Source of the DNA: Oscillospiraceae bacterium
GTDB lineage: Bacteria > Bacillota > Clostridia > Oscillospirales > Oscillospiraceae
Assembly (NCBI GenBank): GCA_015067495.1
Contig: SVMI01000005.1
Span: forward strand, 41,599 to 105,598
DNA length: 64,000 nt
Reading direction: 5' to 3'
Shown here: piece by piece, positions 1 to 64,000 of the stretch
Numbering within the stretch: the first letter of the stretch is position 1
Layout: each line of letters starts with the position of its first letter
Notes under the pieces: generated by a model
What the model saw: the letters and a program-made list of their open reading frames with translations, nothing else
Database searches by the model: none
What the model was told of the DNA's origin: nothing
Program-made: the position numbers and the translations under genes

Positions 1-235
1 GGTCGCCTACACCCTCCATCCAGTGATAGTAGGATGCAAAGCAGCCGCCGAAGCGCACCATGGTGGGTGCCAGCTCCTTTGCTTTGTCGATGACCTTATC
101 GTACCATTTATGCTCGATAAAATCCCATGCGGCATCCACGGAGGAGTCGCAGACACCGACAGGCTCCATGAACTGCATATAAAGATAGGGGGAGATCTCG
201 TGCTTTTGCTTGGTGGAAATTTTAAGTTTTATCAT
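1..235 (-). CDS. Glycoside hydrolase family 51-like alpha-L-arabinofuranosidase, N-terminal part (runs off the window start)
   Basis: Not in the ORF track. Manual translation from ATG at 235 gives MIKLKISTKQKHEISPYLYMQFMEPVGVCDSSVDAAWD...ELAPTMVRFGGCFASYYHWMEGVG, matching the GH51 pattern (QFxE; PxxxRxxGGxFxxxYxWxxGVG). GGAGAGGA RBS upstream. Confidence 0.7.
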   Translation of the reverse strand, partial: MIKLKISTKQKHEISPYLYMQFMEPVGVCDSSVDAAWDFIEHKWYDKVIDKAKELAPTMVRFGGCFASYYHWMEGVGD

Positions 236-393
236 AAAATGAACCGTCCTCTCCGGGTTTTGATAATTACATTATAAAAAATACCCCGGCTGCCGCAAGG
301 CATAAAGCGGACATGTTTTCAAGAAAGTGTCCGACGATTGTAGTTTTTTGGAATTTTCTTGTATTTTTTGCGCCGATGTGCTATCATGAGTCC

Positions 394-1263
394 ATGAGCA
401 ACAAGTATAGCACCAAGCTGCCGCTGTCTCTGGAGATCTGCGGCATCAAACTGAATATTTTTGAACCCGGATGGCAGCTGCAGCGCGAGGACGGCGTGCG
501 GAAAGAGGACAGACAGAACAGTCCGCACTCCCATTTTGCCTTTGAGGTGTTTTTCGCGGCGGAGGGGGAGCTGGTGCTGGTCACCGGCAGAAACACGCAG
601 GTCTATGAAAGGAAGATCGTGATCGTTCCGCCCAAATGCAGGCATTACTCCATTCGGCAGAGCGGCTGGGGACTTTGCCTGCTGTTTGCCTTTGATGCCC
701 AGCAGGCACTGCTGGACGAGCGGATCGGAAGGATATTGTATGGTCTTGGCGGGGCGGTCTGTGCCTTTGCTCTTGACGAGGACACAGCACTCCATGCCCG
801 CATGGCGGCGCAGGCACTGAAACGGGAGGATGCTCTTTCCGCAAAGGAAACGGAGCTGCTGATCGGTCTGCTGTTTTGCAGGTTTTTGGCGAAACTCCTG
901 CCGGACGAGAAGCTGGAACAACCGACACGCAGCAGGGGAAAGCATATCAATGCCATTGAGTCCTATATCAATGCCAACATCTATCAGCCCATCACCCCGG
1001 CAGACGTGGCGGAAAATGTCTATCTGAGTGTCCGTCAGGTGTCGCGCATCGTCGAAAGGGAGTATCACTGTACCCTGCGACAATTTATTGTGGACAGAAA
1101 GCTGGACGCGGCAGAGGCACTGATCAAAAATACCGATACCAAGGTGGCGCAGGTCGCATCCATGCTGCAGCTGGGGTCGGACAATTATTTCTACGCGCTT
1201 TTCAAAAAACGCTTCGGAATGACACCGCTGCAGTACCGCAAAGCGTCAAAATCAGATCAGTAA
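394..1263 (+). CDS. AraC family transcriptional regulator (cupin + HTH), divergent from the GH51 gene
   Basis: N-terminal PHSHFAFEVFF cupin motif; C-terminal AraC HTH (YFYALFKKRFGMTPLQYRK). Start taken at MSNKY (394) rather than the track start at 313. Confidence 0.85.
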   Translation: MSNKYSTKLPLSLEICGIKLNIFEPGWQLQREDGVRKEDRQNSPHSHFAFEVFFAAEGELVLVTGRNTQVYERKIVIVPPKCRHYSIRQSGWGLCLLFAFDAQQALLDERIGRILYGLGGAVCAFALDEDTALHARMAAQALKREDALSAKETELLIGLLFCRFLAKLLPDEKLEQPTRSRGKHINAIESYINANIYQPITPADVAENVYLSVRQVSRIVEREYHCTLRQFIVDRKLDAAEALIKNTDTKVAQVASMLQLGSDNYFYALFKKRFGMTPLQYRKASKSDQ

Positions 1264-1264
1264 A

Positions 1265-1293
1265 AGAGCCTGCTGCGCTTGGCAGCAGGCTCT
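1265..1293. terminator. Bidirectional intrinsic terminator between convergent genes
   Basis: AGAGCCTGCTGC-GCTTG-GCAGCAGGCTCT, perfect 12-bp stem. Confidence 0.75.
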
Positions 1294-1297
1294 TCGG

Positions 1298-2374
1298 TTA
1301 TTCGGTTGCTTCTGCGGACGGTTCTGTTTCTTCGCCGGGTTCCGTAGGCTCCGATTCTTCTGTGGGATCGGTGGGGTCGGACTGTTCCGGCTCGTCAGGC
1401 TCGTCCTTGGGTGCTTCGTCGGTCTTTTCGCCATTGGCATCGACTGTCAGGACGGCGGATTCATCCGCGGAAAGGGTGAAACGCAGCGGCTCACCGTTGA
1501 GGGAGCAGAGGATCTCAAGACCCTCGTTGCTGTATACATAAGTAATATCGCGTTCTTCCAGACCAATGTAGATGTTGTAAGTGATGGTCTCGCCGTCTGT
1601 CAGGTGCGTGACGGTGATCACGTGATGTGTCCAATCTGGATGATCCTCATTGCGGGTCTTGCGGATGGTCAGATCGGCCTCGCCGCCGATGCTGCGCAGC
1701 TCCGTTGTTTCACAAGCGGAGCAGGTACGTGCTTCCCGGTCAGTATCCTCGATGGCAGTCCATTCGCCGAAGGTGTGATCCAATGCGTCTACAACATTTT
1801 CCTGTTTCACATCGCCGCAGCGGGTGCAGGTATATTCGTCGTAGCCGGAGGTGGTGCAGGAGGCATGGACAGTATCGGTGAGCTGATAGTCATGTCCGGG
1901 AGCGATCTGCTCATTGCGGCGCTCCTCTACATTGCAGCGCTTGCAGACCAGACGGGTGTAGCCGTCCTGCTCGCAGGTCAGCTCGAAGACCTCAGGCTCG
2001 CCGTAATCGTGACCCTTGGGGTCGCGGAAATCGCGGGTGGTCGTTTTGCCGCAGTCGCAGGTGTAAACGGAGTAGCCCATCTGTGTGCAGGTTGCACTGT
2101 GGGTCTCGGTCTTGTGGAACTGATGCTCATGGGGACCTGTGACGGGGGGATCGGTGGGGTCGGTCGGCTCAGAGGTTGGCTCAGAGCTGGGGTCGGTAAT
2201 CGGATCCGTCGGTTCGCTGCTGGGATCAGTGGGGACGGAAGGCTCCGTGGGCGGGGTGGTTGCGTTCAGCATATCAAAGAGCGCGCCGACTTTATTCATA
2301 ACAATGCATGCCGTGACGAGAACTGCAACCAGCAGTACACACATCACGATCAGCATGATCTGTTTCGTGGTCAT
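1298..2374 (-). CDS. Membrane-anchored exported protein with Pro/Thr/Glu linker and Cys/His repeats
   Basis: N-terminal hydrophobic helix, PTEP/PTDP linker, about 3.5 repeats of H..(A/T)C..GY...C..C, acidic tail; GGAGG RBS. Confidence 0.8.
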   Translation of the reverse strand: MTTKQIMLIVMCVLLVAVLVTACIVMNKVGALFDMLNATTPPTEPSVPTDPSSEPTDPITDPSSEPTSEPTDPTDPPVTGPHEHQFHKTETHSATCTQMGYSVYTCDCGKTTTRDFRDPKGHDYGEPEVFELTCEQDGYTRLVCKRCNVEERRNEQIAPGHDYQLTDTVHASCTTSGYDEYTCTRCGDVKQENVVDALDHTFGEWTAIEDTDREARTCSACETTELRSIGGEADLTIRKTRNEDHPDWTHHVITVTHLTDGETITYNIYIGLEERDITYVYSNEGLEILCSLNGEPLRFTLSADESAVLTVDANGEKTDEAPKDEPDEPEQSDPTDPTEESEPTEPGEETEPSAEATE

Positions 2375-2461
2375 GGTGATTCCTCCTGTTCGTCCACATT
2401 ATAGCGCATTCAGACAAGGATTGCAAGCAAAAATCAGAGCTTTTACAAAGACCGGCAAATG

Positions 2462-2490
2462 TTGACTTTCAGGCAAAAAAAGCATATAAT
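2462..2490 (+). promoter_or_regulatory. Sigma-A promoter of the topoisomerase operon
   Basis: TTGACT-17 nt-TATAAT. Confidence 0.7.
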
Positions 2491-2529
2491 AAAATAGCTA
2501 TTTTATGGATAAGTTGGCAGGTATTTGAT

Positions 2530-4533
2530 ATGGCAATGAAAAAACAGGAACAGTACGGCAATTCCAGTATTTCCATGCTCAAGGGCGAGGAGCGTGTGCG
2601 TAAGCGTCCGGCGGTCATTTTCGGCTCGGACGATCTGGAAGGCTGTAAGCATGCGGTTTTTGAGATCCTCTCCAACGCTATTGACGAAGCCCGTGAGGGT
2701 CACGGCGATCTGATCATTGTGACCCGCTATGAGGATCACAGCGTTGAGGTGGAGGACTTCGGACGCGGCTGTCCCGTGGACTACAACGAGAAGGAAAAGC
2801 GCTATAACTGGGAACTGGTGTTCTGCGAGATGTACGCGGGCGGCAAGTACGGCGAGAACGGAGAAAACTATGAGTATTCTCTGGGTCTGAACGGTCTTGG
2901 CTCCTGCGCGACCCAGTATGCCTCGGAATTTTTTGACGCGGTGATCCGCCGTGACGGCTTCCGCTATGATCTTCACTTTGAAAAGGGTCGCAACAAGGGC
3001 GGTTTGAAGAAAGAGCCTACCGATCGGGGTCGCAAGACCGGCTCCTGCTTCCACTGGCGTCCTGACCGTCAGGTCTTTACGGACATCAACATCCCCGCGG
3101 AGTATTATCGGGATGTGCTGCGCCGTCAGGCGGTGGTCAACAAGGGCATTACCTTCCGCTTCCGCAATCAGGTGGGCAAAAAGTTCGAGGAGGAAGAATT
3201 CTGCTACGAGGGCGGCATCCGTCAGTATATCGAAGAGCTGGTGGGCGACAATGCCTTTACCATGCCCGTCTACTGGGAGACAGAGCGCCGTGGTCGTGAC
3301 GCGGACAACCGTCCCGAAATGAAGCTGAAGATCACCGCATCCTTCTGCTTCTCCAAGCAGCTCGCCCACGTGGAATATTACCATAACTCCTCATGGCTGG
3401 AGTACGGCGGAAGTCCTGACCGTGCGGTACGCCTTGCGTTTGTGGCAGCTTTCGACAAGTTCCTCAAGGAAAGCGGAAAGTATACCAAAAGCGAGATGGA
3501 TGGCAGGAGCAGGATTCTGTATCAGGACATTCAGGAAAGCCTTGTGCTGGTGACCAACTGCTTCTCTACCATCGGCTGCTTTGAAAACCAGACCAAGAAG
3601 TCTGTCAATTCCCGCTTTACCCAAGAGGCGATGACCCAATTCTTCAAGGATCAGCTGCAGGTCTGGTTTATTGAGAACAAGCAGGATGCGGAGCGTGCTG
3701 CGGAGCAGATCCTGATCAACAAGCGCGCCCGTGAGAACGCGGAAAGAACCAGAACCAACATCAAGAAGAACCTCAGCGCCAAGGTGGATATCGCCAACCG
3801 GGTGCAGAAGTTTGTGGACTGCCGCAGCAAAGACCCCGCGGTGCGGGAGCTGTATATCGTCGAGGGCGACTCCGCATTGGGAAGCGTCAAGCAATCCCGT
3901 GACGCGGAATTTCAGGGTATCATGCCGGTACGCGGCAAGATCCTCAACTGCCTGAAGGCGGACTATACCAAGATTTTTGCCAGCCCCATCATCACCGACC
4001 TGATGAAGGTGCTGGGCTGCGGCGTGGAGATCGAGGGCAAAAAAGCCAAGGATCTGAGCAGCTTCGACATCGACAATCTGCGCTGGAACAAGGTGGTCAT
4101 CTGTACCGACGCGGACGTGGACGGCTTCCAGATCCGCACCCTGATCCTGACCATGCTGTACCGCCTTTGTCCCACCCTGATCCGGGACGGCTATGTCTAT
4201 ATCGCGGAATCGCCGCTGTTTGAGATCACCTATAAGGACAAGACTTGGTTTGCCTATAACGAGCAGGAGAAGACGAAGATCCTGCGTGACGATCTGGAGG
4301 GCAAAAAGCCTACCAAGATCCAGCGCTCCAAGGGTCTTGGCGAAAATGATCCTGAGATGATGTGGATGACCACCATGAATCCTGAGACCCGCCGCCTGAT
4401 CAAGGTCATGCCCGAGGATGTGGAGCGTACCGCTCATTATTTCGACGTCCTGCTGGGCGACAATCTGACAGAACGAAAGAACTTTATCGCCGAAAACGGC
4501 TCCAGATATCTGGAGCTGGCGGATTTTTCCTAA
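2530..4533 (+). CDS. parE: Type IIA topoisomerase B subunit (topoisomerase IV ParE-like / GyrB family)
   Basis: GHKL motifs (EILSNAIDE, DFGRG, GLNGLG) and TOPRIM motifs EGDSA, PVRGKILN, DADVDG, RSKGLGE. Family is certain; ParE versus GyrB is inferred from the partner lacking a GyrA-box and the absence of oriC-region genes. Confidence 0.85.
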   Translation: MAMKKQEQYGNSSISMLKGEERVRKRPAVIFGSDDLEGCKHAVFEILSNAIDEAREGHGDLIIVTRYEDHSVEVEDFGRGCPVDYNEKEKRYNWELVFCEMYAGGKYGENGENYEYSLGLNGLGSCATQYASEFFDAVIRRDGFRYDLHFEKGRNKGGLKKEPTDRGRKTGSCFHWRPDRQVFTDINIPAEYYRDVLRRQAVVNKGITFRFRNQVGKKFEEEEFCYEGGIRQYIEELVGDNAFTMPVYWETERRGRDADNRPEMKLKITASFCFSKQLAHVEYYHNSSWLEYGGSPDRAVRLAFVAAFDKFLKESGKYTKSEMDGRSRILYQDIQESLVLVTNCFSTIGCFENQTKKSVNSRFTQEAMTQFFKDQLQVWFIENKQDAERAAEQILINKRARENAERTRTNIKKNLSAKVDIANRVQKFVDCRSKDPAVRELYIVEGDSALGSVKQSRDAEFQGIMPVRGKILNCLKADYTKIFASPIITDLMKVLGCGVEIEGKKAKDLSSFDIDNLRWNKVVICTDADVDGFQIRTLILTMLYRLCPTLIRDGYVYIAESPLFEITYKDKTWFAYNEQEKTKILRDDLEGKKPTKIQRSKGLGENDPEMMWMTTMNPETRRLIKVMPEDVERTAHYFDVLLGDNLTERKNFIAENGSRYLELADFS

Positions 4534-4545
4534 AAGAGGTGTACC

Positions 4546-6795
4546 ATGGCACGTAAGAAGAAAGAATCTGAACAGAATAAGCCAAAGGTCAACACCGATC
4601 ACGTGGTGGGACTGGTGGGTTCCACCACCGAGCAGGCGATCACCGAAACGCTGGAGATCAACTACATGCCCTACGCCATGTCGGTCATCGTTTCCCGGGC
4701 GATCCCGGAGATCGACGGCTTCAAGCCCTCTCACCGCAAGCTGCTTTACACCATGTACAAGATGGGGCTTCTGCGTAAGGATCGGGTGAAGTCTGCCAAC
4801 ATTGTCGGTCAGACCATGCAGCTCAACCCCCATGGTGATGCCGCCATCTACGAAACGATGGTGCGTCTTGCGCGGGGCAACGAGACTCTGCTGCACCCCT
4901 TCGTGGACTCCAAGGGTAACTTCGGCAAGGTCTACTCCCGGGATATGGCATACGCCGCCTCCCGTTACACCGAGGCGAAGCTGGATGCCATTTGCGAGGA
5001 GATCTTTAAGGACATCGACAGCGACACCGTTGACATGGTCGATAACTACGACGGCTCGCTGAAAGAGCCGAGCCTGCTGCCCACCACCTTCCCCAATGTG
5101 CTGGTCTCTGCCAATCAGGGCATCGCGGTCGGCATGGCGAGCAATATCTGCTCGTTCAACCTGCGTGAGGTCTGCGAGACTGCCATCGCCTTGATGCAGA
5201 ACCCGGAGCATGACATTCTGGAAACCCTGCCCGGCCCGGACTTTTCCACCGGTGCGGAGCTTCTGTTTGACGAAGCGACCACCCGTGAGATCTATTCCAC
5301 CGGTCGCGGCAGCTTCAAGCTCCGTGCAAAATGGCACTATGTCAAGGACGGAAACCTGATCGAGATCACGCAGATCCCTTATTCTACCGCCGCGGAAGTC
5401 ATTATGGACAAGGTGGCGGATCTGATCAAGGTCGGCAAGATCAAGGAGATCGCCGATATGCGTGACGAGTCCGACCTCGGCGGTTTGAAGCTGACCATCG
5501 ACCTGAAGCGCGGTGTCGAGCCGGAAAAGCTGATGCAAAAGCTCTTCCGCATGACTCCTCTGCAGGACAGCTTCGCCTGCAACTTCAACATCCTCATCGC
5601 CGGCATGCCCCGTGTCATGGGTATCGCAGAGATCCTTGAGGAGTGGACAGCATGGCGTACCGAGTGCGTCAAGCGCAGACTTTACTTCCAGATCGGCAAG
5701 AAGGAAGAACGGCTGCACCTGCTGAAGGGTTTGGAGCGCATCCTGCTGGACATCGACAAGGCAATCAAGATCATCCGTGAGACAGAGCTGGATGCGGAGG
5801 TCATTCCCAATTTGATGATCGGCTTCGGCATCGACGAGATTCAGGCGAACTACGTTGCGGAGATCAAGCTTCGCAACATCAATAAGGAATATATCCTCAA
5901 GCAGACCAAGGCAATCGCGGAGCTGGAAAAGGAAATTGCCGACCTGCGCAGTACTCTGAAGAGCCACGCAAAGCTGCAGAAGCTGATCATCGACGAGCTG
6001 AAGCAGGTGGCGGACAAGTACGGTCAGCCCCGCAAGACCGAGATCATCTACGAGTCTGCACAGATAGAGGAAGAAGACGAGGTCGAGCAGGTACCCGACT
6101 ATCCTGTCACACTCTTTATCTCCAAAGAGGGTTACCTCAAGAAGATCACGCCTCAGTCGCTGCGCATGAGCGGTGAACAGAAGTTCAAGGAAGGCGACAG
6201 CCTGCAATTCTCTGTGGAAACGACCAACCGTGCAGAGCTGCTGGTCTTTACAGACCGCTTCCAGTGCTATAAGACCCGTCTTGCTGATTTTGAGGACGGC
6301 AAGGCTTCCCAGCTGGGCGATTATCTGCCTCAGAAGCTGGGCATGGAGCAGGGCGAAAATGTGGTACAGGTGGTGCTGCCCGGCGATTACAAGGGCTTTG
6401 TGCTGTTCTTCTTTGAAAACGGCAAGGTCGCCAAGGTACCCCTGAGTGCCTATGAGACCAAGACAAACCGCAAGAAGCTGACGGGTGCTTACGCCGACAA
6501 GAGTCCTGTCAAGACCATCTGCGCCCTTTATGAGGATGCCCAGATGGCAGTCTATACCACCGACAACCGGGCGGTCATCTTCTCGACGGCACAGCTGCTG
6601 CCCAAGACCAGCCGCAACACCATCGGCGTTTCTGTGGTCAGCGTTAAGAAGAAGGCGGCGGTGTCTCATGCCGTGCCGGTGAGTGAGAGCGGCATCGTGA
6701 ACCAGAGCCGATACCGCACCAGAACGCTGCCTTCGGCAGGTTCGCCGCTGAAGCCGGAGGATGCGCCGGAAAAACAGATCAGCTTTGAAGTTTAA
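4546..6795 (+). CDS. parC: Type IIA topoisomerase A subunit (ParC-like / GyrA family)
   Basis: DGFKPSHR, PHGD, catalytic ASRYTE; shortened CTD with no QRRGGKG GyrA-box. Confidence 0.85.
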   Translation: MARKKKESEQNKPKVNTDHVVGLVGSTTEQAITETLEINYMPYAMSVIVSRAIPEIDGFKPSHRKLLYTMYKMGLLRKDRVKSANIVGQTMQLNPHGDAAIYETMVRLARGNETLLHPFVDSKGNFGKVYSRDMAYAASRYTEAKLDAICEEIFKDIDSDTVDMVDNYDGSLKEPSLLPTTFPNVLVSANQGIAVGMASNICSFNLREVCETAIALMQNPEHDILETLPGPDFSTGAELLFDEATTREIYSTGRGSFKLRAKWHYVKDGNLIEITQIPYSTAAEVIMDKVADLIKVGKIKEIADMRDESDLGGLKLTIDLKRGVEPEKLMQKLFRMTPLQDSFACNFNILIAGMPRVMGIAEILEEWTAWRTECVKRRLYFQIGKKEERLHLLKGLERILLDIDKAIKIIRETELDAEVIPNLMIGFGIDEIQANYVAEIKLRNINKEYILKQTKAIAELEKEIADLRSTLKSHAKLQKLIIDELKQVADKYGQPRKTEIIYESAQIEEEDEVEQVPDYPVTLFISKEGYLKKITPQSLRMSGEQKFKEGDSLQFSVETTNRAELLVFTDRFQCYKTRLADFEDGKASQLGDYLPQKLGMEQGENVVQVVLPGDYKGFVLFFFENGKVAKVPLSAYETKTNRKKLTGAYADKSPVKTICALYEDAQMAVYTTDNRAVIFSTAQLLPKTSRNTIGVSVVSVKKKAAVSHAVPVSESGIVNQSRYRTRTLPSAGSPLKPEDAPEKQISFEV

Positions 6796-6815
6796 GAAGA
6801 CAAGGAGGGAACTGC

Positions 6816-7898
6816 ATGAAAAAATCGGTCATTTTGATCATCGTTTTGTGTCTGCTGCTTAGTGGCTGCAGTAATTGGCTGAACGGAAACTATTCCTCTG
6901 TGGTTCCCCACACAGAGCCGAATGAGCAGATCAACACTCCGTCGGCAAGCATTGCCAACTACTTCCAGACGAAATTGGAATTGATCTCAATGGTAAAGAA
7001 CGGCACAGAAAGTGCGGTGCTTACGATCCTCTATCCTTCAGACAAGGATGCGGAAGCAGACATGATCAAGGCGATCGACGAGGTTTGCCGGACGGATCCC
7101 TATGCCGTTTATGCAGTGCAGGGTATTCGCTATGAGCTGGGCACAAGCAGTGGACAGAGTGCCATCCACGTCCAGATAACCTATCGGCAGAACAGAGTGG
7201 ATGTGAAGACGATCCATGCGGTCAAAGACGTGGAGGAGGCAAAGCTGCTGATCGCAGAGCAGCTGGATGCCTGTTCTTCCGGCGTGGTGTTCTACTGTGA
7301 GAGCTGGGGACAGCCGGATTACGCGCAGATCGTTGCCGATTATGCGCTGAAAAATCCCCATCAGGTCATTGAGGAGCCGGAGGTCACAGTGAACAGCTAC
7401 CCCGAAAGGGGTATGAAGCAGATCGTGGAGCTGAAGTTTACCTACCAGACCAGCCGGGATTCCCTGCGGGTGATGCAATCCCACGTGGCGGTGGTGTTCA
7501 ATTCGGCAGAGCAATCTGTTGATCCTGCCGCATCGGAGATGGAGCGGCATGAGCAGCTGTACAATTTTCTGATGAACCGCTATTCCTCCTATGAGATCAG
7601 CACTTCCATAACACCGGCATACAGTCTGTTACGCCACGGAGTGGGTGATGAGCGGGCATTTGCAACGGTTTACGCTGCCATGTGTGGAAGAGTAGGTCTG
7701 AATTGCGAGGTCGTGACCGGCACACGTGACGGCAAGCTGTGGACGTGGAACGTGATAGAGATGGACGGTATCTATTATCATCTCGACGTGCTGCGCAGCA
7801 GGGAAGCAGGTCAGTTCCATACCTATACGGGTGAGGAGATGACCGGCTATGTATGGGATTACTCTCTGTATCCCTTCGCCAGAGAAAAAATATCATAA
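6816..7898 (+). CDS. Lipoprotein with C-terminal transglutaminase-like domain (degenerate catalytic triad)
   Basis: Lipobox LSGC; C-terminal GLNCEVVTG...WNVIEMDGIYYHLD typical of transglutaminase-like domains. Confidence 0.7.
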   Translation: MKKSVILIIVLCLLLSGCSNWLNGNYSSVVPHTEPNEQINTPSASIANYFQTKLELISMVKNGTESAVLTILYPSDKDAEADMIKAIDEVCRTDPYAVYAVQGIRYELGTSSGQSAIHVQITYRQNRVDVKTIHAVKDVEEAKLLIAEQLDACSSGVVFYCESWGQPDYAQIVADYALKNPHQVIEEPEVTVNSYPERGMKQIVELKFTYQTSRDSLRVMQSHVAVVFNSAEQSVDPAASEMERHEQLYNFLMNRYSSYEISTSITPAYSLLRHGVGDERAFATVYAAMCGRVGLNCEVVTGTRDGKLWTWNVIEMDGIYYHLDVLRSREAGQFHTYTGEEMTGYVWDYSLYPFAREKIS

Positions 7899-7914
7899 AA
7901 TAGGCAAAAAGGTA

Positions 7915-7942
7915 TTGACATTTGCAGGATTTCTGCTATAAT
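7915..7942 (+). promoter_or_regulatory. Sigma-A promoter of tRNA-Gly
   Basis: TTGACA-16 nt-TATAAT with extended TG. Confidence 0.75.
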
Positions 7943-7954
7943 ACCTTTTGTTCC

Positions 7955-8030
7955 GCGGGTGTAGCTCATCCGGTAGAGCGCCACCTTGCCAAGGTGGAGG
8001 TAGCGAGTTCGAGCCTCGTCACCCGCTCCA
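7955..8030 (+). tRNA. tRNA-Gly(GCC)
   Basis: 76-nt cloverleaf GCGGGTG...CACCCGC-TCCA, anticodon GCC, GTTCGAG T-loop, encoded CCA. Confidence 0.97.
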
Positions 8031-8074
8031 AATAGAAAAAGCAGATGCATTAGCATCTGCTTTTTCTATTTGGA
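8027..8074 (+). terminator. Terminator hairpin after tRNA-Gly (22-bp perfect inverted repeat)
   Basis: TCCAAATAGAAAAAGCAGATGC-ATTA-GCATCTGCTTTTTCTATTTGGA. Confidence 0.8.
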
Positions 8075-8698
8075 AAATGGCGGTAGAGGCTCGAAGATCT
8101 CAAATGCAACAGTCCGGGGGACTGTTGCGCGCGACGGCTGGACGGAGCGCAACCATAGTTTTTGCCGAAGGCGAAAATGCAAACGAGCCTCGTCACCCGC
8201 TCCAAAAAGAAAAGCAGATGCGTTAGCATCTGCTTTTTCTTTTTGTTTGAATGACGTGAGAACGGGTATGGTCGTAGAATTTGTATCGCTGTCCATGGTA
8301 TCGAGAATTTGACTGAGCATGATGGCGCGCTTGGGGTCAATTCGCTTCCATGGACCGCTATCAATGCGCATAAAGCGGTTGTCCCGCTGCTGGTAGACCT
8401 TCTGCGTGTTGTCGGAATAGCGCAGGGTAATAAAAAAATCGCTTCCCTGTATTTGCGCCGGGTCTTCTGCAGGTGTTCCGTAAGGGGAAATGCTGCGAAG
8501 ATAATAGAGGATTTTCTGCATTTTTTCCGGCTCAAAAAAGCTCCCCTCGGAAACGATCCGATCTTTCTGATAACGGACATCAATTTGCGTCACGACGCGG
8601 TAAGCCTCTGTTTCAGAGGGGCGCTGCAAATGAGCACAACCAGCGGTGATCAGGGCAAGGATCATGGAAAGAAAAATAACTGCAATTTTTCGCTTCAT
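8066..8698 (-). CDS. Putative lipoprotein (hypothetical); reading frame runs into the tRNA-Gly repeat
   Basis: MKRKIAVIFLSMILALITAGC lipobox with GGAGG RBS at the 8698 start; no stop until 8066. Confidence 0.7.
   Translation of the reverse strand: MKRKIAVIFLSMILALITAGCAHLQRPSETEAYRVVTQIDVRYQKDRIVSEGSFFEPEKMQKILYYLRSISPYGTPAEDPAQIQGSDFFITLRYSDNTQKVYQQRDNRFMRIDSGPWKRIDPKRAIMLSQILDTMDSDTNSTTIPVLTSFKQKEKADANASAFLFGAGDEARLHFRLRQKLWLRSVQPSRATVPRTVAFEIFEPLPPFSK
8080..8204 (+). ncRNA. Four-stem structured element, copy 1 (behind tRNA-Gly; possibly related to the Clostridiales-1 RNA motif)
   Basis: Closing stem GAGGCTCG/CGAGCCTC encloses hairpins GCAACAGTCC/GGACTGTTGC, GCGC..GCGC and a TTTT-GCC-GAA-GGC-GAAAA arm; same architecture at 29133-29260. 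Confidence 0.6.
8184..8240 (+). repeat. Direct repeat of the tRNA-Gly 3' end plus terminator (other copy 8010-8067)
   Basis: CGAGCCTCGTCACCCGCTCCAAA.AGAAAA.GCAGATGC.TTAGCATCTGCTTTTTCT, 57-58 bp with about 3 differences. Confidence 0.9.
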
Positions 8699-8909
8699 CT
8701 GCATCCCTCCGAAATTAGGATGCACGCAAAATTAAAGAAATCTCGTGGAAAAAACAAACAAAACATGAAGTTTGTCCACATAATCGCAATTTTGTCGAGC
8801 GTTTCATCAATGCCGCTGTCAGAATCCACGTGCTTTCCCTTGAAACAGTCACGACCGCTGCTTTATAATGCCGATGTGATGAAATGTGCGGCAAAGGGGA
8901 GCGGGACGA

Positions 8910-9605
8910 ATGAAGCGGATTTGGCAGCGTATACTGGTGATCGCAGTTGTGCTGGGCGGCGTGTTGGCGTGGCTGTTTGCGCCGGGCAGGAGTGCCGGCG
9001 AGGCAGGTGAACTGCCGCAGGAAACAATACCGACGGATACGTCTGAACCGCAGGGATTGCATTTTCCGTTCACACTTGCCAGCGGACTTGTGGTAGAGGA
9101 AATGGTCAGCTATACAGGTACATTTTATGAGGATGGCTCAGATGAGCCGGTGCGTGATGTTGCGGCACTGATGCTCTATAATCCGCAGGAGAAAACGGTG
9201 CGATTCGGCGCAGTGGCACTGGAGCAGGAGGGAAAACAGCTTTACTTTTTCGCTTACTGCCTGCCTCCGGGAGGCAGATGCCTGATCCTTGAGAAGCAGA
9301 GGAGTGCTTACCGGGAGTCGAGCGTTACAGATTGCCGGGAGCTGAGCATCCGCTGGCAGAGATATGACCTGCAAAGTGAGCAGGTGCGGTACGTGGGCTT
9401 TGGAGAGAACCTGACGGTGGTCAATCACAGCCCCCAGCGGCGTAGCATTACGGTTTGGTATAAGCACTATGACCACGAAAAAGCATGCTACCTCGGCGGT
9501 GTCGCCTATTCCGCCTATTATTTTATGGTCGCGCCCCAGGAGCAGCGTGGCTTAACCCCCTCCCACTACCATGCAGGCAGCTCCAAAGTGGTTGCTGTTG
9601 AATAA
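8910..9605 (+). CDS. Hypothetical membrane-anchored protein
   Basis: MKRIWQRILVIAVVLGGVLAWLFAPG N-terminal helix then a soluble beta-rich region; purine-rich RBS before 8910. Confidence 0.7.
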   Translation: MKRIWQRILVIAVVLGGVLAWLFAPGRSAGEAGELPQETIPTDTSEPQGLHFPFTLASGLVVEEMVSYTGTFYEDGSDEPVRDVAALMLYNPQEKTVRFGAVALEQEGKQLYFFAYCLPPGGRCLILEKQRSAYRESSVTDCRELSIRWQRYDLQSEQVRYVGFGENLTVVNHSPQRRSITVWYKHYDHEKACYLGGVAYSAYYFMVAPQEQRGLTPSHYHAGSSKVVAVE

Positions 9606-9642
9606 AACGGGTCTGCTGCATAGCACAGCAGACCCATTCTGT

Positions 9643-10476
9643 TTAGGTAGTACGGTAAGGGCAGGCGTTGTTTTCGCCGCCTTCACAGTCGCAGCCCCGG
9701 GGCGCAAATTGAGAGGCGGGGAAGGGGATGCGGGAGAACATCTCGCAGGGGTCTTCCGTAGAACCTGCGCTGTCGCAGCATTCCTTGGTGGGGATGGCGT
9801 AGTCCAGCACGGGAACGATCAGCTGGGCATCCCGCTCCAAGCGGATGATGGAGAACTGACCGAGGGTAACGTAGAGCCGACGGCGTTCGCCGGAGAGTAC
9901 CAGCTCGTCATCAAAGGTGTTAAGGATCTCACCCGGCAGCTGCAGGGCGGCTTCGTCGCGGCACTGACAGTCGCAGACATCCCGCACCTTGGAGCTGAGA
10001 ACCATGGGGTCGAGGATCTCCACCACGGCAGTGGGGCGGTTGGCATGGAAGCGACTGATGCCGTCAGGGGCGTACAGACGGGTATCGGAGCGGTAAATGT
10101 GGGCGCGGCTGTCTTCACCGCACAGAACGGCGCGCTTGGTGAACACGGCAAGACCGTAAAGTGCCGCAGGACGTGCCGTGCCAATGGTGGCGTCAGCAAG
10201 GACGCGGTAGTAGAAGGTCACGTCGATGCAGTAATGATTTTTGTCGAATGCCACGGGCTCGACGTCGATATAGGTGTAAAGCAGCTCGGCACAGCGCACC
10301 TTTGTGTTTGCTGCGGTGTCGAGAAGCGTCTGGGAGCCTCTGGTCAGATAGACCCGCAGGTCTTCGATGCAGTCCTTGTCGCGGCAGCTGTCGGTGATTT
10401 TTCGGGTGTGGATGGACATCGCCTGCTGCAGATCTTGCGGATTGCAGCGCAGAATGTCCTGACATTGTTCAGCCAT
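9643..10476 (-). CDS. Cys-rich hypothetical protein, probable spore coat/exosporium protein
   Basis: IHTRKITDSCRDKDC motif resembles the KxYDSCxxxDC of clostridial coat proteins; Cys-rich tail; GGAGG RBS. Confidence 0.6.
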   Translation of the reverse strand: MAEQCQDILRCNPQDLQQAMSIHTRKITDSCRDKDCIEDLRVYLTRGSQTLLDTAANTKVRCAELLYTYIDVEPVAFDKNHYCIDVTFYYRVLADATIGTARPAALYGLAVFTKRAVLCGEDSRAHIYRSDTRLYAPDGISRFHANRPTAVVEILDPMVLSSKVRDVCDCQCRDEAALQLPGEILNTFDDELVLSGERRRLYVTLGQFSIIRLERDAQLIVPVLDYAIPTKECCDSAGSTEDPCEMFSRIPFPASQFAPRGCDCEGGENNACPYRTT

Positions 10477-10524
10477 ATGGATACCTCCCGGTTTATAATG
10501 GAAGAAGCAAAGCGCTTACATGAC

Positions 10525-10552
10525 AGTTTATGCGCAAGCGCCCGGGAAGTGC
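10525..10552 (-). promoter_or_regulatory. Possible mother-cell sporulation (SigK-type) promoter
   Basis: Minus strand GCAC-16 nt-CATAAACT fits the AC-N16-CATANNNT consensus. Confidence 0.35.
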
Positions 10553-10670
10553 ATCCTTGCCGCGATTTCGACGGAGCAGATCCGTGATGCACGGAATATA
10601 AAAAGAAAAGTCTTGCCAAGCGGCAGCCTTTGGGTTAAAATAGAGAAAAAAGAGAAAGGATGGTGCATCG

Positions 10671-10955
10671 ATGCCCTCCAAGGAAGTCTTAGAGCAGATT
10701 GCAGAGCTTTTCAAAGCCTTTGGCGATACCACCCGTGTGCGCATCCTTTGGCTGCTGCTGCAGGAAGAACAATGCGTCGGTCAGATCGCAGATACGCTGG
10801 ACATTTCCCAGAGCGCGATATCCCATCAGCTGCGGATCTTAAAGCAGATGCACCTCATTAAAGTCCGACGGGAGGGCAAAAACGCGCTGTACTCCCTTGC
10901 GGATGACCATGTGCGAACCATTTTGCAGATGGGTCTGGAGCATGTAATGGAATAA
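10671..10955 (+). CDS. ArsR/SmtB family metal-sensing repressor
   Basis: FKAFGDTTRVRIL, SQSAISHQLRILK HTH, alpha5 metal site DDH...H..E. Confidence 0.9.
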   Translation: MPSKEVLEQIAELFKAFGDTTRVRILWLLLQEEQCVGQIADTLDISQSAISHQLRILKQMHLIKVRREGKNALYSLADDHVRTILQMGLEHVME

Positions 10956-10994
10956 AAGAACGCCGCACCCAATCGGGTGCGGCGTTTGCATACC

Positions 10995-12389
10995 TTAACT
11001 GAGCGGGACTTTTTCGGTAGAGAGAAGCTCGCCGGAATACATATCAATGTAGTAGTACCAGCCTTCGCCCTTGTACTCAAAATAGATTTCGTAATAATTC
11101 GAGCGCTCGGGGGTGTCGATGCCTTCGGTGCAATGGTAAAAACGTTTAGCGTCGTTGGGTGTAATACCATCCTCCCGTATATAGCGATTTGCGGTCGTTC
11201 TTGCGGTATACAGACCAAGTCTGCCATCTTCGGGATGGTCGCCCATTGAGCCCATGTATGTGGAGTCCAAAATGCGCAGCTCGAAAATGGTGTTGTCTTC
11301 AGTCGAAATTCTGAGGCGATAACAAAATTCCGGTTTGTAGCTGGTACTTTTTCTGTCGGTGGTCAGTAAAACTTCGTAATATGGACAGCTGATGCCGTCG
11401 GCACCGGCACTGCGTTCGTAGGCAGCTTGCAGCATTGCCGAATCCAACACCAACGGATCGTTGAGCGCAAGATCAATGGCGGTCTGCCGTGTAAGGGGGG
11501 TATCAACCGGATCTTTTGGCTTGCCGATATATTCCCGATCCACAGAGAGTATCCAACGAAAGTTATTATCATAGATTCGGTATTCATAGCGGTAATCATC
11601 TGCAATGAATCTGACAGCGTAATTGGGATAGGAGTCATAGGGGTTTAACTTAATTTCACAATCGCGAATATCGTCCTCGGTCAGATTGGAATACTCCAGA
11701 GCGGCTTTGAGAGCGGCACGTTCCGCAGCGGAATTCGCATTCGGTGGCTCGAGAGATGGCGGATCGGTTTGAACAGAGTGCTGTCCATCCCCACAGAATA
11801 AAACTTCGTAAACCTTATGATCTGTATAGAGGGTTGCGCATACGGCTTCCATGTTGCTAAACCAGTAAGCGAGGTGATCTGTATCGGACGTATCATAATA
11901 AACATTGCCGTCGGGAAGTGTCTCAGTCGGAATGGTTGATTTATCGACACATTCTTCAAACCACTGATTAAAATTGTCATAGTCGGGGAAACGAAATTCG
12001 ATCCGCAGATAAATACCTTTGTAATGTGTGAAAACGATATCTTCAGGGTCATAAGGATTGTTCAGATACCAGACGCGATTGGGGCAATCGATCCAGCCTT
12101 CAGAACCGTTGGCGAATGTGTCTTGTCCGCCAAACAGTGACCGCATCTGCGCATAAGTCATGCCTTCTTTTATATGGGTTTTGATGTTTTCCACGGTAAG
12201 CTCTATGGTTTCAGGGGCAGAAGGCTCCGTTGGTTCGCTGGAAGGCTCGGTCGGGTCTATCAGCTGAGAGGGGGCGGAGGGCTCGGTGGGCTCGGTTGGT
12301 GCATCCGCATTTTGTGCATGACATCCCGCAAAGAGGGATAGGATCACAGAAAGCAACAGGATAAAAACAAGCAATTTGGATTTATACAT
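10995..12389 (-). CDS. Lipoprotein with PTEP linker and about three PepSY-like domains
   Basis: Start at MYKSKLLVFILLLSVILSLFAGC (lipobox); helix-then-beta units ending e.g. YYEIYFEYKGEGWYYYIDMYSGELL; more AT-rich than the neighbours. Confidence 0.65.
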   Translation of the reverse strand: MYKSKLLVFILLLSVILSLFAGCHAQNADAPTEPTEPSAPSQLIDPTEPSSEPTEPSAPETIELTVENIKTHIKEGMTYAQMRSLFGGQDTFANGSEGWIDCPNRVWYLNNPYDPEDIVFTHYKGIYLRIEFRFPDYDNFNQWFEECVDKSTIPTETLPDGNVYYDTSDTDHLAYWFSNMEAVCATLYTDHKVYEVLFCGDGQHSVQTDPPSLEPPNANSAAERAALKAALEYSNLTEDDIRDCEIKLNPYDSYPNYAVRFIADDYRYEYRIYDNNFRWILSVDREYIGKPKDPVDTPLTRQTAIDLALNDPLVLDSAMLQAAYERSAGADGISCPYYEVLLTTDRKSTSYKPEFCYRLRISTEDNTIFELRILDSTYMGSMGDHPEDGRLGLYTARTTANRYIREDGITPNDAKRFYHCTEGIDTPERSNYYEIYFEYKGEGWYYYIDMYSGELLSTEKVPLS

Positions 12390-12522
12390 GATGATTCTCC
12401 TTTCGTCGTTATCAAGTTTTCCTTTCGCTATAATAATCGTCGAAAAGATTATTTTATTGCATCCGCAAAAAATTTTTATTGCAAAAACCGACAGACCTTG
12501 CAGCCTGTCGGTTTTGTGTTTT

Positions 12523-13914
12523 TTACAGTTCGCAGTTGCCCACAGTTCTGGGGAAGGAGAGGACATCGCGGATGTTGCCGATGCCCGTCAGGTACATGAC
12601 GCAACGCTCGAAGCCCAGACCGAAGCCTGCGTGGCGTGCGGAGCCGTACTTGCGCAGATCCATGTAGAAGCCGTAGTCCTCGGGGTTCATGCCCAGCTCG
12701 CGGATGCGGTTTTCCAAAATCTCGTAGTTGTCCTCACGCTGAGAGCCGCCGATGATCTCGCCGATGCCGGGAACCAGACAGTCCATGGCTGCGACGGTCT
12801 TGCCGTCGGGATTCAGCTTCATGTAGAATGCCTTGATGTCCTTGGGGTAATCGGTGACGAACACGGGACGCTTGAAGACCACCTCGGTCAGGTAGCGCTC
12901 ATGCTCGGTCTGCAGATCGCTGCCCCAGTGGACGGGGTAGTCGAACTCTGCATTGTGCTTCTCGAGGATCTCAATAGCCTCAGTATAGGTCACGCGACCG
13001 AAGTCGGAGTTGACCACGTGATTCAGCCGCTCCAGCAGACCCTTGTCGATGAAGGAGTTGAAGAACTCCATTTCCTCAGGCGCATGCTCCAGCACATAGG
13101 AGATGATGTACTTGATCATATCCTCGGCAAGCTCCATGTCGTCGGCAAGATCGGCAAAGGCAATCTCCGGCTCGATCATCCAGAACTCAGCCGCATGGCG
13201 GGTGGTGTTGGAGTTTTCGGCGCGGAAGGTAGGGCCGAAGGTGTAGATGTTGCGGAATGCCATGGCATAGGTCTCACCGTTGAGCTGACCGGAAACGGTC
13301 AGGTTGGTGGGCTTGCCGAAGAAATCCTTGCTGAAATCCACCTTTCCGTCCTCGGTCAGGGGGAGGTTGTTCAGGTCGAGGGTGGTGACCTGGAACATTT
13401 CGCCTGCACCCTCGCAGTCGGAGCCGGTGATCAGGGGCGTGTTCACATAGACGAAGTCACGATCCTGGAAGAACTGGTGGATCGCCATGGCAGCAAGACT
13501 GCGCACGCGGAAGACCGCTTGGAAGGTGTTGGTACGGGGACGCAGGTGGGTGATGGTACGCAGAAACTCCATGGAGTGACGCTTGGGCTGCAGGGGATAG
13601 TCGCCGGTGGAAGCACCTTCCACGGTGACAGAGCTTGCCTGAATTTCAAAGGGCTGCTTGGACTCGGGAGTCAGCACCACAGTACCCTTGATGATCAGTG
13701 CCGCGCCGATGTTGATCTTGGAGATCTCCTGGAAATTTTCAATGGTATCGTTGTAGACCACCTGAATGGGGGTGAAGTAAGTGCCATCGGAGAGCATGAT
13801 GAAGCCAAACTGCTTGGAAGGACGGCGGTTACGCACCCAGCCACCCACTTCGATCTCCTGACCGGCATATTTTTCGGTGTTCTTGAACAGCTCACGAACA
13901 GAAATCAGTTTCAT
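12523..13914 (-). CDS. asnS: Asparagine--tRNA ligase
   Basis: GWVRNRR OB-fold, [33 protein letters not shown] class II motifs. Confidence 0.97.
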
Positions 13915-14022
13915 GGTAGTATCCTCTTTTCTTGCGGGAATAATAGTTAAGTATACGCCAAAAGGAAGGATTTTACAAGAGGAAAGTTGCTTTTTTGCGG
14001 CAAACTTTCGCTATTTGGGGCA

Positions 14023-15060
14023 TTATCCCCGCATGATACGCTTTTTGGCGATATTGATCGGACCTTCGGTCATATGATTGATCCATGCAAGGCTCTTGCC
14101 GCAGCCATAGGCGACACAGGAATCGGCATCGTCGGCGATGGTACAGACCACACCTGTACGATCCATCAGCAGCTTATCCATGCCCCAGATCTGGCTGCCG
14201 CCGCCGGTGAGGGTGATGCCGTTTTCGGAAATGTCGCTGACCAGCTCCGGGGAGGTCTCTTCCAGAACGGAAAGCACCTCTTCCACGATCTGACGCGCCG
14301 GACGGCGCAGGATCTCGTAAATGTCGTCGGAGTACAGCGTGACTTCACGGGGGACGCCGGTGTTGGCATCTCTGCCCTTGACAGTCATGCCGATGTTTTC
14401 GGAACGGGGATAGACAGAGCCGATCCTGATCTTGATATCCTCGGCGGTTGCCTGACCGATGATGACACCGTAATCACGGCGGACAGCCCGGGCAATGGCT
14501 TCGTCAAAGGCATTGCCTGCAACCTTCAGGGAAGAGGAGGCGGCGACACCGTTGAGGGTAAGCACAGCGACGTCCGTTGTGCCGCAGCCGATGTTGACCA
14601 CCATCTGTCCGTTGGGGCCGCGAATGTCAAGACCTGCACCCAGAGCAGCCGCCAGCGGCTCTTCGATCAGATACACACGGCGTGCGCCGGCTTCGATGGC
14701 GGCATTGATGACGGTGCGCTCTTCCACTTCCGTCACACCGCTGGGAACACTGATGACCACACGGGGCTTGGGATTGAACAGCGATGCCTTTGCTGCCTTG
14801 CGGAACAGCTCCTGCAGCATCTGCACGGTCATTTCGTGGTCAGAGATGACGCCGTCCTTCAGCGGATGCATGGCAACCACGTTGCCGGGGGTTCTGCCCA
14901 GCATATTGCGGGCGGCAGCACCCACCTGCAGGATCTTTCCTGTATTCTTGTCCACAGCAACAACGGAAGGCTCGCGTACCACGATGCCCTTTCCGTCCAC
15001 ATAAATCAAGACATTGGCAGTGCCAAGGTCTACTCCAAGGTCATGAGAAAACAGTTGCAT
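14023..15060 (-). CDS. mreB: Rod shape-determining protein, MreB/Mbl paralogue
   Basis: DLGTAN, REPSVVAV, HPLKDGVI, IEEPLAAA, LTGGGS actin-like motifs. Confidence 0.9.
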   Translation of the reverse strand: MQLFSHDLGVDLGTANVLIYVDGKGIVVREPSVVAVDKNTGKILQVGAAARNMLGRTPGNVVAMHPLKDGVISDHEMTVQMLQELFRKAAKASLFNPKPRVVISVPSGVTEVEERTVINAAIEAGARRVYLIEEPLAAALGAGLDIRGPNGQMVVNIGCGTTDVAVLTLNGVAASSSLKVAGNAFDEAIARAVRRDYGVIIGQATAEDIKIRIGSVYPRSENIGMTVKGRDANTGVPREVTLYSDDIYEILRRPARQIVEEVLSVLEETSPELVSDISENGITLTGGGSQIWGMDKLLMDRTGVVCTIADDADSCVAYGCGKSLAWINHMTEGPINIAKKRIMRG

Positions 15061-15072
15061 AGTTTCACCTAC

Positions 15073-15735
15073 TTATTTTTTAGCCTGATGCCGGGCAGCA
15101 GCCACAGCACCGCAATGAACTTCCTTTGCGCCGGCGGTCAGCAGCACGCGTGCGCATTCGCTGGCAGTAGCGCCGGTTGTTATAACATCATCGAGAAGGA
15201 GAACACGCTTGCCCTGAACCAGCTCCGGCTCGGTGACGCGGTAGACACCCAATACATTCGCCCTGCGCTGTGCGTAGCCGGTGATGCCGGACTGGGGTCG
15301 GTTGTTGCGGGTCTTTTTAAGCAGACACACGCTCTCAAGTTCCATCTCCTTGCCGACGGCGTCGGCAAGCAGCTCCACCTGATCATAGCCGCGGCGAAGT
15401 CTGCGAAGGGAGCTGATTGGCACCCATGTCATCAGGTCAAAGCCCTCGGGATGCTCCCGCTGCAGCTTCATGGCAAGATGTCTGCCATAGCCGTGGGCAT
15501 TGCTCCGGGCACCGTAAAACTTATAGCGCAGGATGCTTCTTCTTACCCAATCTTCATAATACCAAACTGCCGCCCAACTGTCAACAAATGGAAGCTTTTT
15601 CCGTGAAATCGGACATTCCGGGGCTTCGACCCTGCAGGTATGGCACAGATCCAGCTCCTCGTCATCTAAAACTTTTCGGCAGAGCAGGCATTTGGGCGGG
15701 AACAAAAGCGCGCTGATCGTATCCAGTAGCTTCAT
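15073..15735 (-). CDS. comF: ComF family protein (double zinc ribbon + PRTase)
   Basis: CxxC..CxxC, RGYDQVELLA, LLLDDVITTGAT. Confidence 0.9.
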   Translation of the reverse strand: MKLLDTISALLFPPKCLLCRKVLDDEELDLCHTCRVEAPECPISRKKLPFVDSWAAVWYYEDWVRRSILRYKFYGARSNAHGYGRHLAMKLQREHPEGFDLMTWVPISSLRRLRRGYDQVELLADAVGKEMELESVCLLKKTRNNRPQSGITGYAQRRANVLGVYRVTEPELVQGKRVLLLDDVITTGATASECARVLLTAGAKEVHCGAVAAARHQAKK

Positions 15736-17945
15736 TACACTTTCTCCTGAAGGCGCAGCTTGAGGCCGGTATAGCGTCTGCCGCGCTTGGCGTTTTCAGT
15801 CATGGCTGCGACGGTCTCTGCCCGTCCCACGATGATCAGCAGCTCTCTTGCACGGGTGATGGCAGTGTAGAGGACGCTGCGGCTGAGCAGGTATGCAGAG
15901 CCGCTCCAGCAGGAGAGGATCACCGCGCGGTATTCGCTGCCCTGACTTTTGTGGACGGTCATGGCATAGGCAGGCTCCAGCTCATTCAGCTGGGTGAAGT
16001 CGTAGTCTGCTTCCCGGTCTTCAAAGACAACGGTCATGGTCTCCATGTGGGGATCAATGGTCTTGACCGTGCCGATGTCGCCGTTGAACATGCCTGTGCC
16101 GATGGCACTGCCGTCACATTTTTTCCACTCGATGTCGTAGTTGTTGCGGATCTGCATGACCCGGTCGCCCTCGCGGAAAATAAAGTTGCCGAATTGGCGT
16201 TCCCGTTTGCCGCCGCCGGGGGGATTCAGTGCCGCCTGCAGCAGCTGATTGAGAGCTTCTGTTCCCACGCCGCCCTTGCGGGTGGGGGAGAGGACTTGGA
16301 TCTGATCCGCGGGGATGCCCATTTTCTGCGGTAGACGGGTGGTGCAAAGCCCGGTGATGGTCTGGCGCATTTCCTCTTCCGACCGGCAAGGCAGGAAGAA
16401 AAAGTCACTTTTTACATTTTTAAGGTCAGGCAGCTCGCCGTTATTGACCCGGTGGGCATTCATAACGATCAGGCTTTCCTGCGCCTGACGGAAGATCTCG
16501 GTCAAACGAACTGTCGGCAGAGCCTCGCTGCGGATCATGTCTCCGAAGGGGAAGCCGGGACCCACGGGGGGCAGCTGATCGGGGTCGCCCACCAAAATCA
16601 GACGCTTGCCTGCGGGGATCGCTTTCAAAAGAGAATGCAGGAGCAGCACATCTACCATACTCATCTCGTCGACGATGACCACATCTGCCTTCAGGGGATC
16701 GTCTTCGTCCCGCAGGAAGACCATTTCGCCGCTGCTGGGGTCGATGGTGGCTTCCAGCAGTCTGTGGATGGTTGAGGCATCCTCCCCTGTGACCTCGGTC
16801 AGTCGCTTTGCGGCGCGGCCGGTGGGTGCAGCCAAAACGCATTCCAGCTCCAGCGCGGAAAGAAGGGTGAGAAGACCCTTCAAAATCGTCGTCTTGCCGG
16901 TGCCGGGACCGCCGGTGACCAGCAAAATGCTGGAGGTCGCGCCGGCGCGGATGGCAGCTTCCTGTTGGGCGGAGTATTCGATTCCGCTTTCCCGCGCAAC
17001 ACTTTTCATCAGCCGATCCAGATGCTTCGGCTGGGGAAACTCGGTTTTAGCGGCACGGAGCAGCCGCCGTGCGATGTAGGTTTCCGCCTCATAAAGGGCA
17101 GGAAGATAATCGACCGTGATGCCGGCGAGGGTGTTGCGGATGAGCTGACCGTTTCTGACCAGTGTTTCGGTAGCTTCGTGAACGGTTTCCGTGTCCACAG
17201 ACAGCAGCTGTGCTGTGGCGGGAATGAGCTTGTCCTCCGGCAGAAAGCTGTGTCCGGCACTGAGGTTATAGTTCAGCTCAAAAAGGATGCCGGCACGGAC
17301 GCGTCGGGGGTCATCTGCAGAAACGCCCAGCTCAATGGCAAAGCGGTCCACAGCACCAAAGGGCGCATCCAGACCCGGATCGGTGAGCAAATAAGGATCG
17401 TCGTATAAAAGATCGACAGTACTCTCGCCGTAGAGCTTGTAGGTGCGGATCGCCAGCTCCGCAGGAAGCTGGTGGAAGGAGAAAAACTCCATCAGCTGAC
17501 GGATACCCACCCGCTGGCGAAACTCCTCGCCGATCGCCATTGCTTTTTCGTGGGAGATGCCGAAGACCTCGGCAAGCCGTTCCGGCTCCCGTTCCATCAC
17601 CACAAGGGTCTGGTCTCCGAAGTGCTGAACAAGACGGGCGGCGGTTTTTGGTCCGATACCCTTAATGATGCGGCTGGAGAGATAATTCAGGATCTCTGTG
17701 GCGGTCTGGGGCATCAGCCGCTCCAGAAACTCCGCTTCAAATTGGCGGCCGTGGCTGGGGTGGGTGGTCCATTTGCCCGTGACCAGCAGCCGCTCGCCTA
17801 CGGCAGGCAGCGGAATTGTGCCTACGACAGTAATGACCTGATTGCCGCCGATGCCCACGCGCAGCACCGCGTAGCCGTTGTCATAGTTCTGATAGACCAC
17901 CGCGGCGATGGTGCCTTGGATGATTTCCAGCTCCTGCTCTGTCAT
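15735..17945 (-). CDS. recD2: ATP-dependent RecD-like DNA helicase
   Basis: GGPGTGKTT, LAAPTGRAAKR, VDEMSM, GDPDQLPPVGPG, YAMTVHKSQGSE, LYTAITRA. Confidence 0.93.
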   Translation of the reverse strand: MTEQELEIIQGTIAAVVYQNYDNGYAVLRVGIGGNQVITVVGTIPLPAVGERLLVTGKWTTHPSHGRQFEAEFLERLMPQTATEILNYLSSRIIKGIGPKTAARLVQHFGDQTLVVMEREPERLAEVFGISHEKAMAIGEEFRQRVGIRQLMEFFSFHQLPAELAIRTYKLYGESTVDLLYDDPYLLTDPGLDAPFGAVDRFAIELGVSADDPRRVRAGILFELNYNLSAGHSFLPEDKLIPATAQLLSVDTETVHEATETLVRNGQLIRNTLAGITVDYLPALYEAETYIARRLLRAAKTEFPQPKHLDRLMKSVARESGIEYSAQQEAAIRAGATSSILLVTGGPGTGKTTILKGLLTLLSALELECVLAAPTGRAAKRLTEVTGEDASTIHRLLEATIDPSSGEMVFLRDEDDPLKADVVIVDEMSMVDVLLLHSLLKAIPAGKRLILVGDPDQLPPVGPGFPFGDMIRSEALPTVRLTEIFRQAQESLIVMNAHRVNNGELPDLKNVKSDFFFLPCRSEEEMRQTITGLCTTRLPQKMGIPADQIQVLSPTRKGGVGTEALNQLLQAALNPPGGGKRERQFGNFIFREGDRVMQIRNNYDIEWKKCDGSAIGTGMFNGDIGTVKTIDPHMETMTVVFEDREADYDFTQLNELEPAYAMTVHKSQGSEYRAVILSCWSGSAYLLSRSVLYTAITRARELLIIVGRAETVAAMTENAKRGRRYTGLKLRLQEKV

Positions 17946-18067
17946 CTTTCCGCCTCCTGTTCCAATGATTGTCGTTAACTTTTATTTTACTATATTTTTA
18001 CAGAAATGAAAAGAGTCTGTCTTATCTTTTTTAGAAGAAAATATACACAAAGAATTGGAAATAGACC

Positions 18068-18096
18068 TTGCCAAAAAGGGAAAAATAGGGTATACT
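18068..18096 (+). promoter_or_regulatory. Sigma-A promoter of the atp operon
   Basis: TTGCCA-17 nt-TATACT. Confidence 0.6.
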
Positions 18097-18145
18097 GAAA
18101 AAATACAATGGGAAGTGTATGGTTCGCGTGAAGGAGTGACGGAGC

Positions 18146-18400
18146 ATGAAGGAAATCACCCTGCTGACATGGCTGACCCAGCTGGGACTTTCAGTCGTCA
18201 TCCCGCTGGCAGGCTGGATTTTACTGGCACTTTGGCTGCGCAATCGGTTTGCTTTGGGGAATTGGATCATCTGGGCAGGGATCATATTGGGTATGATCAG
18301 TGCGATTCACGGTCTGATCCGTTCTCTGAAGACACTTTCTGCTTTGGCAAACGGGAAGGAAACACAGCCACCACCTGTGGCATTTAATGACCATGATTGA
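18146..18400 (+). CDS. AtpZ/AtpI-like small membrane protein (first gene of the atp operon)
   Basis: Two hydrophobic helices, TQLGLSVVIP pattern, position at the head of the operon. Confidence 0.75.
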   Translation: MKEITLLTWLTQLGLSVVIPLAGWILLALWLRNRFALGNWIIWAGIILGMISAIHGLIRSLKTLSALANGKETQPPPVAFNDHD

Positions 18401-18412
18401 CGGAGGTTACCG

Positions 18413-18817
18413 ATGGATTCGCGTAAGCTTGTATTAAAAGAAACCGCGGTTGTTGCCCTTGGACAGGCTGTGTGTGTTGGCGTGATGCTGGGTGTTTACG
18501 CACTGTTGGGACATTTGGCGCGCGCTGTACTGCTTGGCGGCATTGCCGGTGCGCTGGCGGCAGTCCTTAATTTCTTTTTTATGGCGGTCAGCGCGATGAA
18601 GGCAGCCGATAAAGCACAGGAACAGAACGTCAAGGGCGGTCAGCTGACCATGCGATTGTCCTATATCGTTCGGCTGGCGGTCTTGTTTGTTATTTTGTTT
18701 GCATTGGTTAAGAGCGGTCTTTGCGATGTACTGGCTACGGTGCTGCCGCTGCTGTTTGTAAGACCCATCCTGTTTGTAGCCGATTTTTTCAGAAAGCCGG
18801 GTGAAGTGAAGTCATGA
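18413..18817 (+). CDS. atpI: ATP synthase protein I
   Basis: Four TM helices, immediately before subunit a. Confidence 0.8.
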   Translation: MDSRKLVLKETAVVALGQAVCVGVMLGVYALLGHLARAVLLGGIAGALAAVLNFFFMAVSAMKAADKAQEQNVKGGQLTMRLSYIVRLAVLFVILFALVKSGLCDVLATVLPLLFVRPILFVADFFRKPGEVKS

Positions 18818-19707
18818 ATGTAAATGTCACCGGTCCTTTTATCTATTTTGAGATCCCGATTTTTGGTGGCATTCCGATCACGCAGACGACGATCTCGTCG
18901 CTTGTTGTGACGATCCTTCTCTGCTTTGCCTGTGTTCTGCTTGGACGGGACATCAAAAAACGCCCCGGTAAGATGCAGGTGTTGGTGGAGAAGGGGATCG
19001 GCATGATGCACGGCATGGTCATCGACACCATGGGCGCGCATAATGCCCATTGGACACCGTTTATCATCACGCTCTTTTTAAGCAGCATTTGCGGAAGCCT
19101 GATCGGTTTGACCGGTTTTCTGCGTTCTTCGACCGCAGACCTCAGCACGACGCTGACATGGTCTGTAATGGTCAGCGTTCTGATCTGGTACAATAATATC
19201 AAAAGCAACGGCTTTGTCGGCTGGCTCAAGGGCTTTACCGAGCCGGTGGTGGTGATGACTCCTATGAACATCATCTCTGAGATCGCTCAGCCGATATCTA
19301 TGGCGTTCCGTCACTTCGGAAATGTCGCCGGCGGCGGTGTGATCACCAGTATCCTTTACGCGGCGCTTGCGATGGTATCGTCTCTTGTGCTTAATGCGAT
19401 TGCGTCGGTGGGCTGGCTGACGAGCGTCGGACTGATTCTCATCGGCATCGGTCTTTGGATCATTTTCAGGAAACAGAAGAAGATTCTGCTGAAGATTATT
19501 GCGATCCTTTCCTTCGTGCTGGGAGTCTTCGGACTGCTGCAGGCGACGGGGATCCTTTCCGGCGTGCCGCTGTTGGCATTTGGCATTCCCGCTGCGCTTT
19601 CGTTGTACTTTGATCTGTTTTCCGGATTCGTGCAAGCATTGGTATTCAGCCTGTTGAGCATGGTGTATATCGCATCTTCCTGTCCGGCTCCGGAAGAAAA
19701 CAACTGA
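18814..19707 (+). CDS. atpB: ATP synthase Fo subunit a
   Basis: RSSTADL, FRHFGN (essential Arg), YFDLFSGFVQA. Confidence 0.93.
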   Translation: MNVNVTGPFIYFEIPIFGGIPITQTTISSLVVTILLCFACVLLGRDIKKRPGKMQVLVEKGIGMMHGMVIDTMGAHNAHWTPFIITLFLSSICGSLIGLTGFLRSSTADLSTTLTWSVMVSVLIWYNNIKSNGFVGWLKGFTEPVVVMTPMNIISEIAQPISMAFRHFGNVAGGGVITSILYAALAMVSSLVLNAIASVGWLTSVGLILIGIGLWIIFRKQKKILLKIIAILSFVLGVFGLLQATGILSGVPLLAFGIPAALSLYFDLFSGFVQALVFSLLSMVYIASSCPAPEENN

Positions 19708-19732
19708 TTTAATCAACCATAAATTCATATAA

Positions 19733-20017
<285 letters not shown>

Positions 20018-20058
20018 TCGCGCATCATCTCTTACTTTGTTAGAAAGGAGCGAAGCAA

Positions 20059-20559
20059 ATGTTTGAATCTTTTATCGGCGTCAATTTCTGGACGGCGCTG
20101 TTTGTTTTGCTCAATACCCTTGCGCTGTTTTTTGTGATGAAGCACTATCTGTACGGCCCGATTATGGAGATGATCGAAGCCCGTCAGAAAGAGATCGACG
20201 ATATGTATGCCGAGGCAGACTCTGCCCGCACAGAAGCCCACGCCATGGAAGATGAGTACAAGCAGAAGCTGTCTGTGGCGGTGGAGACCGGCGAGCGGAT
20301 CGTCAAGGATGCCACCGTCCGCGCCCACGAGCGTGAGGAGGAGATCCTGCGCCATGCCAACGCAGAGGCGGATGCCATCCGCGATAAGGCTTCTGCCGAC
20401 ATCGCCCGGGAAAAGAAGAAGGCGATCAATGAGGCGAAGGACGAGATCTCTGTCATCGCCGTTGCCATCGCGCAGAAGGTTGTGGGTCGTGAGATCAAGG
20501 AAAGCGACCATGCCGCCTTGGTGGACAGCTTCATCGACGGATTGGGTGATGAAGCATGA
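20059..20559 (+). CDS. atpF: ATP synthase Fo subunit b
   Basis: N-terminal TM helix, LYGPI, long coiled coil. Confidence 0.93.
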   Translation: MFESFIGVNFWTALFVLLNTLALFFVMKHYLYGPIMEMIEARQKEIDDMYAEADSARTEAHAMEDEYKQKLSVAVETGERIVKDATVRAHEREEEILRHANAEADAIRDKASADIAREKKKAINEAKDEISVIAVAIAQKVVGREIKESDHAALVDSFIDGLGDEA

Positions 20560-21095
20560 CGGAAATCGGTAGTGTCTACGGCAACGCCCTTTATGAGCTG
20601 GCGGTTTCCGAGGAGCTTTCTGCCGAGATCCTCGCTCAGCTGACGGTTCTGCAGGAGAGCTTTTTGCAGGAGCCGGCTTTTTTGAAGCTGCTGAGTGTGC
20701 GCAATCTATCCAAGGCGGAGCAATGCAAGATCATCTCCGACAGCTTTGACGGCAAGATTCATCCATACGTGGTGAATTTTCTGAAGATCCTGACGGAAAA
20801 GGGCTACATCCGCCGCTTTGCGGATTGCGTTGCGGCTTATCGCGCCTGCTACAATGAGGATTACAACATCCTGCCTGTCACGGCGGTTACGGCTGTGGCA
20901 CTCAGTGCTGAGCAGACCGCGCGTTTGAAAGAAAAACTGGAATCCATCACGGGAAAGTCAGTGGAGCTGACCAACCGGGTGGATCCCGACTGTCTGGGCG
21001 GTGTGCGTCTGGATCTGGAGGGCAAGTGCTTGGACGATACCGTCGCCCACCGACTGGAATCGGTCAGGCAGCTGCTCAAAAACACTGTACTCTGA
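20556..21095 (+). CDS. atpH: ATP synthase F1 subunit delta
   Basis: [18 protein letters not shown]. Confidence 0.93.
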
Positions 21096-21114
21096 TGTAG
21101 AAAGCAGGGACTGT

Positions 21115-22629
21115 ATGGAATTAAGACCTGAAGAGATTACGAAGATCATTCGTAGTCAGATCAAAAATTACGAAAACAAGCTGGAGCAGAGCCAGACGGG
21201 TGTTGTTATCCTCGTGGGTGACGGCATCGCGAAGGTCTCCGGGCTGGACGAGTGCATGGCAGGCGAGCTGGTGGAATTTCCGGGCGGTGCTTACGGCATG
21301 GCACAGAATCTGGAGGAGGACACCGTTTCTCTGGTCATTCTCGGCTCCGATAACGGCATTAAGGAAGGCGACACCGTCAAGCGTACCGGCAAGGTGGTGT
21401 CTGTTCCCGTGGGTGCATCCCTCATCGGCCGCGTGGTCAACGCGCTGGGCGAGCCGGTGGACGGTAAGGGCTTGATCGAGCCGGAAGCTTACCGCCCCAT
21501 CGAAATGCCCGCGCCCGGTATTATCGACCGCCAGCACGTCAGCAGACCCTTGCAGACGGGCATCAAGGCGATCGACTCCATGATCCCCATCGGTCGCGGT
21601 CAGCGTGAGCTGATCATCGGTGACCGCCAGACGGGCAAGACCACCATTGCCACCGATACGATCCTGAACCAGAAGGGCAAGAATGTGATCTGCATTTATG
21701 TCGCCATCGGTCAGAAGCGTTCGACGGTTGCGCAGGTAGTGGAAAGCCTAACCCTCGCCGGTGCGATGGATTACACCGTAGTGGTTTCCGCAACCGCGTC
21801 GGAGCTTGCGCCGATGCAGTATATCGCTCCCTATACCGGCTGCTCCATCGGTGAGCATTTTATGCATCAGGGCAAGGATGTTCTGGTGATCTACGACGAT
21901 CTGAGCAAGCACGCGGTGGCGTATCGCGCGATCTCTCTGCTGATCCGCCGTCCCCCCGGACGGGAAGCCTATCCCGGTGACGTTTTCTATCTGCACTCCA
22001 GACTGCTGGAGCGCGCGGCGCAGCTGTCCGACAAGCTGGGCGGCGGCAGCCTGACGGCACTTCCTATCATCGAGACTCAGGCGGGCGACGTTTCTGCCTA
22101 TATCCCCACCAACGTCATTTCCATCACGGACGGTCAGATCTTCCTCGAGACGGAGCTCTATAACGCCGGCATTATGCCTGCAGTCAACCCGGGCATTTCC
22201 GTGTCCCGTGTGGGCGGCGATGCCCAGATCAAGGCGATGAAGAAGGTATCCGGCTCGCTGAAGCTGCTGTATTCCCAGTACCGCGAGCTGCAGAGCTTTG
22301 CCCAGTTCGGCTCGGATCTGGACGCAGACACCAAGCAGCGCCTTGCGCTGGGTGAGCGCATCGTGGCGGTGCTGAAGCAGAAGAATCAGTCCCCCGTGGA
22401 GGTCGCCCATCAGGTGTGCATCCTCTATGCGGTCACCAAGGGTTACCTGAAGGATGTCCCGGTGGAGAAGATCCCGGAATTTGAAAAGCAGCTGGCGGAG
22501 TTTATGGACAACCGCTATGAATCGACGCTGGCGGCGATCCGCACCACCGGCAAGCTGGAGCCGGAAACGGAAGAGACCCTGAAAACAGCACTCACACAGC
22601 TGTTGGCGGACTTTTTAGCACCCGTTTAA
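21115..22629 (+). CDS. atpA: ATP synthase F1 subunit alpha
   Basis: MELRPEEI start, [18 protein letters not shown]. Confidence 0.97.
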
Positions 22630-22644
22630 GGAAGGAGGTATCCC

Positions 22645-23478
22645 ATGGCCACTGTTTCCACCAAGGAAATCAGAAGCCGCATCCGCAGCATGGAATCCAC
22701 GAAGCAGATCACCAAGGCCATGGAGATGGTTGCTTCCTCCAAGCTGCGTCAGGCACAATCCCGTGCGCTGGCGGCAAGACCTTATTTTGAAGCGCTGCTG
22801 GCTACCATCCGCAATATTGCGGCGGTCAGCACCGAAACAGAGCTGCCTTATCTGACGGTCAGACCCGTCAAGCGCAGTGCCGTGATCGTCATTGCCGGTG
22901 ACCGCGGTCTCGCAGGCGGCTATAACAGCAACATTCTGAAGCTGGCGCAGACCCAATGCGACGGCAGGGACGTGCTGATCGTACCCATCGGCAAAAAGGC
23001 GGTGGACTATTTCAAGGCAAGACAGCCCGTCTACACCGAGCAGTACGCCGAAGCAGGGGAGATGACGGTGGGCGATTGCTTCTCCGTCGCCAAGCAGCTG
23101 GCGAAGGAATTTTGTGACGGAAGGATCGATGAGATCCTGTTGTGCTACACGAAATTTGTGTCGGTTCTGTCCCAGATGCCGGACGTGCAGCAGCTTTTGC
23201 CGCTGAAGCAGGAAAGTGCTGCGCCGGGCGGTCAGGAGATCCTCTACGAGCCGGATGCACAGACGGTGCTGGAAAAGATCGTGCCTGAATATCTGGGCGG
23301 CGCACTTTACGGCGCACTCTGTGAAAGCCGCGCGGCAGAGCATGCGGCACGCCGCACTGCCATGAACGCAGCGACCCAGAATGCCGAGGACATGATCGAG
23401 GATCTGAGCCTGAAGTTCAATCAGGCACGTCAGGCTGCCATCACGCAGGAGATCACCGAGATCGTCGCAGGCTCGTAA
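22645..23478 (+). CDS. atpG: ATP synthase F1 subunit gamma
   Basis: QITKAMEMVA, DRGLAGGYN, RQAAITQEITEIV. Confidence 0.96.
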   Translation: MATVSTKEIRSRIRSMESTKQITKAMEMVASSKLRQAQSRALAARPYFEALLATIRNIAAVSTETELPYLTVRPVKRSAVIVIAGDRGLAGGYNSNILKLAQTQCDGRDVLIVPIGKKAVDYFKARQPVYTEQYAEAGEMTVGDCFSVAKQLAKEFCDGRIDEILLCYTKFVSVLSQMPDVQQLLPLKQESAAPGGQEILYEPDAQTVLEKIVPEYLGGALYGALCESRAAEHAARRTAMNAATQNAEDMIEDLSLKFNQARQAAITQEITEIVAGS

Positions 23479-23495
23479 ATATGAGTAAGGAGTGA

Positions 23496-25303
<1,808 letters not shown>

Positions 25304-25346
25304 AAAAATGCCTGTTGCAGAAGCAACAGGCATTTGTGTTTGGGAG

Positions 25347-26192
25347 TTACACGCCGGAGTAGGCTGCGAAGCCTGCGTCCACAGGCAGAACCACGCCGGT
25401 AATGGCGGAAGCTGCCTTGTCGTCACACAGGAACAGGGTCGCACCCAGCAGCTCGTCAGCATCGACGAAGCGGCCGGTGGGCGTGCCGTTCAGGATCTTG
25501 GCGGAGCGGGCAGTGGGAGTGCCGTCATCATTGAACAGCAGAGCCTTGTTCTGGGCGGAGACCAAGAAGCCGGGGGCAATGGCGTTGCAGCGGATGCCGG
25601 TACCGGCAAAGTGGGTAGCCAGCCACTGGGTGAAGTTGGAGATGCCTGCCTTGGCTGCGGAGTAGGCGGGGATCTTGGTCAGGGGCGTATAGGCGTTCAT
25701 GGAGGAGATGTTCAGAATGCAGCCGTGCTTCTTTGCGACCATATCCTTGGCGAATACCTGTGTGGGCAGCAGTGTACCCTGGAAGTTGAGCTTGAAGACG
25801 AAGTCAACGCCGCTTGCTTCCAGATCGAAGAAGGACTTGCCGCCCTCCTTGGCTTCGTGCTGATACTCATTGTCGGTGGTGGCACGGGGATTGTTGCCGC
25901 CGGCACCGTTGACAAGAATGTCGCAGGGACCCAGATCAGCGAGAACTGCCTGATGGACAGCCTCCAGAGCTTCAGGATCCAGAACGTTAGCCTTGTAGCC
26001 TTCGCAGACGAAGCCTGCTGCCTTCAGCTCGTTTGCCAGAGCCTTGACAGCATCCTCGTTCAGGTCGAGGGCAGCGACCTTTGCGCCGCTCTGTGCGAAT
26101 GCACGTGCCATCGCGCCGCAGATTAGACCGCCTGCGCCGGTGACGACAACGACCTTGCCGGAATAGTCAATGTTCAAAGGAAGATTTGCCAT
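25347..26192 (-). CDS. SDR family oxidoreductase, D-mannonate oxidoreductase (UxuB-like)
   Basis: TGAGGLIC, NGAGGNNP, YSAAK catalytic motif, PLTKIP. Confidence 0.8.
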   Translation of the reverse strand: MANLPLNIDYSGKVVVVTGAGGLICGAMARAFAQSGAKVAALDLNEDAVKALANELKAAGFVCEGYKANVLDPEALEAVHQAVLADLGPCDILVNGAGGNNPRATTDNEYQHEAKEGGKSFFDLEASGVDFVFKLNFQGTLLPTQVFAKDMVAKKHGCILNISSMNAYTPLTKIPAYSAAKAGISNFTQWLATHFAGTGIRCNAIAPGFLVSAQNKALLFNDDGTPTARSAKILNGTPTGRFVDADELLGATLFLCDDKAASAITGVVLPVDAGFAAYSGV

Positions 26193-26366
26193 GGTAAATT
26201 ACCTCCAATAAAGAAATTCATTTGTATTGCCGGGAAAGCCCGAACACATTCATTATAGCGCAGCAGCGCGTCTTTTGCAATATCTGAAAGAAAAAAACAT
26301 TTCCGTACTTGCGCCGGAGTGCATTGTCCGCTATAATGTGCAGTAGAAAAATATGAGGAGAACGAT

Positions 26367-26855
26367 ATGAAGAAGCTATTATCCTTACTGCTTGCGCTGG
26401 CGTTGGTGCTGAGCCTCAGCAGCTGCGCGTTTACGGACAGCATACCGACCATACCGTCCACAGATCCGATCGTCACAACAGACCCGGCGCAGAGCCTTCC
26501 CACCCTAGACCCGGACGGGACGTATGACACAAAGGAGGAGGTCGCACTTTACATCCATTTGTACGGCAGGCTTCCCTCCAACTTCATGACAAAAAGTGAA
26601 GCCCGAAAGCAGGGGTGGAACGGCAGCGGCGCGTTGAGCAATACTCTGCCCGGCAAATGCATCGGCGGTGACGTTTTTCAAAACCGGGAAGGTCTTCTGC
26701 CCAAAAAGGCGGGGCGCACATGGCAGGAATGCGACATCGGTACACTTTCCTCCAGCAGCCGGGGCGCAAGACGCATCGTCTTTTCCAACGACGGCTTGGT
26801 CTATTACACGAAAGACCACTATAAAAGCTTTGAATTACTATACGGAGAACCGTAA
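26367..26855 (+). CDS. Barnase-like guanyl-specific ribonuclease, lipoprotein
   Basis: Lipobox LSSC; GGDVFQNREGLLP, WQECDI (catalytic Glu), RIVFSNDG, DHY (catalytic His). Confidence 0.88.
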   Translation: MKKLLSLLLALALVLSLSSCAFTDSIPTIPSTDPIVTTDPAQSLPTLDPDGTYDTKEEVALYIHLYGRLPSNFMTKSEARKQGWNGSGALSNTLPGKCIGGDVFQNREGLLPKKAGRTWQECDIGTLSSSSRGARRIVFSNDGLVYYTKDHYKSFELLYGEP

Positions 26856-26887
26856 AAAGAGCCTGCCGCACGGCAGGCTCTTATCCT

Positions 26888-27805
26888 TTATACTTTTATG
26901 GTGACAGCATTGCTGCGAATCAGGTCGATGGCTTTATGCAGGCAGGTGACCTCCAGATTTGCTCCTGCGGGTCCCATTTCGCCGTCGAGCGTCCAGCGAA
27001 GCTCCTCCGGCGCGGTGATGCGAAAGCTTTTTCCCTTGCGGAAGGTCAGAATATTGCAGTCATAGGTCTGGCGCTGGATGGCACGGACGCAATCTGCAAG
27101 CTCAATCAGATCCTTGGGCATACGGATCAGCAGAAGCTCGAAAATGCCGTCGGAAAGGTCAACCGCATTGTCTGCCAATGTCAGAATGCCGCCGACACTG
27201 GTGGAGTTGGTGATCGCGCCGAAGAGGAAGGAATCCTCAATCACTGTGCCGTCGTCCAGCTCAAAGCGCAGCTGGTGCGTGCGAAGCTGGGAAAGCTCCT
27301 GAATGCCGTTGAGGACATAGGCGGCATGACCCAGCAGGTTCTTGACACTCTGGGGCGTGGTATAGCTGGTCTTTGTGAACGCGCCGAAGGATGCGACATA
27401 GGAAAAATAACGCTCACCGAAAAGACCGACGTCCAGTGAAAAGGTGTTGCCGTTGACGATGTCCTTGGCTGCCTGCCGCAAATCGGAGGAGAGGCGAAGA
27501 CTTGCAGCAAAATCGTTGGTCGAGCCGGCGGGGATGTAGCCGATGGGCAGCTTTTTCCCGCTTCTCATGACGCCGGATGCGGCTTCGTTGAAGGTACCGT
27601 CACCGCCGCAGCATACGATAAGATCCACCTGATCCGCATAGCGGGTGACGGCGCGTTCACAATCGCCCTGTGCGGCGGTCAGATAAGTCAGAACGCGGTA
27701 ATCAGCCCGGTTGAAAACGTCGATAATGTCAGCCAGTCCCTTCTGTGCCTTGCGCTGACCCGCGCAGGGATTGACGACCAAAAGCATGGTTTTGTTGTTA
27801 CTCAT
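26888..27805 (-). CDS. Diacylglycerol kinase family lipid kinase (YegS/DgkB-like)
   Basis: VNPCAG, CGGDGTFNE, PAGSTNDFA, LDGE. Confidence 0.9.
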   Translation of the reverse strand: MSNNKTMLLVVNPCAGQRKAQKGLADIIDVFNRADYRVLTYLTAAQGDCERAVTRYADQVDLIVCCGGDGTFNEAASGVMRSGKKLPIGYIPAGSTNDFAASLRLSSDLRQAAKDIVNGNTFSLDVGLFGERYFSYVASFGAFTKTSYTTPQSVKNLLGHAAYVLNGIQELSQLRTHQLRFELDDGTVIEDSFLFGAITNSTSVGGILTLADNAVDLSDGIFELLLIRMPKDLIELADCVRAIQRQTYDCNILTFRKGKSFRITAPEELRWTLDGEMGPAGANLEVTCLHKAIDLIRSNAVTIKV

Positions 27806-27984
27806 GAAAAATCACCGGATTTCAGAAATGAAGTATAGGGTTTGGCACAAATCCTATATTCAGCATAGCACATTCCCTTCGCAGTTTCCAGTCGAAAGGG
27901 AAAAAATTTAGCGATAATTTACAATTTGGTCACAGTTTGCGGCTGGGACAGTCGTGGAATACCCGGAGAAGGCTCTGCCGCGCA

Positions 27985-29010
27985 TTATAGACGTGCTTTT
28001 AATCTTACGATATCCCGACGGACGGCATCTGCCGTTTCGCCTTCGGTGAAGTTCCACTCTGTTTTGTACATTTCCAGTTCTTCCTCCCGGGCGGCGATCG
28101 CTCCGGCGTAATCCCCCTGAATTTCCAAAATTTGGGCGATGGAGATGATCGGATCTACGTAACGGGGCGGCTTACCCACAGCAAGAGCCTTACGATGCCA
28201 TTGGATCGACTCGTCGTACCGTCCGTCCCGGGCAAGATAGTCCGCGATCGTATCCGGCAAGTTCCAACGCTGGGGATACTGCTGACAAAGTGCTTCCCAA
28301 ATGCGGTAGGCTTGCTCCTTATTGCCCCGATGCCATTCCAAGATACCCCGATACAGAGGAACGCGGAAGGAAGTGTCGATTTTGTCGAAAACAGTCAGCC
28401 ATTTTTTCGCTTCGTCAAAGCGGTAATCGTCGATGAGCTGATCGATGAGCCACATAACGCCGTGCCAATTATCCGGGTTATTTTCCATAAATTCCTCATA
28501 ATAGCGAATGAGCGCAGCATGGTTGGTTTCGCACCAATCCCAACAGCGACCTTTCATCGCCTGAACCAGCAGAGAATGGGCTTCCACCAGATTGGGGTCA
28601 CGACGAAGGGCTTCTATAGCATATTCAGCAGCCTTGCTTCGATGTTCCTGACTGAGCTTTATTTCCATGTCCGCCAAAAGCTCATGGGGGCGACCGTTTT
28701 CCGACTCTCGGCGTGCCTTCTCCAGCAGGAAAAGCCGCTCATTTTCCACCGCGGCAGGGTTCAAGTACCGCTCGTCCCACAGCATATTCTGAATGCGTTC
28801 CATTCGCGTTTCGTCATCCAGAGCAAACAGGGCATCGATGGTCACACCGAAATAAGCCGAAAGCTCCGGCAGCAACGAAATATCCGGCACGGATGTGCCG
28901 CACTCCCATTTACTGATCGCCTGAGCGGTCATGCCGAAATGCTCAGCCATAGCCTCTTGCGTTACGGATTTTTTCAGACGCAGGGCTTTGATTTGATTTC
29001 CAATATTCAT
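27985..29010 (-). CDS. XRE-family HTH regulator with TPR-like C-terminal domain
   Basis: LRLKKSVTQEAMAEHFGMTAQAISKWECG HTH followed by helical TPR-like repeats. Confidence 0.8.
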   Translation of the reverse strand: MNIGNQIKALRLKKSVTQEAMAEHFGMTAQAISKWECGTSVPDISLLPELSAYFGVTIDALFALDDETRMERIQNMLWDERYLNPAAVENERLFLLEKARRESENGRPHELLADMEIKLSQEHRSKAAEYAIEALRRDPNLVEAHSLLVQAMKGRCWDWCETNHAALIRYYEEFMENNPDNWHGVMWLIDQLIDDYRFDEAKKWLTVFDKIDTSFRVPLYRGILEWHRGNKEQAYRIWEALCQQYPQRWNLPDTIADYLARDGRYDESIQWHRKALAVGKPPRYVDPIISIAQILEIQGDYAGAIAAREEELEMYKTEWNFTEGETADAVRRDIVRLKARL

Positions 29011-29132
29011 AGCAAACTCCTTGTGTTTGTATCAGCGCTGTACCCTCATTTTAGCATATCTTTCTCAAATAGCAATGGCGGCGCAGGCGATGGGATGCAA
29101 CTGACAGTTGTGATCCGCTGGAGCGTGTTGCT

Positions 29133-29260
29133 GTGACCCGCTGGAGATTCGTTTGCATCGCCGTCTGGGAATGGACGGCGATTATGGTAGCCACCGGTTT
29201 TTGAACTGGTGGCAGCAGCAGTCCCCCGGACTGCTGCATCTAAATCTTCGAATCTCCCGC
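29133..29260 (-). ncRNA. Four-stem structured element, copy 2 (behind tRNA-Lys)
   Basis: Minus strand GGAGATTCG-AAGAT...GCAGCAGTCCGGGGGACTGCTGC...ACCATA...ATGCAAA-CGAATCTCCAGCGGGTCAC; the last 19 nt (29133-29151) repeat the tRNA-Lys 3' end (29312-29330). Confidence 0.6.
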
Positions 29261-29270
29261 TTGCTCCCTT

Positions 29271-29310
29271 ATGAAAGAAACACCACCCATTAGGGTGGTG
29301 TTTCTTTCAT
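29271..29310 (-). terminator. Terminator hairpin after tRNA-Lys
   Basis: ATGAAAGAAACACCACC..GGTGGTGTTTCTTTCAT inverted repeat. Confidence 0.8.
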
Positions 29311-29385
29311 GGTGACCCGCTGGAGATTCGAACTCCAGACCCATTGCTTAAAAGGCAATTGCTCTGCCAGCTGAGCTAGCGGGTC
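29310..29385 (-). tRNA. tRNA-Lys(TTT)
   Basis: GACCCGC...GCGGGTC-ACCA cloverleaf, anticodon loop CTTTTAA. Confidence 0.96.
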
Positions 29386-29389
29386 GAGT

Positions 29390-29464
29390 TGGCTGGGATG
29401 GCAGGATTTGAACCTACGAATGCCAGAGTCAAAGTCTGGTGCCTTACCGCTTGGCGACATCCCA
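29390..29464 (-). tRNA. tRNA-Gln(TTG)
   Basis: TGGGATG...CATCCCA-GCCA, anticodon loop CTTTGAC; upstream TTGCAT-17-TATAAT promoter. Confidence 0.96.
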
Positions 29465-29562
29465 ATGTGAAGCGCCCGCCTTCGGACACTAGGGTATTAT
29501 AGCATAACTTTTTACGCAATGCAATACCTAATTTTCGTCGCCGGAAAGGAAATCCTCCCCGA

Positions 29563-30729
29563 TCAGTAGCGGGGAGGACGGATATAGCGTTCGTGGCTGC
29601 GTGGTGCGGGACGGGCGTGTACGCCGGAGACGAGACCCAGCATCATATAAGTTGTGATGATGGAGCTGCCGCCGTAGCTGATCAGCGGCAATGTCAGACC
29701 GACGACGGGCATGACGCCAATGCACATGCCGATATTAAGCATTACCTGAAACATCAGCGCCACGGCTGCACCAAAGCAGACCATGCGGCGCATATAATCC
29801 TTGCTCTGCCTGCCCACCCAGATGCAGCGGGCGACGATGGCGATCATCAGAGCCACCACCAGCATACAGCCTACGTAGCCCAGCTCTTCGCCGATGGAGG
29901 AGAAAATGTAGTCCGTATGCTGAGCGAACAGCTGACCGCCTTGGGTGCGGTTGCCGTTGAAAAGACCCTGACCCAGCATACCGCCGCCGGTGAGGGAGTT
30001 CAAACTGGAGGTGGTGTGCCACAGCTCGTCGAGACCTGTGGGGTCGATGACCTCCGGGATGAAAAGCACCAAAATACGGTTTTTCTGTTCCTCTGAGAAG
30101 AACTGCCAAATTATGGGAGAGGCTGCAACGATAAGGGCAATACCGGCGAAGATCCACGCCTTACCCACACCGCCGGCGATGACCATGCCCACGAAGATCG
30201 CCGCAAAAACCAGCGACAGACCGAGGTCATTGGAGATCAGGTAGTTGCCTCCGGCGATCAGAACAAAATGTCCGACCATGTGCAAAACCGATTTGTAATT
30301 GGAAATGCGGTTTTGGTGCGATGCCATGACCGAGGCGGATATGAGGATATAGAAGATCTTGCAGATTTCTGCCGGCTGCACATGGACACCGATGAAGGGG
30401 ATGGGGATCCAGCTTTTGTTGCCGGTGTTGTTGTCTGTGCCAAAGGGGATCAGCAGAAGCAGCAGACCGAAGTTCAGAAAGGTGAAGACTGCCCGATGCT
30501 CAGAATACACGTCTGCATCGATGGAAGACATGACCGCGTACATGAGAACGCCCAGCAGCGTACAGATGATCTGCAGCGGCACGTAACGGGTGTTGACACC
30601 GAATTTGGCAGCGTTAGTGGCACTGGCGACGACGATACATCCGAAGGCGGAGGTGGCAAGGCACAGTGCCAGCAGGACCATATCACCCTTGCGGAAAAAG
30701 CTCTTAAATTCCTGCCATATCTCGCGCAT
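29563..30729 (-). CDS. FtsW/RodA/SpoVE family SEDS protein
   Basis: VQPAEICK, HTDYIFSSIGEELG, GLTLPLISYGGSS; about 10 TM helices. Confidence 0.92.
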   Translation of the reverse strand: MREIWQEFKSFFRKGDMVLLALCLATSAFGCIVVASATNAAKFGVNTRYVPLQIICTLLGVLMYAVMSSIDADVYSEHRAVFTFLNFGLLLLLIPFGTDNNTGNKSWIPIPFIGVHVQPAEICKIFYILISASVMASHQNRISNYKSVLHMVGHFVLIAGGNYLISNDLGLSLVFAAIFVGMVIAGGVGKAWIFAGIALIVAASPIIWQFFSEEQKNRILVLFIPEVIDPTGLDELWHTTSSLNSLTGGGMLGQGLFNGNRTQGGQLFAQHTDYIFSSIGEELGYVGCMLVVALMIAIVARCIWVGRQSKDYMRRMVCFGAAVALMFQVMLNIGMCIGVMPVVGLTLPLISYGGSSIITTYMMLGLVSGVHARPAPRSHERYIRPPRY

Positions 30730-30836
30730 TTTGCCACCACCTTTCTATTTGCCTATTATAGCATCGCTTGTTGAAAAAGTAAATAGACGAAAAAAGAAAG
30801 GGACTGCCGCAGCTGCAGCAGTCCCGAAAAGTTTAC

Positions 30837-32222
30837 TTATGCCAGATAGATTGCCTTGCAGGCAAGCATCGTTTCGTAGCAGTCCAGCTTGGAGACCAGC
30901 TCCATGGGGGCGTGCATGCAAAGTACGGGCACGCCGGCATCGACGGTTACGATGTTGCGGTTTGCCATATAGGCTGCCACAGTACCGCCGCCGCCCTGAT
31001 CTACCTTACCCAGCGTTGCGATCTGCCAGATGACACCGGCATTGTCAAAGGTGGTTCGGATGTGGCTCATTGCCTCAGCGGAAGCGTCGGATGCGCCGCC
31101 CTTACCGCGGGAGCCGGTGTACTTACAGATGGCAACGCCGTAGTTGAGCATGCTGTTGTTGCGGCGGTCGCAGGTTTCTGCAAAGTTGGGGTCGAATGCA
31201 TTGGAAACATCGGCGGACAGGCAGAAGGAGTTGGCGAAGCACTCTCTGAGCTTGACGTTCTGGGCGCAGCACAGAATATCCATGAAGTACTCAAAGGCAT
31301 CGCTCTGCATGCCGGAGATGCCCACAGAGCCGATCTCTTCCTTGTCGGCAAGGATGCACACAGCAGTCTTGTTGGGAACGGTGAGAGAGAACAGTGCTGC
31401 CAGCTCTGCGTAGGAGCAGACCCGGTCGTCGTGACCGTAAGCACCCAGCAGGCTGCGATCCAGACCCACCTCGCGGCAGCGACCGGCGGGGACGATGGTC
31501 AGCTCGGCAGAGAGGAAGTCGGACTCGATGATGCCGTACTTTTCGTTCAGCAGCTTCATGATGTGCAGCTTTACAAGGTCGCTGCCCTCGCCCTCCAGAG
31601 GCTCGGTGCCGAGGATGACGTTCAGCTGCTCGCCGGCGATGACCTGCGCGGCGGTCTTCTGCATCTGATCGGCAGACAGATGGATCAGAAGATCCGAAAC
31701 CACCAAAATGGGGTCGTTTTCCTCTTCGCCGATGGTGATGGTGACGGTAGTGCCGTCTTTTTTGCAGACAACGCCATGGAGCGCCAGTGCCACGGTGGGC
31801 CACTGATACTTCTTGATGCCACCGTAGTAGTGGGTCTTGAAGTAGGCGATTTCAGAATCCTCATAAAGGGGATTGGGCTTCAGATCCATGCGGGGAGAGT
31901 CGACGTGGGCAGCGCAGATGTTGGCACCCTTGGCGAGGGATTCTGCACCGACAACAGCCAGAATGATGGACTTGCCCCGGTTGTTCATATAAATACGGTC
32001 ACCGGGCTTGATGTCCATGCCGTCGACCAGCGGCTTGAAGCCCTGCTTTTCCGCTTCGGCAACAGCCCATGCTGTCGCTTCACGCTCGGTCTTGCAGGCG
32101 TCGATAAAGGCGGTGTAGCCTTTGCAGTAGCTTTCCATCTCAGCACGCTGTTCGGCACTGATGCGGGTATAGCCGTTCTTGGGAGCCATCAACAGGGATT
32201 CTTTCAATTCTTCGTTGGTCAT
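30837..32222 (-). CDS. M18 family aminopeptidase
   Basis: AHVDSPR, YGHDDR, DKEEIGS, HAPME. Confidence 0.92.
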   Translation of the reverse strand: MTNEELKESLLMAPKNGYTRISAEQRAEMESYCKGYTAFIDACKTEREATAWAVAEAEKQGFKPLVDGMDIKPGDRIYMNNRGKSIILAVVGAESLAKGANICAAHVDSPRMDLKPNPLYEDSEIAYFKTHYYGGIKKYQWPTVALALHGVVCKKDGTTVTITIGEEENDPILVVSDLLIHLSADQMQKTAAQVIAGEQLNVILGTEPLEGEGSDLVKLHIMKLLNEKYGIIESDFLSAELTIVPAGRCREVGLDRSLLGAYGHDDRVCSYAELAALFSLTVPNKTAVCILADKEEIGSVGISGMQSDAFEYFMDILCCAQNVKLRECFANSFCLSADVSNAFDPNFAETCDRRNNSMLNYGVAICKYTGSRGKGGASDASAEAMSHIRTTFDNAGVIWQIATLGKVDQGGGGTVAAYMANRNIVTVDAGVPVLCMHAPMELVSKLDCYETMLACKAIYLA

Positions 32223-32237
32223 GAGATTATCTCCTTT

Positions 32238-32819
32238 TCAAGTGGATGTTTTTATTATACCGAGATCGCGCAAAAACGCAATACAATTTGCTGTAAATTC
32301 TTCGATCGTGCCGTTGTTTTCCAGAACATGGCTGCAGCGGCTGTGATACCAGTTTTCGTCGTGTTGGGCAGCAATGCGGCTGCGGGCATAGCTTTCCGAA
32401 ATTCCGTCGCGCTGCATCAGCCGCGCGATACGCGCTTCAACCGGCGCGGTGACCGCAACGGTCACATCGCAAAGCTCTGCAAGCCCGCCCTCAAAAAGAC
32501 CGATGGCATCGATGGCAACAAGCTCGCCGTCCAGATGCTTCATTACCTCGGCTTTTACTGCGCCGTGGGTGATGGCATTCAGCTGCAGCAGCTTTTGCTC
32601 ATCTGCGAAGACGATGGCACCCAGCTTTTTGCGGTCGAGCGCACCGTTTTCCACCGTTCCCGGGAAGTGGGCTTCGATGGCTTTCAGCAGGGAAGTGTCC
32701 GTCCGCAGCAGCCGGTGATAGATGGCGTCGCAGTCAAGGACAGTGCCGCCGTGGACTTCGATCAGGTTCAGCAGGGTGGTTTTGCCGCAGCCGGTGCCGC
32801 CGGTGATGCCGAGGATCAT
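32238..32819 (-). CDS. coaE: Dephospho-CoA kinase
   Basis: GITGGTGCGKTT, DCDAIYH, LDRKKLGAIVF. Confidence 0.93.
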   Translation of the reverse strand: MILGITGGTGCGKTTLLNLIEVHGGTVLDCDAIYHRLLRTDTSLLKAIEAHFPGTVENGALDRKKLGAIVFADEQKLLQLNAITHGAVKAEVMKHLDGELVAIDAIGLFEGGLAELCDVTVAVTAPVEARIARLMQRDGISESYARSRIAAQHDENWYHSRCSHVLENNGTIEEFTANCIAFLRDLGIIKTST

Positions 32820-33850
32820 GCTTCCACCTCCGCATCGATGATGTGGAAGGCGGCTGCCTTTTTCAGCCGGTTCTGCACCGCGTAAGCCACACCGCCGCCT
32901 ACGGGGCAGCGGGCATAGATCTTGGTGATGGAAGGATCGTCCAGCTCCCGAAGCGCGGCGAAAAGACCGGCGGAAAGGGTGGCAACATCTGCTTCCTTAC
33001 CGTAGGCGAGGGGATCACAATCCTGATACAGCGTCAATTCTTCCTCAAAACACAGCACCCGTTCGCCCTTTGCGTAATGGGCGTGGATATAGGCGGCTGC
33101 CTTTTCCCGGGAGCCGGATACGATAACGACCTCGCTTTGGGGGGCATAATGCTTGTACTTCATGCCGGGAGCTTTGACAACGGCATCCTTATCAATTTGT
33201 GCAGTAACCGCCTTGTCTATTACAAGATCGCCCAAAACCGTCTCAAGCTGCTCCGGGGTGATGCCGCCGGGACGCAGCAGCCGGGGGCGGTCTGCGGTCA
33301 GATCCACGATGGTGGATTCCACGCCCACGCGGCACGGACCGCCGTCAATGATCAGCGGGATCTTGCCGGCATGATCGTCGTAGACGTGCTGCGCGGTGGT
33401 GGTAGAGGGCTTGCCGGAAATGTTGGCAGAGGGCGCAGCCACGGGAACACCCGCATGGCGGATGATCTGCCGGGTGATGTCGCAATCGGGGCAGCGGACA
33501 GCCACGGTGGGCAGTCCGGCGCGGGTGGACAGCGGCACGCGATCCTGCGCCGGCAGCACCATGGTCAGCGGTCCGGGCCAGAAGGCAGCTGCCAGCTGAT
33601 AAGCACTTTTGGGGATATTCTCGCAGACCAGCTCCATTTGCTCCGGGTCTGCGATGTGGAGGATCAGGGGGTTGTCCTGCGGGCGACCTTTGACTTCAAA
33701 AATCTTTGCAACAGCCTCGGGATCCAAGCCGTTGGCACCCAGACCGTATACGGTTTCTGTAGGCAATGCCACCAGTTCGCCGGCGGTCAGGTGAAGCGCG
33801 GCGAGGAGTATGTTTATTTCGCTGTCGCCGGAGAGGATTCGTGTTTGCAT
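32816..33850 (-). CDS. sua5: L-threonylcarbamoyladenylate synthase (Sua5/YwlC, two-domain)
   Basis: PTETVYGLG, KGRPQDNPLI, PSANISG, PGMKYKHYAP; start at MQTRIL with GGAGG RBS. Confidence 0.93.
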   Translation of the reverse strand: MQTRILSGDSEINILLAALHLTAGELVALPTETVYGLGANGLDPEAVAKIFEVKGRPQDNPLILHIADPEQMELVCENIPKSAYQLAAAFWPGPLTMVLPAQDRVPLSTRAGLPTVAVRCPDCDITRQIIRHAGVPVAAPSANISGKPSTTTAQHVYDDHAGKIPLIIDGGPCRVGVESTIVDLTADRPRLLRPGGITPEQLETVLGDLVIDKAVTAQIDKDAVVKAPGMKYKHYAPQSEVVIVSGSREKAAAYIHAHYAKGERVLCFEEELTLYQDCDPLAYGKEADVATLSAGLFAALRELDDPSITKIYARCPVGGGVAYAVQNRLKKAAAFHIIDAEVEA

Positions 33851-33967
33851 TGGGGATCCTCCTTTCGTAGTTTCTGCCATTTTACTGCATTTGACCGCAA
33901 AATGCAACACTTTACAAAAAAATGAGGCAGCCGCTTTTGCGACTGCCTGCGTCTTTGGCTTGTATGC

Positions 33968-34747
33968 TCAAAAGCCCATCTGCTTCAGTTGATGGGCAAT
34001 GTGCAGGTAGAAAAGCCCCACACCGACCAAGCTCTTTTTCGTGCCGTAGACACCCACCATCTTGAAGTGGTCTACCTGACCCTCCATCGAACCCCGGTAG
34101 TCGCCCCATTGGCTGGAGCTGACGGAAACCATGCCGTCGGTGTCGTCCTGCTCGCAGTAGCGGGAGATCTCGTAGGGAATGTAGCGCAGAAATGCCTTTT
34201 TGCGCGGAGAGGTGGAGGAATAGCTCTGGTAGTAAACGGAGGGGGCGTTGGGCGTTGACGCGTTGAAGGCTTCCATGGCTTCGGCGGTCAGCTCCTGCGC
34301 AAGAGTGAGGGTATCCGGGTGTTGATCCCGTAGCATGCGGTAAAAGATATCGAAGAAAAAGGCAACAGTTTTCGCAAGAAAACCGGGCATTTTCAAAAGC
34401 TTTGCGCTGAGACCGGAGCCATGGTGCGGGGTGGACAGCGTGGTCAGGGAAGCGACGTGCTTTTCCATGTTGAGGTGTGAGATCATACAGCGGGTGTCCA
34501 GACCGCCCTTGGAATGGGCGATGATGTTGACCTTGTCGCAGTTTTCCTTCGTGAGGATCTGCAGGATCTCGTCCTTCAGCTGCCCGGCATTGCCGGCGAT
34601 GGTACCGACACCGTCCTGATCGGTGACATAAACAGTCAGTCCCTGCTCCCGCAGGAAATCGGCAATGTGGCGAAATGCCGGATAGAAGGGAAAGTCCTTG
34701 ACCATCATTCCATGGACAAGAACGATGGGATATTTGGTTTTCTCCAC
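33968..34747 (-). CDS. Alpha/beta hydrolase (lipase/esterase)
   Basis: PIVLVHG, AHSKGG nucleophile elbow, STPHHGS, DGMV, DH. Confidence 0.88.
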   Translation of the reverse strand: MEKTKYPIVLVHGMMVKDFPFYPAFRHIADFLREQGLTVYVTDQDGVGTIAGNAGQLKDEILQILTKENCDKVNIIAHSKGGLDTRCMISHLNMEKHVASLTTLSTPHHGSGLSAKLLKMPGFLAKTVAFFFDIFYRMLRDQHPDTLTLAQELTAEAMEAFNASTPNAPSVYYQSYSSTSPRKKAFLRYIPYEISRYCEQDDTDGMVSVSSSQWGDYRGSMEGQVDHFKMVGVYGTKKSLVGVGLFYLHIAHQLKQMGF

Positions 34748-34784
34748 CTGACTTCACGTCCTTTTTACTTAATGATGAATGGTG

Positions 34785-34915
34785 TATCGCAGAAGCGATA
34801 TGATATACGGCTGCGCCGTATGATATAATATCCGTCCCGACATATGCCGTAGGCATACATCATCGCACAAAGTGCGACATTATATCGAAGATATATCACC
34901 TGTTCTGAAAGGAAC
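34785..34915. repeat. Array of short perfect hairpins in the tpiA-lipase intergenic region
   Basis: Five 6-bp stems with 3-4 nt loops (34785-800, 34806-820, 34843-857, 34863-877, 34881-895) plus a weaker one (34902-915). Confidence 0.7.
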
Positions 34916-34923
34916 GGATATCA

Positions 34924-34969
34924 TTGATTGTAAAAAGGAGCAGCACTTGCTGCTCCTTTTTACAATCAA
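34924..34969 (-). terminator. tpiA terminator
   Basis: 22-bp inverted repeat TTGATTGTAAAAAGGAGCAGCA / TGCTGCTCCTTTTTACAATCAA. Confidence 0.8.
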
Positions 34970-35745
34970 ACAGTGGGCTGGTTGGCAGCCTCGATGATCT
35001 TGACGAACTTCTCAGCGACCAGAGATGCGCCGCCGATCAGACCGCCGTCGATGTCGGGCTGAGCCAGCAGCTCGTAGGCGTTCTTCTCGTTCATGGAGCC
35101 GCCGTAGAGGATGGAGATGGCGCGGGCATTCTTGGAGGAATACAGCTTGCGCACGACGCTGCGGATCATTTCGCAGACTTCCTCAGCCTGCTCGGGAGTG
35201 GCGGTCAGACCGGTGCCGATTGCCCAGATGGGCTCGTAGGCGATGACGACCTTGCGGATCTTGTCTTCCGGCACACCTGCCAGACCCAGCTTGATCTGCA
35301 TGGTGATATGCTCGGCGGTGATGCCTGCCTCCCGCTGTGCCAGAGTCTCGCCGCAGCACATGATGGGGGTCAGACCTGCTTCCAGAGCAGCCAGAACCTT
35401 TGCGTTGACATCAGCATCCGTCTCGCCGTACATCTCGCGGCGCTCGGAGTGACCGATGATCACGTACTTGCAGCCTGCGTCCACCAGCATGTTGGTAGCG
35501 ATCTCGCCGGTATAGGCACCGCTTGCGTTGGCGTTGCAGTTTTCAGCACCGATACCCACACGGGTGTCACGCATGGCGCGGACAGCTGCGGGGATGCAGA
35601 CAGCGGGAACACACAGTGCCACATCGCACCAGCGGCCCTTGGGCAGGATGGTCTTCAGCTGAGCCATAAACTCCTTGGTTTCGGAGGGGGTCTTGTTCAT
35701 TTTCCAGTTACCGGCAATGAGGGTCTTGCGATACTTTCTGTTCAT
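34966..35745 (-). CDS. tpiA: Triosephosphate isomerase
   Basis: AGNWKMN, IIGHSERR, AYEPIWAIGTG, LIGGASL. Confidence 0.98.
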   Translation of the reverse strand: MNRKYRKTLIAGNWKMNKTPSETKEFMAQLKTILPKGRWCDVALCVPAVCIPAAVRAMRDTRVGIGAENCNANASGAYTGEIATNMLVDAGCKYVIIGHSERREMYGETDADVNAKVLAALEAGLTPIMCCGETLAQREAGITAEHITMQIKLGLAGVPEDKIRKVVIAYEPIWAIGTGLTATPEQAEEVCEMIRSVVRKLYSSKNARAISILYGGSMNEKNAYELLAQPDIDGGLIGGASLVAEKFVKIIEAANQPTV

Positions 35746-35833
35746 GATGATTTACTCCTTATATATGCATCGATCGTCGATGTAATTGACGTAGTTATGA
35801 AAATGGTTTTGGGTGTGTGAGGACAGTCGCAGT

Positions 35834-35857
35834 GGCGGGGGCAAGCCCCCGCCCTAC
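35834..35857 (-). repeat. GTAG-type REP element
   Basis: Minus strand GTAG-GGCGGGGGC-TT-GCCCCCGCC. Confidence 0.65.
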
Positions 35858-35875
35858 GGTAGAATAGAAAAGAGA

Positions 35876-37075
35876 TTACTTATCCTGCAGGCAGGCAATG
35901 CCCGGAAGCTCCAGACCCTCGAGGAACTCGAGAGATGCGCCGCCGCCGGTGGAGATGTGGGTGATCTGATCAGCGAAGCCCAGCTGCTCGCAGGCTGCTG
36001 CGCTGTCGCCGCCGCCAACGATGGTCACGGCATCGGAATCAGCAAGTGCCTGAGCAACAGCGATGGTGCCCTTTGCCAGAGTGGGGTTCTCGAAAACGCC
36101 CATGGGGCCGTTCCAAACGACGGTCTTGGCTGCCTTGGCAGCGCCTGCAAATTCAGCGCAAGCCTTGGGACCGATGTCCAGACCCATCTGATCAGCGGGG
36201 ATCGCGGTGCAGTCGACATACTGGACGGCGATCTCGGCGTCGATGGGGGAGGGGAAGGAAGAAGCCACAGCAGTATCAACAGGCAGCAGGAGCTTGACGC
36301 CCTTTACCTCTGCCTTTGCCATCATTTCCTTGCAGTAGTCCAGCTTTTCGCTGTCAACGAGAGACTTGCCGACGGTGTAGCCCTGCGCAGCAAGGAAGGT
36401 GTAAGCCATGCCGCCGCCGATGATCAGGGTGTCGACCTTTTCCAGCAGGTTGTTGATGACGTTCAGCTTGTCAGAAACCTTGGCGCCGCCCAAAATGGCA
36501 ACGAAGGGACGCTCGGGGTTGGCAAGAGCCTTGCCCATGATGGAAACTTCCTTCTGTACCAGATAGCCGGAAACAGCAGGCAGGTAGTCAGCGACACCGG
36601 CGGTGGAGGAGTGTGCGCGGTGAGCGGTGCCGAATGCGTCGTTGACAAAAATGTCTGCCATGGAAGCCAGATCCTTGGAAAGCTCGGGATCGTTCTTGGT
36701 CTCGCCCTTGATGTAGCGGGTGTTTTCCAGCAGCATCACATCGCCGGGCTGCAGAGCGGCAGCCTTAGCCTTGGCATCCTCGCCGGCAACGTCAGCAGCC
36801 ATGATGACGGTCTTGCCCAGCAGCTCGCTCAGACGGTCGGCGACGACCTTCAGGCTCAGCTCGGGCTTCCACTCGCCCTTGGGCTTGCCCATGTGGGAGC
36901 AGAGGATGACCTTTGCGCCCTTGTCGATCAGGTACTGAATGGTGGGCAGAGCGGCAACGATACGCTTATCGGAAGTGATCTTGCCGTCCTTGGTGGGAAC
37001 GTTGAAGTCGCAGCGGCACAGAACGCGCTTGCCGGCTACTTCGATGTCTTCAATGGACTTCTTGTTGTAGTTCAT
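35876..37075 (-). CDS. pgk: Phosphoglycerate kinase
   Basis: [40 protein letters not shown]. Confidence 0.98.
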
Positions 37076-37102
37076 AGTAATTCCTCCATATTTATAAGGG
37101 CG

Positions 37103-37585
37103 TCAGCCCTTCATTTTTCCGTAATTCTGAAAACCGGGGAAATCCAGCTGCCGCAGTGCTTCATAGACGGTGATGGCGACGGCATTGCTCAAATTCAGGC
37201 TGCGGGTATCCGGCAGCATGGGGATACGGATGCACGCGTCATAATGGGCATCCAGAAAATCCTCCGGCAAACCCTTGGTCTCCTTGCCGAAAAACAGATA
37301 GCAATCTTCCGTGAAATCGGCTTCGGTATAAGCCCGTGGTGCTTTGGTGGAAAGACACCACAGCTGCTTTACCTGATTCTTGGAGAAGAAGTCGTCCAGA
37401 TTTTCATAATCCAGCACTTCCACATCTTTCCAGTAATCAAGTCCTGCCCGGCGCACCGCCTTTTCGGAAATGTCAAAGCCCAGCGGGCGGATCAGGTGCA
37501 GACGGCACCCGGTGGCTGCGCAGGTGCGGGCGATGTTGCCGCAGTTCTGCGGGATCTCAGGCTCTACCAGTACGATATTCAGCAT
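37103..37585 (-). CDS. trmL: tRNA (cytidine/uridine(34)-2'-O)-methyltransferase
   Basis: PEIPQNCGNIAR, RRAGLDYW, FGKETKGL, RSLNLSNA. Confidence 0.93.
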   Translation of the reverse strand: MLNIVLVEPEIPQNCGNIARTCAATGCRLHLIRPLGFDISEKAVRRAGLDYWKDVEVLDYENLDDFFSKNQVKQLWCLSTKAPRAYTEADFTEDCYLFFGKETKGLPEDFLDAHYDACIRIPMLPDTRSLNLSNAVAITVYEALRQLDFPGFQNYGKMKG

Positions 37586-37906
37586 GTTTACCTACCTCAA
37601 AGCCGAAGAATCGGAAGCGGAAACCGCTTGCGTCCTTTATTGTATGCCAAAGCGTCCGCAAAATCAACCGAAAAAACAAAAAAATGGCAACTTTTAATAC
37701 TATTCACATAAAAAAACCACAAAAGCCCACAATTTTGTGAAAAATGCGTACTTGATTTTTGGGAAAATCGGTTTACAGAGATAAAAAGAACCGCAAACAC
37801 GGAAAAATAATCGTAAAGTTTCCGTAAATATTCAGATTTTGCTCTTTACGGATGGCGGAAAAAGATGTAATATGAGGAAAGCGTATAAACATTGGAGGAA
37901 CAGCAC

Positions 37907-38584
37907 ATGGACAATAAGCATGCGGATCAGGGCTACCGCAAACTGTGGAAGACCCTGAAGGATATGACATGGAAGCAGCGGTGGGAGCACCTGATCTATT
38001 ACTATGGCGTGTTTGCACTGGTTGCCATCGCAGTGATCATTATGGGCGTGAGCCTTATTGTGGATATGACAAGCGAGAAGCCGGAGTATCTGTTTGAGGG
38101 CATGCTTGTCAATGTCGGCTGGACAGACGAGGTGGAGGAGAGAATGACGACGGATCTGTTTGATCTTTTAGGCGGAACAGATCCTGAGAAACAATATGTA
38201 CTCGTCAATCACTTTGCCCTCAAGGAGTACAGCGCCTCCATAATTGAGAATATGTACACACGTGTGGCGGTGGGGGAGATCGACTATATCCTCGTGGATA
38301 AGTTCGCCATGGATGCCATGGCGCCATGGGGCTTTTTTACAAATCTCAATCTGATCCTCTCCCCGGAGACCATGAAGCAGTGGGAAGCATATTTTGTCTA
38401 TGCCCATGATGAAATGACGGAAGAGATCTATCCCATTGCCATTGACCTTTCCAAGACGGAGTTTGCAAAGCAGTGCAGGTACACCGGCGATCATCTCTAT
38501 ATCGGCTTTGCCGGAAATACCAACAGACCCATGAAACCGGAGGATTTCCTGCAGTATTTGATGTCACTTTTTGATGGAGAATGA
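37907..38584 (+). CDS. Hypothetical membrane-anchored protein
   Basis: MTWKQRWEHLIYYY then one TM helix and a solute-binding-like soluble region; GGAGG RBS before 37907. Confidence 0.7.
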   Translation: MDNKHADQGYRKLWKTLKDMTWKQRWEHLIYYYGVFALVAIAVIIMGVSLIVDMTSEKPEYLFEGMLVNVGWTDEVEERMTTDLFDLLGGTDPEKQYVLVNHFALKEYSASIIENMYTRVAVGEIDYILVDKFAMDAMAPWGFFTNLNLILSPETMKQWEAYFVYAHDEMTEEIYPIAIDLSKTEFAKQCRYTGDHLYIGFAGNTNRPMKPEDFLQYLMSLFDGE

Positions 38585-38641
38585 TTGACAATTCCTGCTT
38601 TTTGTGGGATAATAACGTGAAAAATATGAAAGCAAGGGGAT

Positions 38642-40420
38642 ATGCAAACCATGAAGCAATCCAGAACTCATAACTGCGGCGAGCTGCGGCTGTGCGACGC
38701 AGGCAAAGAAGTAACCATTGTCGGCTGGATGGAGAACGTCCGTGAAGTCGGCTCCAACTTTGCGTTCCTTGTTCTCCGCGATTTCTACGGCACCACGCAG
38801 GTCGTCGTCGAGACCGAGGAAATGATGCGGTTAATCAAGCCCATCAACAAGGAATCCACCATCTCCGTCACGGGTATTGTCCGTGAGCGTGAGAGCAAGA
38901 ACACCAAGATCCCCACCGGCGAGATCGAGGTCGTGCCTACTGCCATTACTGTGCTGGGCAAGTGCCGTCACAACCAGCTGCCCTTCGAGATCAACAAGTC
39001 CAAGGACGCAGCGGAGGAGACCCGTCTGAGATACCGCTACCTTGACCTGCGTAACCCCGCGGTCAAGCAGAACATTGTCCTGCGCTGTCAGGTGGTTGCC
39101 GAGCTGCGCCGTCTGATGACCGAAAAGGGCTTCTTGGAGATTACGACCCCCATCCTGACTGCTTCCTCTCCCGAGGGCGCACGTGATTATCTGGTTCCCG
39201 CACGTAATCACCCCGGCAAGTTCTACGCCCTGCCTCAGGCTCCCCAGCAGTTCAAGCAGCTGCTGATGACCTCCGGCTTCGACAAGTACTTCCAGATCGC
39301 ACCCTGCTTCCGTGATGAGGATGCCCGCGCAGACCGCACGCCCGGCGAGTTCTATCAGCTGGATATGGAAATGGCATTCGCGACACAGGATGACGTTCTT
39401 TCCACGCTGGAGGATGTGCTTGTTCCCGTGTTCCAGAAGTTCGGCAAGTATGAGCGCATTTCTGCCGCTCCCTTCCGTCACATTCCCTTCAACGAAGCCA
39501 TGGAGCGTTATGGCTCTGACAAGCCCGACCTGCGTATCGATTTGGAGGTCAACGACATCTCTGAGATCGTTCAGGGCTGCGGCTTCGCTCCTTTCGAGGG
39601 TGCAACGGTCAAGGCTGTCGCCGTTGACGATTTCAATCAGGCACGCAAGTGGATCGACAAGCTGATCGCTGACGTGGAAGTCCAGACCGGCAACAAGGCT
39701 TGCTGGGTCAAGGTGGACGAAAACGGCGAGCTGACCGGCGGTGTGTCCAAGTTCTTGAGCGAGTGCAAGGATGCCTTGGTTGCAAAGCTGAATCTGAAGC
39801 CCGGCTCCTTCGTGTGCATGGCTGCAGGCAAGAAGCTGGCTGCACAGAAGACTGCGGGTGTCATCCGCACCATGCTGGGCAAGCGCGTTCCCGGTCACTT
39901 TGACGAGGATCAGTACGCCATCTGCTGGATCGTTGACTTCCCCATGTATGAGCTGGACGAGGAGACCGGCAAGGTGGAGTTCTGCCACAACCCCTTCTCC
40001 ATGCCTCAGGGCGGTATGCAGGCACTGCTGGATGCCGAGGGCGATGTGGAGAAGCTACTGGCGATCAATGCCAACCAGTATGACTTGGTCGTCAACGGCT
40101 ATGAGTCTGCTTCCGGCGCTGTCCGTAACCACGATCCCGAGATCATGGTCAAGGCATTCGAGATGGTCGGTCTGGGCGAGGAGAACGTCAAGGCAAAGTT
40201 CCCCGCAATGTACAATGCCTTCACCTACGGCGCACCTCCCCACGCTGGCGCAGCACCCGGCGTTGACCGCCTGATCATGCTGCTGACCGGCGAGGAGTCC
40301 ATCCGCGAGGTCATCACCTTCCCCATGAACAAGAACGCGCAGGACCTGATGATGGACGCACCTACTGCTGTCGATCAGATCCAGCTGGATACCGTTCATA
40401 TTGCACTGTTAGAAGAATAA
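38642..40420 (+). CDS. aspS: Aspartate--tRNA ligase
   Basis: RTHNCGEL, RLRYRYLDLR, PEGARDYLVP, CFRDED, HNPFS, GVDRLIM; upstream TTGACA-17-GATAAT. Confidence 0.97.
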   Translation: MQTMKQSRTHNCGELRLCDAGKEVTIVGWMENVREVGSNFAFLVLRDFYGTTQVVVETEEMMRLIKPINKESTISVTGIVRERESKNTKIPTGEIEVVPTAITVLGKCRHNQLPFEINKSKDAAEETRLRYRYLDLRNPAVKQNIVLRCQVVAELRRLMTEKGFLEITTPILTASSPEGARDYLVPARNHPGKFYALPQAPQQFKQLLMTSGFDKYFQIAPCFRDEDARADRTPGEFYQLDMEMAFATQDDVLSTLEDVLVPVFQKFGKYERISAAPFRHIPFNEAMERYGSDKPDLRIDLEVNDISEIVQGCGFAPFEGATVKAVAVDDFNQARKWIDKLIADVEVQTGNKACWVKVDENGELTGGVSKFLSECKDALVAKLNLKPGSFVCMAAGKKLAAQKTAGVIRTMLGKRVPGHFDEDQYAICWIVDFPMYELDEETGKVEFCHNPFSMPQGGMQALLDAEGDVEKLLAINANQYDLVVNGYESASGAVRNHDPEIMVKAFEMVGLGEENVKAKFPAMYNAFTYGAPPHAGAAPGVDRLIMLLTGEESIREVITFPMNKNAQDLMMDAPTAVDQIQLDTVHIALLEE

Positions 40421-40424
40421 GCAA

Positions 40425-40458
40425 AACCCCGGATGACACGATCGTGTCATCCGGGGTT
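40425..40458 (+). terminator. aspS terminator (34-bp perfect palindrome)
   Basis: AACCCCGGATGACACGA/TCGTGTCATCCGGGGTT. Confidence 0.7.
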
Positions 40459-40522
40459 AATAAAGCACAAAAATAGTGCTTGCAATTTGACGGGAAATAT
40501 ACTATACTATCAAAGCACACTT

Positions 40523-40561
40523 GCCGGTGTGATGGAATGGTAGACGTAGTGGACTCAAAAT
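40523..40561 (+). pseudogene. 5' half of the interrupted host tRNA-Leu(CAA) (attL side)
   Basis: GCCGGTGTGATGGAATGGTAGACGTAGTGGACTCAAAAT then non-tRNA sequence; behind a TTGCAA-17-TATACT promoter. Confidence 0.9.
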
Positions 40562-40566
40562 GTAAA

Positions 40567-40621
40567 TACGTCAAATGGAATCTGGTGGAATATTCCGGTA
40601 TTATCCACTTGATATAGCGGA
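40567..40621. promoter_or_regulatory. Candidate integrase arm-type sites, left end (counterparts at 45205-45241)
   Basis: TACGTCAA, GTGGAATATTCC, TCCACTTGA and ATATAGCGGA each recur within 65 bp of the right core (the last two inverted). Confidence 0.55.
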
Positions 40622-40705
40622 TTATTGAACAAATATCCCTCCTAGCATTTCGAGATCCCTCCAATATTCGGAATTTCGTCCATGGCAGTGCAAACAATTG
40701 AATAT

Positions 40706-40791
40706 GCCGGTGTGTTGGAATGGTAGACGAGGAGGACTCAAAATCCTTTGGTAGCGATACCGTGTGGGTTCGAGTCCCACCACCGGCACCA
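40706..40791 (+). tRNA. tRNA-Leu(CAA), intact copy carried inside the element
   Basis: 86 nt; acceptor GCCGGTG/CACCGGC, anticodon arm GAGGA-CTCAAAA-TCCTT, long variable arm, GTGGG-TTCGAGT-CCCAC, encoded CCA. Confidence 0.93.
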
Positions 40792-40948
40792 CAAAATGTG
40801 GGCCTGTATTCTCAGAATACAGGCTTGCTTTTTGTATTATAAATAGTTATTTTATATCTTCTTGTAGAGTCGTGTCATTTAGGGGATGACAAATTAGATT
40901 TTATTTGGTATAATATAGAAAATATTTTACTTGAAGGAGGGAAATACT

Positions 40949-41851
40949 ATGGAATTCCCGTGGCAGGAAATTGCATCAGCAGCTAATTTGTTGGCATCCC
41001 TTTCGGTTTTTTCAGGCATTATAGTCTATAAACTAGAAAAATCTGATACAGCAATTTACAATGTGCAACGAGCAATTATTAAATTCAGAGCCAATGTCCA
41101 GGCTCTTGATCGGGATTTTAGAACAGAATTATTCAGTGAAATGGCAGCATCTACTATATACGCTGATTCATTATCATCTATATATCCCAAGATTCTCTCG
41201 GAACTTAATAATTCCATCAAAGAATACCAATCATTATCTCGTAAGAAGCAAGATGCTTTCTTGAAAACAGCTTCAGTAAAACTTATTAAATTAATCGGTG
41301 CAATTCCAACATCTGTTTCTACCCCATTAGTATTACGAACAGAGGATAGGATTGAAGAGCTAATTAAAGAGTCTTTGCCATTCACTCCTCATTTTGCTGG
41401 ATTAGAGCGAGTCGCAACAACAGTTTACCATTTGTATTTCCAATTATTAAATAAGTATCGGGCAATTTGCTTGGATCTTAAAAACTGGGAAGTCGTATTC
41501 AAAAACATTATTTGCAACGAAGTTGTACTTGATAACGTGGAAGAACTCAAGTATACACTATGTATTCATTTAGCGGCATTGCAAAATACAATTGCTGCCG
41601 AACACGATCAAGCAGATATTGATATAGTTGTTAAAATTGTTAACCTAATCTGTAATGCATATCTCTCGAAAAGCACACATGAATTAAAGAAGCTTAGAAA
41701 AAGCAAAGTTTCACTATTGCCCTTTGAATCATCTGATACATATGTGGCACAATTTACTGAGGCACAAAAAGCATTTAGAGAAGTGCTTTCTCGAGATGAG
41801 GAAAATGCTTATTCAAATTATGTAAAAGAATTTGAAATGAACAACCAATAA
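40949..41851 (+). CDS. Hypothetical cargo protein (N-terminal hydrophobic helix, alpha-helical body)
   Basis: 300-aa AT-rich ORF with AAGGAGG RBS; no motif recognised. Confidence 0.75.
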   Translation: MEFPWQEIASAANLLASLSVFSGIIVYKLEKSDTAIYNVQRAIIKFRANVQALDRDFRTELFSEMAASTIYADSLSSIYPKILSELNNSIKEYQSLSRKKQDAFLKTASVKLIKLIGAIPTSVSTPLVLRTEDRIEELIKESLPFTPHFAGLERVATTVYHLYFQLLNKYRAICLDLKNWEVVFKNIICNEVVLDNVEELKYTLCIHLAALQNTIAAEHDQADIDIVVKIVNLICNAYLSKSTHELKKLRKSKVSLLPFESSDTYVAQFTEAQKAFREVLSRDEENAYSNYVKEFEMNNQ

Positions 41852-41852
41852 T

Positions 41853-41893
41853 CAAAAAAGAGAGGTGTTGCCTTAACAACGCCTCTCTTTTTG
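41853..41893. terminator. Bidirectional terminator between convergent cargo units
   Basis: CAAAAAAGAGAGGTGTTG...CAACGCCTCTCTTTTTG. Confidence 0.75.
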
Positions 41894-42292
41894 TTAATCA
41901 TTTTCAGAAACTGAAACAGTGGAAACAGTAGTTGATTCTCCCAATCTAAGCTTGTGTCCCATACTATTCAAGATAGCAACTGCTTTTTCAGCTATTGTCT
42001 CATGAATGATTTTAGGGCAATAATCCGCTGCAACGGCGCTACGGTTTTCTGGAATCGGGTCGAACTTGAACACAAATTCCGTTTCACAAGTCATCTTCAG
42101 CAACTCTTCACTCGGATCTTTTATTACACAATCTGCCTTTATCAAGATGGTAGGGTCGGTTTCATCCTTGGGCTCATAAACAGAAGCGGAGTGATTAACT
42201 TCAATTTGAGTAATAGCGGATTCTTCAAAATTAACGTCTACAGTTAACTTGTTAATATGCGAGCTAAGCAATTCAACACAATAACCAGCCAC
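41894..42292 (-). CDS. Small acidic protein, putative SecB-like chaperone
   Basis: GTG start with AGGAGG RBS overlapping the hicB stop; four beta-strand-like segments followed by a long helix ending SMGH; size and position fit a TAC chaperone. Fold is inferred by eye. Confidence 0.5.
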   Translation of the reverse strand: MAGYCVELLSSHINKLTVDVNFEESAITQIEVNHSASVYEPKDETDPTILIKADCVIKDPSEELLKMTCETEFVFKFDPIPENRSAVAADYCPKIIHETIAEKAVAILNSMGHKLRLGESTTVSTVSVSEND

Positions 42293-42303
42293 GATTCTAC
42301 CTC

Positions 42304-42759
42304 CTAAGATAATTGAGTGCTAGGCATCGAGTGATACCTATTGGTGTCAACCCTATCACTAAATGCATGCATAGTTGCTGCTTGCTGGACAACCGGTAAC
42401 TGAACGATAACTTCTTTGTATCGTACTGGCTTGATATATTCTTCGATTGCCTGTTGAATAAACTGATTTAAGGACACACCATCCTCCTCAGCTTTAAGGG
42501 CCGCTTTTCGATGTAATTCCTGAGGAATTCTAACGTTAAATGATCCTTTGTATTCTTTATCAGGGGCAATGCCTCTTGCTTCACAGATTTCTAAATAAGT
42601 GTCGATGCAATCATGAAATGATTCTTTGACCTCTTCAATAGAAGCACCGTGAAAGTTCAGAGAATCTCTAATACCAAATACCGAACCAACCAAAATACCG
42701 TCATCCGCATCAAATTCGACTTTGGCATGATAGCCTTTGTATGAGAGCATGTTGGACAT
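42304..42759 (-). CDS. hicB: HicB family antitoxin with about 40-aa C-terminal extension
   Basis: LSYKGYHAKVEFDADDGILVG..NFHGASIEEVKESF, then RHH GSFNVRIPQELHRKAALKA..SLNQFI. Confidence 0.9.
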   Translation of the reverse strand: MSNMLSYKGYHAKVEFDADDGILVGSVFGIRDSLNFHGASIEEVKESFHDCIDTYLEICEARGIAPDKEYKGSFNVRIPQELHRKAALKAEEDGVSLNQFIQQAIEEYIKPVRYKEVIVQLPVVQQAATMHAFSDRVDTNRYHSMPSTQLS

Positions 42760-42771
42760 AAAAATTTCTCC

Positions 42772-43029
42772 TTATGATTCGCCAATATCTTCGAGAAATG
42801 TACGAACCTTTTTTATTTGATAGGAATATAATTCCTTTCCGGGGTGAGGACCATCAAAAATAAGTTTGCGTCCAGTAGATGTATGGATATATGCGATAGC
42901 AGAACCCCGTCCACCTGAACATTTTTCGCAGCCGCACATGCGCATGAGCGCATCTAGTTCATTGACGGTAAAGTTCTTTGGGATACTTTTGCGCCATATT
43001 TTTTCCATAAGATCTTCTTTCTTCGGCAA
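42772..43029 (-). CDS. hicA: HicA family mRNase toxin
   Basis: TTG start with GGAGGTG RBS; FTVNELDALM, GRGS, PHPGKELYSYQIKKVR. Confidence 0.85.
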   Translation of the reverse strand: MPKKEDLMEKIWRKSIPKNFTVNELDALMRMCGCEKCSGGRGSAIAYIHTSTGRKLIFDGPHPGKELYSYQIKKVRTFLEDIGES

Positions 43030-43050
43030 ACCTGATCCACCTCCCCATCG

Positions 43051-43111
43051 TTAGTATGCAACTAAGTTTTAGTTGCATACTAATAATACATGTTTATTTT
43101 ATTCAAGTCAA
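43051..43111 (-). promoter_or_regulatory. hicAB promoter with palindromic operator
   Basis: TTGACT-17-TATTAT (43111-43083) and a perfect 15-bp inverted repeat TTAGTATGCAACTAA-3 nt-TTAGTTGCATACTAA (43051-43083) over the start site. Confidence 0.75.
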
Positions 43112-43142
43112 TACACAAAATGAGAAAAATGTAAATATCTAT

Positions 43143-44621
43143 TTACAAAAATGGTAACGATGCTTGCATTGCATTTGCAGAGATCCTTTTGCTGTTGCTG
43201 TCCAAGTGAGTATATATGTTTGATGTTGTGCCAATATCACTATGCCCAAGCCATTCTTGGATATCCTTTAGTCCGATGCCACAAGCATAAAGCAAACTGG
43301 CGCAGCTATGGCGCAGATCGTGGAAACGTATCTTTTTTAGGCTATTCCTTTCCAGCAACAAAGCGAAGTGCTGTGTTACGAAATTGGGCTTCAGCAGATG
43401 TCCCATTGGATCAACACAGACATAATCCAGGTATTCCTTGCAGTAATCTCTCCCAAAGGATTGCTGGTTTTGTATTTGCGTTTCTTTAACCTTACAAAGC
43501 AGCTTTTCGAACGGAGGAACAAGTGGGAGTGTCCGATAGCTGGAGGCCGTTTTTGTTCCATCCTTCTGAATTATCTTCGTGTGCCCGTTGAGTGTTGTTT
43601 GTACCACGGTGTGATTGATGCAGATTGTTTTCCTCTCAAAGTCGATGGCACTCCATTTTAGTCCGATAACCTCACTGCGACGAAGCCCATAGAACGCCGC
43701 TGCTAAGATTGGCAATTCCAAAGGGTCATCCTTGGCCATAAGAAATAGCTGTTGCAATTCATGTTGGTTATAGATGTTTGTATGAAATCTGTCTTTACTG
43801 GGTTTCTCAATGCGATCAGCAGGATTGGACTTTATCAGTCCCAACCGAAACGCATATTGTAAACAGCTGTGAATATTAGCATGGCGTCTAATAACCGTTG
43901 CCGGTGCCAATCCCTCAGACAGAAGATACTGATAATACTCCTGAATATATTTCGGGCGATGCTCCAACTGTTTCAATGTAAGCTGTTTAGGGTCAAAGAA
44001 CGGGATGATGCTTTTCTCTACATTTGAGACATAAGAAGCATATGTAGTTACGGCGATCTTTGATTGCACAACATCCAGCCAGTCAAATAGAAAGTCTGTA
44101 AATAGTATTGTTTCATAAGTACAGGGATTCACTTTAATTGCAGGATTCTCCTTGAGCCACTTTAGCTCTATTGCATACTCCAAGGCAGATGTAAATATGG
44201 CGTGATAAAGTTTTAGTTGTTTGATCCCAGCGCCATTCTCCTCCTGTTCATAGCAATAAAACCGTTCAAGTTCATTAGGGGTCAATTCGGTAAGCTTTAT
44301 CCTATTTGTCAGAAAGTACGGCTGAATATTTGCGCTTAAGGAATAAGCATATCCAGCATACAGTGCGGGTGGAATAGCTGATGCTCTATCATGTATCCAC
44401 TTGTCAATGAAATCAGCAAACAGCATATCAGCGTTTTCAAGCTCGTTTCTGGGGTTAAAATGCTGACGGGTATCCAGCAACATTTGTTCTGCCTTTGCCT
44501 TGTTGCCCTCTACTGTGAGTCTTGTGCTGATAGATTTACTCTTGCGTTTCCCGTCTTTTCCTTTCCAATTCAGTACCATTTGGTAGTATCCGTTTTGCTC
44601 CCTTAGATGCCCAGCAACCAT
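43143..44621 (-). CDS. int: Site-specific tyrosine integrase
   Basis: N-terminal arm-binding segment, two core-binding-like domains, catalytic YGLRRSE, FHDLRHS, LGHSD, NIYTH. Confidence 0.93.
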   Translation of the reverse strand: MVAGHLREQNGYYQMVLNWKGKDGKRKSKSISTRLTVEGNKAKAEQMLLDTRQHFNPRNELENADMLFADFIDKWIHDRASAIPPALYAGYAYSLSANIQPYFLTNRIKLTELTPNELERFYCYEQEENGAGIKQLKLYHAIFTSALEYAIELKWLKENPAIKVNPCTYETILFTDFLFDWLDVVQSKIAVTTYASYVSNVEKSIIPFFDPKQLTLKQLEHRPKYIQEYYQYLLSEGLAPATVIRRHANIHSCLQYAFRLGLIKSNPADRIEKPSKDRFHTNIYNQHELQQLFLMAKDDPLELPILAAAFYGLRRSEVIGLKWSAIDFERKTICINHTVVQTTLNGHTKIIQKDGTKTASSYRTLPLVPPFEKLLCKVKETQIQNQQSFGRDYCKEYLDYVCVDPMGHLLKPNFVTQHFALLLERNSLKKIRFHDLRHSCASLLYACGIGLKDIQEWLGHSDIGTTSNIYTHLDSNSKRISANAMQASLPFL

Positions 44622-44736
44622 ATTTCATCCTCCTTTACTAATACTATGTTGTGCTGCTAATGGTATAGATCAATTTTCGCATACATTGGAACTAGCAAAA
44701 GGCACCCGCTGCCGGGTGCCTTCGTCGTTAATATGA

Positions 44737-44979
44737 TTAAATCTGCGCTTTAAGTTTTAGACGATATTTTGCGTAATGGGTTCCGAGAATGTAGTCGATC
44801 ACCCACTCCTTCGGAATTAAGTAGGTACTATGGATATAGTAGTGCCTTACATAGTTTCCGCGCAAAAGTTTTCTTGCTGTCTGATCAGCGATACCACCCA
44901 GCATTTCACAAAACTGTGGGAGTGTCACAACTGCAGGATAATTCTCAAAGCGGTCACGATAGTATTTTCGGTTTCTCAT
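44737..44979 (-). CDS. Excisionase-like HTH DNA-binding protein
   Basis: VVTLPQFCEMLGGIADQTARKLLR..YLIPKEWVIDYI; small, basic, directly upstream of the integrase. Confidence 0.7.
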   Translation of the reverse strand: MRNRKYYRDRFENYPAVVTLPQFCEMLGGIADQTARKLLRGNYVRHYYIHSTYLIPKEWVIDYILGTHYAKYRLKLKAQI

Positions 44980-45267
44980 GAAGTCAGCCCTTTCCAATGT
45001 GAATTGTCAATGACGGATGAGGCTGTTGTAGCATTTTCTGTATTTCAATTTGTGTCGATGGTGACACATCCCTCCAATATCCCTCCAACGAGCAAAAAAT
45101 CCCGTCAAATCAGATGTCACTTTCTACAAGCAGAATTGCTTGTAAATTTAAAGTTCTCTGAAAATTCCGAACTTTTTATAAGTATTTTTCTTAAATAAAT
45201 GCGCTACGTCAAGTGGAATATTCCACTCCATTCCGCTATATTCCACTAGATACCAGACGATGACAAT

Positions 45268-45324
45268 GACTCAAAATCCACCGCTGGCGACAGCGTGCCG
45301 GTTCGAGTCCGGCCACCGGCACCA
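45268..45324 (+). pseudogene. 3' half of the interrupted host tRNA-Leu(CAA) (attR side)
   Basis: GACTCAAAATCCACCGCTGGCGACAGCGTGCCGGTTCGAGTCCGGCCACCGGCACCA; joined to 40523-40551 it gives an 86-nt tRNA with a perfect GTGGA/TCCAC anticodon stem. Confidence 0.9.
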
Positions 45325-45329
45325 AAGCG

Positions 45330-45359
45330 AAGCACGACCCCAACTGGGGTCGTTCTTTT
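45330..45359 (+). terminator. Terminator after tRNA-Leu; near-duplicate at 45976-46005
   Basis: AAGCACGACCCCAA-CT-GGGGTCGTTCTTTT versus AAGCACGACCCCAA-GC-GGGGTCGTGCTTTT. Confidence 0.75.
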
Positions 45360-45376
45360 CTTATTGGCATCACCAA

Positions 45377-45453
45377 GGCGGGCGGATCATATCCGCCCCT
45401 ACGATGTAATGTGGAAATGCGCGTTAAATGTAGGGCGGGTGCTTTCTCCCGCC
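45377..45453. repeat. Inverted pair of GTAG-type REP elements (REPIN-like)
   Basis: 45377-45402 (minus: GTAGGGGCGGATATGATCCGCCC) and 45430-45453 (plus: GTAGGGCGGG..CCCGCC). Confidence 0.6.
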
Positions 45454-45461
45454 GCCACGCC

Positions 45462-45653
45462 TCATTTTTGCAAACGTTCCGTTACCTCGCATAACCATTC
45501 TGCAATGATGTACCGCATTTTAACCCTGACGATTACTCGTTTCCATTGACAGCACTCCTCGCAGAAGTCCGGCTTCCGCGACATCACGAATTTCTTTGGC
45601 TGATCGTTTGTATCCATGATTTTGTTCCAACAGTCTAAGCAAAATTCTGACAT
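45462..45653 (-). CDS. Small hypothetical protein with CxxC...CxxC
   Basis: MSEFCLDCWN...FCEECC; GAGGTG RBS. Confidence 0.65.
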   Translation of the reverse strand: MSEFCLDCWNKIMDTNDQPKKFVMSRKPDFCEECCQWKRVIVRVKMRYIIAEWLCEVTERLQK

Positions 45654-45673
45654 AATTTCACCTCTAATAATAT

Positions 45674-45696
45674 GGTATACTTAAAATAAGTATACC
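45674..45696. promoter_or_regulatory. Palindromic operator candidate between two divergent small genes
   Basis: GGTATACTTA-AAA-TAAGTATACC; extra half-site TATACTTAA near 45728. Confidence 0.5.
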
Positions 45697-45757
45697 ACGA
45701 CCATTATAGCACAAATTCATCTTAAAATATACTTAAATTGAGATTTTGAGGTGAATT

Positions 45758-45952
45758 ATGAGAAATAAGAACAACAAGCACCTCGGCATAGAGGTCGAGC
45801 CGGAGCTTCACTATAAGCTGCATTATATTGCGAAGTATGAAGGTAGATCCGGCAATGGTCAGATTTTGCATTTGATCCGTCAGTGTGTTCGTGAATTTGA
45901 AGAAAAACAGGGAACAATCACTGTGCCATTTGATGCTGAAAAAAGATCCTGA
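45758..45952 (+). CDS. Ribbon-helix-helix (Arc-like) DNA-binding protein
   Basis: KHLGIEVEPELHYKLHYIAKYEGRSGNGQILHLIR; GAGGTG RBS. Confidence 0.7.
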   Translation: MRNKNNKHLGIEVEPELHYKLHYIAKYEGRSGNGQILHLIRQCVREFEEKQGTITVPFDAEKRS

Positions 45953-46005
45953 TTGACGATTGTGAATAATGCTGAAAGCACGACCCCAAGCGGGGTCGTG
46001 CTTTT

Positions 46006-46893
46006 TTATTCCTCCAGTGCTTTCTTTTGCAGAGCGCGGTATTCCTTGCGGTGGGCGTTGGGGGTCTTGCTACGGGAAGCGTGGAACATCTTGGTAAAGT
46101 AGGAGCTGCTGCCCCAGCCGGTGCGCATGGCGATCTCCGTCACCGGCAGATCGGTGGTCTCCAACAGCTTTGCCGCCGCCTGAAGGCGGTATTCCATCAG
46201 GTATTCCATGGGCGACTGCCGTATGGACGCCTGAAAACAGCGCAGGCACTCCCGGGTGCTGATGGCACTGACATCCGCGATCTGCTGCAGGGTCAGCTTT
46301 TTCTCATAGTTTTCCTGAATAAAGGAGAGCATCGTCAGGATGCGATCCTGGTTCTTGAGGGGGGAAGCCTTCAGCTCCGTCTGCTGCAGTTGTTCCAGAA
46401 GCAGAAGCCAGATCTCGCTGAGCAGGTTGCGGGTCTGAAATTCCACATCGGATTTGCTTTGCAGACGGGAAAGCTGGCGCAGCTTTTGCAGAAGCTGCCG
46501 TTGCGTATCCGTTTCGCCCCGCACCGGCAGCAGGTCAAGCTTGCGGTTTTGGATGACCGGGTCTAAGTATTTGGTTTCAAACACGCTTTTGAAATGCCCG
46601 CCCAGAAAAACAGGGTGAAACAGGTGCGAGTCGATCACGCAGTCAGCACCATCGGTCATGGCGGTGAGTACATTGCTGTTGATGAAAAAGCCCTCGTCCT
46701 TGGAAAAAACCTGTGACTGTCCTGCAGTGGCGACCTTGACGCTGCCTTCCTGAATGTAGCAAAATTCCAGTGCCTCGTGCCAGTGCCATGGGATGGCGGT
46801 CTTACTCAGATCCACGTGGTGAAAGACATAGGGGTACTCGTTGTAGAGTCCCTCCACCTCTTCCATTTGGTTGTTTCGGATGCGCAGCTTCAT
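46006..46893 (-). CDS. AraC family transcriptional regulator
   Basis: PWHWHEALE cupin motif; C-terminal HTH (SSSYFTKMF); start taken at MKLRIR. Confidence 0.9.
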   Translation of the reverse strand: MKLRIRNNQMEEVEGLYNEYPYVFHHVDLSKTAIPWHWHEALEFCYIQEGSVKVATAGQSQVFSKDEGFFINSNVLTAMTDGADCVIDSHLFHPVFLGGHFKSVFETKYLDPVIQNRKLDLLPVRGETDTQRQLLQKLRQLSRLQSKSDVEFQTRNLLSEIWLLLLEQLQQTELKASPLKNQDRILTMLSFIQENYEKKLTLQQIADVSAISTRECLRCFQASIRQSPMEYLMEYRLQAAAKLLETTDLPVTEIAMRTGWGSSSYFTKMFHASRSKTPNAHRKEYRALQKKALEE

Positions 46894-47052
46894 TTTGCAT
46901 GATCCTTTCATAATTGTGATGTAATTGGCGAGATCGTTATATTATTTGGCTGTATTATAATTGTAAAATGCATGATTTGGTCTATAATTATATTAGCAGG
47001 AACGAAATGAAAAGTAAAGAACAATCTGTGCAAAATGAAAGGAGATCATACG

Positions 47053-47133
47053 ATGACTACTGTACTGTTGGTTGTGGCTTTGTTTGGCTCGGTTTACGGA
47101 TTGAATCTTCTGGAAAACTGGCTGTCCCATTAA
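47053..47133 (+). CDS. 26-aa hydrophobic small protein MTTVLLVVALFGSVYGLNLLENWLSH
   Basis: GAAAGGAGA RBS 7 nt upstream, TAA stop, terminator 47139-47165; below the ORF-track size cutoff. Confidence 0.5.
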   Translation: MTTVLLVVALFGSVYGLNLLENWLSH

Positions 47134-47169
47134 GAAGAAAGACCACCGGCATCGCCGGTGGTCTTATTT

Positions 47170-48177
47170 TTATCTTGTTCCGAACTGCTCGTACAGTGCT
47201 AAAACCTCGTCGATGGTGCCGACACCCTCGGATGCGCCGGGCTGGCTGAGAGAAGCTGCTGCCGTGCAGGCAGCGATCTTCAAAGCCTGCGGCATGGGCA
47301 GCTTTTTGTGTGCCGCGTACAGAATGCCTGCGCAGAAGGCATCGCCTGCACCGACAGTGCCTTTGATGAAGCCCTTGGGCAGCTTCAGGCTGGGCAGCTC
47401 ATAGTAGTTGCCCTTTTCGTCAATGCCGCAGCCGATCTCAGGGCAATGGATGACAGCCCATGTGGAAACGCCCAGCTCCTTCAGCCTGCGAAGGGCAGCT
47501 TCCATATTTTCCCGATGCAGCGTGCCGTCCTCGTCACGGAGCTGCACGCCCGTGGTCTGCTGGGCTTCCAGCTCGTTGATCACGCAGAAATCTGTATATT
47601 TCAGTGCGGGGGTGACCAGCCGTGCAAAGCGGTCGCCGTTCTCGGATACCACATCGATAGAGGTGCGGATGCCCATTTTCTGAACCCGGTGCAGCAGACG
47701 CGCCATTTTGGTGCCGTATTCATCATCTGCTTCGTCCAGCGCGGGCAGCAGGAGAATGTAACCGATGTGGAAAATGTCCACATCCAGATCGTCCCAGTTG
47801 ATATGTGCCTCGCCGTAGCCGGCATTGGAGCCTGCATACTGGAAGAAGGTGCGCTCCTTGGTCTGATTATTGCTCATGACGGCAGTGAAAGAGGTCTGAC
47901 CGTCACGGCGAACCATACGCATGTCAATATTCGGATACTGCTTCATTTCCTTCAGCAGAAAATCGCCTTCGGCATCGTGACCTGCAAAGCCGGATGCAGC
48001 AAGGGGAAGGGTGGGGTCAAGACGGGCAAGATCCGAAATGGTATTGCACACGCTGCCGCCGGAGGTGCGGACAATGTCGCCCACAATGTGGGTCAGCTCG
48101 TTCTGGTGCGGCCATGTTTCGATGGGGTAGGTGATATCAACGATCATGTTGCCGGCACAGCAAATCGCCTTTTTCAT
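47170..48177 (-). CDS. PfkB family carbohydrate kinase
   Basis: SGGSVCN near the N-terminus, GTVGAGDAFCAG signature. Confidence 0.9.
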   Translation of the reverse strand: MKKAICCAGNMIVDITYPIETWPHQNELTHIVGDIVRTSGGSVCNTISDLARLDPTLPLAASGFAGHDAEGDFLLKEMKQYPNIDMRMVRRDGQTSFTAVMSNNQTKERTFFQYAGSNAGYGEAHINWDDLDVDIFHIGYILLLPALDEADDEYGTKMARLLHRVQKMGIRTSIDVVSENGDRFARLVTPALKYTDFCVINELEAQQTTGVQLRDEDGTLHRENMEAALRRLKELGVSTWAVIHCPEIGCGIDEKGNYYELPSLKLPKGFIKGTVGAGDAFCAGILYAAHKKLPMPQALKIAACTAAASLSQPGASEGVGTIDEVLALYEQFGTR

Positions 48178-48261
48178 AATACAGTTCCTCCTGTTGGTTT
48201 CATGGTGCTATTGTATCACCGCTGTCGGTGAAAAGCAAGGAAAACCCTCTTACATCATATA

Positions 48262-48930
48262 TTATACATCCGTGCTGAGCCGAAACCATGAACCCTTGGT
48301 CTCGAGAGCACCGTCGGAACGCAGCTTGCTCAGCTCTGCTGACATCGCGCTGCGCTCGACACCCAGATAATCCGCCAATGCCTGACGGCTCAGGGGGATC
48401 GTAAATTCCGGGCTGCCCTGCAGCTTTGCCTGCTCCAGAAGGTAAGCCATCAGCTTTTCCCGGGTGGTCTTGCGGGACATGACCCGGATCTTGCTGCTGA
48501 GCAGCAGACTCTTGTAGGCGACCACCTGCAGGAGATTTTTGACCAACGTGTTGTGAAAGCCGCAGGCGTTGGAGCAGACGGTGAGCATCTTGCGGCACTC
48601 CAACCAAAGAATTTTGCAGTCCCGCAGCGCATAGCCGCTGACGGGCATGGTGTCCGCCTTGGCGCAGGCGAAGGCTTCACCGAACAGCTCGCCCGCTTGC
48701 GCCACCATCATCAGACTGCGATTGCCGTAGAAATCGTCGTGGACGATCTCTACTGCACCTTCCAGTACAAAGCCGATCGAGCCTGCCGGATCGCCCTCGA
48801 GGAAGACAGGTGCGCCCTTGGAGAAGGAGACTGTGCGGGCGGAAAGGCAGTGCAGCAGGCCGGACAGCTCTTTACGGCTGATCCCATGGAACAGAGAATT
48901 TTGCAGCAGAAGATCGAAATATTTTTCCAT
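48262..48930 (-). CDS. Crp/Fnr family transcriptional regulator (HcpR-like)
   Basis: GELFGEAF cNMP-binding fold; SRQALADYLGVERSAMSAELSKL HTH. Confidence 0.9.
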   Translation of the reverse strand: MEKYFDLLLQNSLFHGISRKELSGLLHCLSARTVSFSKGAPVFLEGDPAGSIGFVLEGAVEIVHDDFYGNRSLMMVAQAGELFGEAFACAKADTMPVSGYALRDCKILWLECRKMLTVCSNACGFHNTLVKNLLQVVAYKSLLLSSKIRVMSRKTTREKLMAYLLEQAKLQGSPEFTIPLSRQALADYLGVERSAMSAELSKLRSDGALETKGSWFRLSTDV

Positions 48931-48942
48931 AAGTACTCCTTT

Positions 48943-48958
48943 TGTTGGAAATCCAACA
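48943..48958. promoter_or_regulatory. Candidate Crp/Fnr-type binding site
   Basis: TGTTGGA-AA-TCCAACA, centred about 30 bp upstream of TATAAT (48980-48985) of the divergent unit. Confidence 0.45.
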
Positions 48959-49014
48959 TACTAACTGGACTCAGTATACTATAATGAAGCTACAAAGTCA
49001 AGGAGGTGCATGTT

Positions 49015-49266
49015 ATGATTTTAGAAGGTTGTCAGGCGAAACCCAGAACGCCTACCATTATAGAAAAGATCTGTCCCCAGTGCGGACACGAGATCGAGCT
49101 GTTTTCCATCGATACCCAGATGCCCTGCGAGCATTGCGGCTTCGTCGCCTATAACGATACCCTCAGCTGCGTCCAGTGGTGTAAGCATGCCAAGGAGTGC
49201 GTTGGAGAGGAAATGTACGAGCAGATGATGAAAATTCTTGAATCCCAGAAGGAAAGGGGAGCGTGA
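49015..49266 (+). CDS. Small Cys-rich (zinc-ribbon-like) protein
   Basis: CPQCG, CEHCG, CVQWCKHAKEC; AGGAGG RBS. Confidence 0.75.
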   Translation: MILEGCQAKPRTPTIIEKICPQCGHEIELFSIDTQMPCEHCGFVAYNDTLSCVQWCKHAKECVGEEMYEQMMKILESQKERGA

Positions 49267-49267
49267 G

Positions 49268-49936
49268 ATGATTCGCAGGATCATTGAGATCGATGAAGAA
49301 AAATGCAACGGCTGCGGTGCCTGCGCCAATGCCTGCCATGAAGGCGCCATCGGCATGGTCGACGGCAAGGCGAAGCTTTTGCGGGACGATTACTGCGACG
49401 GACTCGGCGACTGTTTGCCGGCGTGTCCCGTGAATGCGATCCGATTTGTGGAGCGGGAAGCGGCTGCTTACGATGAAGCTGCGGTGATGGCGGCGAAAGG
49501 GAAGGGCAGCTGTCCTTCCGGCGGCTGTCCCGGCGCGGCGGCAAAGCAGCTGGCATTTCAGTCCGCATCGGAGCTTCGTCAGTGGCCGGTGCAGATCAAG
49601 CTTGCCCCCATGCAGGCAGATTGGTATCAGGATGCGGAGCTTTTGATCGCGGCGGACTGTACCGCCTATGCCTACGCAGCGTTCCATCGGGATTTTATCC
49701 GCGGTCATGTGGTGCTGGTGGGCTGTCCCAAATTGGACGGCGTGGACTACTCCATGAAGCTGGCGCATATCCTCAGGAACAATGCCATTCGTTCCGTTAC
49801 GGTGGTGCGGATGGAGGTACCCTGCTGCGGTGGGTTGTCCTTTGCGGTGAGCAAGGCACTGCAGGCGTGCGGCAAGGAGCTTCCGTGCCGTGTGGTGACG
49901 ATCTCGACAGCAGGAAAGATCGTCGAAACCGCCTGA
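49268..49936 (+). CDS. 4Fe-4S dicluster (ferredoxin-type) protein
   Basis: CNGCGACANACH, CDGLGDCLPACP, C-terminal GCPKLD and MEVPCC. Confidence 0.88.
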   Translation: MIRRIIEIDEEKCNGCGACANACHEGAIGMVDGKAKLLRDDYCDGLGDCLPACPVNAIRFVEREAAAYDEAAVMAAKGKGSCPSGGCPGAAAKQLAFQSASELRQWPVQIKLAPMQADWYQDAELLIAADCTAYAYAAFHRDFIRGHVVLVGCPKLDGVDYSMKLAHILRNNAIRSVTVVRMEVPCCGGLSFAVSKALQACGKELPCRVVTISTAGKIVETA

Positions 49937-50221
49937 TCACACCCAAAATACAAATCAACTGCCGGATGCTCTGCAAAATGGAGCGTCCGGCTTCTTTTTG
50001 AGGTGGTGAACCAATATTTTTTTGGTTAAAAATGATGGATTTCCGTATGCGTTTTGGTGAAATTGTACAATAACAGATTCGCTTGTTTGTTCAATGCGTA
50101 GAAAACGTTTCAAAGTGCTTTGCGAGCGAAAACTTTTTGTAGATTCTGAAAAAGTTTTGTGTTATTATGATATCGTCTATAAGCCCGTCGTGGTAAAAAC
50201 TTTTGAAGGAGAGATCGTACG

Positions 50222-53200
50222 ATGTTTAAAGACAAAAAATTTGCACGCAGACTGGCACTTGTTTTGTGCCTGTCCCTGGTCGTGGGCATTCTGCCCATCG
50301 GCGTTCTGAACGCACCCGTTCCGGTCAATGCAGTACCGGACGACAACATGGTCGTCAACGGCGACTTCGAAGCTTCTGATACAGAACTCCTGAATTGGAA
50401 GCAGACTTCGGGCAAGGCAGCCTATGTCGTAACCGATAAGGGCGTCGACGGCTCCAATGCCCTGAATCTGGTTGGCAAGGGTCAGGAAGTGGAATCTGAC
50501 AAGTTTGCAGTCACTTCCGGCGCTGAGCTCACCATCACTTTCCAATACGTGCAGGAATCTGATGCAACCAAGGGCTTGACTGCTTACGCCCTGTGGTACA
50601 ACGAGGATGGTTCTTGGTATGATCCCAATGGTATTGGCGACCTTAACCAGTACAACGATTGGTGCACCAGCTTTGGCGTGACCATGAGCAATGAGTGGCA
50701 GGAATCCGTTAAGGTTCTGACTGTTCCCACCGGCGCAGCCAAGGTCGCGATCCGTTTCTATGCTGCCAGCAGTGTTGGCACTGAAAGCAACATTTACATC
50801 GATGATGTTACCGCTACTGAGGTCGCTCCCACTGAACCTCCCAAGGACGCTGTTTTTGCAGAGAATTTCGACAGCAACAACAGCGATGCAAAGCTGAGTG
50901 CCGCAGGTTGGACTGCAAATGAGAATTTCTCCGCTTCCAATCACAACATCGGTGTTTATGACACTGCTTATGAAGGCTGTGCTCTGTGGATGCAGCAGAC
51001 TTCCAGCGCATGGGCAAAGACTCCTGCAATCGCAGCTGTTCCCGGTGCGACCTATACGGTAAACGTTTTGACCAATGGTTCCGAGGGCGCAGCAAGCATG
51101 AAGCTCATCTTTGTGGATGCAGCCGGTAATGTATTGGCAGAGAGCGAAGAGGCTATCGGCACGGGTGCTGCATGGGCAGAAGAAACTGTCACAGCGGTTG
51201 CTCCTGAGAATGCTGCAAATGTCTACGTGTACTTCGACCGCGGAGCTAAGGACTGCGGCATCGATAATCTGGCGGTCTATGAAGAGCTGCCTGCCGAAGC
51301 TCCCACTGAAGAGACTACCGAGGCTACCGAGCCTTCCACCGAGGCTACTGAGCCTGCCAAGACTCCTGTTTTCGCAGAGAATTTCGACAACAACAACAGC
51401 GATGCAAAGCTGAGTGCCGCAGGTTGGACTGCAAGTGAGAATTTTGACAACAAGAATCATAACATCGGTGTCTTCGATACTGCTTATGAAGGTTGTGCTC
51501 TGTGGATGCAGCAGACTTCCAGCGCATGGGCAAAGACTCCTGCAATCGCAGCTGTTCCCGGTGCGACCTATACGGTAAACGTTTTGACCAATGGTTCCGA
51601 GGGCGCAGCAAGCATGAAGCTCATCTTTGTGGATGCAGCCGGTAATGTATTGGCAGAGAGCGAAGAGGCTATCGGCACGGGTGCTGCATGGGCAGAAGAA
51701 ACTGTCACAGCGGTTGCTCCTGAGAATACAGCAAATGTCTACGTGTACTTCGACCGCGGAGCTAAGGACTGCGGCATCGATAACATGGAGGTCTACATGA
51801 CCGAAGGCGCTGCTCCCGAGGTCACCGAGCCCTCCACCGAGGCTACTGAACCCTCTACCGAGGCTACTGAGCCTTCCGAGCCCGCAGGCGATCTCGTCTT
51901 CTCCGACAAGTTCGAAGAACACAACCTGCACGAGTATACCAATTCTGCAGGCAATCCCGCTACGAACCGCATTCCCGAGGGCTGGACTTCCTACGACCCT
52001 GCCAACATCAGAGTCGCTTGCAACAAGAACTATTTTGATGTTTACGAAGGCTACAACCTGTTCTTCCAGGAAGCCAAGGGCGACAAGTGGATCAAGAGCC
52101 CTGCGTTTGATGTCGCAGCCGGCAATACTTATACTGCCAACTTCATGGACATCAAGATGCCCGGCACTGTCGGCACCGGCGCTTATGCCGCCATCGTCTT
52201 TGTTGACGCAAACGGTGCTGTTGTCTCTACCAAAACCGCTGTTGCAGGTCTTGCCAATGAATGGACTGCAAACTCCGTTACTGCTACCGCTCCTGCAGGC
52301 GCAGTCGCTGCCTACATCGAGTTCGGTCTGAAGAGTGCTTCCGGCAACCCCGAGTTCGCAGTTGACAATCTGGAGGTCTATCTGACCGAAGGCACTGCTC
52401 CCGAAGTGACCGAGCCCTCCACTGAGGCTACTGAACCCTCTACCGAGGCTACCGAGCCTTCCACCGAGGCTACTGAGCCTGCCAAGACTCCTGTTTTCGC
52501 AGAGAGTTTTGACAGCAACAACAGCGATACGAAGCTGAGTGCCGCAGGTTGGACTGCAAGTGAGAATTTTGACAACAAGAATCATAACATCGGTGTCTTC
52601 GATACTGCTTATGAAGGTTCTGCTCTGTGGATGCAGCAGACTTCCAGCGCATGGGCAAAGACTCCTGCAATCGCAGCTGTTCCCGGTGCGACCTATACGG
52701 TAAACGTTTTGACCAATGGTTCCGAGGGCGCAGCAAGCATGAAGCTCATCTTTGTGGATGCAGCCGGTAATGTATTGGCAGAGAGCGAAGAGGCTATCGG
52801 CACGGGTGCTGCATGGGCAGAAGAAACTGTCACAGCGGTTGCTCCTGAGAATACAGCAAATGTCTACGTGTACTTCGACCGCGGAGCTAAGGACTGCGGC
52901 ATCGATAACCTGGAGGTCTACATGACCGAAGGTGCTGCTCCCGAGGTCACCGAGCCCTCCACTGAGGCTACCGAGCCCTCCGAGCCCGCATTTGATGGCA
53001 TTATTCCCAATGGCAGCTTCGAAGACGGCAAGACCGGCTGGCTGGGCGGCGCAGATGTTGAGATCACTGACAGAGATGTTTACGAAGGCTATTACGCTGC
53101 AGTTATCCCCGCTACGGAAGCATCCGTTTATATGAAGAGCGAAAAGGTTGCTGTAGTTCCCGGTCAAACCTATTATCTGTCTGTTATGGCAAAGCGCCTG

Positions 53201-54709
53201 TCCGGCGATGAGCAGGGCTACATCGGCTTCTGGTATGTGGATGAAAACGGCGCCTATGTTGGGGACGGTGCAATTTCCGTTCGTTTCTCCGCAGATGAGT
53301 GGACTGAGTACACGCTGGAGTGGACTGTTCCCGAAGGTGTTGCTTATTTCTGGGTTGAGTGGGGTGTAAACACCAAGGCAAACAGCTCTTTCGCAATTGA
53401 CAACATCGTTGTCACGGATGCTCCTTATGTTCCCGAGGGACCCACCGAGCCCAGCGTAACTGAGCCCTCCGAGCCCGCAACCGAGCCCACCGAGGCTCCC
53501 ATTTTCACTGAGACCTTCGAAGAGTTCTACAAGCCCGAAGGCAAGCCCACCACCCGCATCCCTGTGGGTTGGACTCCCAGCGTGGAGAGTGCAGCAATCG
53601 GCACTGCCGGCTACGACAAGTATGACGGCACGGAGAATCTCTGCATCCAGGATAAGCCCAACAAGGACATCAAGAGTCCTCTGATCGAGGTCATTCCCGG
53701 CTATGAGTACACTGCAACCTATGTTGAAAAGAAGTATCAGCCCGCAGTTTCCGCTACCGGCGGCTACGTCAAGATCGTCTTCGTCGATGCAGAAGGCACG
53801 ATCCTGAAGGAGTACTCTCAGGTCGCAGGTCAGAGTGCTGAATGGACCAACAAGATCCTCGTCAGCAAGGCTCCCGCAGGTGCAACTCACATGTATGTTG
53901 AGTTCGGTCTGAAGGATGTCACCGGCGGCGATCCCACTTACTCCGTTGATAACCTGGCAGTATACGCTTACGAGGCTGAGGTTGGCGGCGCTGAGCCCAC
54001 CATCCCCACCGAACCCATCCCCACCGAGCCCGAAGGCACCAACGTTATGTTCGGTGACAAGTTCGAGACTCTGGCGGATGCATCCACCGGCAATGGCGGT
54101 CCTCTCGGCTGGATCTCCAGCGACGATGTCAACGGCGCTTACTCTGCTGCGATCTCCGTCGGTACCTTCGGCGTTGAGAACGACGGCAACTTCCTGTGCC
54201 TGCAGACTCCCGGTCAGTGGAGCATCAAGAGCACCAAGTTCGCTGCCAAGGCAGGCTACGAGTACGAGGTCAAGTTCCTTGCCAGAAAGCTCGTTGACAA
54301 TGCCAATTACACCGGCGCGCTGACAGTCTTCTTCCTCGATGCTTACGGCAACATTACCGGCGAGGTCACCGAGACCGTCGGCAAGACCTACGGCGCATGG
54401 GCAGAGGAGTCTGTCAAGGCTGTTGCTCCCAACGGCACTGTTGCAGCATATCTGGAGTTCTCTCTGGACAACGCTGACAGAAAGACCAAGGGCGACTACG
54501 GTATCGATGATCTGGAAGTCATCAAGTCTGATGAGCCTGTCTTCATTCCCGAGGATCCCACCGAACCCAGCAATCCCAGCAACCCCAGCAACCCCGACGG
54601 TGGTAACACCGGCACCGGCGACTCCGTCGTCCTGCTTCCCGTCTTTGGTGTGATGGCAGCGGTCGTTGCACTGGCAGTTCTGGTCATCAAGAAGCGCAGA
54701 TTCTTCTAA
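50222..54709 (+). CDS. Large secreted, surface-anchored protein with eight CBM4/9-like modules and no recognisable catalytic domain
   Basis: Signal peptide; modules of about 145-160 aa from NGDFE/ENFD/DKFE to IDN/IDD, mostly joined by TEP-rich linkers; C-terminal TGD + hydrophobic helix + KKRR. Confidence 0.8.
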   Translation: MFKDKKFARRLALVLCLSLVVGILPIGVLNAPVPVNAVPDDNMVVNGDFEASDTELLNWKQTSGKAAYVVTDKGVDGSNALNLVGKGQEVESDKFAVTSGAELTITFQYVQESDATKGLTAYALWYNEDGSWYDPNGIGDLNQYNDWCTSFGVTMSNEWQESVKVLTVPTGAAKVAIRFYAASSVGTESNIYIDDVTATEVAPTEPPKDAVFAENFDSNNSDAKLSAAGWTANENFSASNHNIGVYDTAYEGCALWMQQTSSAWAKTPAIAAVPGATYTVNVLTNGSEGAASMKLIFVDAAGNVLAESEEAIGTGAAWAEETVTAVAPENAANVYVYFDRGAKDCGIDNLAVYEELPAEAPTEETTEATEPSTEATEPAKTPVFAENFDNNNSDAKLSAAGWTASENFDNKNHNIGVFDTAYEGCALWMQQTSSAWAKTPAIAAVPGATYTVNVLTNGSEGAASMKLIFVDAAGNVLAESEEAIGTGAAWAEETVTAVAPENTANVYVYFDRGAKDCGIDNMEVYMTEGAAPEVTEPSTEATEPSTEATEPSEPAGDLVFSDKFEEHNLHEYTNSAGNPATNRIPEGWTSYDPANIRVACNKNYFDVYEGYNLFFQEAKGDKWIKSPAFDVAAGNTYTANFMDIKMPGTVGTGAYAAIVFVDANGAVVSTKTAVAGLANEWTANSVTATAPAGAVAAYIEFGLKSASGNPEFAVDNLEVYLTEGTAPEVTEPSTEATEPSTEATEPSTEATEPAKTPVFAESFDSNNSDTKLSAAGWTASENFDNKNHNIGVFDTAYEGSALWMQQTSSAWAKTPAIAAVPGATYTVNVLTNGSEGAASMKLIFVDAAGNVLAESEEAIGTGAAWAEETVTAVAPENTANVYVYFDRGAKDCGIDNLEVYMTEGAAPEVTEPSTEATEPSEPAFDGIIPNGSFEDGKTGWLGGADVEITDRDVYEGYYAAVIPATEASVYMKSEKVAVVPGQTYYLSVMAKRLSGDEQGYIGFWYVDENGAYVGDGAISVRFSADEWTEYTLEWTVPEGVAYFWVEWGVNTKANSSFAIDNIVVTDAPYVPEGPTEPSVTEPSEPATEPTEAPIFTETFEEFYKPEGKPTTRIPVGWTPSVESAAIGTAGYDKYDGTENLCIQDKPNKDIKSPLIEVIPGYEYTATYVEKKYQPAVSATGGYVKIVFVDAEGTILKEYSQVAGQSAEWTNKILVSKAPAGATHMYVEFGLKDVTGGDPTYSVDNLAVYAYEAEVGGAEPTIPTEPIPTEPEGTNVMFGDKFETLADASTGNGGPLGWISSDDVNGAYSAAISVGTFGVENDGNFLCLQTPGQWSIKSTKFAAKAGYEYEVKFLARKLVDNANYTGALTVFFLDAYGNITGEVTETVGKTYGAWAEESVKAVAPNGTVAAYLEFSLDNADRKTKGDYGIDDLEVIKSDEPVFIPEDPTEPSNPSNPSNPDGGNTGTGDSVVLLPVFGVMAAVVALAVLVIKKRRFF
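50849..52925 (+). repeat. Three near-identical ~435-bp intragenic module copies (about 50849-51283, 51365-51800, 52490-52925)
   Basis: Long identical runs such as GGCTGTGCTCTGTGGATGCAGCAGACTTCCAGCGCATGGGCAAAGACTCCTGC; copies differ by a few substitutions. Confidence 0.9.
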
Positions 54710-54726
54710 GAATTATTCCAAACCCC

Positions 54727-54756
54727 GCAAGGACACCGCAATCGCGGTGTCCTTGC
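54727..54756 (+). terminator. Terminator; near-identical hairpin at 61839-61870
   Basis: AAGGACACCGC-AATC-GCGGTGTCCTT versus AAGGGCACCGC-ACAT-GCGGTGTCCTT. Confidence 0.8.
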
Positions 54757-54944
54757 TTTTTGTTTTTCTGTCTAAGAGCTTTGTTTTCGCAGCGTAGACA
54801 GATGCGGGTTTTGCACAAAAGAAAAAGTGTTTGTATTTTATTGGTGAAAATGGGAAACCTAGTAGACTTGCACAAGATGACGTGTTATAATACCCACATC
54901 CATTGGCATAATGCTACGGAAATCGAGATAGGAAGGTGTATTTT

Positions 54945-57900
54945 ATGAATAAACATCTGTCCAACACACTTTCGAAAGGTGCAGGCAAAAAAATGCTGCG
55001 CAGTGTGGCGATTTTGCTGTGTCTTTCACTGGTCTTAGGCTTGCTGCCTATCGGAATTTTGAGCACTCCTGCGAGTGTCAATGCCGTTCCGAGTGAGGAT
55101 GCAGCCAATCTGATCACAAACGGCGACTTTGCCGAAGGCACAAGCAGCTGGGGCGGTGCTGCTGCCGGAAAAGTTGCTGTTGTTGACGGCACCGTACAGG
55201 TTACTCCTGCCGGAAGCCCTGTGTGTCTGAATCAGACAGTGGAGATTTCTGCGGGCGAGACCTATGAGCTGACTCTCAAGTTTAAGTGGGAGTCTGCCAA
55301 CAAGAAGCCCTATGCAGGTCTGTGGTTCTTTAAGGACACGACCGCTAATGCCAACTGTCTGGAAATTGCCAAGGTTGACATCGCTGACCAGACCGGTGAC
55401 TGGGTCACTGTAAAGGTCAAAGGCGTTGCTCCCGAGGGCGCAAACCTGCTGCAGATCCAGATCGGTAACAACAGCGGTGTTGACGGTACTTACCGGCTGG
55501 ACGATGTTGTTCTGGTCAAGTCCAACGTTGTGGTCGTTTTCAGCGAGAGCTTCACGACTTATGCCGAGGACAATCTGCCCGGCTCCGGCCCGAAGGGTTG
55601 GGAGCTGAGCGAGACCGGCACCGGCAACCATACCTTTATTACCTGCTACGGTTATTCTCAGTACAGCGGTAAGGCTACCATGACTCTGCAGTCCAAAGCC
55701 GCTACCGCCAAGACGCCCGCTTTCGATGTCACTCCCGGTCAGACCTATACTGCTGAGTATTCCATCTATAAGCTGGGTGCCAAGACCGGCGGCTATGCCG
55801 CGTTCGTCTTTGAGGATGCCCAAGGCGCGGTTGTGAGCAATGAGCAGAAGTCTGTGGGCAGCGCAACGGAATGGACGGTACATTCTCTGTCCGTCGTTGC
55901 ACCCGCAAACGCGGCAAAGGCATATCTCATTTTCGGTATCACCGAGAGCGGTGATGACTTTGGCGTTGCAGAGCTGCTGGTTACAGCTGCCGGCAATGCA
56001 CCTGAGTCCACCGAACCCTCCACCGAAGCAACCGAACCCTCTACGGAGGCAACCGAACCCTCCACCGAAGCAACCGAACCCTCCACCGAGGCAACCGAAC
56101 CCTCTACGGAAGCAACCGAACCCTCTGAGCCGGCTGACTCCGCTGTGGTTTTCAGCGACAACTTCACTGTTTACGCAGTCGAAGGCAAGGTCGGTTCCGG
56201 CCCGAAGGACTGGGTGCTGAGCGAAACAGGGGAAGGCGATCACTCAACGATCACTTGCCGCGCATACTTCGGCAGACCCTCCCTGACGCTGCAGTCCTTT
56301 GCCGCAACGGCACAGACTCCCGCGTTCGCAGTTGTGGAAGGCATGACCTATGCCGTCACCTTCGAAGGCTATAAGCACGTGGCAGGGGAGCAGACTGGTG
56401 CTTATGTAGCACTGACCTTTGTGGATGCCGAGGGCAATGTGCTGCTTACAGAGCAGCAGGCTGCCGGCTTGACCCCCTCTGCGTGGGCGCCGGAGTCTCT
56501 TGAGGCGATCGCACCTGCGGCTGCGGTCAAGGCCTATGTCACCTTCGGTATGTCTGCCAATGCAGATTCCTTCTCTGTTTCGGATCTGGTGGTCACGCAG
56601 CTGAGCGCGACTCCTGACGAGACCGAACCCTCTGAGCCTGAGGATACCGAACCCTCCACCGAGGCAACCGAACCCTCTACGGAAGCAACTGAGCCTTCCA
56701 CCGAGGCAACCGAACCCAGCGAGCCTGTGGATTCTGATTACGTATTTGAAGACGATTTCACCACCTTCGCAGTCAGCGGCTCTGTCGGCTCCGGCCCGAA
56801 GGATTGGGTGCTGAGTGAGACCGGCACCGGCGATCATACCGCAATCACCTGCCGCGCATACTTCGGCAGACCCTCCCTGACGCTGCAGGTTCAGGCGGCA
56901 ACGGCGCAGACCCCTGCGTTCAATGTGGTTGCAGGCAAGGCTTATGTGGTTTCCTTTGAAGGCTACAAGCATATCGCCGGAAAGCAGAATGGCGGCTACA
57001 TCTCTCTGACCTTTGTGGATGCTGCCGGTAATGTGCTGATCACCGAGCGTCAGGCTGCCGGCATCAAGGCTGCCGCTTGGGCAGCGGAGTCTCTTGCTGC
57101 GATCGCGCCGGATGGTGCTGTCGAGGCGTACATTACCTTTGGTATTGCCGCCAATGCGGACTCCTTCTCCGTTTCCGATCTGAAGGTCGCTGAAATGGAT
57201 TCCATTCCTGAACCCACCGAACCCGAAGAGACCGAGCCTACCACTGAAGGCACCGAGCCTCCTCACAACGATGAGCTGGTCAACGGCGACTTCGAAGCAT
57301 CCGAGACGGAAATTCCCGGCTGGAGCTTCTCGAAGGGTTCTGCAATTCCCGTCATCTACCCCGGAGAGGGTATTGATGGCTCCAATGCGCTGAAGTTCAC
57401 CAACGAAAACAAGATGAGCGAGATGACCAGCGAGCTGTTCCCCGTAGAGGGCGGCAAGATCTATGATCTGATCGTCTGGAACCGTCTTGATCCCGAAGTG
57501 ACTCCCAGCACCCGTTTCGCTACCTATGTTTATTGGTACGATCGCTATGGCAACCTGATCCAGCAGGACAGTGCAGGTGCGATCAATTCCACCAATGACT
57601 GGGCGAAATTCATCGGCACGGTCACCGCACCTGAGGATGCAGCCTTTGCTGCTGTTCGCTTCTATGTCAGCGGCAACAACTGCACACTGGTTGCCTATAT
57701 TGATAATGTCTCTCTGACTCTGTCCGATTACACCCCCGTCGATCCCAACGTTTTCGAAGTCATCAACGGCGGCTTCGAGAAGGAGATCGCAAACTGGAAG
57801 CTGGGTGCCACTGACGGCGTGACCCACGAGGTCGTTTCTGACGGCGCATATGACGGCAAGTCCCTGCTGATCACGGCAACCGCTGTCGGCGATGTCAAGG

Positions 57901-60900
57901 CACTGATCAACTTCAGTCAGGTGCTGACCCTGCCCGATGCCAAGGCGATCGAGCTGTCTGTGATGGCGAAGTCCCTGAAGGGCGGAGCTGCCGGTCCGTA
58001 TATCGGTCTGTGGTTCTATGACGCTGAGGGCAATCTCGTTCCTCCCAGCACTGCATTCTCTATCCAGATCGCGACTTCCGAAAAATGGGAAAAGTACAGC
58101 CTGATTCAGGCTGTTCCCGAGGGCGCGGTTACGGTCAAGATCGAGTTTGGCAACCCCTCCGGCAAGGTGCTTGCTTACATGATCGATGATGTGAAGGCTG
58201 AGGTCTACACCGGTCCTGAGGAGAACATCAAGCCCGCAACACCTCAGAAGCCCTCTTCTGTGGGCAGCGGCACCGGCGAGATCGTTGATATCAGCAAGCT
58301 GAACGGCTCTGTCGAGATTTTGGATGCCAACGGTTATCCTCTGGGCTGGAGACTGCTGGGCGACGCGGTCACTTACGAGGTTCTGCAGCCTGCGGATGCG
58401 CCGGACGGCAAGAATGTCATTCAGATGACAAAGGATGTCAGCGGCGGCAACGCAATGCACAGTCCCCGCATTGCGGTTACTCCCGGCGAGACCTACGAGC
58501 TGAAGGTCATGGTCAAGGATATCGTTGGCCGCTGCATCATCAGTTTGAACGTCTTTGACATCAACGGCAAGCGCTTGGATGATGCTTGCAGATCGGTGAA
58601 CAGTCTTGGCACCGGAAAGTGGCAGATGTATTCGCTTCTTGCCGCAATGCCTGAAAATGCTGCCGGTATCGTGCTGGAAGTTTGGAACGGCATGAATACC
58701 AACTACACCTGCCAGGTGGATAAGCTGCGAATCCAGGTTTCTGACATTAAGACAAAGCCCACTTATCAGCCCACTCCTTATGAGTATCCCACCATTGAGG
58801 AGCTTACTGAAAATCTTACGGATGTTTATCCCCGTATTTTCTTCACCCCTGAAGAAGCAAAGGAAATCAAGCTCACCCGTTTCAACATGCTGAAGACCAA
58901 GTACGGCTGGACATGGAATGATCAGTATAACGCATTGCTTGAAAGTGCGGATGCCGTGCTGACACTGAAGGCTGGCGATAAGCTCACAGTCCGTTCCAAC
59001 ACCGGCAAGATGATCCAGATGAACTTCATGGAGGACGTCAATTCCCAGCGTCACAGAGATATTTATCTTGCCAACTCCTTCGACGAAGAGGGCAATCCTT
59101 ACGAGATCCCTTACACCGGCTTTGGCGCATTGGTCACCACCCAGTACGCAACCATGATGAAGAACTGCGCCCTTGCGTACATCATGACCGGCAAGAACAT
59201 TTACGCTGACCGCGCGATCGAAATCGCAATGACGGTTGCCGGCTGGGAAGGCTGGACCGACGAATACTGGGTCTCGAGCTACGGTGTTTCCGCAGATGCA
59301 AGCCATGCTTGGATGATGGAAGGTATGGTCGCGGTCTTCGATATGTGCCATGACCGCATGACAGAGGCGCAGATCAAGAAGCTGGAGCGCAGCATCATTG
59401 ATGAAGGTCTTGTTCCTTTGGCTGGTCAGGTTTCCACCACCAGTCTGGCAAACTCCAACATGATGATGATCGGCGGTGTTCTGTCTGGCTGTGCGGTTAT
59501 CCTGAACGAAGAAAATGCGGAAGAGATCAAGCCCTATCTGGATGCCGCTCTTCTGTGTGTACACAACGCGCTGGATAACTTCGCATATTCCGGCACCATT
59601 GAGGGTCACTACTACACCGACTTCGGTCTGCAGACCCTGATGCCCGGCGTGGGTCACATCTACCGCGCCACCAAGCTGGAAGGCATTATTGACCATCCGT
59701 TCCTGTCTGAGATCCTGCCTTACTGGACCATCATGTGGGGCGCGAATGTCACCGGCAGCCACCCCAACTACTCCGATGCTTCTGTCGCTACCTACATGCA
59801 GATCCCCCTTGGCGTTCTGTCCAAGCTGACCCACGATCCGCTGATCGACGGCTTCCTGATCAACGCCGGCGGTGTTGGCAGCGCATTTAACAATCTGATT
59901 TACCTGAAGCCCGATCCCAAGCCGGAGTACCTCAGCGATTACGCTGCCGTTATTGAAAACTTCGGCTACGGCGCACTGCGTACCGGCTTTGCTGATGACG
60001 ATATGCTGCTGACGCTGAAGGCAAACGACTCTCAGTCCGGTCATAACCACTACGACCAGAACTCCATCCAGTTCTCCGTTGGCCCGAACTGGCTGATTAC
60101 CGACCCGGGTTCCGGCTCTTACTACTCTGCTGACCGTTCCTTCTGGACGCACAACGGTCACTCTACCATCCTTGTTGACGGCAACTCTCAGATGATCAAG
60201 GGTCTGTCCTCTACAAAGCTGGTCTTCAACAACAGCCTGTATTCCTACATTGTGGGTTCTGCCGAGAAGGCATACGGCGCAGACTATGACAGCAGAATGC
60301 TTGAAAAGTTTGACCGCCATGCTATTCAGGTCAACCACGAGGACAAGGGCTACTATGTCATCATTGATGACCTGCTGTCCGTCAAGCCCCGTGAATATAC
60401 TTGGCAGATGTACAACGGCGCCCGCAACACCTTCTCTGTTGACGATGTGGAAGTTCCGAAGGAAACTACCGCTATGGGCAACAAGGTATCTGTGCCTATG
60501 GGCAAGAACGTTCTGAACCTGAACTTCATTGACAGCGAAAAGCTGACCATTGGTGACAGAATCTACAGCGGCGGCTTCTGCTTGGGTGCAACGTCGGCTG
60601 CCACTAAGGCGCACCAGTTCATGACCGTTATTTCCACCGATTCCAACATGCTGTCGCTGGACATCAACTTCTTTGACATCCTGAACGGCATGCGCTCCAC
60701 CGTTCCTGAACGCATTGCTGAGGGCGAGATCTCTTGGTCTTCCAGCATGCCTGTCGGTCAGGAAATCGTTAAGCCCAACGCAGTCGGTATTACTTCCTCT
60801 ATTTTCTACCGTGGTAACGGCATCGGCGACTGGCTGGAGGTCCCCTTCACGGTCGAAGAGGGCGGCGTGTTCGATTTCGACCTGATCATGGGTGTTTCCG

Positions 60901-61823
60901 ACGGCTGCTGCACGATCAAGGCGATCTTGGACGGCAAGCATGTGTCCGAACCCGTTGACTGCTCTGGTCTGCCGGAAGGCACCATCGAGGTTCCCTTCGG
61001 TGAGGTGGAGCTGGAAGCCGGCGTGCACACCATCAGAATGGAAATTGTTGGCAAGGGTCAGGACGAGGATTACGCAGACGGTTGGTATTTGATCAATGCA
61101 GTAGGCATCACGATGATGCGCGTTGGCGTTGAGATTCCTCCGGCAGATGATGTTGTGGTGACCGAGATCATCGACAATGCAGAAGCCCTTGCAGGCATGC
61201 TCAACTACAAGGACAACAAGTTTGACTTCCTGATGTGGAACCGCACCGCTGGCACTGCTACCGCGGGTCTGCTGAACACCGATGCTCAGCAGGCATCTGT
61301 TCTGGGTCTGATCGAAGGCATCATCACCGAAGGCTTCGCCGCTACCAATGCGACTACCATGACTTATGACGGTAAGGTTCTGTTCCTTGCTGAGAAGAAG
61401 CTCAATATCGTTGCATCCGGCAACGGCTGGCAGATCATCTCTGATGAGGCACAGACCGTTCAGCTGACCGCTGTTGAGAGCGAGTACGACTATGTGGTCA
61501 CCGTCAACGGCGAGGAAGTGGAAACCAAGATCGAAAACGGTGTTCTCACCGTGGCGGTCGAGGCAGGGGAGACCACGGTTGCGGTGGTCGTTGAGGAACC
61601 TGAGGTTACCGATCCCACGGATCCCACCGATCCTGATGCAACCGATCCCACCGAGCCTGATGCGACCGATCCCACCGTCGCTCCCACTGAGCCTGTTGTC
61701 GATAACGATGGCGACAATGATGCTGCCTTGTGGATCGTCATTGCAATCATTGTTGTTCTGCTTGCAGGTGCTGCCACCGGCATCCTGCTGTTCCTGAAGA
61801 AGCGCAAGACAACTGCAGAATAA
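54945..61823 (+). CDS. Multimodular heparinase II/III-like polysaccharide lyase with seven CBM-like modules and a C-terminal membrane anchor
   Basis: Signal peptide; 7 beta-sandwich modules; YPRIFFT and ALAYIMTG..YADRA alpha-barrel; GHNHYDQNSIQF and HSTILVDG motifs; CBM6/35-like insert; TM helix + KKRK. Confidence 0.78.
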   Translation: MNKHLSNTLSKGAGKKMLRSVAILLCLSLVLGLLPIGILSTPASVNAVPSEDAANLITNGDFAEGTSSWGGAAAGKVAVVDGTVQVTPAGSPVCLNQTVEISAGETYELTLKFKWESANKKPYAGLWFFKDTTANANCLEIAKVDIADQTGDWVTVKVKGVAPEGANLLQIQIGNNSGVDGTYRLDDVVLVKSNVVVVFSESFTTYAEDNLPGSGPKGWELSETGTGNHTFITCYGYSQYSGKATMTLQSKAATAKTPAFDVTPGQTYTAEYSIYKLGAKTGGYAAFVFEDAQGAVVSNEQKSVGSATEWTVHSLSVVAPANAAKAYLIFGITESGDDFGVAELLVTAAGNAPESTEPSTEATEPSTEATEPSTEATEPSTEATEPSTEATEPSEPADSAVVFSDNFTVYAVEGKVGSGPKDWVLSETGEGDHSTITCRAYFGRPSLTLQSFAATAQTPAFAVVEGMTYAVTFEGYKHVAGEQTGAYVALTFVDAEGNVLLTEQQAAGLTPSAWAPESLEAIAPAAAVKAYVTFGMSANADSFSVSDLVVTQLSATPDETEPSEPEDTEPSTEATEPSTEATEPSTEATEPSEPVDSDYVFEDDFTTFAVSGSVGSGPKDWVLSETGTGDHTAITCRAYFGRPSLTLQVQAATAQTPAFNVVAGKAYVVSFEGYKHIAGKQNGGYISLTFVDAAGNVLITERQAAGIKAAAWAAESLAAIAPDGAVEAYITFGIAANADSFSVSDLKVAEMDSIPEPTEPEETEPTTEGTEPPHNDELVNGDFEASETEIPGWSFSKGSAIPVIYPGEGIDGSNALKFTNENKMSEMTSELFPVEGGKIYDLIVWNRLDPEVTPSTRFATYVYWYDRYGNLIQQDSAGAINSTNDWAKFIGTVTAPEDAAFAAVRFYVSGNNCTLVAYIDNVSLTLSDYTPVDPNVFEVINGGFEKEIANWKLGATDGVTHEVVSDGAYDGKSLLITATAVGDVKALINFSQVLTLPDAKAIELSVMAKSLKGGAAGPYIGLWFYDAEGNLVPPSTAFSIQIATSEKWEKYSLIQAVPEGAVTVKIEFGNPSGKVLAYMIDDVKAEVYTGPEENIKPATPQKPSSVGSGTGEIVDISKLNGSVEILDANGYPLGWRLLGDAVTYEVLQPADAPDGKNVIQMTKDVSGGNAMHSPRIAVTPGETYELKVMVKDIVGRCIISLNVFDINGKRLDDACRSVNSLGTGKWQMYSLLAAMPENAAGIVLEVWNGMNTNYTCQVDKLRIQVSDIKTKPTYQPTPYEYPTIEELTENLTDVYPRIFFTPEEAKEIKLTRFNMLKTKYGWTWNDQYNALLESADAVLTLKAGDKLTVRSNTGKMIQMNFMEDVNSQRHRDIYLANSFDEEGNPYEIPYTGFGALVTTQYATMMKNCALAYIMTGKNIYADRAIEIAMTVAGWEGWTDEYWVSSYGVSADASHAWMMEGMVAVFDMCHDRMTEAQIKKLERSIIDEGLVPLAGQVSTTSLANSNMMMIGGVLSGCAVILNEENAEEIKPYLDAALLCVHNALDNFAYSGTIEGHYYTDFGLQTLMPGVGHIYRATKLEGIIDHPFLSEILPYWTIMWGANVTGSHPNYSDASVATYMQIPLGVLSKLTHDPLIDGFLINAGGVGSAFNNLIYLKPDPKPEYLSDYAAVIENFGYGALRTGFADDDMLLTLKANDSQSGHNHYDQNSIQFSVGPNWLITDPGSGSYYSADRSFWTHNGHSTILVDGNSQMIKGLSSTKLVFNNSLYSYIVGSAEKAYGADYDSRMLEKFDRHAIQVNHEDKGYYVIIDDLLSVKPREYTWQMYNGARNTFSVDDVEVPKETTAMGNKVSVPMGKNVLNLNFIDSEKLTIGDRIYSGGFCLGATSAATKAHQFMTVISTDSNMLSLDINFFDILNGMRSTVPERIAEGEISWSSSMPVGQEIVKPNAVGITSSIFYRGNGIGDWLEVPFTVEEGGVFDFDLIMGVSDGCCTIKAILDGKHVSEPVDCSGLPEGTIEVPFGEVELEAGVHTIRMEIVGKGQDEDYADGWYLINAVGITMMRVGVEIPPADDVVVTEIIDNAEALAGMLNYKDNKFDFLMWNRTAGTATAGLLNTDAQQASVLGLIEGIITEGFAATNATTMTYDGKVLFLAEKKLNIVASGNGWQIISDEAQTVQLTAVESEYDYVVTVNGEEVETKIENGVLTVAVEAGETTVAVVVEEPEVTDPTDPTDPDATDPTEPDATDPTVAPTEPVVDNDGDNDAALWIVIAIIVVLLAGAATGILLFLKKRKTTAE
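56010..56126 (+). repeat. 21-bp tandem repeat (5.5 copies) encoding a TEPSTEA linker
   Basis: ACCGAACCCTC(C/T)AC(C/G)GA(A/G)GCA units at 21-bp spacing. Confidence 0.9.
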
Positions 61824-61838
61824 TCCTATCACCCCATA

Positions 61839-61870
61839 AATAAGGGCACCGCACATGCGGTGTCCTTATT
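61839..61870 (+). terminator. Terminator of the lyase gene
   Basis: AATAAGGGCACCGC-ACAT-GCGGTGTCCTTATT. Confidence 0.8.
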
Positions 61871-61983
61871 TGCTGAAATTCACGTTTTTTGCAAAAAACA
61901 TCTTGAAAAAAGAGGAGGGTCATGCTACAATCGTTTTAGCTATCTGCTATGCGATAGAAATATTTTTTGAGGGGTTTGTAATT

Positions 61984-64000
61984 ATGAGAACATTCGCAAC
62001 CGAATCCGGCAAGCGCGTGCTTCGCAGACTGGCATGGCTTCTGTGCCTGTCTCTGATCATCGGTCTGCTGCCTATGGGTATTCTGAGCGCACCTGCTCAG
62101 GCAAATGCGGTTTCTGATTCCAATGGCTTCTATGCCTACATGAACCAGAACAGTGTGGGTCAGAAGCTGTACTTCACCGGCGCAATGAGCGGTTACTATC
62201 TCGCAACCAGCGAGAATGTCGCTGATGCAGTCGTGATGTACAAGGAAGAAGCTGCTAACGGCTTCAAGCTGTACTTCATGAACGGCAGCACCAAGACCTA
62301 CATCAACCTGACCGACCGCGGCAGCGGCAAGGCAGGCGTGGAGCTGTCCACCAGCAACGCAGCAGTCTTCACTATGGATGCTGAGCTGGACATCATGGTC
62401 ACCGAGGTTGCCGGCAACCTGTTCTGGCTGGGTACCTACGGCACCTACAAGACCTTCAGCGCCTCTTCCATTTCCTACATCAACGCATCCAAGAAGGACG
62501 TTTCTCAGTTCCCCATGTATCTGGAAGCTGTTGAAGCTGAGGAAGAACCCTCCGAGACTCCCAGCGAGACTCCTTCTGAGACTCCCAGCGAGACTCCCTC
62601 CGAGACTCCCAGCGAGCCTGCCGTTGAAGCGAATGGCTTCTACGCTTATATGAACCAGAACAGTGTAGGTCAGAAGCTGTACTTCACCGGCGCAATGAGC
62701 GGTTACTATCTCGCAACCAGCGAGAATGTCGCTGATGCAGTCGTGATGTACAAGGAAGAAGCTGCTAACGGCTTCAAGCTGTACTTCATGAACGGCAGCA
62801 CCAAGACCTACATCAACCTGACCGACCGCGGCAGCGGCAAGGCTAATGTGGAGCTGTCCACCAGCAACGCAGCAGTCTTCACCATGGACGCTGAGCTGGA
62901 CATCATGGTCACCGAGGTTGCCGGCAACCTGTTCTGGCTGGGTACCTACGGCACCTACAAGACCTTCAGCGCATCTTCCATTTCCTACATCAATGCATCC
63001 AAGAAGGACGTTTCTCAGTTCCCCATGTATCTGGAAGCTGTTGAAGCTGAGGAAGAACCCTCCGAGACTCCCTCCGAGACTCCCAGTGAGACTCCCTCCG
63101 AGCCTGTTGAGGGCAATAGCACTGTCAACGTCGTGATCGGCGATTACGCAGTTGCAAACGGCTGGGAAAATTCCAATCCCTACCTCTCTCTTGTGATGAA
63201 TGACGTTATCTCTGTCGCTGTTTCCGGCGGTCAGAATACCGGCAAGTACTACACCAACGGCAACAACTGGAGAATCTACCAGAGCGAGGATCCCAGCGTT
63301 GTGATCTCCGCAGCAGAGGGTACCATCGTCTCTGTCAAGATCACCTATGCTTCTCAGAATACCGGCTGCCTGACTCTCAACGGTGCGAACGTTGCATCTG
63401 ATGAGGTTGTCAATGTGAACGCAGCTTCTGTTACCTTCAGCGTCGGCAATACCGGCGACGCAACCAACGGTCAGGCTCGCATCACTGCGATCGAAGTGGT
63501 TTACTCCGCCGACGCAGCCGGCGAGCAGCCCTCTGAGACTCCCAGCGAGACTCCTTCCGAGACTCCCTCCGAGACTCCCAGTGAGACTCCCAGTGAGACT
63601 CCCTCTGAGACTCCCAGTGAGACTCCCTCCGAGCCTGTTGAGGGCAATAGCACTGTCAACGTCGTGATCGGCGATTACGCAGCTGCAAACGGTTGGGAAA
63701 ATTCCAATCCCTACCTCTCTCTTGTGATGAATGACGTTATCTCTGTCGCTGTTTCCGGCGGTCAGAATACCGGTAAGTACTACACCAACGGCAACAACTG
63801 GAGAATCTACCAGAGCGAGGATCCCAGCGTTGTGATCTCCGCAGCAGAGGGTACCATCGTCTCTGTCAAGATCACCTATGCTTCTCAGAATACCGGCTGC
63901 CTGACTCTCAACGGTGCGAACGTTGCATCTGATGAGGTTGTCAATGTGAACGCAGCTTCTGTTACCTTCAGCGTCGGCAATACCGGCGACGCAACCAACG
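61984..64000 (+). CDS. Large secreted repeat protein, N-terminal part (runs off the window end)
   Basis: Not in the ORF track. MRTFATESGKRVLRRLAWLLCLSLIIGLLPMGILSAPAQANAV, then domain A x2 and domain B x2 separated by ETPS linkers; TTGAAA-17-TACAAT promoter. Confidence 0.85.
   Translation, partial: MRTFATESGKRVLRRLAWLLCLSLIIGLLPMGILSAPAQANAVSDSNGFYAYMNQNSVGQKLYFTGAMSGYYLATSENVADAVVMYKEEAANGFKLYFMNGSTKTYINLTDRGSGKAGVELSTSNAAVFTMDAELDIMVTEVAGNLFWLGTYGTYKTFSASSISYINASKKDVSQFPMYLEAVEAEEEPSETPSETPSETPSETPSETPSEPAVEANGFYAYMNQNSVGQKLYFTGAMSGYYLATSENVADAVVMYKEEAANGFKLYFMNGSTKTYINLTDRGSGKANVELSTSNAAVFTMDAELDIMVTEVAGNLFWLGTYGTYKTFSASSISYINASKKDVSQFPMYLEAVEAEEEPSETPSETPSETPSEPVEGNSTVNVVIGDYAVANGWENSNPYLSLVMNDVISVAVSGGQNTGKYYTNGNNWRIYQSEDPSVVISAAEGTIVSVKITYASQNTGCLTLNGANVASDEVVNVNAASVTFSVGNTGDATNGQARITAIEVVYSADAAGEQPSETPSETPSETPSETPSETPSETPSETPSETPSEPVEGNSTVNVVIGDYAAANGWENSNPYLSLVMNDVISVAVSGGQNTGKYYTNGNNWRIYQSEDPSVVISAAEGTIVSVKITYASQNTGCLTLNGANVASDEVVNVNAASVTFSVGNTGDATN
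62122..64000 (+). repeat. Intragenic duplications: domain A (about 62122-62560 and 62632-63070), domain B (about 63100-63510 and 63631 onward), and 12-bp GAGACTCCC(AG/TC)N arrays
   Basis: Near-identical nucleotide copies at 510-bp and 531-bp periods. Confidence 0.9.

Follow-up and report, generated by a model that had tools for sequence, protein, structure and literature searches.

The tRNA and tmRNA genes of the Clostridia genus Faecousia are host to a real, abundant family of gene-less hairpin elements that is specific to this genus and has its anchor point at the T-loop of these genes. The window analyzed here, a stretch of 64,000 nucleotides from an Oscillospiraceae genome, carries copies behind a tRNA-Gly and a tRNA-Lys gene, in which a structured core is enclosed by two arms copied from the 3′ end of the adjoining tRNA. 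The recurrence of this layout far exceeds chance, because 15 copies are recovered by a covariance model in the same genome and the arms track the adjacent tRNA in 105 aligned copies. With a probability of about 0.5, we read the family as mobile or recombining elements that operate at the DNA level, each presenting a folded attachment-like site to a putative trans-acting enzyme.

At the Gly locus, the plus strand presents in order the tRNA gene, an intrinsic terminator (T1), an antisense copy of the tRNA 3′ end (B′), a core of three hairpins, a sense copy of the same 3′ end (B) and a second terminator (T2) (Table 1). An initial annotation, made from the sequence of the window, had described this arrangement as a four-stem element, and every part that it listed is present. 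The element folds as a four-way junction with an RNA minimum free energy of -51.7 kcal/mol (z = -5.3), which none of 200 shuffled sequences equaled. Two of the parts need a narrower description. The antisense copy is exact for about 10 nt (tRNA positions 54-63), with the remainder either degenerate or never copied. The second terminator aligns to the first with a score of 27 (maximum 36; null mean about -6.6, 99th percentile 12), and T2 at this locus is, to judge from the alignment, a diverged duplicate of T1; at the same Gly locus of a close relative, the two terminators are unrelated to each other. The element sits between its two terminators, and no promoter-like site was detected within it, leaving the tRNA-Gly promoter as the sole promoter-like site capable of driving it, by read-through only. 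The Gly unit contains no ORF. A tRNA-like gene on the opposite strand was also considered and rejected, as the acceptor halves do not pair and neither ARAGORN nor Rfam returned anything.

Table 1. Features of the tRNA-Gly and tRNA-Lys loci in the window.
Feature	Positions	Strand	Description
tRNA-Gly promoter	7915-7942	+	TTGACA, 16-nt spacer, TG-TATAAT; 12/12 consensus match
tRNA-Gly(GCC)	7955-8030	+	
Direct repeat B, first copy	8010-8030	+	tRNA-Gly C56-A76
Terminator hairpin T1	8031-8072	+	GAAAAAGCAGATGC ATTA GCATCTGCTTTTTC, with A and T tracts
Left arm B′	8078-8095	+	Degenerate antisense copy of the tRNA-Gly 3′ end, TGGCGGTAGAGGCTCGAA
B′, degenerate part	8078-8085	+	
B′, exact inverted part	8086-8095	+	GAGGCTCGAA, equal to tRNA-Gly positions 54-63
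Closing stem P1, 5′ strand	8086-8093	+	
Conserved core	8096-8183	+	88 nt
J1/2	8096-8105	+	
P2	8106-8128	+	GCAACAGTCC GGG GGACTGTTGC
P3	8129-8150	+	
J3/4	8151-8158	+	AACCATAG
P4	8159-8177	+	
J4/1	8178-8183	+	TGCAAA
Right arm B	8184-8204	+	CGAGCCTCGTCACCCGCTCCA, 21-nt exact direct repeat of tRNA-Gly C56 to CCA (C56-A76)
Closing stem P1, 3′ strand	8184-8191	+	
Terminator T2	8205-8248	+	Bidirectional
tRNA-Lys(UUU)	29310-29385	-	Last gene of a Gln-Lys pair
Terminator behind tRNA-Lys	29271-29309	-	
Lys element copy	29141-29259	-	88.8 bits; arms GGAGATTCGAA and CGAATCTCC...
Displaced tRNA-Lys 3′ end	29133-29152	-	19 nt exact, without CCA
Further copy of the tRNA-Lys 3′ end	29110-29123	-	Decayed

The same layout had been claimed behind tRNA-Lys, with a Lys-derived closing stem and the core landmarks in common, and this is what the minus strand holds from 29385 down to about 29130. 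The order of parts is that of the Gly locus, the arms are derived from tRNA-Lys and the landmarks are common to both copies; the P3 and P4 hairpins of the Lys copy differ from those of the Gly copy.

The genome-wide scan proposed in the initial annotation was carried out with a covariance model built from 8 copies and a hit threshold of E < 1e-10. Together with a pattern search, it recovered at least 15 copies at that threshold in this 1.98-Mb, 97%-complete genome. Five contigs of the genome end 50-200 nt past a tRNA; the true copy number is therefore higher, with the repeat itself breaking the assembly. Within the genus, 20 of 24 genomes carry the element in 1-24 copies each, and two of the four genomes without it are 94-97% complete; all 16 genomes sampled from other families of the order lack it. 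A 25-nt stretch of the core, searched as an exact pattern in one genome per species, matched 54 contigs, almost all of them labeled Faecousia sp. or Oscillospiraceae and originating from animal guts. No viral vehicle emerged from phage records (blastn) or from IMG/VR (exact core pattern). No Rfam family covers the element in the window at gathering score, in positions 7800-8400 at E ≤ 10 or at 16 further loci, and searches of the literature on tRNA-linked repeats turned up no account of a comparable Clostridia family.

The position of the element and the origin of its arms were tabulated for the 105 aligned copies, which come from many genomes and whose arms track the adjacent tRNA, as had been claimed. 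Most copies do not lie away from tRNA genes, nor is the closing stem constant: in 78 of the 105, a tRNA on the same strand precedes the element, nearly always by 41-59 nt, and an intrinsic terminator separates the two. Copies that lack an upstream tRNA lie mostly behind tmRNA, at contig ends or within arrays. The orientation of the element is always that of the tRNA, and in this genome the element is found behind only the last tRNA of a cluster; two tandem copies that end contig C6 follow the tRNA-Ser(GCT) of contig C21, a join seen via a close relative. The 62 copies with a clear adjacent tRNA cover 22 anticodon types and 13 amino-acid classes (Cys, Lys, Gly, Arg, Thr, Ser, Val, Pro, Leu, Gln, Asp, Ala and Glu). 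From T55 or C56 on, the right arm repeats the upstream tRNA in direct orientation, mostly over 15-22 nt and often through CCA; the CCA is missing from many right arms. The left arm is the reverse complement of the tRNA, beginning at T54. In the repeating unit, the tRNA 3′ end from T55/C56 is joined to the terminator of the gene and then, across a short spacer, to an inverted copy (about 10 nt, positions 54-63) and a three-hairpin core of about 90 nt; the tRNA 3′ end appears once more after each unit.

The boundaries of the constant part are sharp. In one genome, the copies behind tmRNA and tRNA-Val(CAC) have about 80 identical nucleotides, and the identity ends on both sides inside the TCGAA/T-loop pentamer. 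It follows that the constant part begins with TCGAA(CC), includes the core and ends with AAA(T)CGA, with the variable arms corresponding to tRNA positions 59 onward, and hence that both junctions lie in the conserved palindromic TTCGA of the T-loop; TCGA and TTCGAA are both palindromic. Across all tRNAs the junctions are exact to within 1-2 nt. The proposal of a non-autonomous, gene-less element tied to tRNA T-loops with both junctions at TTCGA is thereby supported across the aligned copies.

The left arm behaves differently from what a fold-back copy of the whole tRNA 3′ end would give. It is exact for positions 54-63 and then breaks off sharply in many copies, even where a 21-nt right arm is 100% identical to the tRNA, which indicates that the inverted copy was about 10 nt long from the start in those copies. 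A full fold-back copy was therefore rejected as the general rule, and the fold-back or template-switch process envisaged earlier could still apply to no more than the roughly 10 nt of inverted copy. In a few copies (L004, L045 and L025), the palindrome formed by the tRNA 3′ end, the terminator and the left arm extends through CCA/TGG with a small internal indel. Selection for pairing of the closing stem was not seen: right-arm changes numbered 17, and at these the left arm agrees with the tRNA in 12 cases, with the altered right arm in 4 and with neither in 1, so that it mostly keeps to the tRNA when the right arm mutates.

Whether these helices are maintained as RNA or as DNA bears directly on function. 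In the aligned copies, 96.3% of helix cells are paired and 528 cells are changed on both sides; none of 500 shuffles reaches the observed value and a slid control comes nowhere near it, in agreement with the compensatory change described in the initial annotation. The tolerated mismatches do not look like those of an RNA. Element helices contain 50 G·U and 33 A·C among 3046 cells, in contrast to 82 tRNAs of these genomes, whose acceptor and T stems have 89 G·U and 2 A·C among 984 cells. Because G·U is not favored, a terminator lies upstream, there is no promoter and right-arm mutations are uncompensated, the evidence points to pairing kept at the DNA level, either through hairpins in single-stranded or extruded DNA or through templated palindrome correction, and not to a selected RNA. 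The same observations weaken the earlier suggestion that an RNA from the element pairs with, decoys or alters the processing of the pre-tRNA. Some degree of read-through transcription surely occurs, and the strongly conserved unpaired nucleotides of the junctions would also fit a functional RNA.

Relatives differ in occupancy at the tRNA-Gly(CCC) site. In this genome, the site consists of the tRNA and its terminator, with the element absent. The orthologous site of a relative, about 94% identical in the flanks, contains B′ and the core (about 119 nt), flanked by a duplication of about 55 nt that comprises the tRNA 3′ end and terminator. The lack of the element there might stem from a secondary deletion between direct repeats and need not be the ancestral state. 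Tandem units with truncated distal copies also exist, among them the perfectly identical terminator pairs of L058 and L061, in which the distal core is truncated; identity of T1 and T2 is accordingly weakened as proof of a fresh target duplication, the perfect cases being tandem units. Behind tRNA-Val(GAC), units alternate with cargo, namely two XRE genes, two Cys-rich small ORFs that are 94% identical and a 626-aa ORF with no Pfam match; this array, at tRNA-Val, is the one cassette-like arrangement seen. The empty and occupied Gly(CCC) sites, the tandem arrays and the gene-carrying cassettes are the grounds for reading the element as mobile or recombining DNA.

The relationships among cores were examined in a tree built from few columns and hence poorly resolved. 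Mapped onto this tree, tRNA labels require 47 changes against 49.9 when shuffled, which is almost random, and genome labels require 46 against 54, a value below every shuffle and indicative of clustering by genome. Some cores look mosaic between their 5′ and 3′ halves, and the clustering could, as far as such a tree can tell, reflect gene conversion instead of transposition. Chimeric tRNAs, expected after the jump of a carried 3′ end to a different tRNA, were not seen.

Genes for an enzyme that might act on the element were sought in the genome and around the copies. No RVT_1 match is present in this 97%-complete genome. Since T1 is moreover a direct, not inverted, copy of the native terminator, models based on reverse transcription (a self-primed pre-tRNA or a tRNA-primed cDNA) were rejected for the mechanism operating today. 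The genome has 5-6 tyrosine recombinase genes (Phage_integrase), and none of them adjoins a copy. In four places (G000 C16, G000 C3, L023 and L071), a large serine recombinase gene (Resolvase, Recombinase and Zn_ribbon_recom domains) lies upstream of a unit with its end 7-100 nt away, and the genes on C16 and C3 are the two full-length members of that clade in this genome. Three of the four ORFs terminate within a copy of a tRNA-Arg 3′ end, with the junction near position 64-67, outside the T-loop junction of the element; the simplest reading is that serine-recombinase islands target the same tRNA ends as the element does. The minimal units have no linked recombinase or transposase, and for most copies no recombinase gene lies nearby.

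In the mechanism that we favor, the gene-less DNA elements, which occupy the 3′ side of the final tRNA or tmRNA gene of a transcription unit, would enter or recombine at TT|CGA of the T-loop. The tRNA would be kept intact and its old 3′ end displaced downstream, as in integrative elements of the T-loop class. The two arms and the core would fold into a DNA hairpin structure in which the target is displayed as a duplex copy, comparable to attC sites of integrons or to the folded attP of CTX phage, and a candidate recombinase provided in trans would act on this structure. Unequal recombination between the repeats would afterwards amplify the units where they stand; cargo genes would be caught between units, and the units of a genome would become homogenized. 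This scheme can be sharpened, at the price of being considerably less probable, into a tRNA-anchored integron-like cassette system, in which circles would fold as single-stranded DNA, their inverted and direct copies of the T-loop and T-stem would pair into a duplex mimic of the tRNA gene, and a trans-acting recombinase would insert them at TT|CGA of any tRNA or tmRNA T-loop. It is similarly a tentative proposal that such circles would be gene-less and only sometimes gene-carrying, with a guide arm of about 10 nt rewritten from the target at each jump. If it held, E. coli RtT would also result from one general, undescribed mechanism.

An RNA of the RtT type is an unlikely alternative, even though several features of the element would suit it. 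Such an RNA would arise by read-through from the strong tRNA promoter, be excised by tRNA-processing enzymes that recognize its tRNA-like 3′ end, made up of closing stem, acceptor strand and CCA, and, as has been proposed for E. coli RtT, perhaps act in tRNA metabolism or the stress response. The architecture matches RF00391, with an antisense-sense closing helix and a 3′ tail ending in CCA; the orientation is constantly that of the tRNA, the promoter upstream of the tRNA is perfect, and the conserved junction nucleotides, covarying helices and very stable fold would be expected of a structured RNA. In addition, rtT RNA has been reported to be processed from the tyrT transcript, with a mode of action that is unknown (10.1101/2024.07.17.603846). 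However, an intrinsic terminator intervenes between tRNA and element at nearly every copy, CCA is missing from many right arms, and the RF00391 model gives no match. The lack of preference for G·U over A·C, unlike in tRNA stems of the same genomes, and a left arm that does not compensate for right-arm mutations also tell against it, and presence or absence in close relatives and truncated tandems are typical of selfish DNA.

Two further explanations place the origin of the element in known DNA processes. The B′-core-B structure might be the attachment-site arm of larger integrative elements, for instance those with a large serine recombinase, in which case the gene-less units would be internal-deletion derivatives, perhaps mobilized in trans by such recombinases. 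The four serine recombinase genes close to units, which include both full-length genes of the clade in this genome and three ORFs ending inside a tRNA-Arg copy, are in keeping with this idea, as are the cargo cassettes between units; serine-recombinase islands are known at the 3′ end of ssrA (PMC3146451), and displaced tRNA fragments generally mark island ends (PMC4383910). We nevertheless consider it quite improbable, given that the ORF-tRNA-Arg junction lies near 64-67 and not in the T-loop, so that the adjacency may reflect a shared target only, that no recombinase lies close to most copies and that a single core family occupies 22 anticodon types (13 classes) and tmRNA, whereas integrases are normally single-site. 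Least probable, in our estimation, is an enzyme-free by-product of replication or repair, in which template switching at the palindromic terminator and T-loop (TTCGAA) would duplicate the tRNA 3′ end and ectopic gene conversion would spread the core between the duplicated sites. The presence of homologous cores, about 90 nt long and sharing a conserved four-way junction, at over 100 sites calls for a spreading mechanism, and both the precision of the junctions and the sharp confinement of the inverted copy to 54-63 where the right arm is intact resemble a defined reaction. This by-product would, on the other hand, account for the palindromes that are perfect through CCA/TGG in L004, L045 and L025, for the location of both junctions within a palindromic motif, for mosaic cores and for the near absence of helix mismatches of any kind, which fits templated palindrome correction.

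The Faecousia family demonstrates that an architecture of the tyrT type is not peculiar to one operon, for most terminal tRNA genes of the genus, and its tmRNA, are occupied. It is a many-tRNA, many-copy family with arms rewritten for each target, and it offers hundreds of natural variants for studying the origin of the inverted and direct copies, the enzyme, and action as DNA or as RNA. If the arm were a target-matched guide, site choice would be programmed in a novel manner. The repeats also have practical effects: short-read assemblies break directly after tRNA genes, and tools that seek displaced tRNA fragments receive false signals of island ends.

Several known systems share parts of this organization. 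The initial annotation had likened the four stems to the Clostridiales-1 RNA (RF01699), which is likewise multi-stem and found in gut Clostridia. The likeness did not hold up: in the window at gathering score and in positions 7800-8400 at E ≤ 10, only the tRNA was significant, and the element is not a member of that family. Nor does it qualify as a MITE, for its arms differ by tRNA beyond TCGAA and the duplicated target measures 21-81 nt and is not short. REP/BIME sequences and REPINs are gene-less, multi-copy extragenic hairpin DNA, on which a single-copy RAYT transposase encoded elsewhere in the genome is believed to act. The Faecousia element resembles them in being gene-less, multi-copy hairpin DNA whose inverted arms fold back, but REP arms have a fixed sequence and no tie to tRNA genes.

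The E. coli tyrT repeat unit, with its copy of a tRNA 3′ end, has been known since the 1970s. At this locus, units of 178 bp each contain a direct repeat of the tRNA-Tyr 3′ end that begins inside the T-loop, AATCCTTCCCCCACCACCA, as well as an antisense copy, GGGGAAGGAT; these two copies are what the Rfam RtT model joins as its closing helix. The RtT consensus reads GgGaaGGAU...AUCCuuCcC followed by ccaCCACCA, and the model has the 3′ tail CCACCACCA; the equivalent in the Gly copy is GAGGCTCG...CGAGCCTC followed by GTCACCCGCTCCA. RtT (RF00391, gene rttR; 178-bp tyrT-tyrV repeats) and the Faecousia element both lie directly behind a tRNA on the same strand, occur in tandem copies, enclose a structured core of about 90 nt in a closing helix of antisense and sense tRNA 3′ ends, and end in an acceptor-strand and CCA tail. 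They have no sequence or covariance-model similarity: the RtT model gave no hit in the window or on 16 loci, and the same search recovered 4 copies at 133-138 bits at the E. coli tyrT locus as a positive control. The Faecousia element further differs in its four-way junction core, in the intrinsic terminator that separates it from the tRNA, in helices without RNA-type tolerance of G·U, and in its high copy number at 22 anticodon types (13 classes) and tmRNA of a Clostridia genus. The tRNA-specific closing stem, singled out earlier as the unexplained part, is real and has a precedent in RtT and the tyrT repeats. Because the RtT model pairs antisense and sense copies of a tRNA 3′ end in the same way, this stem is, judged by the match in architecture, an old unexplained design shared with RtT and not a new one.

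In integron attC sites and in the folded single-stranded attP of CTX phage, imperfect inverted repeats surround a structured spacer of about 60-140 nt, with structure kept much more than sequence. The Faecousia element recalls them in its inverted repeats around a structured spacer of about 90 nt, in its conservation of structure over sequence, in the short motifs TCGAA and (T)CGA at the presumed crossover and, in the one cassette-like array behind tRNA-Val, in genes placed between sites. It departs from them in having a tRNA T-loop as target and arms that vary with the target, and in that its single-stranded intermediates are only inferred. Integrative elements that cross over in the T-loop, exemplified by mycobacteriophage Ms6 (PMC1762012) and by the islands cataloged in Islander (PMC4383910), provide the remaining parallel. 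In both, sequence carried by the element regenerates the target gene, the far end is marked by a displaced 3′ fragment that starts in the T-loop, units accrete in tandem at one tRNA, and presence or absence varies between relatives. The Faecousia unit is set apart by its size of only about 170-190 bp without an encoded integrase, its many tRNAs per core family, its extra inverted copy of the target and its duplicated local terminator. It shares with the T-loop class the direct repeats from T55/C56, present in 78 copies, and the pair of empty and occupied sites at tRNA-Gly(CCC).

Four large serine recombinase genes lie upstream of units of the element, the gene-less hairpin repeat found behind tRNA and tmRNA genes of Faecousia. 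Downstream of each gene, 7-100 nt on, follow a terminator, the left arm (B', an inverted copy of the tRNA 3' end), the three-hairpin core and the right arm (B, a direct copy). In three of the four genes, the final codons (...CFGVP*, ...SVP*) are supplied by a tRNA-Arg 3' end copy. Two readings fit this arrangement: the genes belong to islands integrated at the same tRNA ends as the element, or they encode the missing enzyme of the element. Three unrelated loci share a conserved motif of ~35-40 nt, GTTTTTAGCCCG(Y)GGGAGAGTCC..., located 3' of the right arm; it may be a repeat or a further attachment site.

Coordinates of features associated with the element (G000, genome of the window; C, its contigs; L, loci bearing element copies, from G000 or relatives)
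Feature	Location	Strand	Details
Large serine recombinase gene	G000 C16:21121-22650	-	Resolvase + Recombinase + Zn_ribbon_recom
Large serine recombinase gene	G000 C3:44084-45433	-	Same domains
Large serine recombinase gene	L071:4253-5806		Same domains
Large serine recombinase gene	L023:1654-1902		Same domains
Conserved motif	G000 C16 ~20880-20920
Conserved motif	G000 C3 ~43850-43890
Conserved motif	L005 (C13)		Downstream of Pro(CGG) element copy
Small Cys-rich ORF copies	L001:3114-3330 and 6185-6401		G000 C6, behind tRNA-Val(GAC)
Third tRNA-Lys 3' end copy	window 29110-29123	-	Decayed; beyond Lys element
XRE-HTH protein with TPR repeats	window 27985-29010	-	341 aa; next gene after decayed copy
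Candidate integrative element	window 40523-45324		At tRNA-Leu(CAA)
Tyrosine recombinase gene	window ~43197-43700		493 aa
Extra DNA in close relative	L091:770-1500		~730 bp
Gut-1 RNA motif (RF01706)	L002:1045-1119 (G000 C6:145844-145918)		66.5 bits
Gut-1 RNA motif (RF01706)	L028:2923-2997		59.9 bits

Within the window, a decayed third copy of the tRNA-Lys 3' end lies past the Lys element, and tRNA-Lys may be a site of repeated use. A tyrosine recombinase gene, found by a genome-wide Phage_integrase search, lies inside the putative integrative element at tRNA-Leu(CAA), which was proposed from sequence. Behind tRNA-Val(GAC), two Cys-rich small ORFs (67 and 77 aa; 94% identical), each partnered by an XRE-type HTH gene, are stacked cassette-like with a 626-aa ORF between element copies; neither the Cys-rich ORFs nor the 626-aa ORF matched Pfam.

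At tRNA-Gly(GCC), the first terminator of the close relative is unrelated to that of the window, yet the cores are 99% identical. The DNA that the relative has in excess of the window sits between the element and the common downstream gene; a small ORF and an array of hairpins joined by ATGAAG linkers lie within it. In five contigs of G000 (C2, C6, C14, C17, C21), only 47-203 nt separate a tRNA gene from the contig end downstream of it, which fits the element breaking short-read assembly; copy numbers from MAGs are therefore underestimates.

Two Rfam matches to the Gut-1 RNA motif lie directly downstream of element copies, embedded in runs of short hairpins with linkers of the TGATAT/ATGAAG type. 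These Gut-1/short-hairpin runs make up a second class of small structured repeats, occupying the same tRNA-downstream niches as the element.

Follow-up and report, generated by a model that had tools for sequence, protein, structure and literature searches.

A 4.7-kb insert (positions 40562-45267 of the window, the 64,000-nucleotide stretch of DNA analysed) divides the sole host-type tRNA-Leu(CAA) gene at the anticodon loop, where a 10-bp core, GACTCAAAAT, is duplicated. The arrangement is very probably the result of break-and-replace integration, in which the element carries a complete cargo tRNA that is probably expressed from the host promoter, and in which excision by an integrase and an excisionase would restore the host gene. 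A first-pass annotation of the sequence had proposed that the element breaks its target and complements it with a full cargo tRNA; this is supported here, and comparative data indicate that it is the normal design of the integrase family concerned.

A split tRNA gene and a complete cargo tRNA

The two gene halves and the duplicated core lie exactly where the first-pass annotation had placed them (Table 1). Rejoining the halves by recomputation gave, as it had also claimed, an 86-nt tRNA-Leu(CAA) whose anticodon stem, GTGGA/TCCAC, is perfect. Compared with intact alleles, the 5' half is 95-100% identical to the corresponding part in the genus and the 3' half 94-97% identical to that in relatives. 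Several other species of the genus have an intact allele essentially equal to the joined halves, which rules out a chance resemblance. The promoter-like site previously noted upstream of the 5' half was recovered by the promoter scan, and is conserved in another species of the genus (G158) and upstream of the relatives' intact alleles.

No tRNA was called by ARAGORN or Rfam at attL or attR, the cargo gene being the only call in the region, in agreement with the earlier view that neither junction rebuilds a tRNA. The sequence flanking both core copies is unrelated to tRNA, showing that attP carries no 3' tRNA part, and the target gene is therefore broken at both junctions. The cargo tRNA, which the first-pass annotation had located about 145 bp inside the element, begins 144 nt inside the left junction; it differs in sequence from the host tRNA-Leu(CAA) and has the same anticodon.

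Table 1. Features of the element and of the interrupted host gene (positions in the window)
Feature	Position	Strand	Details	Evidence
Host tRNA-Leu promoter-like site	40480-40508	+	TTGCAA-17 nt-TATACT, upstream of 5' half	Promoter scan
Host tRNA-Leu(CAA) 5' half	40523-40561	+	Ends in anticodon loop; core copy GACTCAAAAT at 40552-40561 = attL	
Arm X1 (P' arm of inferred attP)	40562-40705	+	144 nt; core-proximal inverted repeat 40576-40601; ATCCCTCC repeats at 40635-40642 and 40655-40662	
Cargo tRNA-Leu(CAA), complete	40706-40791	+	A73, encoded CCA, long variable arm, GAGGA/TCCTT anticodon stem	ARAGORN; Rfam 53 bits
Cargo tRNA intrinsic terminator	40798-40835	+		Promoter/terminator scan
Cargo ORF, 306 aa	40931-41851	+	AT-rich; own strong promoter-like site 40886-40914	
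Cargo ORF, 132 aa	41894-42292	-		
HicB antitoxin	42304-42759	-		Pfam HicB 9.5e-24; PHROG 9151 1.7e-38
HicA toxin	42772-43029	-		Pfam HicA_toxin 1.1e-06; PHROG 8887 3.6e-16
Tyrosine integrase, 492 aa	43143-44621	-	SAM-like domains	Pfam Phage_integrase 8e-22
Excisionase-like small DNA-binding protein, 80 aa	44737-44979	-	Divergent HTH_17	
Arm X2 (P arm)	44980-45267		ATCCCTCC repeats at 45068-45075 and 45079-45086; inverted repeat partner 45230-45255; minus-strand promoter-like site 45212-45184, directed at xis and int genes	
Displaced host tRNA-Leu(CAA) 3' half	45268-45324	+	Core copy GACTCAAAAT at 45268-45277 = attR	
Host terminator	45334-45353		Downstream of 3' half	

At least 10 JGI/ENA metagenome contigs, each assembled separately, contain the 5-kb region with its two junctions at 99.96-100% identity, so the arrangement is real. 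In G158 the att, tRNA and integrase modules are 90-93% identical, with a different chromosomal context and different cargo. An assembly chimera, which the first-pass annotation had named among the findings that would refute its reading, is ruled out by these contigs and modules. More generally, it is very improbable that no break-and-replace took place and that the locus is a rearranged 3'-restoring island, a set of pseudogene pieces from a host tRNA duplication, or an artefact of assembly. tRNA loci do accumulate fragments, and decayed or tandem relics occur at some loci of the family (L059, L015) and a relic in G158. However, the fragments here fit each other exactly, down to the compensated anticodon stem, and match the allele of the genus, 50 or more independent loci repeat the geometry, each with fragments specific to its host, and both junctions were recovered in separate assemblies.

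Element content and attachment-site arms

The element has a GC content of 39%, compared with about 53% for the host. It contains an integration/excision module consisting of the integrase, the excisionase-like protein as a putative directionality factor, and the att sites. The integrase has kept the catalytic R, K, H-x-x-R, H and Y residues, and the invariant residues of its alignment (A1) are R314/R315, K357, H434, R437, H460 and Y470. Among aligned homologues of the excisionase-like protein 8 of 14 match PF12728, and its profile gave no significant match among solved structures; the gene adjoins attR across the family. The 306-aa and 132-aa proteins matched no family in Pfam, PHROGs, NCBIfam or PADLOC.

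The two arms together hold four copies of ATCCCTCC, against a genome-wide density of 0.037 per kb, and the X1 type of motif recurs in the arms of relatives. A 26-nt inverted repeat beside both core copies could pair the trailer of the 5' half with the leader of the 3' half. Rejoining of the split tRNA in trans was considered and rejected, as there is no plus-strand promoter upstream of the 3' half. In relatives, similar imperfect inverted repeats on either side of the core are more readily interpreted as putative integrase binding sites.

Searches of the element with Pfam and PHROGs found no relaxase, mating-pore, replication, structural, lysis or capsid gene, in keeping with the minimal element without relaxase, replication or capsid gene described at first pass; no PF03432 relaxase was found in the genome. 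Since transfer genes are lacking, differences from close relatives are confined to the cargo slot (occupied by HicAB in this copy and by an HD-CE protein in G158) and distant relatives are fully conjugative, the element is, judging from its genes, a mini derivative that would be either mobilisable in trans or stranded.

Empty site and excised circle

All contigs that extend to the site and encode the neighbouring AraC protein in identical form have the insert, and none of these site-reaching contigs showed an empty site in the interval from aspS to the AraC gene. The matching contigs hardly differ from one another and could all come from one strain. The other species of the genus do not have tRNA-Leu(CAA) beside aspS, and so provide intact alleles at other locations but no uninterrupted site in this context. 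The comparison suggested by the first-pass annotation thus yielded the intact tRNA and not the empty site. The excised-circle junction that it had predicted, GATGACAATGACTCAAAATGTAAATACG, had no match in metagenome and viral contigs, nor did a shorter pattern spanning attL and attP. Phage and plasmid collections gave tRNA-level similarity only, apart from four small unannotated 'Bacteriophage sp.' scaffolds with integrases 45-47% identical, which yield no attP because they are linear without terminal repeats.

These results bear on whether this copy is a stranded or effectively fixed remnant of the same element, the cargo tRNA now being simply the tRNA-Leu(CAA) of the species. We regard this as possible but rather doubtful: it would account for the insert being present at 99.96-100% identity in all the site-reaching contigs, for the failure to see an empty site in them or an attP junction in public contig collections, and for a genome without relaxase hosting an element without transfer genes. 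On the other hand, the integrase has an uninterrupted frame and every catalytic residue, the excisionase-like gene is intact, as are the two arms and the two core copies, the module in G158 has a chromosomal context and cargo of its own, and the uniformity of the contigs could be that of one strain. Under break-and-replace integration with precise excision, which we prefer, this copy may still be mobile.

Recurrence of the layout in an integrase family

Nine full-length integrase homologues in the genus share the architecture, with Leu(CAA) or Leu(UAA) genes as targets. The family was surveyed at 80 loci across Bacillota. The first-pass annotation had suggested looking among integrase homologues for a linked full tRNA-Leu, and 70 of the 80 loci had a class II tRNA in convergent orientation to the integrase gene, mostly with a broken 5' half (50-53 of the 70 loci with a neighbouring tRNA). 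The tRNAs beside the integrases are Leu (CAA, UAA and CAG) and Ser (CGA). The median length of the spacer from fragment to whole tRNA is 150 nt (IQR 147-152), and the 7-nt anticodon loop is the same in fragment and cargo at 55 of 58 loci.

L062 and L063 have identical integrases, spacers and cargo tRNAs, each set preceded by a different host 5' half, and the same holds for L013, L014 and L056. Since identical or near-identical elements follow different host 5' halves, the boundary between host and element is the anticodon loop. L063, whose two ends were both verified in a circular long-read MAG, is a conjugative element of 40 kb; it encodes a relaxase, a coupling protein, VirB4-like and TrbL-like proteins, and has the excisionase-like gene in the same position. 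More than 575 matches to the family were found in one-genome-per-species data, and near-identical integrases occur in Ruminococcaceae, Desulfotruncus and Syntrophomonas. The layout is conserved in the family, and the comparison indicates that break-and-replace is the standard design of a large family of elements in Clostridia, both conjugative and mini.

Transcription and role of the cargo tRNA

The spacer (40562-40705) contains no promoter-like or terminator-like site in the promoter scan. Because a consistent promoter is lacking in these 144 nt, transcription of the cargo tRNA from the host promoter, as suggested at first pass, is plausible. Across the family a promoter-like site was found upstream of the 5' fragment at 30 of 57 loci, with scores up to 12 of 12, while promoter-like sites within the spacer occur at 10 of 58 loci, all scoring 9 of 12 and at scattered positions. 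It is unlikely that the cargo tRNA instead has an element-internal promoter independent of that of the host, as in phage Fionnbharth, whose tRNA has a strong promoter of its own (PMC10865867). The weak spacer matches of relatives point in that direction, as does the tandem array at L015, where no host promoter precedes the inner cargo tRNA. Against it stand the empty scan of the present spacer, the low scores and scatter of the relatives' matches, an AT-rich tract abutting the tRNA 5' end too closely for a -10 box, and the constant co-orientation of the cargo tRNA with the broken gene at a near-constant 150 nt. In one relative of the genus (G001) the cargo allele stands behind its own promoter; the allele is therefore not foreign to the genus.

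The 97%-complete assembly has no Leu(CAA) gene other than the cargo gene, and UUG makes up 8% of Leu codons. The first-pass annotation had warned that UUG decoding would be lost with the cargo tRNA if no other Leu(CAA) gene existed. That premise holds; the consequence does not follow directly, since a tRNA-Leu(UAA) gene is present on another contig of the assembly. UUG could still be read without the cargo tRNA, through wobble by Leu(UAA), and the cargo tRNA is perhaps non-essential.

Most probably the element entered the tRNA-Leu(CAA) gene by tyrosine-integrase recombination across the ~10-bp anticodon-loop core; the recombination itself is read from the core duplication. The cargo tRNA, which lies ~145 nt from the crossover, shares the orientation of the broken gene and is followed by a terminator of its own, would then find itself ~185 nt behind the host tRNA promoter. 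This promoter would probably yield a long precursor of 5' fragment, spacer and tRNA that RNase P trims, and the cargo tRNA would take over UUG decoding. Acting together, the integrase and the small excisionase-like protein would restore the host gene by precise excision.

Comparison with known systems

The principle has been published and experimentally proven as tRNA-dependent lysogeny in actinobacteriophages (Guerrero-Bustamante and Hatfull, mBio 2024, PMC10865867), with Fionnbharth/K4, Cluster L, Cain, the Gordonia CQ2/DL phages and Gaia as examples; in Gaia, which targets tRNA-Leu-CAA through an 8-bp core, the carried tRNA is located downstream of the integrase gene. As in those phages, a tyrosine integrase with arm-type sites uses an attB within a tRNA gene, the common core is short (8-17 bp in the comparison) so that no tRNA is rebuilt at attL or attR, and a tRNA of the same anticodon is carried by the element. 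In contrast, the carriers here are a 4.7-kb mini element and 40-45-kb conjugative elements rather than phages, the hosts are Clostridia and other Bacillota, and the integrase is distant from mycobacteriophage integrases (≤28% identity). The tRNA lies within the att-int module, near-constantly 150 nt from the core, co-oriented and apparently promoterless, whereas that of Fionnbharth is elsewhere, with its own promoter (PMC10865867); the present family targets only long-arm tRNAs (Leu, Ser). Since structural, lysis and replication genes are absent and a relative with the same module is conjugative, the element works like the phage system without this being lysogeny.

Classical tRNA-gene islands, as mapped by Islander (PMC4383910) and exemplified by ICEMh1/ICEPmu1 at tRNA-Leu-UUG (PMC6861422), likewise use a tyrosine integrase with crossover in the tRNA anticodon loop, an integrase gene adjoining an intact tRNA, and a displaced 3' fragment at the far end. 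Their core-adjacent 3' tRNA part rebuilds a host/element hybrid gene, whereas in the present case the whole of the intact tRNA belongs to the element, and there is an additional host 5' fragment 150 nt upstream of it. The Lactobacillus johnsonii prophage Lj965, according to its description in PMC10865867, does not rebuild its target tRNA and encodes the cognate tRNA. As far as that citing description goes, it resembles the present element in its Bacillota host, non-restoring integration and cognate element-borne tRNA, and differs in being a prophage.

Implications

The new features here are the non-phage carriers, the fixed geometry and a probable use of the host tRNA promoter. A mechanism proven only in actinobacteriophages would thereby extend to conjugative and mini elements of gut and environmental Clostridia, and in many such genomes a working tRNA-Leu or tRNA-Ser gene would be element-borne. 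We tentatively suggest, as a conceivable reading short of the favoured one, that the integrase family carries a self-contained 'att-tRNA-int' cassette whose promoterless tRNA is switched on only behind a host tRNA promoter. As only the anticodon loop must match, mismatched host/element hybrid tRNAs would be avoided; this would let one element enter hosts of different families, and cargo tRNAs would serve further elements as landing pads. Carriage of a whole tRNA may explain the cross-family spread.

The layout affects tRNA gene annotation, island-boundary software and views on essential-gene turnover: software that expects an intact tRNA followed by a 3' fragment would place the left boundary ~185 bp off and miss the broken gene. 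Cultured carriers such as the isolate Yeguia hominis NSJ-40, in which both element ends were verified, make promoter capture and dependence testable.

Splitting and replacement of the host tRNA gene

The host tRNA-Leu gene is split at a duplicated 10 bp, exactly where the first-pass annotation had placed the break (see the table), and, as had also been claimed, its two halves when fused give an 86-nt tRNA-Leu(CAA) whose anticodon stem, GTGGA/TCCAC, is perfect. Only one tRNA was found in the region by ARAGORN, the tRNA-Leu(CAA) inside the element, which was also matched by Rfam (53 bits), while the Rfam tRNA search called none at either junction (attL or attR). The element has inserted in the anticodon loop at a ~10-bp core with no tRNA rebuilt at either end, and it contains a complete cognate tRNA alongside intact recombination genes and arms. 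The element-borne tRNA has a GAGGA/TCCTT anticodon stem, and its variable arm and T-arm are unlike those of the host gene, supporting the earlier interpretation that the element breaks its target and carries a full, different tRNA as cargo.

Features of the window element and of a tandem junction in a homologous locus (L015, contig G022:C32)
Feature	Position	Strand	Remarks
Promoter-like site	40480-40508		consensus-like TTGCAA-17-TATACT; 5' of the broken half
Host tRNA-Leu, 5' half	40523-40561		3' end is GACTCAAAAT
Insert	40562-45267		
ATCCCTCC repeats	40635, 40655, 45068, 45079		same orientation; two per core-flanking arm
Element-borne tRNA-Leu(CAA)	40706-40791		complete
Terminator	40798-40828		belongs to the internal tRNA
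306-aa and 132-aa proteins			without family match
HicB and HicA			in the insert
Tyrosine integrase, 492 aa			catalytic residues all present
80-aa protein	44737-44979	minus	homologues match excisionase-type HTH_17 domain in 8/14
Host tRNA-Leu, 3' half	45268-45324		starts with second copy of the 10 bp GACTCAAAAT (45268-45277)
L015, tandem junction	5433-7738		excisionase-like gene and arm, then core-like AACTCAAAAT
L015, 3' of AACTCAAAAT			arm with TTGCCCTCC repeats, whole host-type tRNA-Leu(CAA), integrase gene split in two reading frames

The insert has a GC content of 39%, compared to 51-57% in its flanks and ~53% in the genome, and encodes six proteins. The ATCCCTCC motif of its arms occurs genome-wide at 0.037 per kb, and the would-be attP core is flanked on both sides by an imperfect inverted repeat; arms, repeats and core together match the build of a lambda-type attP that has arm sites. 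The insert contains no relaxase, replication or virion genes, in line with the first-pass annotation, and no MobA/VirD2-type relaxase was found in the whole genome assembly.

An assembly chimera is ruled out because at least 10 contigs from JGI and ENA, each assembled separately, contain the 5-kb region including both junctions at 99.96-100% identity. As to an empty site in relatives, an intact tRNA-Leu(CAA) equal to the joined halves is present in several other species of the genus, but it never adjoins aspS there, and the chromosomal context is thus variable in the genus. All contigs that encode the identical neighbouring AraC protein and reach the site contain the insert, and the excised-circle (attP) junction, also sought in the contig collections, gave no match, so there is no sign that the window copy now excises. 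Precise excision would restore the tRNA-Leu(CAA) gene of its host, in agreement with the earlier reading.

The boundary between host and element is proven by two cases in which an identical integrase, spacer and cargo tRNA follow different host 5' halves: L062 versus L063, the latter an element in a circular long-read metagenome-assembled genome (MAG) of Ca. Scatomonas (OZ006967.1), and the homologous loci L013, L014 and L056. L062 lies on a 4-kb contig (DXFT01000195.1) binned as Candidatus Odoribacter (Bacteroidota), its integrase identical to that of L063, and represents either a mis-binned contig or a very recent transfer.

Occurrence in the genus and in other bacteria

A linked full tRNA-Leu, for which integrase homologues were searched, was found both in the genus and in the wider family. 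All full-length integrase homologues in the genus have the same order: host promoter, 5' half broken at the anticodon loop, ~145-150-nt spacer with CATCCCTCC-type repeats found in it, complete tRNA-Leu with terminator, and convergent integrase gene. Leu(CAA) is the target of the genus elements whose integrases are 59-93% identical, and Leu(UAA) that of the elements at ~50% integrase identity. In another species, the sister element (L055, G158:C108) shares with the window no more than its attL-spacer-tRNA module (93%) and its int-xis-attR module (90%), and a 1067-aa HD-CE domain protein (9988-13191) replaces HicAB, which makes the stretch between tRNA and integrase a variable cargo slot. This sister element also carries, at 13376-13521, a decayed second spacer and tRNA copy, 73% identical to window 40634-40791. 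In a further genus relative (L018, G001:C143, 3404-3489), a tRNA-Leu(CAA) 100% identical to the cargo tRNA, with a similar terminator, lies behind its own consensus promoter, lacks the 5' fragment and is 140 nt from the end of its contig; this is either a donor-type native allele or a recombination product with the spacer removed.

A one-genome-per-species scan gave >575 integrase relatives, and the best 80 were examined. A long-arm tRNA (Leu CAA, UAA or CAG, Ser CGA, and a few Tyr) lies on the opposite strand just past the integrase gene in 70 of the 80 loci. A recognisable broken 5' half was located upstream in 53, with a fragment-to-tRNA gap of 100-200 nt in 50 of these; no fragment was detected in 17-20 of the 70, for which contig ends or weak fragments are partly responsible. 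Over 58 loci (window and genus copies included), the median gap is 150 nt (IQR 147-152, range 127-181). Fragment and cargo tRNA have the same 7-nt anticodon loop in 55 of the 58; in the anticodon-stem strand they differ at 42 of these 55 loci, so that most cargo tRNAs are foreign alleles. Judged from sequence, this break-and-replace layout is the family design of these integrases, and it occurs in every major clade of an integrase tree (a quick search with SH-aLRT support only). Near-identical integrases are found across host families in this tree (Ruminococcaceae UBA1404, Desulfotruncus arcticus and Syntrophomonas).

Among cultured hosts of family members are Yeguia hominis NSJ-40, Caproicibacter fermentans EA1 and Desulfotruncus arcticus DSM 17038. 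Both ends were also verified for a ~45-kb element in the isolate Yeguia hominis NSJ-40 and for the ~40-kb Ca. Scatomonas element. The latter is, by its predicted genes (relaxase, coupling protein, VirB4-like, TrbL-like, topoisomerase and ArdC-primase), a conjugative element.

Expression and role of the cargo tRNA

In 30 of 57 loci, the 80 nt 5' of the fragment contain a promoter-like site, scoring as high as 12/12. In the spacer, about twice as long as this upstream region, promoter-like matches occur in 10 of 58 loci, all 9/12 and at scattered positions; the 144-nt spacer of the window has neither promoter-like nor terminator-like sites. An AT-rich tract abuts the cargo tRNA, too near to serve as a -10 box. 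The cargo tRNA is thus probably promoterless, its constant distance and shared orientation are in keeping with a read-through precursor, and the host promoter would read the cargo tRNA.

The cargo tRNA may also matter to the cell, as the genome assembly has no other Leu(CAA) gene and UUG accounts for 8% of Leu codons (7.9 in every 1000 codons). Its loss, which the first-pass annotation expected to end UUG decoding if no further CAA gene existed, need not do so, since UUG might be covered by the tRNA-Leu(UAA) gene that the genome also has.

By carrying a whole tRNA, the element would not need a 3' half that pairs with each host's 5' half; here, a host-5'/element-3' hybrid would have a T-T mismatch in the anticodon stem. 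Freedom from half-pairing could widen the host range.

Comparison with known systems

The principle is not new. In tRNA-dependent lysogeny, described by Guerrero-Bustamante and Hatfull 2024 (PMC10865867), tyrosine integrases use cores of 8-17 bp inside tRNA genes without any tRNA being rebuilt, and a phage tRNA of identical anticodon was needed, in experiments, to obtain viable integrants; Gaia at tRNA-Leu-CAA is among the examples, and prophage Lj965 of Lactobacillus is mentioned (PMC10865867). Elements of the ICEMh1 type at tRNA-Leu rebuild the gene in the classical way (PMC6861422). The window element is a variant of the published tRNA-dependent design. The carriers here are non-phage, the integrase is only distantly related to those of mycobacteriophages (≤28% identity), the tRNA is part of an att-int module at a fixed distance and probably promoterless, long-arm tRNAs are the sole targets, and some loci give evidence that further elements have accreted into cargo tRNAs. 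In the literature searched, no paper was found that ascribes the design to conjugative or mini integrative elements or reports it from Clostridia, and the window element is the defining member of a large family with no description in those papers. Promoter capture and a wider host range would, if shown, raise its significance.

Tandem, decayed and possibly nested elements

Tandem and decayed arrays exist in the family (L015 and L059). At L015, one element's right end adjoins the next element's spacer and tRNA. In L059 (G173:C5, 8680-9500), CATCCCTCC spacer-type repeats, and not a host promoter, precede the broken tRNA-Leu(UAA) 5' fragment, which suggests that a second element entered a cargo tRNA brought in by an earlier element; the original fragment of the host gene is apparently lost. 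In L071 (Desulfotruncus arcticus), the broken 5' fragment is identical to the 5' part of the cargo tRNA in the near-identical L070 and L079, hinting at insertion into a previous element's cargo tRNA.

Separately, the 360 bp 3' of the tRNA-Leu(CAA) 3' half (window 45294-45653) are 84% identical to a stretch downstream of the tRNA-Leu(UAA) gene in the same genome (contig C8, 2818-3162). The two share their terminator, a GGGCGGATCATATCCGCCCCTACG repeat and, on the minus strand, a cysteine-rich ORF of 63 aa, and the C8 stretch is followed by a divergent XRE-type gene. This stretch is possibly a small cassette located behind tRNA-Leu genes.

Follow-up and report, generated by a model that had tools for sequence, protein, structure and literature searches.

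A probable HicAB-class toxin-antitoxin-chaperone cassette with a SecB-fold third protein on a small Oscillospiraceae island

Three consecutive genes on the minus strand of the window, the 64,000-nucleotide stretch of Oscillospiraceae DNA analysed here, probably form a HicAB-class toxin-antitoxin-chaperone (TAC) module of type II. The preliminary description of the locus had proposed a HicAB-type TAC, a reading that is supported by the domains of the proteins, the predicted fold of the third one, a profile comparison and the behaviour of the antitoxin tail. It had, however, listed only HigBAC and MqsRAC among known TACs, and a HicAB-type TAC is not a new combination, since such modules were catalogued in 2013 (PMC3581621) and tested in 2016 (PMC5105189). 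The sole unusual point is that the helper protein is unrecognized as SecB by standard sequence models.

The genes are arranged in the toxin, antitoxin, chaperone order of TACs and share the control elements listed with them:

hicA, 42772-43029, minus strand: putative toxin of the HicA family, 85 aa, TTG start
hicB, 42304-42759, minus strand: 151-aa antitoxin, ATG start
Third gene, 41894-42292, minus strand: 132-aa SecB-fold protein, putative dedicated chaperone, GTG start
Sigma-70-like promoter, 43083-43111, minus strand: -35 TTGACT (43111-43106), 17-nt spacer, -10 TATTAT (43088-43083)
Operator palindrome, 43051-43083: TTAGTATGCAACTAA-AAC-TTAGTTGCATACTAA, flanked by the -10 box and the RBS
Terminator, approximately 41853-41891: hairpin and T-run (A-run on the opposite strand)

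That these are three tightly coupled genes under a single promoter, and that the RBS of the third overlaps the hicB stop, had been noted previously, and both observations were confirmed. The hicA stop is separated by 12 nt from the ATG of hicB, whose RBS, AAGGAG, overlaps that stop, while the gap between hicB and the third gene is 11 nt; the third-gene RBS overlaps the hicB stop because the stop, TAG, belongs to TAGGAGG, which lies 7 nt ahead of the GTG. The terminator hairpin has a dG of -22.7 kcal/mol (z -6.15), none of 200 shuffled sequences folding equally well, and probably escaped a simple pattern scan because of a single internal mismatch in its stem. With one promoter, three coupled genes and one terminator, the locus has the tricistronic organization of a TAC operon. 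The terminator also serves the convergent gene encoding a 306-aa protein.

The promoter matches the consensus at 10 of 12 positions and is the sole minus-strand promoter-like site within 41700-43300. As it spans 43111-43083, the palindrome begins at the final base of the -10 box. The palindrome had been described as a perfect one of 33 bp; its arms, 15 nt each (43051-43065 and 43069-43083), are indeed 100% complementary across the 33 bp, but it is not continuous, the arms being separated by a non-palindromic centre of 3 nt. Chance alone would give its core pattern 0.02 times in the window. In homologous loci the region preceding hicA has the same layout of TTGAC-, -10 box, palindrome and RBS, and the core, TGCAACTA-N5-TAGTTGCA, is kept at the same position in the three-gene and the two-gene loci examined, with one or two mismatches in some of them. 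The palindrome is thus probably the site bound by the HicB ribbon-helix-helix dimer.

Pfam and PHROGs matches place the first two proteins in HicAB, which along with HigBA and MqsRA is one of the classical type II TA families. The toxin scores 29 bits against Pfam HicA_toxin (E 1.1e-6), where the cut-off is 27, and matches the phage 'toxin' family phrog_8887 over its full length (E 3.6e-16). Its orthologues, of 84-88 aa, have the N-terminus MPKKE in common, and GGRGS, H49 and PHP(G) are invariant among them. Canonical HicA proteins (PF07927), as known in B. pseudomallei, Y. pestis and E. coli, have their catalytic histidine in a G-S/K-H motif where strand 1 begins. In the subfamily studied here the invariant motif is GGRGS-x-I-x-Y-x-H, which in an alignment made by eye puts Ser43 at the position of the catalytic histidine, and the protein appears to be without this canonical residue; by the same comparison GGRGS replaces G-S/K-H in all close orthologues, and GGKH is retained in L041, a triplet more distantly related. 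The GGRGS motif is found, in addition, in two-gene relatives (L016 and L018). Searches of the PDB with the HicA sequence or its profile found no solved HicA relative. Toxicity of this HicA is therefore not assured, given a score 2 bits above the Pfam cut-off, no solved relative and a serine in place of the histidine.

These features could be read as indicating that the TAC architecture has been kept around a diverged toxin, HicA being inactive or something other than an mRNA interferase and the cassette mainly an addiction or regulatory relic of its island. We regard this as unlikely. The protein is highly conserved, with a mean column identity of 74% across loci and invariant His49 and His62, and its match to the phage toxin family is full-length; the altered motif is not peculiar to the three-gene cassettes, being present in the two-gene relatives; and a dead toxin would not keep an antitoxin and a chaperone under purifying selection.

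HicB comprises an N-terminal HicB domain (PF05534) followed by a ribbon-helix-helix, the organization expected of a HicB antitoxin. The Pfam HicB domain covers residues 55-105 (E 9.5e-24) and Arc/RHH residues 73-110 (E 2.5e-4), and the protein can be divided into an N-domain (1-62), the ribbon-helix-helix (about 72-110) and a tail (111-151). In the AlphaFold2 model, strands are confined to residues 4-38 and helices to 41-62, 80-93 and 97-109. The match to phrog_9151 (E 1.7e-38) is limited to residues 1-112, and what follows is the segment given here:

Putative chaperone-addiction (ChAD) tail, 42307-42429, minus strand: hicB codons 111-151, 41 residues, PVRYKEVIVQLPVVQQAATMHAFSDRVDTNRYHSMPSTQLS

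The tail starts with PVRYKEVIVQLPVV, ends with NRYHSMPSTQLS and contains no domain, confirming the extension of about 40 aa beyond the ribbon-helix-helix reported in the preliminary description; in the model it is coil with a pLDDT of 50-57 and is predicted to be disordered. Orthologues conserve two motifs, YK-x-hydrophobic stretch-(L/F)P and NRY(H/R)S, and a dN/dS of 0.17-0.23, against 0.04-0.05 for the HicB core, indicates that the tail is under purifying selection. No sequence likeness to known ChADs was detected, which is to be expected because published ChADs differ from each other, and the comparison thus adds no support. The earlier proposal that the tail is a ChAD element is nonetheless supported, since two-gene relatives lack the tail, which falls beyond the folded domains and always accompanies the third gene.

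The likeness of the third protein to SecB, previously called by eye, is borne out by its predicted fold and by profile-profile comparison. The AlphaFold2 model (pLDDT 81, pTM 0.74) contains four strands (5-20, 31-39, 48-58 and 65-78) and one long helix (84-110), followed by a disordered C-terminus (119-132); M111, G112 and H113, in the loop behind the helix, are invariant. SecB assembles as a dimer of dimers and has a second, C-terminal helix, which is absent from the model. The SecB assignment had been open to refutation by a different fold, and the SecB fold was the one returned by AlphaFold2 and Foldseek. Every one of the 17 highest-ranking Foldseek matches in the PDB is a SecB or Rv1957, the TAC chaperone (E 2.3e-5 to 1.4e-3, prob 1.00), although the fit is moderate (TM 0.55-0.60, rmsd about 4 A). 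The best of these are 5mtw (Rv1957 with its ChAD), 1qyn, 1fx3, 1ozb and 5jtl, with E. coli and H. influenzae SecB ranked after 5mtw; 2o2a/2hng come next, and other folds appear solely at E > 0.03. In a viral structure library the best matches are phage proteins annotated as SecB. Consistent with the fold, hhalign aligned the 81-member family with 18 Bacillota PF02556 proteins end to end over 116 columns (Prob 91.6, P 8.4e-7), a link that depends on the broad 81-member profile and was not obtained with a 12-member one. A standalone 144-aa protein (G014) matches both the family profile (5.6e-6) and Pfam SecB (1.8e-4).

It should be stressed that the SecB homology of the third protein is evident only at the level of fold and profile. 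The protein has no match in Pfam, NCBIfam, PADLOC or PHROGs, and neither it nor any of the 81 family members matched Pfam SecB (PF02556; gathering cut-off 26 bits) at E <= 0.1. No other recurring family emerged from the Pfam scan of these members, and sequence searches of the PDB with the single protein or with the 12-member and 81-member profiles gave chance-level matches only. With PF02556 unmatched, we class the protein as SecB-like by fold and not as a member of the Pfam family.

The relationship between the tail and the third gene was explored in 401 evenly sampled genomes of the order, which contain 20 HicB loci. A member of the third-gene family adjoins HicB in all three tailed loci and in none of the 17 tail-less ones, figures that do not amount to a formal test because the genomes are related. 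In the metagenome loci examined, tailed HicB is in each case accompanied by the third gene, and tail-less HicBs of 118 and 126 aa belong to plain two-gene loci. HicB lengths thus fall into two classes, of about 109-126 aa and about 146-166 aa, and the third gene follows the long class only. Two-gene HicAB loci whose HicB falls in this subfamily (L016, L018 and L026-L034 among them) have HicA 65-70% and HicB core 57-68% identical to those of the window, and the same operator core and promoter layout; their HicB, however, stops just past the ribbon-helix-helix (109-126 aa) and there is no third gene downstream. The HicB of the window accordingly carries an antitoxin extension that is missing from its two-component homologues. 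Conversely, every locus examined has hicA, tailed hicB (149-166 aa) and the family member side by side or overlapping, at identities down to 26% or less, and from 95% to 26% identity or less the third gene overlaps the hicB stop or sits 8-15 nt from it. These three-gene loci occur in different and unrelated genomic surroundings.

The wider family comprises at least 77 clusters at 50% identity, with proteins of 117-132 aa; a search for related loci with a narrower alignment of the family yielded only two, one in a Faecousia sp. and the other in an uncultured Oscillospiraceae bacterium. Apparently 'toxin-less' antitoxin-chaperone pairs at three loci (L007, L022/23 and L064/65) were discarded as such when a six-frame search recovered a full upstream hicA in each. 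These hicA genes had been left uncalled by the source annotation. Neither the weak matches to the family profile that neighbour CotJ-like genes (L013 and L015) nor the standalone proteins of 144-146 aa (L012 and L014) are TA-linked, and they were kept out of the TAC clade.

It might be proposed that the SecB-like third protein is a regulatory partner of HicB, such as a co-repressor or anti-repressor acting through the tail on operator binding, or an adaptor handing HicB to a protease, instead of an antitoxin chaperone. Indeed, the strict association between the tail and the third gene reveals an interaction without telling its sign, the tail comes immediately after the DNA-binding ribbon-helix-helix and, as the operator is common to two-gene relatives, the third protein could add a regulatory layer. 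We nevertheless consider this quite improbable: the top structural matches are all chaperones, domain searches detected no DNA-binding or protease-adaptor feature in the family, and in every TAC tested the SecB-like partner stabilizes the antitoxin (PMC5105189, PMC6377645). That the cassette is an ordinary two-gene HicAB with an unrelated island passenger, whose small, simple alpha/beta fold resembles SecB by coincidence, would fit the moderate TM score and the lack of a sequence-model match but is close to refuted, a chance passenger being rejected on synteny and selection: the third gene holds its place beside hicB at 26% identity or less and in unrelated surroundings, never adjoins a tail-less HicB, evolves with a dN/dS of 0.07-0.14, and is supported by hhalign as a full-length homologue of SecB.

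The preferred reading, a HicAB-class TAC, can be set beside characterized systems. TACs have the same gene order and variable C-terminal ChAD extensions (PMC5105189). Among the closest by description is Mmet-TAC of Methylomonas methanica MC09 (HicA Metme_2813, HicB Metme_2812 and SecB^TA; Bordes et al. 2016, PMC5105189), which likewise combines the HicA and HicB families, in toxin-antitoxin-chaperone order, with a SecB-type partner, and in which a HicB extension of about 40 residues forms the ChAD (119-159, compared with 111-151 here). The host of Mmet-TAC, however, is a gammaproteobacterium, and such TAC carriers also have a housekeeping SecB (PMC3581621), whereas the genome studied here has no PF02556 match anywhere. 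TAC chaperones of the Mmet generation came from PSI-BLAST searches begun with Rv1957, and some of them fall within PF02556; the family described here is shorter (117-132 aa, with one helix) and invisible to that model. Structurally, the third protein is closest to the chaperone of the HigB1-HigA1-SecB^TA system of M. tuberculosis (Rv1955-Rv1956-Rv1957; 5mtw, PMC6377645), in which a SecB-like tetramer holds a disordered C-terminal extension of the antitoxin, the same principle as that proposed here. In that system, in contrast, the TA pair is HigBA, and Rv1957 has 181 aa and two helices. Identity between Rv1957 and the third protein in the structural alignment is 10-12%, and the tails have no detectable similarity, although the aromatic-plus-basic motifs RYK and NRYH loosely resemble the W/Y/R-rich ChAD motifs. 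The cassette also resembles the anti-phage TACs of E. coli, HigBAC, CmdTAC and MqsRAC (bioRxiv 10.1101/2024.02.24.581848; PMC11618068; PMC9519451), in being tripartite and in the association with mobile elements or prophages; the toxins differ, however, and while defence was shown for the E. coli systems, this cassette has no PADLOC match, and the label of defence module given in the preliminary description finds no support in the present evidence.

Horizontally acquired regions are a frequent location of TACs (PMC3581621), and the earlier placement of the cassette on a small clostridial island agrees with the GC content (34-44%, against about 48-59% in the flanks), the tRNA-Leu gene and its partial copy, and the integrase:

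Low-GC integrative island of about 4.5 kb, 40706-45324: bounded by tRNA-Leu(CAA) and the degenerate copy of that tRNA's 3' part
tRNA-Leu(CAA), 40706-40791: one island edge
Degenerate copy of the 3' part of tRNA-Leu, 45259-45324: opposite island edge
Orphan gene encoding 306 aa, 40931-41851, plus strand: island cargo, convergent with the TAC operon
Tyrosine integrase, 43143-44621, minus strand: on the island
ORF of 86 aa, 44737-44997, minus strand: on the island

The sole genome of the same genus in the sample, which is 99% complete, gave no match to HicB of the subfamily or to the third-gene family. Some relatives of the cassette lie in prophage-like regions: L020 has an integrase and ImmA/HTH genes as neighbours, and L066 an SPP1-type portal gene together with a gene for SocA_Panacea. 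A tblastn search of phage and plasmid collections with the third protein found no match for its clade.

The mechanism proposed here rests on inference for chaperone-tail binding, the oligomeric state, HicA toxicity, the trigger and any part in defence or in stabilizing the island. The single promoter would drive all three genes as one operon with coupled translation. HicA would be bound by the N-terminal domain of HicB, whose ribbon-helix-helix would repress the operon at TGCAACTA-N5-TAGTTGCA, overlapping the region of transcription start. The disordered 41-residue tail would leave HicB prone to aggregation or proteolysis unless bound by the third protein, with its minimal one-helix SecB fold and probably a SecB-like tetramer, which would keep the antitoxin soluble and protected such that HicA stays neutralized. 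If stress, or possibly phage proteins in the manner of HigBAC/CmdTAC of E. coli, titrated the chaperone away or made it limiting, HicB would be lost and HicA would arrest growth. A bolder extension, which we put forward as doubtful, is that the family is a large clade of minimal one-helix SecB-fold proteins serving only long-tailed HicB in SecB-less Gram-positive gut anaerobes, where it would act as a phage sensor on islands and prophages, a phage structural protein titrating the chaperone and so releasing a HicA variant that is active despite lacking the canonical catalytic histidine.

The cassette opens no new kind of system, the TAC type having already been described. It would confirm that HicAB-class TACs occur in Clostridia-type gut bacteria in which no SecB of the host's own is detectable. 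In current annotation such cassettes appear as an ordinary HicAB pair and a hypothetical protein because Pfam, NCBIfam, PADLOC and PHROGs leave the chaperone family unnamed, and the strict link between tail and chaperone provides a simple rule by which they can be found. The compact chaperone, of 117-132 aa, may also offer a convenient minimal model for the recognition of addiction tails by SecB-type proteins.

The cassette is real and coherent. Its three genes are consecutive minus-strand ORFs within 41894-43111, and the close coupling, single promoter, palindrome and ribosome-binding site (RBS) over the hicB stop reported in the preliminary description are all present:

43111-43083, minus strand, sigma-70-like promoter (TTGACT-17-TATTAT), the single promoter upstream of the cassette
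43051-43083, palindrome of two perfect 15-nt arms around a 3-nt centre, directly after the promoter
42772-43029, minus strand, hicA, 85 aa, TTG start (ORF call)
42304-42759, minus strand, hicB, 151 aa (ORF call)
41894-42292, minus strand, third gene, 132 aa, GTG start (ORF call)
downstream of the third gene, terminator hairpin with T-run (-22.7 kcal/mol, z = -6.2)

In the sequence, the hicB ATG follows the hicA stop after a gap of 12 bases, an AAGGAG site overlaps that stop, and a TAGGAGG begins with the hicB stop TAG, 7 bases ahead of the third gene's GTG. The palindrome had been described as perfect over 33 bp; its arms are indeed perfect, but it is not continuous, the actual form being 15-3-15. 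Chance alone would give 0.02 copies of its core, TGCAACTA-N5-TAGTTGCA, in the window. At the loci examined, among them two-gene loci and the distant locus of G111 (a genome from another family of the order), this core stands ahead of hicA, in the interval from the -10 box to the RBS; some copies differ from it by one or two mismatches. This phylogenetic footprint supports the view that the palindrome is a real operator, which the conserved ribbon-helix-helix (RHH) domain of HicB would bind.

The order hicA, long hicB, relative of the third protein is repeated in every locus examined. It occurs in close relatives (47-78% identity) with differing surroundings, on an uncultured Oscillospiraceae contig, in G111, and at loci found through HicB relatives (149 and 159 aa) with very different tails, and four distant members of the third-protein family (<=26% identity) each overlap the end of a 156-166-aa HicB. 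The source annotation of some triplets lacked hicA; a six-frame search recovered it.

The third protein has no match in Pfam, NCBIfam, PADLOC, PHROGs or PDB sequences, and only 11 close clusters in an index of 5.8 billion proteins; when 1.84 billion representatives were searched exhaustively with a profile, the family grew to 77 clusters at E <= 1e-3. The preliminary description had called the protein SecB-like by eye, and a fold check with AlphaFold2 and Foldseek bears this out, the top 17 PDB matches all being SecB or Rv1957. The model (pLDDT 81, pTM 0.74) consists of four antiparallel strands, one long helix (84-110) and a disordered C-terminus, without the second helix of SecB. Ranks 1-3 are chains of 5mtw (E 2.3e-5, TM 0.58-0.60), the Mycobacterium tuberculosis SecB-like chaperone Rv1957 with the chaperone-addiction (ChAD) peptide of HigA1 bound; the list to rank 17 contains SecB of Escherichia coli and Haemophilus influenzae (1qyn, 1fx3, 1ozb, 5jtl) and the remaining 5mtw chain. 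There follow 2o2a and 2hng, which we take to belong to the SecB-like superfamily of SCOP, and unrelated folds are confined to E > 0.03. In a viral structure library the top matches are phage proteins annotated as SecB. At the sequence level, none of the 81 aligned family members matches Pfam SecB. When compared by hhalign with 18 PF02556-positive proteins from Bacillota genomes, the 81-member profile aligned over 116 columns, the whole fold (91.6% probability, P 8.4e-7); a narrow 12-member profile gave no match to these proteins. A standalone 144-aa protein of G014, a genome from the same family, is matched by both the family profile (5.6e-6) and Pfam SecB (1.8e-4), and bridges these two models. 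The Foldseek and hhalign matches, with Pfam SecB silent, indicate that the third protein is SecB-like by predicted fold and remote homology, and lies outside the Pfam family.

Standalone proteins of 144-146 aa with no adjoining toxin-antitoxin genes were observed in genomes of the same family (L012:1411-1851, minus strand; L014:1492-1926, plus strand). Both give weak matches to the profile of the third-gene family (E 2e-7 and 6e-6), one of them also a weak match to Pfam SecB (E 1.8e-4), and may be solitary SecB-like proteins of these SecB-less Clostridia. Two further proteins of 123-129 aa (L013:1420-1791, minus strand; L015:1471-1860, plus strand), again weak profile matches (E 2e-6 and 7.5e-4), lie near genes that by eye resemble those for spore-coat CotJB/CotJC; they are probably unrelated to the family or very distant, and were left out of the count of toxin-antitoxin-chaperone (TAC) chaperones.

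The 151-aa protein is, by its profile matches, a HicB (Pfam HicB, E 9.5e-24), with an Arc/RHH signal at residues 73-110 and an NCBIfam match to the YlcI/YnfO N-domain; the phrog_9151 'HicB-like antitoxin' profile (E 1.7e-38) covers residues 1-112 only. The AlphaFold2 model, built from a 57-sequence alignment, has an N-domain of strands (4-38) and a helix (41-62), two RHH helices (80-93 and 97-109), and no secondary structure at residues 110-151 (pLDDT 50-57). By length, the HicB relatives form a short class (about 110-126 aa) and a long one (about 146-166 aa). Across 401 evenly sampled genomes of the order the subfamily occupies 20 loci: each of the three tailed HicBs (151, 157 and 166 aa) has a member of the third-protein family directly after it, against 0 of the 17 without the tail (109-124 aa, or other architectures), although these genomes are related, so that the co-occurrence is a pattern rather than a statistic. 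In metagenomes, HicBs of 118 and 126 aa without the tail likewise form plain two-gene loci, and the association is without exception in the loci sampled. Orthologues retain a hydrophobic stretch, YKEVIVQLPVV, immediately C-terminal to the RHH domain and an aromatic-basic motif, NRY-H/R-S, close to the tail end. In comparisons restricted to unsaturated synonymous sites, dN/dS of the tail, just 41-43 codons, is 0.17-0.23 compared with 0.04-0.05 for the HicB core, so that the tail is under selection yet evolves fast; the value for the third gene is 0.07-0.14.

The 85-aa protein is a marginal HicA relative (29 bits in Pfam, cut-off 27). The phrog_8887 'toxin' profile matches its full length (E 3.6e-16), and PDB searches detected no HicA relative among solved structures. 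Orthologues are strongly conserved, with GGRGS, H49 and P-H62-P invariant, and residues 39-49 read GGRGS-x-I-x-Y-x-H throughout the subfamily. Aligned by eye, Ser43 occupies the position of the canonical catalytic histidine; the same serine, H49 and H62 are found in L016 and L018, both two-gene relatives, while HicA of the distant triplet L041 retains GGKH at this place. The serine lowers confidence that the toxin would work like textbook HicA.

The cassette lies on an island of ~4.5 kb (GC 34-44%, flanks about 48-59%):

40706-45324, island in tRNA-Leu(CAA)
40706-40791, intact tRNA-Leu(CAA), one island boundary
45259-45324, 66-nt copy of the tRNA 3' part, 77% identical to tRNA-Leu(CAA), the other boundary
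40931-41851, plus strand, orphan 306-aa gene, convergent with the TAC operon and sharing its terminator

As the tRNA copies are only 77% identical, one end carries a 3' part supplied by the element and differing from the one displaced. A tyrosine integrase lies at the island end away from the intact tRNA, a further island ORF of 86 aa has no family match, and the genes on either side of the island are those of aspartyl-tRNA synthetase and an AraC regulator. The 306-aa protein has a hydrophobic N-terminal segment, is otherwise helical-looking and gave only chance-level family matches (PADLOC PDC-M36B, E 0.011; DUF4473, E 0.05); its gene could be further cargo or a defence gene. The one same-genus genome sampled gave no match to the cassette. 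Relatives of the cassette have mobile surroundings of other kinds: some adjoin an integrase and ImmA/HTH genes or a serine recombinase, and a metagenomic triplet (L066:1936-4288) is followed by SPP1-type portal and SocA_Panacea-domain genes, which places it inside a phage or prophage, beside another antitoxin-type domain. Immediately beyond the far end of the island, a GC-rich hairpin with T-run, AAGCACGACCCCAACTGGGGTCGTTCTTTT, occurs twice (45330-45359 and 45976-46005; 90% identical, 646 nt apart); the copies look like duplicated terminators, and the three small ORFs between them have no family matches.

TACs are toxin-antitoxin-chaperone operons in which the chaperone is SecB-related and the antitoxin carries a C-terminal ChAD and depends on the chaperone (PMC5105189, PMC6377645). 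HicAB was named in 2013 among the three toxin-antitoxin families of TACs, which have been reported from seven phyla, one Firmicute included, mostly in horizontally acquired regions (PMC3581621), and HicAB-SecB^TA of Methylomonas methanica was found to be functional in 2016, its ChAD being HicB residues 119-159 (PMC5105189). The cassette shows every structural feature of a TAC that could be tested. In contrast with known TACs, its chaperone belongs to a shorter, one-helix clade invisible to Pfam and tied to HicB in every case sampled, and its host lacks a detectable SecB, PF02556 having no match in the genome (2.0 Mb, 97% complete); our literature search found no published description of this clade. 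The earlier proposal of a HicAB-type TAC is supported by the SecB fold, the hhalign match, the co-occurrence of tail and third gene, and the recurring triplet, and there is a good likelihood that the cassette works as one. E. coli HigBAC, CmdTAC and MqsRAC are anti-phage systems (bioRxiv 10.1101/2024.02.24.581848, PMC11618068, PMC9519451); PADLOC matched none of the three cassette proteins, and a defence function is possible, if unsupported. Its minimal, unannotated SecB-fold chaperone and atypical HicA motif make the cassette a modest twist on a known type of TAC.
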